The translations under genes and the position numbers were made by a program. Below the pieces are notes generated by a model that worked only from the letters and a program-made list of their open reading frames with translations, searched no databases and was not told the DNA's origin. From the NCBI GenBank assembly GCA_005888425.1, contig VAZF01000312.1, positions 1 through 29,977 of the forward strand: a stretch of 29,977 nt of DNA. Reading direction: 5' to 3'. Positions 1 to 29,977 of this stretch are shown here, piece by piece. Source of the stretch: Alphaproteobacteria bacterium (GTDB taxonomy: Bacteria; Pseudomonadota; Alphaproteobacteria; ATCC43930; CGMCC-115725). Within the stretch, counting starts at the first letter, position 1; every line of letters begins with the position of its first letter.

Positions 1-1136
1 CAATCAGGTGGTTGTGAAGCGGGCTCGATCCAATCGATGAGCAAACCGTAGCCAACCGCCAAAATGGTCGGCCCGACGAAAATTCCGAGAAGGCCGAATG
101 CGGCCAAACCGCCGAGCATCCCCAACAGGATCAGCAAGATCGGCAGGTCGCTGCCGCGGCTGATCAGGTAAGGCCTGAGCACATTTTCGAGCGGGTTGAA
201 GATCAGAAACGACCAGATGGCGAGCGCGATCGCCATGCCGGTTGAGCCGTTGTAGAACAGGTACAGGCTGGACGGGAGCCAGATGAAGGTCGGGGCGAGC
301 GGGACCATTGTCAGAAAAAAGCACAGAAACCCCAGAAGAAAGGCGCCCGGGACTCCCGCTACCCAGAATCCGATGCCCGACAATACGCCCTGGATCAAAT
401 TCGTGCCGACGATCCCGTAAACCACACCCTTGATCGTCCCTCCCGCGACATCCAAGGCACGCGTGGCCCGTTCGCTGCCGATCCGCGACGAGAACGCGTA
501 GAGCCTGGAGCCCGCAGTGCCGCCCTCACGGTAGAGAAAGAAGGCAATCACGAGGCTCAGCACTAGTTCGAGAATGCCGCCGCCAAAGCTCGCGAGCACC
601 GAAAAAAGCCAGCCTCCCGCGGTCGACACATAGGGCTTGAGGGTTGCGGCGAAATTGGCTTCGCCCGCCGCGACCGTTCCCCAGTAATCTTGGAGGCGCG
701 GGCCGATGAGCGGCAGTTCGCTCAACCATTGGGGAGGCGCCCCGATCCCGCGGTCCAGCGCCTCGCGAGCATCAGCGACAAGACCCGCCGCACTCTCGGC
801 GAGAGTGGCGCTGACGAGGACTAACGGGAACACAATCAGCGTCCCGATAAGCAGCGTTGAAAATAGCGCGGCGAGCGATCTCCGGCCGTTGAGCCACTGC
901 TGGAGGCGACGATTCAATCCGGAGGTCGAGTAGGTGATAATGACGGCCCAAAGCAGGGCCGAGATAAACGGGCGAAGAATAATGAACGTGCCCAGGGCAA
1001 GCAGCGCCAAAAGGGCCAAACCGAGTAACCGCTCGACAGGCAGCGCTTCGTCGCGCCGAGCTAGCTTCAGCGGCGGCTCCTTTTTCGATTGTGCCTGCCC
1101 GGTCGACATGATGTTTCGATACGGCCGCGGTCCCAT
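1..1136 (-). CDS. AI-2E family (YdiK/PerM-like) inner-membrane transporter; 3' end at the window edge; absent from the ORF track
   Basis: Manual minus-strand translation is stop-free from ATG 1136 (alternative ATG 1109) to position 3. It contains FISALLWAVIITYST, IKGVVYGIVGT, and NVLRPYLISRGSDLPILLILLGMLGGLAAFGLLGIFVGPTILAV, typical of the AI-2E C-terminus. The frame ends ...SQPPD-TG at the edge. Confidence 0.88.
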   Translation of the reverse strand, partial: MGPRPYRNIMSTGQAQSKKEPPLKLARRDEALPVERLLGLALLALLALGTFIILRPFISALLWAVIITYSTSGLNRRLQQWLNGRRSLAALFSTLLIGTLIVFPLVLVSATLAESAAGLVADAREALDRGIGAPPQWLSELPLIGPRLQDYWGTVAAGEANFAATLKPYVSTAGGWLFSVLASFGGGILELVLSLVIAFFLYREGGTAGSRLYAFSSRIGSERATRALDVAGGTIKGVVYGIVGTNLIQGVLSGIGFWVAGVPGAFLLGFLCFFLTMVPLAPTFIWLPSSLYLFYNGSTGMAIALAIWSFLIFNPLENVLRPYLISRGSDLPILLILLGMLGGLAAFGLLGIFVGPTILAVGYGLLIDWIEPASQPPD

Positions 1137-1183
1137 CGCGGGATGCTTCTCTGCAGTCTCGGCCGTCAGTCAGGCTGCGTGCA

Positions 1184-1197
1184 TTGAGCTAAATCAG
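1184..1197. promoter_or_regulatory. Degenerate FNR/FixK-type box upstream of the AI-2E gene
   Basis: TTGAG-CTAA-ATCAG, 8/10 match to TTGAT-N4-ATCAA, 48 bp upstream of ATG 1136. Confidence 0.4.
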
Positions 1198-1231
1198 CGC
1201 CCGCAGTCGCCGCGCGGGCCCGGTATAGGGA

Positions 1232-1618
1232 TCAGCGGTCAGCATGACCATCACGACAGCCGAGCGCCTTGTAGATCTCGGCGACGAGTTCCTGCGCCAT
1301 GATCGGCTTTTCCAATAGAGCCACTCCGCTCCGATCCGCCGTCGAGACCAGGCTGGTTGTGATCTTGCCGCCGGTAACGAGGACGGCGGGAATCATAACA
1401 CCACCGCGACGAAGCCGCGCGAGCAGTTCGATCCCGTCGAGTTCGGGCATGTTCACGTCGACAAGCAGACAGCTCCTTTCAAGCGGTGGCGTCTCAGCCA
1501 AGAACATAGCGGCTGAGGTGTAGGAACGAACCTCGAAGCCGTTGGATTCAAGCATGACGTGGAAGGAATCCCCCACCGCCGCGTCGTCATCAATGACATA
1601 TACGATTGGTTTTGCCAC
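1232..1618 (-). CDS. Single-domain response regulator (FixJ-like receiver, no output domain)
   Basis: VYVIDDD, LLVDVNMPELDG, VLVTG and LLEKP, so the acidic pair, phospho-Asp, Thr and Lys are all intact. GTG 1618 follows an AAAGGGAA RBS; the ORF track starts at ATG 1636. Confidence 0.88.
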   Translation of the reverse strand: MAKPIVYVIDDDAAVGDSFHVMLESNGFEVRSYTSAAMFLAETPPLERSCLLVDVNMPELDGIELLARLRRGGVMIPAVLVTGGKITTSLVSTADRSGVALLEKPIMAQELVAEIYKALGCRDGHADR

Positions 1619-1793
1619 GCTTGAGTTCCCTTTCATTCGCGCGGTTCAATCGCCTTTGCCGATCCGAGACCACGAGCGACATACTCGATTTCTCGGGCTA
1701 ACGGCGCGAGCCCCGTATGTCGGTGTCCTTTTTGGAACAGTGCTCCACCTTTCCCGTGCAGGTGCCCCGGGGGTTCGGCCAACCCCGTCCCGG

Positions 1794-2501
1794 TCAGCGG
1801 CCCGCGGCTCCTGAGTGGCCGCCTTTTTTCTCGAAAATCGCAGCCTCAAACAGGGCGCGGTTGATGATCTGAACATATCGGCGATCCCGAATGGCAATCG
1901 CGCCGCGGTTCACAAGGGTTTGAAACGATCGGCCGACTGCCTCAAGCGAGATCCCCGCATAGGCGCCGATATCCGAACGTTTCATCGGCATATAAATTTC
2001 CTGCAAGGATCCCCTAGCCGTACCCTGGTGGGCTTCGAGCATCCTAAGGAAGAGACCTATTCTCGTGATTGCGCGTTGCCGACTGAGCAGAAATGCGTGT
2101 GCTTGAGCTTGATGCAGCTCGTGCGACAGCTGAGAAATCAGGTGAAACTGTAGGTCCGGATCGCTGCGGATTTGGGCATTTATCGCGACCATGGGCATCC
2201 GATACGCGGTCACCGCGGTAAGCGCCTCGGCGGAATTCAGGTGCGTGCCGTTCTGAACCGATCCGACCAGATCGTCGGCAAAGGAAAAGACGATGATATG
2301 CTGCGCTCCGTCCGGCAGCATCGTGTATGACTTTACGACGCCGCTAACGATGCTAAAGAGAGCCTCAGCGCCCTCACCTGTGCGGTACAACGGCTCTCCC
2401 TTGCGAAAGCGCACAAACGACGAAGGCAGCGCGAGTTCCGCACGGTCCCGAGACGTCGAGAGATGACTGGCATCGCCGGGCTCGGTGCTTACCGTCATCA
2501 T
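1794..2501 (-). CDS. Crp/Fnr-family transcriptional regulator (FixK-like, no N-terminal Fe-S cysteines)
   Basis: cNMP-type domain (FRKGEPLYRTGE...IVSGVVK...FADDLVG) and HTH MPMKRSDIGAYAGISLEAVGRSF. No Cys cluster. Confidence 0.88.
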   Translation of the reverse strand: MMTVSTEPGDASHLSTSRDRAELALPSSFVRFRKGEPLYRTGEGAEALFSIVSGVVKSYTMLPDGAQHIIVFSFADDLVGSVQNGTHLNSAEALTAVTAYRMPMVAINAQIRSDPDLQFHLISQLSHELHQAQAHAFLLSRQRAITRIGLFLRMLEAHQGTARGSLQEIYMPMKRSDIGAYAGISLEAVGRSFQTLVNRGAIAIRDRRYVQIINRALFEAAIFEKKGGHSGAAGR

Positions 2502-2742
2502 AGCCCGGCACCGGCGATAGCCAGGACGCCATTCAAACCGTTTATCCTCGGCATCTCAAAGACTGCCGCAATCCCGGTGCTCGCAACTCCGTCGTGCATG
2601 CAGCACAGCTGCGGTCCGCGAGCTCTGACGCGGCTCCGGCGAGCGGTATTGACGTGACGTGCACGACGGCGTTGGGTCGACACCGGCTTTGGTTCCCGAC
2701 GTTTTCCTCACGCACTTTTGCCTGACCCTGTATCGGACAGCA

Positions 2743-2756
2743 TTGATCTGTCGCAA
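2743..2756. promoter_or_regulatory. FixK2-type box
   Basis: TTGA-TCTGTC-GCAA, matching TTG(A/C)-N6-(T/G)CAA, in the divergent intergenic region. Confidence 0.45.
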
Positions 2757-2980
2757 TCGCGGAATAAAACAGTGTCAGAACAGAATTGAAAGACAGCTCC
2801 GAATCGAATGTACCACAGAAGCAAATCGTCAAAAATTGACCCTACCGTGGGTTCCGGGAATGCTTTTTTTTCTTTATCTGTTTGATAGAATTATTAAAAA
2901 TGTGCCGATCGGGAGTAGAAGTATTTGAGTAATACCCGAATGGCGCTAAATCCGTCAATTTATCGCAAATACCGGAAAGT

Positions 2981-2994
2981 TTGATTTTAATCAC
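2981..2994. promoter_or_regulatory. FNR/FixK-type box
   Basis: TTGAT-TTTA-ATCAC, 9/10 match, in the AT-rich intergenic segment. Confidence 0.55.
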
Positions 2995-3054
2995 CATCTA
3001 TTCAGCGAAGCCCTGCGTTCCACACTGGATGAGCTCGGTTTCCAGGCCGCTTTT

Positions 3055-3068
3055 TTGATTGTGATCAA
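3055..3068. promoter_or_regulatory. Perfect FNR/FixK box upstream of the DHp-only gene
   Basis: TTGAT-TGTG-ATCAA, 10/10. The ORF-track TTG start at 3055 falls inside this box. Confidence 0.85.
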
Positions 3069-3198
3069 CTTTCTGCCGGATTCGCCGCTCGCATCTCGCG
3101 CAAAAAGCGTGTTAACGTACGTTACGGGGGCGTTATCACGGAAAGAAGTCGCCAATAAAGGGGGCAGGCGGCAATGTCAGCACAAGGAGTACGTTGTC

Positions 3199-3486
3199 AT
3201 GGCGGCAGATGGGCACATCGGAGGGAACGACGGATTCCCGCGAGGCCAAACCGTTCCGACAGCTGCACTCGTGCACGAGCTGACGGAAGCGCTCACGGCG
3301 CTCGGTAACTATCTCGCCTCAGCGAATAAGATCTACGACAGCACGCCGCGGTCGCAGCGGCTGGGCGAGGCGCTTGAAAAAAGCCTAGGCCAACACGAGC
3401 GAGCTGTCGAAGCGACACGGCGCCTGCGTGACCTCGGCCGTCCTCGCAGAAGGGTGGACGGGGACTGCCTCATCGGCCTCCGCTAG
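3199..3486 (+). CDS. Stand-alone histidine-kinase dimerisation/phosphoacceptor (HisKA/DHp-like) protein, 95 aa
   Basis: AAGGAG RBS at 3184-3189, ATG 3199. LVHELTEALTALGNYLASA...LGEALEKSLGQHERAVEATRRLRDL aligns by eye with the DHp of the kinase in this window (LIHEVNQPLTAISNYLAAA...LKSVLQQSAEQAARATEIIRHLRDF). No ATPase or sensor domain. Confidence 0.72.
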   Translation: MAADGHIGGNDGFPRGQTVPTAALVHELTEALTALGNYLASANKIYDSTPRSQRLGEALEKSLGQHERAVEATRRLRDLGRPRRRVDGDCLIGLR

Positions 3487-4970
3487 GCGGCGCGGTCAGG
3501 CTTGACGGCGGCGGGCTCGCTCGCTTCGGGACGGCGCATTCTGAAGCCAAGAAAGGCGATCGCCACGGTCGCGAGCGGGTTCAGCAAGCTAAAGAACGCA
3601 AACCCCGCATAGCTCAGCGTCGGCACTCCAAGTGTGGCCGCCATATATGCGCCGCAGCTGTTCCAGGGGATCAACGGCGAGGTTACCGTTGCCGAATCGC
3701 CGACCGCGCGCGACAAAGCGACCGGAAGGAGACCGCGCCGGTCAAACTCGACGCGGAACATCCTCGCGGGCAGCACGATCGCGATGTACTGATCGGATGC
3801 GATCACATTCAAGCCGATACAAGTCCCGACCACCGCAACCACGAGGCTGCCCGTCGAGCGCACACCGCTGATTGCCGCCTCGGTCAACCGCTTCAACAGC
3901 CCGGCACGCTCGAGCACGGCGCCAAAGGCAAGCGCCGTCAAAATCAACCAGACCGTGTTGAGCATTGACTCCATGCCGCCGCGCGACAGGAGCCGGTCGA
4001 TCTCAACCTGGCCAGTGCTCGAAACATAGCCAGTGGCCAGCGCGGACCAGATCCCTTTTATGAGCGCGAGCGGCGCCGGAAGCGACGCGTCTTTGGCAAA
4101 GGCAATGACCTGGTTGGCATTGAAAAGGACAGCCAGAACACCGCCGAGCAATGCCCCAGCAAAAATCGTGACGAAAGGCGGGAAGCGCAGGATTGCCAGG
4201 CCAAAAACCAGGGCCAGAGGCAGCAATGTCCAGGGCGTGATGACGAAATGCTGAGTGAGGCCCGACAGCATTCCCGTAGCCTCGAATTCACTCGGCTGGC
4301 CGAGCAGCGCAAAACCGATCAGCGACAGCAAGAGCGCCGGGATGGAGGTCCACAGCGATTCCCGGGTATGCTGAAACAAATCGGAGCCTGATGCCGCGGC
4401 CGCCAAATTCACCGTATCGGACAGCGGCGATGCCTTGTCGCCGAAATATGCGCCCGAAATGACCGCACCCGCGGTGATTTCCGGCGACAACCCCATATTT
4501 CCGGCGATCCCGATCAGCCCGATCCCGATCGTGCCTGCGACGGTCCAAGAGCTGCCGATTCCGGTGGCGACAACCGCGCAGATCAGCGCCGCCGACGCAT
4601 AAAAGTAGTGTGGGCTGAGAACCTGCAGCCCGTAATACACCATCGTCGCGATCGTGCCGCTCAAAGCCCATGTGCCGATCAGTGCGCCGACGGCGAGCAA
4701 AATGAAAATCGCGGAGAGCGCAGAAGCTATACCGTCGGCGGTTGCCTGTCGCAAAGCGGACCACGGCACTCCATTCTTTACGGCGATGCCGCACGCGATC
4801 AAACCGCAGAACAGCAACGCGATCTGGTTCGGACCTTGCGCAGCCTTGTCGCCATAGAGCAGGTACGAGGTCGCCAGAAAGACGATCAGCGCGACGGCGG
4901 GAATGCAAGCGTCGAGCAGTGACGGAGTACGATCGGAACCTGCCGGCGGCGGTGGCGGAACATCGGTCAT
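3483..4970 (-). CDS. nhaC: NhaC-family antiporter (substrate uncertain; possibly an amino-acid exchanger)
   Basis: Multi-pass membrane protein with GSSWTVAGTIG, GAYFGDKASPLSDTVNLA and SPLIPWNSCGAYM motifs of the NhaC family. The start is ATG 4970 (MTDVPPP) after an AGAGAGG RBS, not the 5411 start of the track. Confidence 0.82.
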   Translation of the reverse strand: MTDVPPPPPAGSDRTPSLLDACIPAVALIVFLATSYLLYGDKAAQGPNQIALLFCGLIACGIAVKNGVPWSALRQATADGIASALSAIFILLAVGALIGTWALSGTIATMVYYGLQVLSPHYFYASAALICAVVATGIGSSWTVAGTIGIGLIGIAGNMGLSPEITAGAVISGAYFGDKASPLSDTVNLAAAASGSDLFQHTRESLWTSIPALLLSLIGFALLGQPSEFEATGMLSGLTQHFVITPWTLLPLALVFGLAILRFPPFVTIFAGALLGGVLAVLFNANQVIAFAKDASLPAPLALIKGIWSALATGYVSSTGQVEIDRLLSRGGMESMLNTVWLILTALAFGAVLERAGLLKRLTEAAISGVRSTGSLVVAVVGTCIGLNVIASDQYIAIVLPARMFRVEFDRRGLLPVALSRAVGDSATVTSPLIPWNSCGAYMAATLGVPTLSYAGFAFFSLLNPLATVAIAFLGFRMRRPEASEPAAVKPDRAA

Positions 4971-5097
4971 TGCCGGTGGTACCTCTCTATGGTGTGCGGC
5001 CCGCGCCTTACTTGCCGAGCCGGCCGCCTCGGTGAGGGCGCACTCGCCGATCGCGACACAGTGAACCGAGTCCTCGCGCCGATGCCGACGGGGTGTC

Positions 5098-6477
5098 CTA
5101 GAACGTGACGGTCGTGCGTACGGTGAATACGGCTTCGGGGCTGGCGTGCGGCGCCAATGCCGGGTTCCAGAACACCTGGATGTCCGGCGTGACATGCATC
5201 CCTTTGAAGATTGTCGCCTTGTAAAAGATCTCGCTGACCCACTCGCCGTCGCGCACGCCGACTGTTCCGACCGACTGGTGATTGGTCTTATTCCAGCCGG
5301 CCGCAACACCGAGCTGGTCGGCGCGGTTTCGGCCGATCGGATTATTCCAGATCGCGCCGCCTGCATAAGAGGTGCGGATCGGAATATCTGGTCCCGTCGC
5401 GTTGTTGACACGTAGGAACGCGCCGTATCTGTCGGTCAAATCCTGCGATATGCTCAGCGAGACGCCGGTTGATCGGCTGGAGACATTCGGGACAAACGGC
5501 TGCTCGTAAAGGAGCACGCTGTAAATGCCATCTCCCAAGCCCGGAACTTTTGGGGTCCATTGCGCATTGCCCCATTTGACCATTCTGCCTTGCTCGATAC
5601 CGGCGCTCGTCAGTGTGCCGCCATTGAGATCGGTGCCGCCCTGGGCGCCCACCGCGAAATTGAATTGTCCATCCGGAGTCTTTACGCGTCCGTACGCACC
5701 CAATCCGGCGTTCGGAAAGGTCTGAGTTGCAGTCTGGGCAAAGGAATAGCTGATGAAGCTCGTCTGCGCGTTGGCGGCGAACTCGTTAGGGTCGAAGGAG
5801 AAAAGGTTGTATTGGCCGACCGTCAAAGAGAGCCAGCTGACCAGCCCCGGAAATGTGTGCGTGTAAGCGAGCGTCGACCAGGCAAAATTGTCGCGCGTCC
5901 AGTCGTTCGGGAAAGTGATCAGCCCGAGGCGCGACGCTTGGCTGCTGGTGTTCTGGGTACTGAAATAGGCCTGGTGAGAGGTGACGATGTTGATTTCGCC
6001 GGAGCCGAATTGCGTGTCCTTGAACGGCTTCCAGGTTACGTAGGGATAGTAAACGTTCGCGTAGACCGGCGCGCCCTTCGTGCCCCACTGCGGGTAAAAG
6101 GAATAATCGATCCCGAAGTCGAGCTTGTATTGTTCGCTGATGCCCTTCTTGAAGGCGAGCCATTTGTCGTATTGGGTGTTGAGCACGTCGGCATAAGGCC
6201 GCGACCAATCCTCCGATCCGGGAACAAACTGAGGCAGCAGCCGAAACGCCGGACGCGTCTTGGTCGAGCCTACCGTTGCGCTGACATCGGGAACATTCGA
6301 CTCCGGCAAGGTGGGTAGCGGTGTCGCCTGAGGGCCCGTAGGCAACGGGTCAGCGGCGCTTCCCGGATTGTCGGCCAGCTGCGCGCGCGCCGGCGCCGTC
6401 GGAAAACCCAAAGCCAGGCCCATGGTCAACGCGGCTGCGACAGCTGGCGCATGGCATAGCATCCAGCGCAATCTCAC
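5098..6477 (-). CDS. OprB-family outer-membrane porin
   Basis: Signal peptide (APARA-Q), beta-strand pattern, EIFYKATIFKGMHVTPDIQ motif and C-terminal Phe (VRTTVTF). GGGGGGA RBS before GTG 6477. Confidence 0.78.
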   Translation of the reverse strand: MRLRWMLCHAPAVAAALTMGLALGFPTAPARAQLADNPGSAADPLPTGPQATPLPTLPESNVPDVSATVGSTKTRPAFRLLPQFVPGSEDWSRPYADVLNTQYDKWLAFKKGISEQYKLDFGIDYSFYPQWGTKGAPVYANVYYPYVTWKPFKDTQFGSGEINIVTSHQAYFSTQNTSSQASRLGLITFPNDWTRDNFAWSTLAYTHTFPGLVSWLSLTVGQYNLFSFDPNEFAANAQTSFISYSFAQTATQTFPNAGLGAYGRVKTPDGQFNFAVGAQGGTDLNGGTLTSAGIEQGRMVKWGNAQWTPKVPGLGDGIYSVLLYEQPFVPNVSSRSTGVSLSISQDLTDRYGAFLRVNNATGPDIPIRTSYAGGAIWNNPIGRNRADQLGVAAGWNKTNHQSVGTVGVRDGEWVSEIFYKATIFKGMHVTPDIQVFWNPALAPHASPEAVFTVRTTVTF

Positions 6478-6553
6478 GGTTGTCCCCCCTCGATGTAGCG
6501 CCGTCTCATCAGGAGCGGTACGCCGCCGCTTCAGTTCAGACCGGCCGTTTCAG

Positions 6554-7489
6554 TCAGGCGGCGGCCCATTCAATGTCGTGTACGGAATTCGCGATCGTTG
6601 TGCCGGCCTCGCCGCGCAGGATCGCCGCTAGATCCCCGAGCGCCCCAATCCCCGACTTTTTACCGGTCGTCTCAGCGAAGTGGCACGCGGCCGCGACTTT
6701 CGGTCCCATCGATCCAGCCGGAAACTCGTAATCGCGCATGGCAGCCGGGCTCGCGCGCCGAAATGCTTTCGCAGTGGGCTTACCCCAATCAACGAACACT
6801 GCGTCCGCATCGGTCGCCATCAGAAAGAAATCCGCCTCGAGCTGATGTGCGAGCAGCTCGGAACAGAGATCCTTGTCGATCACCGCCTCGATACCCCGCA
6901 ATTTGCGGCCGGGTTCATAGACGGTCGGGATTCCGCCGCCGCCTGCCGCAATGACAATCGTGCCTTTTTCGAGCAGCCAGCGGATGGGGCGCACCTCGAA
7001 GATCTGCTTGGGTTGCGGCGACGGAACGACTTTGCGCCATTTGTCGCCGTCCTGCTTCATGACCCAGCCTTTTTCGGCCTTGAGCCGCGCGGCTTCGTCT
7101 CCGGAATAGACGGGGCCGATGAACTTGGTCGGAGACGCGAAGCCGGGATCGGCTGGATCGACCTCGACCATCGTCAAGATCGTCGCGAAGGGCACCTCGA
7201 ACGGCAGCAGGTTTCCCAATTCTTGCTCGATCATGTAGCCGATCATGCCCTCGGTCTGGGCGCCGAGGACATCGAGCGGATAGACCTCTTCCGGCTTGTA
7301 GGCAGCGCCCTGCAACGCCAGAAGGCCTACCTGCGGCCCATTTCCGTGCGTGATGACCAGCTCGTTCCCGGGATAGATTTCAGCGAGCGCGGCGGCGGCG
7401 ATCTGCACATTGGCGCGCTGCGCCTCGGCCGTCATCGGCTGGCCGCGCTTCAGCAGCGCGTTGCCGCCGAGCGCCACGACGATACGCAC
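6554..7489 (-). CDS. arcC: Carbamate kinase
   Basis: [37 protein letters not shown] and GSMGPK motifs. GTG 7489 lies 4 nt after the arcB stop. Confidence 0.96.
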
Positions 7490-7493
7490 CGCC

Positions 7494-8495
7494 TCAATCC
7501 CCGAGAGTCGCGACGAGAATGGCCTTGATCGTATGCATGCGGTTTTCCGCCTGCTCGAAGGCGACATTCATCTCCGAGTCGAACACCTCTCCCGTCACCT
7601 CCATGGCGGTGAGGCCGAACTGCTCGTGGATGTCGCGTCCGACTTTCGTCTCGAGGTCGTGGAAGGCAGGCAGGCAGTGCATGAACTTCACGCGCGGGTT
7701 GCCGCTCGCCTTCATCAGCTTCATATCGACCTGATATGGCTTCAGGAGCGCAATGCGCTCCGCCCAGACCTCCTTGGCTTCGCCCATCGAAACCCACACA
7801 TCGGTGTGGATGAAGTCGACCCCCTGCACGGCTTCCTCGGGGTCGTCCGTGATTGTCAGCCTGCCGCCGTATTTGCCTTCGAGGTCGCGCGCGATTTTGA
7901 TGTAGTCCTCCGCCGGCCACAACGATTTGGGCCCGCAAATCCGGACGTCCATGCCGACGAGACCGCCGACGATCATCAACGAGTGCCCCATGTTTGATCG
8001 GGTGTCGCCGATATAGGCATATTTGATGTCATGCAGCGGCTTTTCGCTGTACTCGCGCATCGTCATCACATCAGCGAGCATCTGCGTCGGATGATATTCG
8101 TCGGTCAGGCCGTTGAAGACAGGGACACCCGCGGAGCGTTCGAGCTCCTCGACCGCCTCCTGGGAATAGCCGCGGAACTCGATCGCGTCGTACATGCGCC
8201 CCAACACGCGAGCGGTGTCCTTCACCGACTCCTTGTGACCGATCTGGGAGCCTGCCGGATCGAGATAGGTGACATGAGCGCCCTGATCGAAACAGGCGAC
8301 CTCGAAGGCGCAGCGCGTGCGTGTCGAGGACTTCTCGAAAATCAGGACGATCTCCTTGCCCTTCAGATGCTCCTGCTCCGTACGCGCGTACTTGGCCCGC
8401 TTCAAATCGCGAGCCAGATCGAGCAGATAAAAGAACTCGCGCTGCGTGAAGTCCTGAACCGTAAGGAGAGAGCGGTTGCGCAAGTTAAGGCTCAT
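7494..8495 (-). CDS. arcB: Catabolic ornithine carbamoyltransferase
   Basis: [13 protein letters not shown] and FMHCLP motifs. DAIEFRG keeps the Glu equivalent to E105 of the Pseudomonas aeruginosa catabolic enzyme. Lies between arcA and arcC. Confidence 0.95.
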
Positions 8496-8526
8496 TTTAC
8501 GACCTCTCTAAGGCAACGGATGCTCA

Positions 8527-9759
8527 TCAGTAGACAGGGTCGCGCGACACCGGGCAGGTCATACAATGACCGCCACCACGGCCGCGGCCGAGCTCGGATC
8601 CGCGCACCGTGATGACTTCGATGCCGGCCTTGCGCAGCAGTGTGTTTGTGTAGGTGTTGCGGTCATAGGCCACAACTACGCCCGGCTCGAGCGCGACGAC
8701 GTTGTTGCCATCATCCCATTGCTCGCGCTCGGCCTGCCACGCGTTTCCCCCGGTCTCAATGACCTGCAGCGCGTCGAGTCCCAGCGCGTTCTTTACCACC
8801 TCCAGCAACGGCGCGTGATCGGGCCGAACCTCGAATGCGCCGTCGGCGCCGGTCGGGTAGATGCTGTAGCAAGCGATGTGATCGACCACTTCGCGGAAAA
8901 CCGTGCACTTGTCGCGATCGCAGAAGCTGAACACTGTATCGAGATGCATCGCCGCACGGCTCTTAGGCATCACGCAGGCAATCACCCGCGTCGCAGCGTT
9001 TTCCCTGAACAGGCTGTGCACGACTTGGCCGACGGCTTGATGCGTCGTGCGCTCGCCCATGCCGATCAGCACGATGCCTTTGCCGATCGGCATGACATCG
9101 CCGCCTTCGATGCTCGCGCCAGTGAACTCCTCGTCGGCATCGCCAAACCAGATTTTGAAATCGCCGCGCTTAAAGCTGGGATGGAACTTGTAGATGGCCC
9201 GCTGCAGTAAGGTTTCGGGCTTGCGCGCCGGCCAGAACATCGGGTTGCAGGTCACACCGCCATAGATCCAGCACGACGGATCCCGCTGAAAGAGCGTGTT
9301 CGGAATCGGCGGCACCAGAAACGATGTGCCGCCCAGGATCTCCAGAAGCAACGCCGAGCTCTCGCTTTGCGGCAGATCCTCAATGGCGATACCGCCGATC
9401 AGGTGGTCGGCCAGCTGCTTTGCCGGCATCGCATCGAGCCAAGGCCGGACAGCGCGAGTGACAACCAGCCCAACGCTATTGGCGGTAATGCGCCGTTCGA
9501 GGATCCAAGAGCGTGCGTCGGGATCGTCTAGCGTCGCCGCGAGCAGATCGTGCAGCTCGAGAACCTCGGCGCCGCGGCTCTGCAATTTCAGCACGAAATC
9601 GTAGTGATCCTTTTGTGCTTCCTGCACCCAGAGGACGTCGTCGAACAAAAGCGCGTGGCAATTGCCCGGGGTCAGCCTTTGATGCGCGAGGCCAGGCCGA
9701 CAGACCATGACGGTTCGGAGTTTTCCGACTTCCGAATGGACGCCAAATGTCCGTTCCAT
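8527..9759 (-). CDS. arcA: Arginine deiminase
   Basis: [29 protein letters not shown] and [13 protein letters not shown] (catalytic Cys). Confidence 0.97.
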
Positions 9760-9854
9760 GTCGCTCCCGCTACGCCTGATCTACGACAGACCCGCTCGTC
9801 CGCGATCCGGTCGAGAAGGTTCATCTGATGATCTGCAGAACCGGTGCGGCAACC

Positions 9855-9868
9855 TTGATTTAGATCAA
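9855..9868. promoter_or_regulatory. Perfect FNR/FixK/ANR box upstream of arcA
   Basis: CC-TTGAT-TTAG-ATCAA-GG, an extended palindrome at 9853-9870, about 96 bp upstream of the arcA ATG. Confidence 0.9.
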
Positions 9869-9980
9869 GGGCAAATTGACCGGCGCGATACCGCTTTCAT
9901 TTTTCGGCAGGGCGACGAATTCTTTTGCTTAATGAGCATAGCTGTGTCGGCCCGCGTCACGGGGGCAGCTTTCGAACGGC

Positions 9981-10220
9981 TTAATGACGCTCGGCGCCGG
10001 TCTTGTCGTCTTCGGTTGCCATCCGTAACGCGTCCTCGATCTCCCGCCTGTATGGCGCGAGATCGACGGATCGGCTGCAGTACGGGCACGGGATCGAGTC
10101 GTGCGCCTTGAGCCGGCGAAGAACTTCCTTGAAGCGATTACCGCATTGCGGATGACCGCAGACGAGATTGAACAGCCAGAGATCCAGGAGACTCATGCCG
10201 GGCGGCGGTATCAAAGGCAT
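9981..10220 (-). CDS. Small putative zinc-ribbon protein (CxxxxC...CPxC), function unknown
   Basis: ORF fills the gap between the binding-protein gene and the arcA promoter and contains VCGHPQCG...PCPYCS. Start uncertain (10244, 10220 or 10196). Confidence 0.55.
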   Translation of the reverse strand: MPLIPPPGMSLLDLWLFNLVCGHPQCGNRFKEVLRRLKAHDSIPCPYCSRSVDLAPYRREIEDALRMATEDDKTGAERH

Positions 10221-10240
10221 GCCTAACTTTCTCGCCAGCC

Positions 10241-11185
10241 TCAATCGGGCAGCGCGGTCAGCCGGAAGAACGTGATCGCGCTGTCGTCCGGTTTGCCGAA
10301 CCAGGCCGCATACAGGCCCCGAAACTCCTTGGATTTGTACAGCCGGCTCAGCGTTCGATCGATAATGAGGCGGAAATCGTCATCGTCCCGCCGGAGCGCG
10401 AGCGCGAAGGGCTCATAGGTGAAGAGCCGATCGAGCACATCCTCCGAGCTGCTGCGCCGCGCCGCTTCCAATAGAATCGCGCGGTCGGCAAAAAGCGCGT
10501 CGGAGCTGCCGTTGAGCACCCGCTGGATGCCGGCTTCGTAGTTATCCACCGGCGCGACATTGGCAGCGATATCGAATTCTTTCAGCCGTCCCGTCAGCCA
10601 GCTCTCGCTGGTCGTACCTTTGACGGCCGAGAATGTCTTCCTCTCCAAGAAGGTGCGCGCGGGCGAGCCGCGCCAAATCGGATGCGAGGGCGGCGGCGCC
10701 TCGGCCAGGATGTCGCGGAGCGCCGAGGGAGCGTCGTTGCGCAGCATGGCGCCGATTCCGCCGGGAAAAATCGGGATCGAGAACGCGACTTCCTTTCGCC
10801 GCGCCAAGGTTGCCGTATCCGCGCCGCACAGGAGCGCAACCTTGCCTTGCTTCAGATCGTCGAAGCGATCGGCAAGCGTAACGGGAACCCACTGCACGGT
10901 CAGCGAGGCAAGTCCAAGATCGGCCTTCACCTGATCGACGATTTGCTGGCACAGCGCGACCGAGTACCCGGCCGGTTTGTCCGATCGGTCACGATAGGAA
11001 AATGGCTGTGCGTCCACCCGATAGCCGAACGTGATCTTCCCCTCCGCCCTGATCCGGTCGAGATTGGCGCTTGCGGCCGAGGCTGGTTGTGCGGTGGTCA
11101 GTAATGTCACGGCAAAGAATGCGAATGCGAAGCCAAGGGTCTGCGCTTGGTGTGGACGCCGATTCTCTGAGAACGCGCCTCGCAT
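10241..11185 (-). CDS. Polar amino-acid ABC-type substrate-binding protein (GltI/GlnH-like)
   Basis: Signal peptide, then GYRVDAQPFSY, RFDDLKQGKVALLCG, TLARRKEVAFSIPIF and KGTTSE. AGGAGA RBS precedes ATG 11185. Confidence 0.88.
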   Translation of the reverse strand: MRGAFSENRRPHQAQTLGFAFAFFAVTLLTTAQPASAASANLDRIRAEGKITFGYRVDAQPFSYRDRSDKPAGYSVALCQQIVDQVKADLGLASLTVQWVPVTLADRFDDLKQGKVALLCGADTATLARRKEVAFSIPIFPGGIGAMLRNDAPSALRDILAEAPPPSHPIWRGSPARTFLERKTFSAVKGTTSESWLTGRLKEFDIAANVAPVDNYEAGIQRVLNGSSDALFADRAILLEAARRSSSEDVLDRLFTYEPFALALRRDDDDFRLIIDRTLSRLYKSKEFRGLYAAWFGKPDDSAITFFRLTALPD

Positions 11186-11220
11186 ATTTTGTCTCCTGTT
11201 CCGGCGGTCGCTCATCACGG

Positions 11221-12567
11221 TCAGGCCGCCTTGGCTCGCGGAGCGACCGCCAGCTGGGTTGAGGTGAACCGGGGAGCGATAAAGCCCCAGATCACAAAGG
11301 CGAGGGCCGTAACGAGCATGCCTCCAAGCACGGCATCCTTGCCTGAAGCATAGATCGCATAAGTGCTGTAGAGCATCGCGACCAATGCCACCGCGACATT
11401 TAGCCGATATTGGAATTTAGAGATGTCCACCGCCTGCATCATGACCATCAAGGCCGATAACGCGATGATGTAGGGAACGACGTTCGTTACGACCGCGAGG
11501 CTGACGAGCGCCGAGAACTGCTCGCTGAGGCTCGGCGAGATCGTCGACAGCGCCATCGCGGATTGAACGACACCCAATACGATCATCCCGGTGATCGGCG
11601 CGCCCATCCGGTTCACTTTCGAGAACAAGCTCGGAAACATCCGTTCATCCGCAGCGGCCTTCCCGGTCGCTGCTATCGTGAACTGCCACCCGAGCAATGA
11701 ACCGAGGCAGGCAACCACCGCGAGCCCCATGATGATCGACCCGACTACCGGGTTGAACATATGCGCATAAGCCGTTCCGAAAGGTCCGGTCGACTTTGCC
11801 AATTCGAGGTTTGGCACGATGCCTTGAATCACCGTCGTCGAGAGAATGTAGATGACGGCCGCGCCAAGCGTACCAAACATGCAGGCCAGCGGGACGTCGC
11901 GTTTCGGGTTCTCGACCGCAGCGGAATTCTGCGCCGCCGATTCCATGCCGAGAAATGCCCACAGAGTCAGCGAAATGCTCGAGCCCATGCCTTCCAGGAG
12001 GCTCAACCCCTTTGGGTTCCAGGCGGCCCCAAAGATCTCCGGACTGAACCAGAACCAGCCGATCAGCGACAGCGCGCCGACGGGGATAATAACGCCCCAC
12101 ACGGTCACCGAGCCGATGCGGCCGGTGACGCTCGGACCGCCGAAATTTGCCACCGTCGTCAGCCAAAGCAGAGCAATGACCCCAATGCAGGTCGCGATCG
12201 GGGTCGAAGACAGCCAAGGCATAAATGACGCCAGGTAGCCGACGGCGGAGATGGCTATCGCGACATTGCCGACCGCCAGAGAGAGGAAGTACAGAAAGAA
12301 CACAAGGAAGTAGCCGGACTTGCCGTAGGCGTCCTCGGCATAGGCCGACATGCCGCCGGGCCGTTGATTGAAGAGGCCGGCCTGCGCGAAGCCATAGGCG
12401 ATCGCCATCGACCCCAATGCCGTCACGATCCAGGACAGCAGCGAGATCGCGCCGACCTGCGCCATATTGGTCGGCAACATGATGATGCCGGAGCCCATCA
12501 TGTTCACGGCGACGATAAACGTCAGCTGAACCAGGTTCATCCGCTTTATGTCTTGTTGCCCCTGCAT
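11221..12567 (-). CDS. potE: Putrescine/ornithine antiporter (APC family)
   Basis: VNMMGSGIIMLP, TLWAFLGMESA, VENPKRDVP and GSLLGWQFTIA, closely matching E. coli PotE as I recall it. GGAGG RBS before ATG 12567. Directly downstream of the ornithine decarboxylase gene. Confidence 0.9.
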   Translation of the reverse strand: MQGQQDIKRMNLVQLTFIVAVNMMGSGIIMLPTNMAQVGAISLLSWIVTALGSMAIAYGFAQAGLFNQRPGGMSAYAEDAYGKSGYFLVFFLYFLSLAVGNVAIAISAVGYLASFMPWLSSTPIATCIGVIALLWLTTVANFGGPSVTGRIGSVTVWGVIIPVGALSLIGWFWFSPEIFGAAWNPKGLSLLEGMGSSISLTLWAFLGMESAAQNSAAVENPKRDVPLACMFGTLGAAVIYILSTTVIQGIVPNLELAKSTGPFGTAYAHMFNPVVGSIIMGLAVVACLGSLLGWQFTIAATGKAAADERMFPSLFSKVNRMGAPITGMIVLGVVQSAMALSTISPSLSEQFSALVSLAVVTNVVPYIIALSALMVMMQAVDISKFQYRLNVAVALVAMLYSTYAIYASGKDAVLGGMLVTALAFVIWGFIAPRFTSTQLAVAPRAKAA

Positions 12568-12600
12568 CGGGCGTTCCTCCCTGCTTTCAGCGCGCAACGC

Positions 12601-14964
12601 TCACTCGCGGACGACGTAGGTGTAAAACTTGATGCGGCCGTCGACCCGCTCCTGGAAAACCCCTTGGACTTCATAATTGAAGCCCGGGAATCGATTGAAC
12701 GACTCCTGAAAGGCGAGGAAGTAGTCGAGCATCGGCCGGGCCCTGTCGTCCCAACGCTCGCCGGGGATCACTACCCCGATGCCCGGCGGATAGATCAGTG
12801 CGAGCGTCGCGGAGATGCGTCCTTTGACGTCCTCGAGCGGTACATAATCGACATCATTGGCAACTAGGGCCTCGTAGGCGTCCTTTGGCGACATCGCAAG
12901 CTCGGGAAAGCTGGATGCTCGAAAACACTGCCGCTGCAGATCTTTGATGTTAGCTTCGCGATAGAAGCGGTGCATTTCATTGCAGATCCGCTGCAAGGTA
13001 TAACCCTGGTAGCGCTCACGATGCGCCTCGCAGATGGTCGGCAAGGCTTCCGGCAGCGCCGCATCGCGATCCCATAGGTTTTTGAAATTCACCAGCTTGG
13101 CAAGCAACGTGTTGAGCTTGCTTTCGTCCTCCGCCGGCGTCATCAGAAACAGGATGCTGTTGAGGTCGCATTTCTCCGAAATGATCCGCTGCTCACGGAG
13201 GTAGTTCGCGACCACGGTCGCAGGGACGCCGAAATCGAGATACTCGCCGGTCTTCCGATCGATCCCCGGCGTCAACAGTGCCAGCTTGTTTGGATCGACC
13301 ATGGCGTAGCCTTCGTCGTACCCGGCATAGCCGTGCCACTTACTTTGCGGATGAAAACTCCAGCACTGCTGCTCGCGTTTGATGACCTCGGTGGGTATGT
13401 TCTCCCACGGTATATCGATCAGGTCCTCGGTAAAGCGAGATCCCTCGATCGTCACCACATCGGGAACGAACGGATCGAAGAACCACTTGTCTTCGTCGCA
13501 GCGCCCCGTATCGGCATAATAATTACAGAATTCGCGAAACTTCTTGCGAACCTCGATGCCGAGCTCGATGCACCGATCCCACAGGACCTCGCCGGCTTTG
13601 CCCTCGTGGACTTTGGCATTGACGTCGAGCGAGGCGAATAGTGGGTAAAAGGGCGACGTCGACGCGCTCATCAGGAAGGATTCGTTGAAGCGCTTGTGCT
13701 CGATAAAGCGCTTCTGTCCCTTGATATGCTCGTCGCGCTTATGGATCTGGGAGGCCTGCGAGAATCCGGCGCCCTGCTTGTGAACGGATTGCGTCGAGAA
13801 CAGCCCGGGCATTTCGGGGCCCAGCTCCTCGAGCCGCATCGGGCTGTGGCCCTCGAACAGAGGGTGAAAGGCGTTGTAGCCGATCCACGCCTCGTCCCAC
13901 AGAACGTAGTCGCAGAGGTGGCCGATTTTTTCCAGCACCTTTCGAACGTTGTAGACAGTGCCGTCGTAGGTCGCGAGCTGGATACAGGCGAGGCGGAACG
14001 GGCGTGCGGCGGTGAAGCGCTCCGGATCCGTCACGAGCGGATGTTTTCGGATCTGCTCGCGCAGGTAACCCTCGTCCCATGCGTCCCAGTCGACAGCGCC
14101 GATCATTCCGAACGGATTGCGGGCAGTCGGCAGGAAGATCGGAATGGCCCCGGCCTGGACCAGTGCGCCCTGGTGCAGCGATTTGTGGTTGTTGCGGTCG
14201 AACAGAACAAGATCGCCGCGGCGAAGCACCGCGTTGGCGACGACTTTGTTCGATGTGCTCGTGCCGTTCAGCACGAAATATGTTTTGTCGGCACCAAACA
14301 CGCGCGCCGCGTATTTCTGAGCCTCGACGGCCGCGCCCTCGTGGATCAGCAAATCGCCGAGGTCGACATCGGCATTGCACAGATCGTTGCGGAAGATGGT
14401 TTCGCCGAAATGCTTGAAGAAGAGCTGGCCGGCGGGAGATTTGCGATAGAACTGGCCACCCTGATGGCCGGGGCAATCAAAGGCGATATTGGCTTCACCG
14501 TCATACGCCATCAGCCCGCCGAAGAACGGCGGCAGCAAGGACAGCCCGTATTTCACGACACTCGCGACGACCTGCTTGGCGTAAAACGCGGGCGTCTGCT
14601 GCCCGAGGTAGATGTAGCCGCTCACCTCGCCGGTGAGCCCGAGGACGGCGAGATCGGAGATGCGGTGCGAATCCGCAAGCCCCCAAAGCGGCGTGTGAAA
14701 CCCGTTGGCGCGGACCGACCGAGCAAGGTTGCGAGCCTTTTCGAGCCGCTCGCCATCGACCAGCGCAATGTAGGCGCCGACCGCCGCGTCCTCCGATACG
14801 TCCCGCTCGAAGCTATGGCTGATCTCGACCTCAAAATTCTGAGCCGCGATGTGATCGATCAGCTGCTTTGTCTGCGCATCCGCCGCGTCGACGATCGCAA
14901 CTACCTTCAACAGCTTATGAAACGGGACCGGGATGGTCGGCGCCCTGACGTCGCGCGGGATCAT
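12601..14964 (-). CDS. speF: Ornithine decarboxylase, AAT-fold wing-domain (SpeF/SpeC) family
   Basis: FDCPGHQGG, DLCNADVDLGDLLIHEG, FDRNNHKS, and the PLP-lysine motif TQSVHKQGAGFSQASQIH of the SpeF type. Adjacent to potE. Confidence 0.85.
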   Translation of the reverse strand: MIPRDVRAPTIPVPFHKLLKVVAIVDAADAQTKQLIDHIAAQNFEVEISHSFERDVSEDAAVGAYIALVDGERLEKARNLARSVRANGFHTPLWGLADSHRISDLAVLGLTGEVSGYIYLGQQTPAFYAKQVVASVVKYGLSLLPPFFGGLMAYDGEANIAFDCPGHQGGQFYRKSPAGQLFFKHFGETIFRNDLCNADVDLGDLLIHEGAAVEAQKYAARVFGADKTYFVLNGTSTSNKVVANAVLRRGDLVLFDRNNHKSLHQGALVQAGAIPIFLPTARNPFGMIGAVDWDAWDEGYLREQIRKHPLVTDPERFTAARPFRLACIQLATYDGTVYNVRKVLEKIGHLCDYVLWDEAWIGYNAFHPLFEGHSPMRLEELGPEMPGLFSTQSVHKQGAGFSQASQIHKRDEHIKGQKRFIEHKRFNESFLMSASTSPFYPLFASLDVNAKVHEGKAGEVLWDRCIELGIEVRKKFREFCNYYADTGRCDEDKWFFDPFVPDVVTIEGSRFTEDLIDIPWENIPTEVIKREQQCWSFHPQSKWHGYAGYDEGYAMVDPNKLALLTPGIDRKTGEYLDFGVPATVVANYLREQRIISEKCDLNSILFLMTPAEDESKLNTLLAKLVNFKNLWDRDAALPEALPTICEAHRERYQGYTLQRICNEMHRFYREANIKDLQRQCFRASSFPELAMSPKDAYEALVANDVDYVPLEDVKGRISATLALIYPPGIGVVIPGERWDDRARPMLDYFLAFQESFNRFPGFNYEVQGVFQERVDGRIKFYTYVVRE

Positions 14965-17221
14965 TGGCCGATCCCTCGCTTGACGCAGTCGACGAGATAG
15001 CGTCTTCCGGTGGTGATTGGCTCGAACCGTAATCCATGGATATCGGTCTCGAAGCCGGGAAACCGCCGGTCAAACTCACGCGCGTACAAAAGGTAGTCCT
15101 GGATCGATTGGGTGGCCGCGGTGATGCGCTCGCCCGGCATGATGAGCGGGATGCCTGGCGGATAGGGGACCAGCATCACGGCGAGTGTTCGGCCCCCCAG
15201 CTCGTCGATATCGACGCTCTCGACATCACCCCGCACCAGGCATTCATAGGCATCGGCCGGGCGCATCGCCATCTCAGGCAGCGTCGTGTACATGTCGCAC
15301 TGTGCCTTCGGCACATTGTCGTCGCGGTAAACGTGGTGCATGCGATCGCACAGCTCCCGCAGCCCAATCGACGCATAGGCTTCGGGATGCGCCTCGACCA
15401 AGGCCGGTAGGACGCGGAAAAGCGGCGCGTCGCTGTCGTACAGGTCCTTGAAATTGAGCAGCTCGGTGACGAGCGTGCTCCATTTGCCCCTGGTGACGCC
15501 CATCGAGAACAGCACGAGGAAGGAGTAGAGGCCGGTCTTCTCGATTTCGATGCGGCGCGACGACAGGAACTTGGTCACCACCGCGGCCGGAATACCCTGG
15601 TCGTGCATATCGCCGCCCGCCGATAGGCCCGGCGTCAGGATCGTGACCTTGATGGGGTCGACCAGAACGTGGTTCTCGGCAAGCCCTTCGAAGCCGTGCC
15701 AGCCGGCTCCCAGCTTGAGCACCCAGCTCGATGGCGCATCGACCGGATGCTCTCCGATATCGTCCGGCTGCCACACGTCAAACCACCAGGAGTCGTTCAC
15801 CTGCTGCCTGACGGCGGTCATGGCTCGTCGAAAGCCAAGGGCTTCCTCGATCATCTCCTGGACGAGGGCTCTGCCGCCCGGCTGCTCCATCATGGCGGCG
15901 GCAACATCGCAGGACGCGATGATCCCGTATTGCGGCGAGGTCGAGGTGTGCATCATGAACGCGTCGTTGAAGCGCGCCATGTCCACACGTGCCGTCTCGC
16001 CGTGCTGGATATGAATCATCGACGCTTGCGAGAACGCCGCCAGCAGCTTGTGAGTGGATTGCGTCGCAAAGGTGATTGCGTGTGGCGAGCGCGCCGGCTG
16101 CGTCGACGAGATCGCGTGATAGCCATCGTAGAATTCGTGGAAATTTGCGTAGGCGTACCAAGCTTCGTCGAAGTGGAGCACCTCAATGGTATCGCCGAGG
16201 CTCTGCTTGATCGCATCCACGTTGTAGCAAAGCCCGTCATAGGTGGAATTGGTCATCACCATCAGACGGACCTTGCCACTCGTCTGTGCCGCGGCAGGGT
16301 TTGCGGCGATCTTTGCTTGGATCGCTTCCGGGGCGATTGGTCGCGCGAGATCGGACCGATGATGCCGAGGCCGTTGCGCGAGGGCGTCAGGTAGATCGGC
16401 GTCGCGCCGGTCATGATCAACGAATGCAAGATCGATTTGTGGCAGTTGCGGTCGCAGAGGACGATGTCGCCGCGGCTCACCGTGCCATGCCAGACGATCT
16501 TGTTCGCTGTGGAGGTGCCGCCGACGACGAATAAGGTTTCGTCGGCGCCGAAGATGCGCGCCGCATTTCGCTCACCTGCCGCGATCGGGCCGGTGTGATC
16601 GAGCAGCGAACCGATCTCGCCAACCGACACGGAGATGTCGGAGCGCAGCGTGTTCTCGCCGAAAAACTGGTAGAAGAGCTGGCCCACCGGGCTCTTGCGA
16701 AACGCGACGCCGCCGCCATGGCCGGGCGTGTGCCACGAGTAGCTGGCATGCAGCGTATAATCCATCAGCGCCTTGAACATCGGCGGCGGCAACCCGTCGA
16801 GATAGAGGTGCGCCGACCGGGCGATGGCGCGCGCCATGAACTCGAAGGAATCCTCGAACAATCGCATAAAGGCGTTCGCGTGCTTGAGGACGCTCGAGGG
16901 CACCATCTCCGCCGTGACCTCGTCGCCGAACAGAAAAATCGGCAAACGGTCGTTGCGCCGCCGCTTCGCCAACAGGACCTGTTCCAGTATTTGCCAGCGC
17001 GTTTGCTCGGCTTCGATGCCGTCTACGGACACGAGCCAGCAGGATTCGTTATTGGCGACATTGACGAGGCGCCTCGCATCGTCGTAGCTGAGATCCGCGA
17101 CGACACGGAATCCCTCCTGCTCGATAGCGGCGGCCAGTTGACGCATGCCGCGCCCGGCGGCGCGCTTTCCGTCATAGTCTTCATCAATGATGGCCACGGG
17201 GAATGCTTGCAGAAAATCCAT
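14961..17221 (-). pseudogene. LdcA-type lysine/arginine decarboxylase interrupted by a 1-nt deletion near 16336 (real lesion or sequencing error)
   Basis: The N half has SWHTPGHGGGVAF and DRNCHKS; the C half has NSTYDG, HFDEAW and TQSTHKLLAAFSQAS. Restoring one T (GACCAATCGCC to GACCAATTCGCC) gives GPISRDQFAPEAIQAKIAANP...GKVRLMVMTNSTYDG and a single 753-aa ORF. Confidence 0.88.
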
Positions 17222-17298
17222 GGCGCCCCGCGTACTCCTGCGACGCTTTGCTGATGATTGCTTGGGGCAGAAGATCGAAGAGAGGCCGTCCGCGAGCA

Positions 17299-17312
17299 TT
17301 GACCCAAATCAA
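17299..17312. promoter_or_regulatory. FNR/FixK box upstream of the decarboxylase operon
   Basis: TTGAC-CCAA-ATCAA, 9/10 match, 78 bp upstream of ATG 17221. Confidence 0.75.
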
Positions 17313-17382
17313 TCCGGCCGCGTGACTGGAACCTGCGGCTAACTCGTAAGCATGCCGGTCGTTGCCCGCGGCTGGGTGGCGG

Positions 17383-20300
17383 TCATTCCGCGGCGTGCTG
17401 TGCCTTTTCGGCGAGGCCAGCGTCGGTGTGCTGCTCCCGCGGGCGGGCCCCCGGACGCAACCGCTCGCGGATGGCCTGGAACGAGACATAGAGCGGCGGG
17501 ATCGCAAAGATGCCGACGAAAGACGCAAGGATCATCCCGCCAAAGACGGGGCTGCCGACGTCGCGCCGCGCCAATTGCGCCGCGCCCGTCGCGACGACGA
17601 GCGGGTATAGGCCGAGGATGAACGCAAACGACGTCATCATGACCGGGCGGAAGCGATCACGCGCCCCATCTATCGCCGCCTGCCGCAACGGTGTGCCCTG
17701 TTCCCGCTTTGCCTTGGCGAACTCGACAATCAAGATGCCGTTTTTTGCCGCGAGGCCGATCAGCACGACCATGCCAATCTGCGCGTAGAGATCGAGCGTC
17801 AGGCCACCAAAGACCATCGCTCCTACAGAGCCCAGGATCCCGATCATCACCGATAGAAGGACCGGTACCGGTATGGTCCAGCTTTCGTAAAGCGCCACCA
17901 GGAACAGATAGGCGAACAGGATCGCAAAGCCGAGGATCAGCGCGGTTTTGCCCTCTGCTCGCTTCTCTTGGAAGGCGGTGTCGGTCCATTCGCCGGCATA
18001 GCCTTGCGGCAGCGTACGGGCGGCAACCTCTTCCATCGCTTTGAGCGCCTGACCCGTAGAGACGCCCGGCGCCGGGCCGCCCTGAATGGTGACCGCTTTG
18101 AGGTTGTTATAGCGGATCTGCGCGGGCGAGCCGACGACGACACGCGGCTCGACGATGCTGCGCAGCGGGATCATCTTGCCCTCATCGCTGCGCACATTGA
18201 TGCGATAGAGGTCATCGATGCCGGCGCGGTCCTGCGCCTCCGCCTGGACCTGGACCTGCCAAGTCCGCCCGAACAGGTTCACATTGTTGACGAAGTACCC
18301 GCCGAGCGAGGCCTGCAACGCCTGGAAAACGCTGCTGAGGGGAACCCCGAGGATCTGCGCCTTGTCGCGGTCGATGTCGAGGTAGATCGATGGGTTTGTC
18401 GCCGAGTAGGTGCTGAAAATGCGGGACAGCTGCGAATCCTGGTTGGCCGCCACTGTCATTCCGCGAACCACCTGCGCGAGTGCCTTTGGATCGCCGCCGC
18501 GCAGATCCTCCAACACATAGGTAAAGCCGCCACCCGTGCCGAGACCGATAATGGGTGGCGGCGCGAGCGGCAGCACCAGACCGCCGCCGAGTTGCCGGAA
18601 CTTTGCGCCGGTCCGGGCAATAATTGCGCCCACACTTGCATCCGCGGCCTTGCGTTCCTCAAACGGCTTGAGGGTCACGACGATGAAGGCGGAATTCGAT
18701 TGCGAGTAGTTGTCGATAAAGTTCAGCCCCACCACCGAGGTGTAATCAGCCACCGCCTCTTCATGTTTCAGAATTTCCTCGGTTCTCTCGACGACCTCCA
18801 CCGTCCGTCCGACCGAAGCGCCGCCCGGCAGCTGGATCACAACAAAAAACGCTCCCTGATCATCTTCCGGCAGGAACCCGGTCGGGGTTACCTTCAACAG
18901 ACTGACGGTACCGAAACCGGCGACGGCAACCATGATGATGCCGATCACCGAAAACCGGAGAATGCGCGCAACTGCCGTTCCATAGGCGTCCCGCACGCGG
19001 TCGATCGAGCGCATCACCATTCCAATCGGCCCTCGACGAGGCCCGTGGTGCGGCCGCAGAAGGACTCCGCAGAGCGCCGGTGACAAGGTCAACGCGTTGA
19101 TCGCGGAGAGGAACATCGAGACGGCAACAGTGACGGCGAATTGCCGGAAGAGCTCTCCAGAAATTCCCGGGATGAACGCGACCGGCACAAACACCGACAG
19201 AAGGACAAGGGTGATCGCGATAATTGGCGCCGTGATCTCGGCCATCGCGCGTTTTGTCGCATCGCCCGGAGACAGCTCCGGGTGCTCCTCCATAACCCGC
19301 TCGACATTTTCGACGACGACGATCGCATCATCGACGACAATGCCGATCGCGAGCACGATCGCGAGCAGCGACACGGTGTTGGCGGAGTAACCGATCGCGT
19401 TGAGCACGATGAAGGTGCCGATCAAGCTGACCGGGACGGCAAGGGTCGGTATCAACGTCGCCCGGAAGCTACCGAGAAACAGATAAACGACCAGCACCAC
19501 CAGAACGAACGCCTCGATCAAGGTCTTCTGGACTTCATGGATCGTGTCCGTGACAAAGGCCGTCGGATCGTAGGTCACGTGCCAGGCAAGATCATCCGGG
19601 AAGCGCTTCTGCAATTCGGTGAGTCGGCCCTCGACGGCTTTCAGCGTCGCGATCGCATTCGCGCCAGGGGTCTGGTAAATCGCGATCGCAGCGGCGGGCG
19701 CGCCGTTGAACCGCGTTTCGCGGTCGAGATTTGCGGCGCCGAGCTCAAGTCGCGCCACATCCCCGAGCCGAAGTACCGAGCCATCCGGATTGGTGCGGAT
19801 CACGATTTTCGAGAACTCTTCGACCGAGGAGAGCCGTCCCTTGGTTTGAATGTTCAGCTGGAGCTGCTGGTCATTCGAAATCGGTCGAGCACCGATACGG
19901 CCCACAGCCGCCTGAACGTTCTGCGACTGAATAGCCTTGATAATGTCGCCGGTCGTCAGGTCGAGCCCGGTCAAACTGTCGGTTCGGACCCATGCGCGCA
20001 TCGCATAATCTTGAGCTCCCCATAGAACGGCATCACCCACGCCCGGCGTGCTCTTCACCTGGTCGAGCAGGTTGATCGTCACGTAGTTGGAAAGAAACAG
20101 CGGGTCATACGTACGCTTTGGCGAATAGACCGCGACGACCGCGAGCAAGGCGGAAGACTTCTTCTTGACCGTTATGCCTTGCCGCTGCACCTCATCAGGG
20201 AGGCTCGGCAACGCGATTTGCACGCGGTTGTTGACGTTGACAGCGTTGATATCGGGATCCGTGCCGAGCTCAAAAGAACAAATCAGGGTGTAACTACCAT

Positions 20301-20556
20301 CGTCGCCGCTGACGCTCTTCATGTAGATCATCTTGTCGACCCCGACGACTTGCGCCTCGATCGCCTGGGCGACCGTCGCCTCGACGACCCCAGAATTGGC
20401 GCCGGGATACATCGTGGTAACTTGGACCTGCGGCGGGACGATGTCGGGGTATTGCGCGAGCGGGATCACGAACAGCGACACGAAACCGGCAATCGTCGTA
20501 ATCAGGGCAATGACGATTGCGAGCCGTGGCCGGTCTACAAAAATGGCGGAGAACAT
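17383..20556 (-). CDS. RND efflux permease (HAE1/AcrB family)
   Basis: 1057 aa. [10 protein letters not shown] start, [26 protein letters not shown] and RFRPVMMTS, so the proton-relay residues are intact. Confidence 0.95.
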
Positions 20557-20560
20557 CGAT

Positions 20561-21550
20561 CTAGCCCCGGGTCAAGGCTGGCGTCGCTGGGTTGGCTTTC
20601 ACCTCCATACCAGACCGGATCGTCTGCAGTCCTTCGACGATGATCTGTTCGCCGCCGGATAAGCCGTCCGTCACAATCATATCTTCACCGTTGGGTCCGC
20701 CGGTCTTGATGCGTCGGATCGCCACCTTTCCAGAGTCGACGATGAAGACGTAGACGCCCTGCTGATCCGTAATCAGGGCGGCCTGAGGCACCACGACCTG
20801 GTCTTCGGGCTTACCGGTCTCGAGGTTGACCGTCACCAATTGGCCGTCGATCAAAACACCTGAGGGGTTTGGAAAAACGGCGCGCACCTGTACGGTGTCC
20901 GTCGCGCGGTCGACCGTCACATCGACAAAGTCGATTTGCCCCAGCGGATCGTAAGTTGACCCGTCAGGAAACCGCAACCGTGCTTTTATACCGGCAATTT
21001 CGGTCGTATGACCCGCCTCCCGCGCGCGCGTGAGCTGGCGTTGGCTCACCGGAAAGAGGACATACATCGGGTCTTGGCTGACGATCGTCGTCAACGTGCC
21101 GCTCTGCGGGCTGACGACGTTTCCCTTCGTGATCGTCGTACGACCGATTTTTCCGGAAATCGGCGAGGCGATTTCGGTCTTCATTAACTGATCGGCCCGC
21201 TGATACTGGATTGCCGTCAGCAGCTTTTTTGCCTCGCCCGCTACCAAGGCTCCTTGCGCCTGGTCGACAGCGGCCTGAAACAAATCCTTTTCGAGTCGAT
21301 AGAGGGGCTGCCCCTCCTTGACAATCTCGCCCTCCTTGAACAGTACATTTTCGAGATATCCGGTAACCCGCGCGTGAACCTCGACGCGGTCGATCGCCTG
21401 GATCCGCCCGACGAAGTCAACTGTCTTCGTGATGGGCTTTCGCTCGGCGGCGACCGTCCCGACGGGCACGACCGTAGGTGCGGGCTGCTGCGCCAAAGCA
21501 GAAGCGGTGAACCCGCAGATCAGGACGGCAGCTGTGATCGAAACGCGCAT
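20561..21550 (-). CDS. RND periplasmic adaptor (membrane fusion protein) with an internally shortened alpha-hairpin
   Basis: AAGGA RBS, ATG 21550, signal peptide, lipoyl halves ARVTGYL...FKEG and SPISGKIG. Only about 41 aa lie between LYRLE and SPISG. Confidence 0.88.
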
Positions 21551-21674
21551 CGCGGTTTCCTTCTTCGCCAAGGCGGCCCTGCCGGATGCCGGCGTGGCGC
21601 CATCAATCGATAACTTCGACCTTGGCCCAACTGGAGCGCCATTGGATGCGACTGCCGCGGATATTGCGCACACC

Positions 21675-22946
21675 CTATACAGGCGTCGTTTCCAAGAGAG
21701 GCGGAGCCTTATGCCAGGCAGATCCCTGCCGTCCTTTCGCATAGCCATAGTCGAACAAGGCGCGGAGATACGCCGGATCAAATTCTTCGTGCTTCATGTC
21801 CGGGAAATCGGGTTCGATATAGGCGAGGTTGTAATCGACGCCGTCGCGCTTGGTCGTCGCATAGATGCGGATGATGTCGTTGTAGCCGCTGTAATGGATC
21901 ATCGTCGAAATAGCGCGGCCGACGATCTTCAGAAAGCGGCGGTCGACCTTCGCCCAATCGGGATCGAGCCGGCCATTGCGCACAATATAGGCGTGCCGCT
22001 GGCGGGCGTGCTCTGCGGACCGCAAATCAACGCGTAGCCCTGTGTCGGGCGGATAAAGGAATGTCTGCACTACGGCGCCGCCATCGACGTTCATTTCCTG
22101 ATAGCGCCGGCCGGCGGCATCGACCTCGATCATGACCGGCGGGAAGGCGCCAGGTATTGCAGCGGACGCGAGTAGCACCTTGCGGGTGAGTTCGAGCGCT
22201 CCCGGGTGGCCCGAGCCCGCGATTGCACCCAAGTTCCAGATGACCGGGCGCTGTTCGTCGAGACTCGTCGTTCCGATCAGCAACAACCGGCCCCTCGCGT
22301 ATTCGCGCGCGATATCGGCGAGCATTTGCTGGTCGACATAGCGCGAGATCAGTCGGGCGAGTGGTTCTGTATCCGCGAGCGCTTCGCCGAAGAGCGCTCC
22401 AAACAGACCTGCATCTTCCGAAATATCCTCCGGCTTGATCGTCGTATACAGCGTACGGAGGCGACCGATATAGGCCCCCCCGAGGAAGGCGAAAGGCGCG
22501 ATCATTGAACCGGTGCTGACGCCGGTCACCAGTTTGGAAGTCGGCATCTTGCCGCTATCTGACCAGCCGCAAATCAGGCCGGCACCGAATGCGCCGTCGT
22601 CACCTCCACCGGAGACCGCCAGAAAATTTGCAGGAGAAAGGTTGACCGTCGAACCTCCGCTCGAACCGCTGGTGATGCGAGCTGCCGCGCGTTCCCGTTC
22701 TAAAGCCTGAACCCCTTCGCGAAGGAGCGCCTCTCCTTGTGTGTCGGGCCAGAAACGTCCGTTCTGAATGCCGAGGACGGTGACCTGATCGGCTACGGCG
22801 GGCGGCATCGGAGCGCCTCGCTCGAGCGTGGAACAGCCGCTTGCCAGTGACAACCCAGAGACTGCCAGACCGATAAGTCCTCGTCGGTCGAGGCGTGGCA
22901 TGTCGCGACCGTCAGCGCCGGTCAGTGCCAACGCCCGGAACTTCAT
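21675..22946 (-). CDS. Patatin-like phospholipase, probable Tat lipoprotein
   Basis: SGGGDDGAFGAG, GVSTG and VDGG motifs. N-terminal DRRGLIG plus LASGC lipobox. Start ATG 22946 (GGAG RBS) or ATG 22901. Confidence 0.85.
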   Translation of the reverse strand: MKFRALALTGADGRDMPRLDRRGLIGLAVSGLSLASGCSTLERGAPMPPAVADQVTVLGIQNGRFWPDTQGEALLREGVQALERERAAARITSGSSGGSTVNLSPANFLAVSGGGDDGAFGAGLICGWSDSGKMPTSKLVTGVSTGSMIAPFAFLGGAYIGRLRTLYTTIKPEDISEDAGLFGALFGEALADTEPLARLISRYVDQQMLADIAREYARGRLLLIGTTSLDEQRPVIWNLGAIAGSGHPGALELTRKVLLASAAIPGAFPPVMIEVDAAGRRYQEMNVDGGAVVQTFLYPPDTGLRVDLRSAEHARQRHAYIVRNGRLDPDWAKVDRRFLKIVGRAISTMIHYSGYNDIIRIYATTKRDGVDYNLAYIEPDFPDMKHEEFDPAYLRALFDYGYAKGRQGSAWHKAPPLLETTPV

Positions 22947-23061
22947 GTCTGAAACTCCGATATTGAGGCTCGAGTACGACTTCCGATGGGCGGTGGGGAG
23001 AGGCACTGATTTACCAGACGCAAATGAAGCCTCTGCCCCGCCGGCCACATCTCGATGAGCG

Positions 23062-23868
23062 CTATTCCTGCACCACTACGACAACCGCGCGGTTCGTCCG
23101 GAGCCGCACCTGGTCGGCAGTCCGCGTGATTTGCGGATCCTCACCCTTCGCCTGAGTGTAGACCCGCGTCGGAACAATGCCCGCCCCGACCAAATAGTCG
23201 CGCACCGCCGACGAGCGCTTGGCCGAAAGCTCGATATTGGTATCTTCCTTGCCGACCGAGTCGGTGTGTCCGAACAGCCAGATATTGGCATAGCGGCACT
23301 TCCATGCCCGGGTGATCTGATCGAGAACGGCTCGGCTGTCCTGGTTGACCCAGGTCTTGTTGAAACCGAATTCGACGATATAGGCGCGCGGCGCATTGAC
23401 GACTTGGTCCGGCATCTTGATTGTCATGCCCTGCGCGCCGAAGCCGAGGTCGAGACCCGTCGTTTCGGATTTCAGGTTCATTGTGACGTTGTTTCTGCGG
23501 TTCTTCATCGAGATGCCGCCGGCGCCGGCGAGGAGCGTCACGTTGCCCTCGGTGGCCCCGTAGTCACCGCTCAAATCCGCGACCCTCGTCATACCGGCGA
23601 TCGGCCCCGTGGCACGTGCGTGGGACACGCCCACCTTTATGCCGGCGCCGAAGCCATCGACCTTGAACGCGTAGGCGCAGTTCGTCCCCAAATTCGGGAG
23701 CCTCAGCACGCCTTCGCCCGATTGACCGCCAAGGCCGAGGCTCACCGAAGTGGTTTCCATCTCGATCCAGGGCGTGTTCTCTGCTTGCGCCGTCTGGGCG
23801 ATCGCGGTGCCGCCGGCAGTCAATGCCAACACCGCTGTGGCTGAAGCGAGTATCATCGTCAAACGCAT
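23062..23868 (-). CDS. Secreted two-domain protein: Gly-rich beta domain plus OmpA-like peptidoglycan-binding domain
   Basis: Signal peptide (AIA-Q). C-terminal FGFNK...GHTDSVG...NIELSAKRSSAVRDYL...GE...NR motif. GGGAG RBS. Confidence 0.82.
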   Translation of the reverse strand: MRLTMILASATAVLALTAGGTAIAQTAQAENTPWIEMETTSVSLGLGGQSGEGVLRLPNLGTNCAYAFKVDGFGAGIKVGVSHARATGPIAGMTRVADLSGDYGATEGNVTLLAGAGGISMKNRRNNVTMNLKSETTGLDLGFGAQGMTIKMPDQVVNAPRAYIVEFGFNKTWVNQDSRAVLDQITRAWKCRYANIWLFGHTDSVGKEDTNIELSAKRSSAVRDYLVGAGIVPTRVYTQAKGEDPQITRTADQVRLRTNRAVVVVVQE

Positions 23869-23966
23869 GACCGTAATCTCCCTATGCTTTGGGCAGAGCT
23901 TCGCTGGCGGCTATGCAATACCTGCTCCTCGTACCACCCTCCGGAACGAGGGAAGCCGAACGGGCG

Positions 23967-23980
23967 TTGATGCAGATCAA
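23967..23980. promoter_or_regulatory. Perfect FNR/FixK box between the divergent OmpA-domain gene and ppk2
   Basis: TTGAT-GCAG-ATCAA, 10/10, 80 bp from ATG 24060 and 99 bp from ATG 23868. Confidence 0.85.
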
Positions 23981-24059
23981 TGCGGCGCCGGGCCTGAGAA
24001 CGACCTTGGCCATCGTAGGCTGTGCGCCGATACCTCCGACCTCCCAACCCTCCTGGCAG

Positions 24060-24836
24060 ATGATGAAGCCCAAGAAGTACTCCGAAGAGCTGCGACGCCT
24101 GCAAACGGGACTCTGCAAGCTGCAGGAGTGGGTCAAGTACAAAGGGTTGCGCATTGTCGTCATATTCGAGGGCCGCGACGCGGCCGGCAAAGGCGGCACG
24201 ATCAAAGCCCTCACCGAGCGGGTGAGCCCCCGTGTGTTCCGCGTGGCCGCTTTACCGGCGCCGTCCGACCGCGAAAAAACACAAATGTATTTTCAGCGGT
24301 ATATGCCGCACTTCCCGGCCGCCGGCGAGATCGTCATCTTCGATCGCAGTTATTACAACCGTGCCGGCGTCGAGCATGTCATGGGTTTTTGCACGCCGGA
24401 GCAGCACCGCGGCTTTCTTGCGCTGGTCCCTTTCGTCGAACGGATCATGGTCGAGGGCGGCTTGATATTGATCAAGTACTGGCTTGAGGTCGGCAAAGAG
24501 GAGCAAGCGCGCCGTTTCGCGGCCCGCGTCGACGATCCGCTGCGGCAATGGAAGCTGAGTCCGATGGATGTCGAGGCATGGCGCCGATGGGACGAATATA
24601 CTCGTGCCCGCGACGAGATGCTGTTGTCGACCGATACGCCGCACGCACCCTGGTACATCGTCCGTTCAGACGACAAAAAAACGGCGCGCCTCAACTGCAT
24701 CTCGCATCTGCTGAGCCTCGTTCCGACAGAGGATGTGCCGCGCGAAAAGATAAAACTCCCCAAGCGGCCGGCCAAAGACAAATACGACCCCGAAGCAGGA
24801 CTCGCGGGTCGTAAGTTCGTGCCCGAGCTGCATTGA
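24060..24836 (+). CDS. ppk2: Polyphosphate kinase 2, single-domain
   Basis: FEGRDAAGKGG (Walker A), FDRSYYNR (Walker B) and QWKLSPMD. The start is placed at MMKPKKY because longer starts overlap the FNR box; no clear RBS. Confidence 0.92.
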   Translation: MMKPKKYSEELRRLQTGLCKLQEWVKYKGLRIVVIFEGRDAAGKGGTIKALTERVSPRVFRVAALPAPSDREKTQMYFQRYMPHFPAAGEIVIFDRSYYNRAGVEHVMGFCTPEQHRGFLALVPFVERIMVEGGLILIKYWLEVGKEEQARRFAARVDDPLRQWKLSPMDVEAWRRWDEYTRARDEMLLSTDTPHAPWYIVRSDDKKTARLNCISHLLSLVPTEDVPREKIKLPKRPAKDKYDPEAGLAGRKFVPELH

Positions 24837-24867
24837 TCCGGATTCGGCGGACGATCCAGGGGATGAA

Positions 24868-24881
24868 TTGATCTATGTCAC
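24868..24881. promoter_or_regulatory. Degenerate FNR/FixK box
   Basis: TTGAT-CTAT-GTCAC, 8/10 match, 63 bp upstream of ATG 24944. Confidence 0.5.
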
Positions 24882-24943
24882 TGCACGCCAGTGCTTAACG
24901 CGGCATTTGCGCGCTTTTGAGTAAGCAATTGGGGAGGGCAAAG

Positions 24944-25306
24944 ATGGATGAGGTGATCCGGCCCGACGACCTGCGAAAAGCAGCGCAGGCAAAAGAAGTG
25001 GAGCGGGCGCAGCAGATTGTCGAAGCCGATCGGCGCCGCGCCGACGAACGCCGGCAACTGCAAGAAGCGTTCATGAACCGGCAGATCCAGGCTGATGGCA
25101 AAGACCGACTGCATAAAGCATTGCTGATGGCAGCAGAGCGCGGCGAGACGCACCTCCAGGTTTTCACGTTCCCGAGTGAATTATGCACCGATGGCGGGCG
25201 CGCGATTAACAACGGCGACCCGCACTGGCCCGATACGCTGGTCGGGTATGCCAAGCGCGCATATGAATTTTATAAGGCTGAGCTTCAGCCGCAAGGGGTC
25301 GGCTGA
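24944..25306 (+). CDS. Conserved hypothetical protein (FPSELCTDGGRAINN...W motif), possibly C-terminally truncated
   Basis: GGAGGG RBS before ATG 24944. Helical N-terminus, then a motif I recognise from an uncharacterised alphaproteobacterial family. Confidence 0.72.
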   Translation: MDEVIRPDDLRKAAQAKEVERAQQIVEADRRRADERRQLQEAFMNRQIQADGKDRLHKALLMAAERGETHLQVFTFPSELCTDGGRAINNGDPHWPDTLVGYAKRAYEFYKAELQPQGVG

Positions 25307-25341
25307 TCCGGTTTAGCACGACGCGAACTTGGTGCTCAGTC

Positions 25342-26190
25342 ATGAATCGTCCATGGTCGGCGCGGCTCATCACGGCGGTCCTGATGGCCGCGTTCGCATC
25401 GGCGGTCCTGGAAGATATGCCGGCGCTCAGTTCCGGTCGCCAGTTTGGCTCGCTTCATATTCAATTGCAGGCCGGTATCGACGAGCGATATCCCAGGCTG
25501 GATCTCGCAGCGCTGAACGGTGATGGCGGAGCGGCGGGCGCGACCGAAGCGCGGCAGCTAAACGACTTGGCGCTTCTGTACCAGAACCAAGGCCGATACG
25601 CCGACGCCGAGCCGCTCTATCAGCGCAGTCTGGCCATGCTTCAGAAGATGCTCGGGCCAAATCATCCCGCGGTCGCGGCAACGCTCGGTAACCTCGCGGC
25701 CCTATATGAGGAAGAAGGTCGATACGCCGAGGCCGAGGGGCTCTGCCAGCGCAGCGTCGAGATCCTGGAACGGGCGCTTGGACCAGATCATATGGCTGTC
25801 GCGGTCGGCCTGCGTAACCTGGCCCTCGTCTACGAGCATCAGAGCCGTGACTCGGACGCGGAGCCACTATACCGACGCGCGCTCGGCATTCTCGAGCAGA
25901 ATCTGCCGCCGGAGCATTTTGGGACCGCCAGCATCCTCAACAATCTGGCGCGGCTCTATTACAGGCGCGCGCGGTACACCGAGGCGGAACCGCTGTATCT
26001 CCGCAGCCTGGCAATTCTGGAAAAGACGCTCGGGTCGGACCATCCCGCCGTAGCGGAGAGCCTGCGTAATATTGCCGATCTTTATCGCGCCGAGGGGCGC
26101 GCTGGCGAAGCCGAAGCGCTTGATCAACGAAGCGTCGTGATCCGTCGAGCGGCGCACGGATCCTCTAAGACCTGCAATGATTGCCCTTGA
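25342..26190 (+). CDS. Tetratricopeptide-repeat protein (42-aa, kinesin-light-chain-like repeats) with a putative signal peptide
   Basis: Five LxNLAxLY...GRYxEAExLYxRxLxI.E..LGxxH repeats and a hydrophobic N-terminus. Confidence 0.85.
   Translation: MNRPWSARLITAVLMAAFASAVLEDMPALSSGRQFGSLHIQLQAGIDERYPRLDLAALNGDGGAAGATEARQLNDLALLYQNQGRYADAEPLYQRSLAMLQKMLGPNHPAVAATLGNLAALYEEEGRYAEAEGLCQRSVEILERALGPDHMAVAVGLRNLALVYEHQSRDSDAEPLYRRALGILEQNLPPEHFGTASILNNLARLYYRRARYTEAEPLYLRSLAILEKTLGSDHPAVAESLRNIADLYRAEGRAGEAEALDQRSVVIRRAAHGSSKTCNDCP
25549..26160 (+). repeat. Intragenic 126-bp-period degenerate repeats encoding the TPR units
   Basis: CGATACGCCGA occurs at 25594 and 25720 (126 bp apart), and GAxGCGGAxCC variants continue at the same period. 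Confidence 0.7.
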
Positions 26191-26244
26191 CGCGGCGAGT
26201 GCACCGCCTCTTGACGATCGTATGCGCCCAGCAAGGCCCCTTCG

Positions 26245-26973
26245 ATGTCGATCGCCTGCCCGTCGCTGATCGGCAACCACTACCCGGAATTGTGCGCGGC
26301 GGTCGATCACTATTGTGAGCGAACCAGTTCAGCGTTTGACGCCGAACCCATCAACGCGCTGACGAATGCAGCGTTTTTGATTGCGGCATGGAGCGCATGG
26401 CGGCTTCAGCTCAGCTATCCCCTCGGAAACGGGCGCGGTCTGATTAACGGCCTGATCGGGACGATGGCGCTGGTTGGTCTCGGCAGCTTTCTGTTTCACA
26501 CCGTCGCGACGCGTTGGGCTGAATGGGCCGACGTGCTGCCGATCATGCTGTTCATGCTGCTTTATCTCTGGCTGGTCCTCACGCGGTTTTTTGGCTGGCC
26601 GCCCGGGCTCAAATTGGCCGTCTTGGGAGCATATTTTGCTGTGACTGCTTATCTAGAAGCGGCAGTTTCCGCGACCGTGCTGTGGGGCGGCGCGCTCTAT
26701 GTGCCAACCCTCCTTCTGATGCTGGTGATCGGCATGGTGCTGTATCGGCGACGGTTGCGAGGGGCTGGGGCGTTCCTCGCCGCGATGGCCGTGTTTCTCG
26801 CCTCATTTAGCGCGCGAACGCTCGATGCGAGGCTCTGCTCGGCATTTCCAGTCGGCACGCATTTCATCTGGCATCTTCTGAATGCGACGCTCCTTTTCAT
26901 TCTCGTCAGAGCGGCCATCGTGCACTCCGCACCAATCGCCGACGCTCGTCGCGTCCATTCACCTATTCGTTAG
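26245..26973 (+). CDS. Ceramidase-domain membrane protein (alkaline ceramidase/CREST-like)
   Basis: DHYCERT...AEPINALTNAAF, GSFLFHT...ADVLPI and GTHFIWHLLN, matching the SxxxH, D and HxxxH metal-site pattern, in a multi-pass protein. Confidence 0.8.
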   Translation: MSIACPSLIGNHYPELCAAVDHYCERTSSAFDAEPINALTNAAFLIAAWSAWRLQLSYPLGNGRGLINGLIGTMALVGLGSFLFHTVATRWAEWADVLPIMLFMLLYLWLVLTRFFGWPPGLKLAVLGAYFAVTAYLEAAVSATVLWGGALYVPTLLLMLVIGMVLYRRRLRGAGAFLAAMAVFLASFSARTLDARLCSAFPVGTHFIWHLLNATLLFILVRAAIVHSAPIADARRVHSPIR

Positions 26974-27033
26974 CCGGGCTTCCAAGCACGAGGCGGCGCC
27001 CTAATCAGGCGAGAGATTTCTTCGCGACACTTC

Positions 27034-28644
27034 TCAGCGAGCCGATGGAGGCAGCGCAAAGCGAAAGACAGTTCCGCCTTTGGGATTGTCCTCGGCGTAC
27101 AGCCGGCCGCCATGCGCCTCGACGATGACGCGGCAGATCGAAAGGCCGACCCCGAGGCCCCCGGCCTTTGTCGTGACAAACGGCTCGAACAGTTGCGCGC
27201 GGATCGCCGGCGACAGACCAGGCCCGGTATCGGCGACGCTGATCTCGACCATGTTGTCCGCGGTCAGTCTCGTAGTGATCGTCAGCACGCGCCGCTCGCT
27301 ATCGCCCATGGCCTCGATCGCATTGCGCACCAAGTTAAATACGACCTGCTCGATCTGCACACGGTCGAAAAACGCTGACGGGGCAACAGAGGAGAGCCGC
27401 ATCTCGATCGCGGGGATCGGCGGATCGATCCCGAGCAATGCGAGGCTCACCGCATTCCGGAGCATCTCTGGGATGTCGTCAGCTCGCTTTTCGGAATCGT
27501 GTCCGGCAATAAAGTCTCGCAAATGTCGGATGATCTCGGTCGCACGCGCGGCCTGCTCCGCCGATTGCTGCAGAACACTCTTCAGCCGTACCGTATTAGA
27601 GGCCGCGAGAAACTGCATCGCGGCAGCGAGATAGTTGGATATCGCGGTCAACGGCTGGTTCACCTCATGGATCAGCGAGGAGACGTTCTGACCCAGCTCG
27701 CTCACCCGCGACAGATGGATCAGAACCGCCTCCATTTCGTTGATCCGGCGCTCGCGCAGTCGCTGCGAGGCCGCGGCCGCGCTCGCTTGGCGTTCGTACA
27801 GCAAAATAATCTGCGAGATCAGGATCAGCAAAACGAAGATAGACGTCAGAAAATCGAAAAAGCTGCCAACGTACCAGCCGATGTCGTAACGACCCCTGCT
27901 AATGAACGCGCCGAGCGCGATCGTGCACAGCCAGGCGAGCATCGTCACGATCAGCCAGAGATCCAGCGTTGAGAGGGGACGCGCTGTCCGGGCGAGCAAA
28001 AGCAGCGCGGCGAGAGGCAAGGCGAGCAAGGCACCGACTGCAATGCGCGCCTCCCTCGTGTAGTAGCCGTTGTCGATCAGTGGCGGTAGCCATTGATGGC
28101 CTCGGGTTACCAGCAGAGTCGTTGCGGTCACCGCCACAATAATGGCGAGTACCATGCCAGCAATCGATCCGATCACGCCGTCGGTGGGGTCGCTTGCAGT
28201 ATCGGCGTGCTTTCGCTGTAGCGCGGCCGCAATAATCGTCAGCGGGAGCGCGGCATGCGCGGCGATATATAGATATGCTGCCGTTTGAGGCCCGGCCCCG
28301 AGCAGGCCCGTCTGTGAGAGCACCTCGGGGAAGGTTAACGTGTGAGGGACGGCAATCAGGGCGGTAAACAAATAACCGCCGGCCAAAATGTTGAATGCGT
28401 GCAAGCGGCCGATCGAGTACTGCCCGAACAGCAACGCCGAGGTGATCAAATCGCTGACCAACATCAACGTCTTCTGGGTCAGCACAAACGCGGGGAGGTG
28501 GAACCATCCGATCCTGGCAAACGGCAGTGTCGCTAGGAAAACTGCCAGCAACAAGCACGCAACGCCAAGCGCCAGGCGACGCTGACCCGGCGGCGCGGGC
28601 AACAGCGACAGCAATCCAGGTGATGCGCCTAGTCTGTCGGACAT
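27034..28644 (-). CDS. Sensor histidine kinase: MASE4 membrane input plus FixL-like HisKA/HATPase
   Basis: MASE4-type DLITSALLFGQY...GYLFTAL...HTLTFP...LLGAGPQT. H box IHEVNQPL, N box NLVRNAIEAM, G boxes DTGPG and GLGVGLSI. ATG 28644 follows AGGAGA; alternative start 28680. Confidence 0.88.
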   Translation of the reverse strand: MSDRLGASPGLLSLLPAPPGQRRLALGVACLLLAVFLATLPFARIGWFHLPAFVLTQKTLMLVSDLITSALLFGQYSIGRLHAFNILAGGYLFTALIAVPHTLTFPEVLSQTGLLGAGPQTAAYLYIAAHAALPLTIIAAALQRKHADTASDPTDGVIGSIAGMVLAIIVAVTATTLLVTRGHQWLPPLIDNGYYTREARIAVGALLALPLAALLLLARTARPLSTLDLWLIVTMLAWLCTIALGAFISRGRYDIGWYVGSFFDFLTSIFVLLILISQIILLYERQASAAAASQRLRERRINEMEAVLIHLSRVSELGQNVSSLIHEVNQPLTAISNYLAAAMQFLAASNTVRLKSVLQQSAEQAARATEIIRHLRDFIAGHDSEKRADDIPEMLRNAVSLALLGIDPPIPAIEMRLSSVAPSAFFDRVQIEQVVFNLVRNAIEAMGDSERRVLTITTRLTADNMVEISVADTGPGLSPAIRAQLFEPFVTTKAGGLGVGLSICRVIVEAHGGRLYAEDNPKGGTVFRFALPPSAR

Positions 28645-28987
28645 CTGATCCAAATGTCTCCTGGCCGGAGCAAGCAACAAAACCCGAAAATCTGAACATT
28701 TAATCCGACCACTGCCATCCGTGTTTTACCTGATAAGCGCCGCGCCATAGCCGTAGGATTGTCGTCGTTCGAGCTCTGCTGGTCTTCGCTGGCTCACCTG
28801 AGCAAGGCAGCGGAAGCCAATGAAAATCGGTGATCTGGTTTACCTCGGCCGTGACGATCTTTGTCGGGACGCTTGATCATCGCGGTGATCGAACGTCATC
28901 ACAGCGGCGGTCATCGCAATCCGGAAGGTCAGCATAGGACAGCGCATCGCCGGCGCGCCCGGGCTCCGGAGCGGAAGCAGCGTCGCT

Positions 28988-29647
28988 TCAGCGGCGATCT
29001 GCCTCGAAGCGGGGTTGCAACCCCGCGGCAAGCCCCAACCGCACAAGCTCGGATAGGCTGTGTGCTCCAGTTTTTTCCATAACCCGGGCGCGATGGATTT
29101 CGACTGTCCTCGGACTGATGCCGAGCTCATATCCGATTGATTTGTTGGACAGCCCCAAGAGCAGCGCTTCCAGGACCTCTCGCTCGCGCGGCGACAACGA
29201 TTTGAGGCGAGATGCCGCCGTTGCCGACAGCGCGTCTGGCTGCGGCCGGGTGCTGAGGTTGCCGAGCGCGTTTTTGGTTCGGTTCAGAATAGTATCAGGA
29301 GCGAACGGCTTTTCGATGAAATCGAGAGCACCGGCTTTCATAGCTCCGACCGCGAGCGGAACATCCCCATGGCCGGTGATGACAATAAAGGGAAACGGAA
29401 GGCCAAGCTCGATGAGCCGCCGCTGCATTTCGAGCCCGTCCATTCCGGGCATGCGAATATCGGCAATAAGGCAACCCGGGTCGAGGGCGGGCGCTGCCAC
29501 GAGGAATTCCTGGGCTGAAGAGAACCGGCGGCTGCCGTATCCATTGGCCTCGAACAACGCCGATAATGAAGCGCGCACGGCCTGGTCGTCATCGACGATA
29601 TAGATGTAGCCGACAGGCATTCCCGCGAGCCTCGGCGAACGTGACAC
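28988..29647 (-). CDS. fixJ: FixJ-family response regulator (receiver plus LuxR-type HTH)
   Basis: IVDDD, DIRMPGMDG, DFIEKPF and LSPREREVL...NKSIGYELGISPRTVEIHRARVMEK. Alternative start ATG 29620. Confidence 0.85.
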   Translation of the reverse strand: MSRSPRLAGMPVGYIYIVDDDQAVRASLSALFEANGYGSRRFSSAQEFLVAAPALDPGCLIADIRMPGMDGLEMQRRLIELGLPFPFIVITGHGDVPLAVGAMKAGALDFIEKPFAPDTILNRTKNALGNLSTRPQPDALSATAASRLKSLSPREREVLEALLLGLSNKSIGYELGISPRTVEIHRARVMEKTGAHSLSELVRLGLAAGLQPRFEADRR

Positions 29648-29704
29648 ACAATTCCCAAGCGGGCGCTGATGCAGCCGGAGCCGCGGCGCCCGCCATCGGG
29701 CTCA

Positions 29705-29718
29705 TTAACTTAGATCAA
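29705..29718. promoter_or_regulatory. Degenerate FNR/FixK box upstream of the fixJ-like gene
   Basis: TTAAC-TTAG-ATCAA, 8/10 match, with the same TTAG spacer as the arcA box. Confidence 0.45.
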
Positions 29719-29794
29719 ATGCCGCAGCGGGAAAGCTACTCTTTTGGATATTGATCGAAATCGCATCCCGAAGCTGATGCAGAGAGCGGACTTC

Positions 29795-29977
29795 TCATGT
29801 CTCGCAGAGCGCCTCAAGAGCGTCTCGGTGATGAAATTCGATACGATGCGCTGTCGGAATCGCGATGATTCTGTCACGCCGGAAGCCCGACAAAACGCGG
29901 CACACGGTCTCGATTGTCAGTCCGAGGTAATCGGCGACGTCGCTGCGCGACATCGCCAGATCGAGCACACGCGGCGC
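29795..29977 (-). CDS. C-terminal 60 aa of a second Crp/Fnr (FixK-like) regulator, cut by the window edge; absent from the ORF track
   Basis: Manual translation gives APRVLDLAMSRSDVADYLGLTIETVCRVLSGFRRDRIIAIPTAHRIEFHHRDALEALCET-stop, a FixK/Fnr-type HTH. Confidence 0.9.
   Translation of the reverse strand, partial: APRVLDLAMSRSDVADYLGLTIETVCRVLSGFRRDRIIAIPTAHRIEFHHRDALEALCET

Follow-up and report, generated by a model that had tools for sequence, protein, structure and literature searches.

Accessory proteins such as FixT, Sda, KipI, and Spo0E are known to tune two-component systems. Spo0E, CheZ, and Sda, all short and helical, control two-component signalling by docking at the active site of the receiver or at the DHp of the kinase. 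Spo0B and ChpT, furthermore, are DHp-like four-helix bundles that dock receivers with no kinase activity of their own, and they retain a phospho-His that is essential, together with a degenerate CA-like domain. The motifs by which receivers are dephosphorylated are also well recognized, namely E/DxxT/N in HisKA kinases, ExxN in CheX, and DxxxQ in CheZ, with Spo0E as a further case. In the FixLJ-FixK cascade of Sinorhizobium meliloti and Caulobacter crescentus, FixT is a small feedback inhibitor that is induced by FixLJ-FixK and acts by protein contact instead of phosphotransfer; it is a single-domain receiver that is encoded beside fixK and feeds back on FixL (PMC7078487). In Bradyrhizobium, the autorepression of fixK2 is reported to be indirect with its mechanism unidentified (PMC9104804), and FixK-dependent feedback factors thus remain to be found.

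The gene examined here is located at positions 3199 to 3486 (plus strand) of a 29,977-nt stretch of alphaproteobacterial DNA, the whole of which is called the window, and encodes a stand-alone FixL-type DHp-like protein of 95 amino acids (P0001). Most likely, this small protein adjusts the low-oxygen switch of FixL, FixJ, and FixK through the binding of a partner and not by carrying phosphate, and it is a specific candidate for a factor of FixK-dependent feedback in uncultured Alphaproteobacteria that are abundant in soil. The initial annotation knew of no described DHp-only regulator induced by FixK; indeed, neither such a regulator nor a FixK-induced DHp-like protein was described in the literature that we searched, which covered few papers from subscription journals. 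Relative to the literature and libraries searched, a regulator that is the docking hairpin of the kinase itself, freed and catalytically silent, would be new.

The small gene and its product

The open reading frame starts with ATG at 3199 and ends with TAG at 3484-3486, and its strong ribosome-binding site, as had been annotated, is the Shine-Dalgarno sequence AAGGAG (3184..3189, plus strand) placed 9 nt 5' of the ATG; a purine-rich GGAG block is kept before the small gene in its relatives. Also as annotated, the stop codons of the small gene (plus strand) and of the convergent nhaC (minus strand) share a CTAG (3483..3486), and this 4-nt overlap recurs in the metagenome loci L021, L023, and L027. 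An upstream start at TTG-3055, which would give a protein of 143 amino acids, was considered and dropped; the homologues start at the MAAD motif behind the conserved ribosome-binding site, and that TTG falls within the FixK box described below. No match was obtained in Rfam at E <= 1 for the region of 2400-3600, and a scan for sigma-70 promoters found none.

At the other end of the window, a MASE4-HisKA-HATPase kinase is encoded (27034..28680, minus strand; Pfam and FixL model), and the core of the small protein had been proposed to match the DHp of this kinase including the His and the Glu at H+1. This match was borne out by BLASTP (41% identity over 64 amino acids, E 2e-11), in which H26 and E27 of P0001 are paired with the HE of the kinase, HELTEALTALGNYLA of P0001 stands opposite HEVNQPLTAISNYLA of the kinase, and the second helices are also aligned. 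The residues at H+4 and H+5 are Glu and Ala in P0001 but Gln and Pro in the kinase, exactly as the initial annotation had read them. Among the proteins of its own genome, the kinase is the second-best match of P0001, and its DHp is the closest to that of P0001. The kinase is furthermore the best match in the genome to the FixL model (253 bits, positions 243-482) and has no haem-PAS sensor; the description of this protein as "FixL-like" therefore holds for its FixL-type transmitter but not for its sensor, which is MASE4 instead of haem-PAS.

A search of Pfam with P0001 gave a single match, to HisKA (PF00512) over residues 22-82, which remains below the threshold (17.8 bits versus the cut-off of 26.9; E 0.0034), and detected neither a CA/ATPase nor a sensor domain. 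The FixL model of NCBIfam (NF041777) was matched by P0001 with 24.5 bits at positions 267-326 only, far from its full-length threshold of 850 bits, and when the whole genome was scanned with the FixL model, only these DHp positions were matched at the small-gene locus, with no CA match or ATPase remnant. The absence of ATPase and sensor domains that had been annotated was confirmed by both scans. Also, the best NCBIfam match of all six diverse family members examined was the FixL equivalog model at positions of about 265-330, which is the DHp segment, and the sole significant matches of the family profile in the PDB (E 1.7e-11) were the DHp chimeras of Bradyrhizobium japonicum FixL, 4gcz and 8a7f.

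The AlphaFold2 model of P0001, which was built on an alignment of 73 sequences, is an antiparallel helical hairpin with pLDDT of 88-97 in its core. Helix 1 is predicted at residues 21-47 (nt 3259-3339, plus strand) and includes H26 (codon 3274-3276) and E30 at H+4 (codon 3286-3288), the hallmark of the family; helix 2 is predicted at residues 52-80 (nt 3352-3438, plus strand), and the protein ends 15 residues past it, with the convergent nhaC coming next. When the model was compared with the PDB by Foldseek, the hairpins retrieved were of a generic helical kind (designed bundles, EncB, and AcrA/MexA), from which nothing can be learned for a fold this simple, and the DHps of the histidine kinases SrrB and HK853 appeared at E of about 0.5-0.9. 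What the family shares with HisKA (PF00512) is the hairpin; the gathering score is not reached, the His is not conserved, the residues at H+4 and H+5 are different, and no HATPase_c follows. Judged from its sequence, the small gene encodes the phospho-acceptor hairpin of a FixL-type kinase, with its two helices, and nothing else.

A small-protein family linked to fixK

A word-indexed search retrieved 62 homologues of P0001, most of which are 95-97 amino acids long and 60-99% identical, and an exhaustive search of 1.84 billion representatives gave 107 clusters (50% identity) at E <= 1e-3, nearly all of 75-135 amino acids with only a handful of long proteins. The homologues are, as had been expected, overwhelmingly small proteins and not full-length kinases, and they come from soil metagenomes and from one order of uncultured Alphaproteobacteria. 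In 244 genomes of that order, which is the order of the window, the profile search was bimodal: small full-length matches in open frames of 103-226 amino acids scored 76-122 bits, and the DHps of kinases with 390-930 amino acids scored about 50-65 bits. The small gene is present in about 12-20 of the 244 genomes. In 400 other genomes of the class (about 308 genera), no family match was obtained at E <= 1e-18 with 12 candidates scored per genome, which does not imply absence; among the genomes searched, the family was not found outside the order of the window. A pattern scan of genome contigs hit only three loci, all in soil MAGs of uncultured Alphaproteobacteria, one of which is the same record as a genome of the same genus. 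The neighbours of P0001 in the protein atlas were clusters of unnamed small proteins, and the label "Acidobacteriota" found there was set aside, as it derives from a very small number of members.

When the window copy was paired with each of four independent orthologues, dN/dS was 0.24-0.52, and the overall range of dN/dS was 0.20-0.52. The stretch of the window is present in twenty public soil runs, six of which are RNA libraries. Over the region of 2300-3900, four RNA runs from four soil studies gave contigs at 3176-3438, 3188-3430, and 3176-3399 with 100% identity and a further contig at 3154-3359 with three differences, whereas the fixK and nhaC portions of the same region had no RNA contigs except one piece of 31 nt inside nhaC; in one RNA run, coverage extends to intergenic DNA 5' of the box as well (2683-3183). 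As assembled contigs, these data report presence in soil metatranscriptomes and hold no strand, ends, or level. Position 3176, at which two of the contigs start, was accordingly rejected as a transcription start site, since assembled contigs cannot show RNA ends. The evidence for the small ORF in RNA libraries is good, but it falls short of proving a defined transcript or induction by low oxygen. A kinase pseudogene or remnant, furthermore, is ruled out by the small homologues, the lack of an ATPase remnant nearby, and dN/dS. The small gene is a real, selected gene of a distinct family, and the findings that might have spoken against the initial annotation on this point, including a lack of RNA coverage, did not turn up.

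The small gene is divergent from a gene for a fixK-like Crp/FNR regulator (1794..2501, minus strand; 235 amino acids with no Cys cluster; cNMP_binding and HTH_Crp_2 in Pfam), downstream of which a single-domain receiver is encoded in the position of FixT (1232..1636, minus strand; Response_reg in Pfam, with canonical D60, T88, and K110). The best relatives of this receiver in the PDB are the FixJ receivers 5xso and 1d5w, and it is 33% identical to the receiver of the FixJ-like response regulator of the window (28988..29647, minus strand; Response_reg and GerE in Pfam, i.e., a receiver with a LuxR/GerE-type HTH), which adjoins the kinase and is a candidate docking partner. The linkage to fixK suspected from the window alone turned out to be general; namely, each of the 18 family loci examined has a fixK-like gene in divergent orientation to the small gene. 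Seven metagenome loci have the order of AI-2E transporter, single-domain receiver, and Crp/FNR regulator, all divergent from the small gene, while the gene downstream of the small gene varies (NhaC or an RND pump). Four distant loci (40-58% identity) again have the divergent Crp/FNR regulator and then the receiver, except that L040 has a PAS-HisKA-HATPase kinase instead. Also, a fixK homologue (42-56% identical) always adjoins the small gene in nine genome loci, six of which have the receiver next to it, and the pair of fixK and the small gene stands alone in two (L029 and L030, 10 kb inspected). A receiver-only gene thus accompanies fixK in most loci but is absent from L029, L030, and L040, and the adjacent receiver is hence not a universal partner.

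The perfect FNR/FixK box of the initial annotation, TTGATTGTGATCAA (TTGAT-N4-ATCAA), is found at 3055..3068 with its centre 137.5 bp 5' of the ATG, and a second, imperfect box with one mismatch, TTGATTTTAATCAC, is found at 2981..2994, a position that is not conserved in the relatives. Four perfect boxes are present in the window versus 0.03 expected, and none of 100 shuffles reached four. The upstream box proved to be conserved as well: TTGAT-N4-ATCAA occurs in 15 of the 16 fixK-linked loci scanned (11 perfect and 4 with one mismatch), with the half-sites conserved and the four spacer bases variable, and two relatives with no linkage to fixK (with an ELSERLTA motif) had no box on scanning. The distance from the box is constant, at about 100-150 bp, to the start of the small gene but varies from about 40 to 560 bp to fixK, and the box therefore belongs to the promoter of the small gene; being palindromic, it could also serve the divergent fixK in compact loci. 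A conserved box of this kind is what a member of the FixK regulon (class II FixK/FNR-activated genes) would have, and it suggests that the small gene would be induced by FixK and hence under low oxygen.

Conserved residues and the modelled receiver complex

Conservation was counted over 147 small homologues. The phospho-acceptor H26 is kept in only 78 of them and is replaced by Ser in 26 and Arg in 19, while E27 (H+1) is found in 121, E30 (H+4) in 133, and A31 (H+5) in 135. The residues that follow are conserved to a similar extent (L32, T33, and A34 in about 137 each, G36 in 137, N37 in 123, and Y38 in 132), as are those in the second helix (Q65 in 141, R68 in 144, R74 in 127, and L76 in 132); T33, A34, G36, N37, Y38, K61, Q65, R68, and R74 are altogether conserved at 84-98%. 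Even an orthologue with the same synteny and about 69% identity (L027) has Ser in place of the His, and genome copies of the small protein have Arg, Tyr, or Gln there. In the related kinases of the same order, by contrast, HE[LV]NQP is found in 19 of 19; the small copies compared with these kinases have Glu at H+4 in nine of ten, and the tenth (L070) has no linkage to fixK. What defines the family is that the His is no longer constrained, together with the change of Gln to Glu at H+4. The conserved hydrophobic core of the small protein, which is composed of L28, A42, L55, L59, A69, A72, and L76, is shared with FixL-type kinases, and the conserved N-terminal MAAD.DIG and C-terminal D.LIG.R motifs sit outside the DHp core.

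When two copies of P0001 were modelled with the adjacent receiver, the complex scored 0.76 whereas the best of three controls scored 0.00; of 80 solved complexes, 58 attain the mark for this score, as do 2 of 110 mismatched pairs, and these counts are rough here because alignments of our own were used. At least 89% of the contacts are shared between the runs, and the pLDDT of the partner is at least 83. The modelled geometry is canonical, in which helix 1 of the DHp would pack against helix 1 and the β5-α5 loop of the receiver, with H26 at the interface and E30 placed beside D18 of the acidic pocket of the receiver. As solved complexes of histidine kinases with response regulators exist, this pass may reflect likeness to or memory of such structures and is not proof of binding; also, the adjacent receiver was the only one modelled, so that the result does not discriminate between that receiver and FixJ or others.

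The residues at the modelled interface are more conserved than the other helix residues (2.93 versus 2.15 bits; permutation p about 0.001). With the exception of E27, the strongly conserved polar residues (E30, T33, N37, Y38, K61, Q65, R68, R74, and R77) lie on the modelled docking surface. The polar residues conserved here are kept in FixL-type kinases, too, and could serve for the packing of the bundle or for contact with the CA domain instead of docking of the receiver.

Proposed mode of action and comparison with known systems

The initial annotation had offered two roles for the small protein, a phosphate sink or shuttle and a kinase decoy, and these have fared differently. As a histidine phosphotransferase in the manner of Spo0B, ChpT, or Hpt, the small protein would use H26 to relay phosphate from FixJ to the single-domain receiver or in the reverse direction; the window copy does keep His-Glu, a receiver-only gene is adjacent, and the modelled docking has H26 at the interface. 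Nonetheless, about half of the family has Ser, Arg, Tyr, Gln, or another residue in place of the His, among them close orthologues whose synteny is identical, and purifying selection acts on other residues instead. The retention of the His in only about half of the members together with the conservation of the Glu at H+4 and of the receiver-facing residues argues against a phosphate sink or shuttle, and we consider this role highly improbable. In HisKA kinases, the Glu at H+1 is needed for the kinase activity and Thr/Asn at H+4 for the phosphatase activity, for which the His is largely dispensable; indeed, CrdS with H371A retains most of its phosphatase activity, while CrdS with N375D, i.e., with an acidic H+4, and that with N375Q have no measurable phosphatase activity (PMC3510030). 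Given the optional His and, with CrdS as the precedent, the acidic H+4, phosphotransfer would not be the conserved function of the family, its phosphatase activity appears unlikely by analogy, and a role in binding only remains. A stand-alone aspartyl-phosphate phosphatase of FixJ~P or of the phosphorylated single-domain receiver, with E27 and E30 as the catalytic pair, can still draw on the facts that isolated DHp domains of bifunctional kinases can act as such, that the phosphatase activity of HisKA does not need the His, that E27 and E30, which stand where HisKA kinases have their phosphatase motif, are better conserved than the His, and that the model sets E30 next to D18. Because the characterised receiver phosphatases all rely here on a hydroxyl or amide side chain (T/N/Q), however, because neither N375D nor N375Q leaves CrdS any measurable phosphatase activity, and because 133 of the 147 members have swapped the Gln of the kinases for Glu, such an enzyme is quite improbable.

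The decoy idea survives, although docking of a receiver is suggested by the complex model and the conserved polar surface no less strongly than heterodimerisation with the kinase. If the MASE4 kinase pairs through its DHp with the hairpin, the resulting heterodimer with one CA domain and one defective H-box would autophosphorylate less. Such a poison subunit fits the finding that P0001 is the closest relative of the kinase DHp in its own genome and the core residues held in common with FixL-type kinases, and FixT likewise inhibits the autophosphorylation of FixL as negative feedback (PMC7078487). A homodimer, though, would need the same conservation of the core, the invariant polar surface and the Glu at H+4 are left unexplained by dimerisation alone, and the small gene is confined to few genomes of an order in which FixL-type kinases are common, all of which makes this reading unlikely. 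Alternatively, the partner may lie outside the two-component proteins, for example the FixK-like regulator, for which the small protein would be an anti-activator or a stabiliser with its DHp ancestry being only historical. The fixK-like regulator is indeed the only universally linked gene while the receiver and the kinase are not always adjacent, and the conserved MAAD.DIG and D.LIG.R motifs fall beyond the DHp core. Adjacency of a regulator to its target accounts for the linkage with no protein contact, however, and the most conserved block is the receiver-docking helix common to FixL-type kinases; a partner of this kind is accordingly rather improbable.

We regard as the best explanation, and as having not far from an even chance, that the small protein mimics a DHp, is catalytically silent and induced by FixK, and titrates a receiver of the FixJ type. 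From its putative FixK-activated promoter, the small protein would appear when the cascade of the FixL-type kinase, FixJ, and FixK is on; it would then dimerise into what is probably a DHp-like four-helix bundle that retains the receiver-docking face of FixL-type kinases. This face would bind a FixJ-type receiver, either FixJ or the FixT-like single-domain receiver beside fixK, and since the protein has no ATPase domain, can dispense with its His, and is acidic at H+4, it would neither phosphorylate nor, probably, dephosphorylate that receiver. The receiver would be titrated away from the kinase, which would put FixK-dependent feedback on the cascade, presumably negative when FixJ is the partner and positive when the partner is the FixT-like inhibitor. 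If true, such a mechanism is a cheap evolutionary route to pathway-specific feedback, in which the interface is copied and the chemistry is deleted, and supplies a natural minimal reagent to block signalling of the FixL-FixJ type. More tentatively, we suggest that the small protein may represent an undescribed class of regulator, an "anti-receiver" pseudo-DHp, in which the freed, FixK-induced docking hairpin would insert its invariant Glu at H+4 into the acidic pocket of the receiver so as to sequester unphosphorylated FixJ-type receivers or antagonise a FixT-like inhibitor; if so, it would supply indirect, FixK-dependent feedback of the sort still sought for Bradyrhizobium fixK2.

Compared with the described systems, the small protein is closest to the DHp of FixL-type kinases (B. 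japonicum FixL, the YF1 structure 4gcz, and the MASE4 kinase of the window), with which it has in common the two-helix hairpin and the signature LTA(I/L)xNYL...Q..RA....R.LR; it differs from them in being free-standing with about 95 amino acids and its own promoter, in having neither a sensor nor a CA domain, and in the optional His and the change of NQP to xE(A/P). Unlike Spo0B, ChpT, and Hpt, which require an invariant His, the family can dispense with its His, and nothing follows the hairpin. Also, no sequence relationship to Spo0E, CheZ, or Sda is found, and where receiver phosphatases have a hydroxyl or amide side chain to place the attacking water, with Gln or Asn as the catalytic amide of these phosphatases, the small protein has Glu. 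The proposed role is analogous to that of FixT, namely that of accessory feedback on the FixLJ-FixK cascade. FixT is nonetheless a single-domain receiver, for which the counterpart in the window is encoded at 1232-1636, whereas the small protein is a helical hairpin that would mimic the DHp and is hence considered to represent the complementary half of the kinase-receiver interface.

FixK/FNR boxes and Crp/FNR regulators in the window

Besides the FixK/FNR box of the small gene, which encodes the DHp-like protein P0001, three perfect boxes (9855-9868, 23967-23980, and 24462-24475) and one with a single mismatch (17299-17312) were noticed within the same 30 kb, and the genes behind them are arginine-deiminase genes, an OmpA/patatin/RND unit, and a PPK2 gene. 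From these extra boxes ahead of several genes, we infer that the window is a dense part of a FixK-type regulon. Furthermore, a second Crp/FNR-type regulator, of which only the C-terminal HTH is present, is cut off by the window end (29795-29977, minus strand) and adjoins fixJ and the MASE4 kinase gene. The presence of this gene shows that the genome has at least two FixK-like paralogues; the one linked to the small gene (1794-2501) has no Cys residues.

The spacer between fixK and the small gene

The spacer between the fixK-like gene and the small gene is unusually long (697 bp). A motif in it, TTGATCTnnCGCAA (2743-2756), is kept in all close relatives, where it precedes the start of the fixK-like gene by 190-250 bp (at 5535 in locus L021, 4110 in L023, 5561 in L024, and 5710 in L027). 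It may be the control site of fixK itself, either bound by FixJ or serving autoregulation. The spacer upstream of the box is also covered by contigs from one metatranscriptome run (2683-3183), and a terminator-like hairpin with a T-run (3036-3049) ends directly at the box. This pattern could come from a small RNA, from read-through, or from DNA carried in the library; an Rfam search of 2400-3600 (E <= 1) gave no match for the spacer. Within the presumed 5' leader of the small gene lies a perfect 12-bp palindrome, TAACGTACGTTA (3113-3124), of which relatives keep the GTTAA part, not the full palindrome.

Distribution of the small-gene family

In some loci, the module of fixK, receiver, and small gene adjoins either a phage-type integrase gene or RepB-primase and excisionase-like genes (L026, 966-2195; L037/L038, 4868-8450). 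Given also that some single genomes (G177, G178, and G079) have two to three paralogues and that the family is patchy across the window's order, spread of the module on mobile islands is suggested. A subgroup of small DHp-like ORFs with ELSERLTA in the H-box region (L003 in G010:C1 and L070 in G071:C861) has neither fixK linkage nor a FixK box, and may be a separate offshoot with a different partner.

The NhaC-family start and the termini of P0001

The convergent NhaC-family ORF is listed with 642 aa (3483-5411, minus strand), as compared with 494 aa for its homologues in syntenic loci; because of this difference, translation probably begins near 4967, so that the first 148 codons of the listed ORF are likely untranslated. 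In P0001 itself, a conserved N-terminal motif, MAAD.DIG (residues 1-8; 3199-3222), and a conserved C-terminal motif, D.LIG.R (residues 89-95; 3463-3483), are both outside the helical hairpin and of low confidence in the structure model. These terminal motifs could be degrons or extra contact peptides; FixT is a substrate of Lon.
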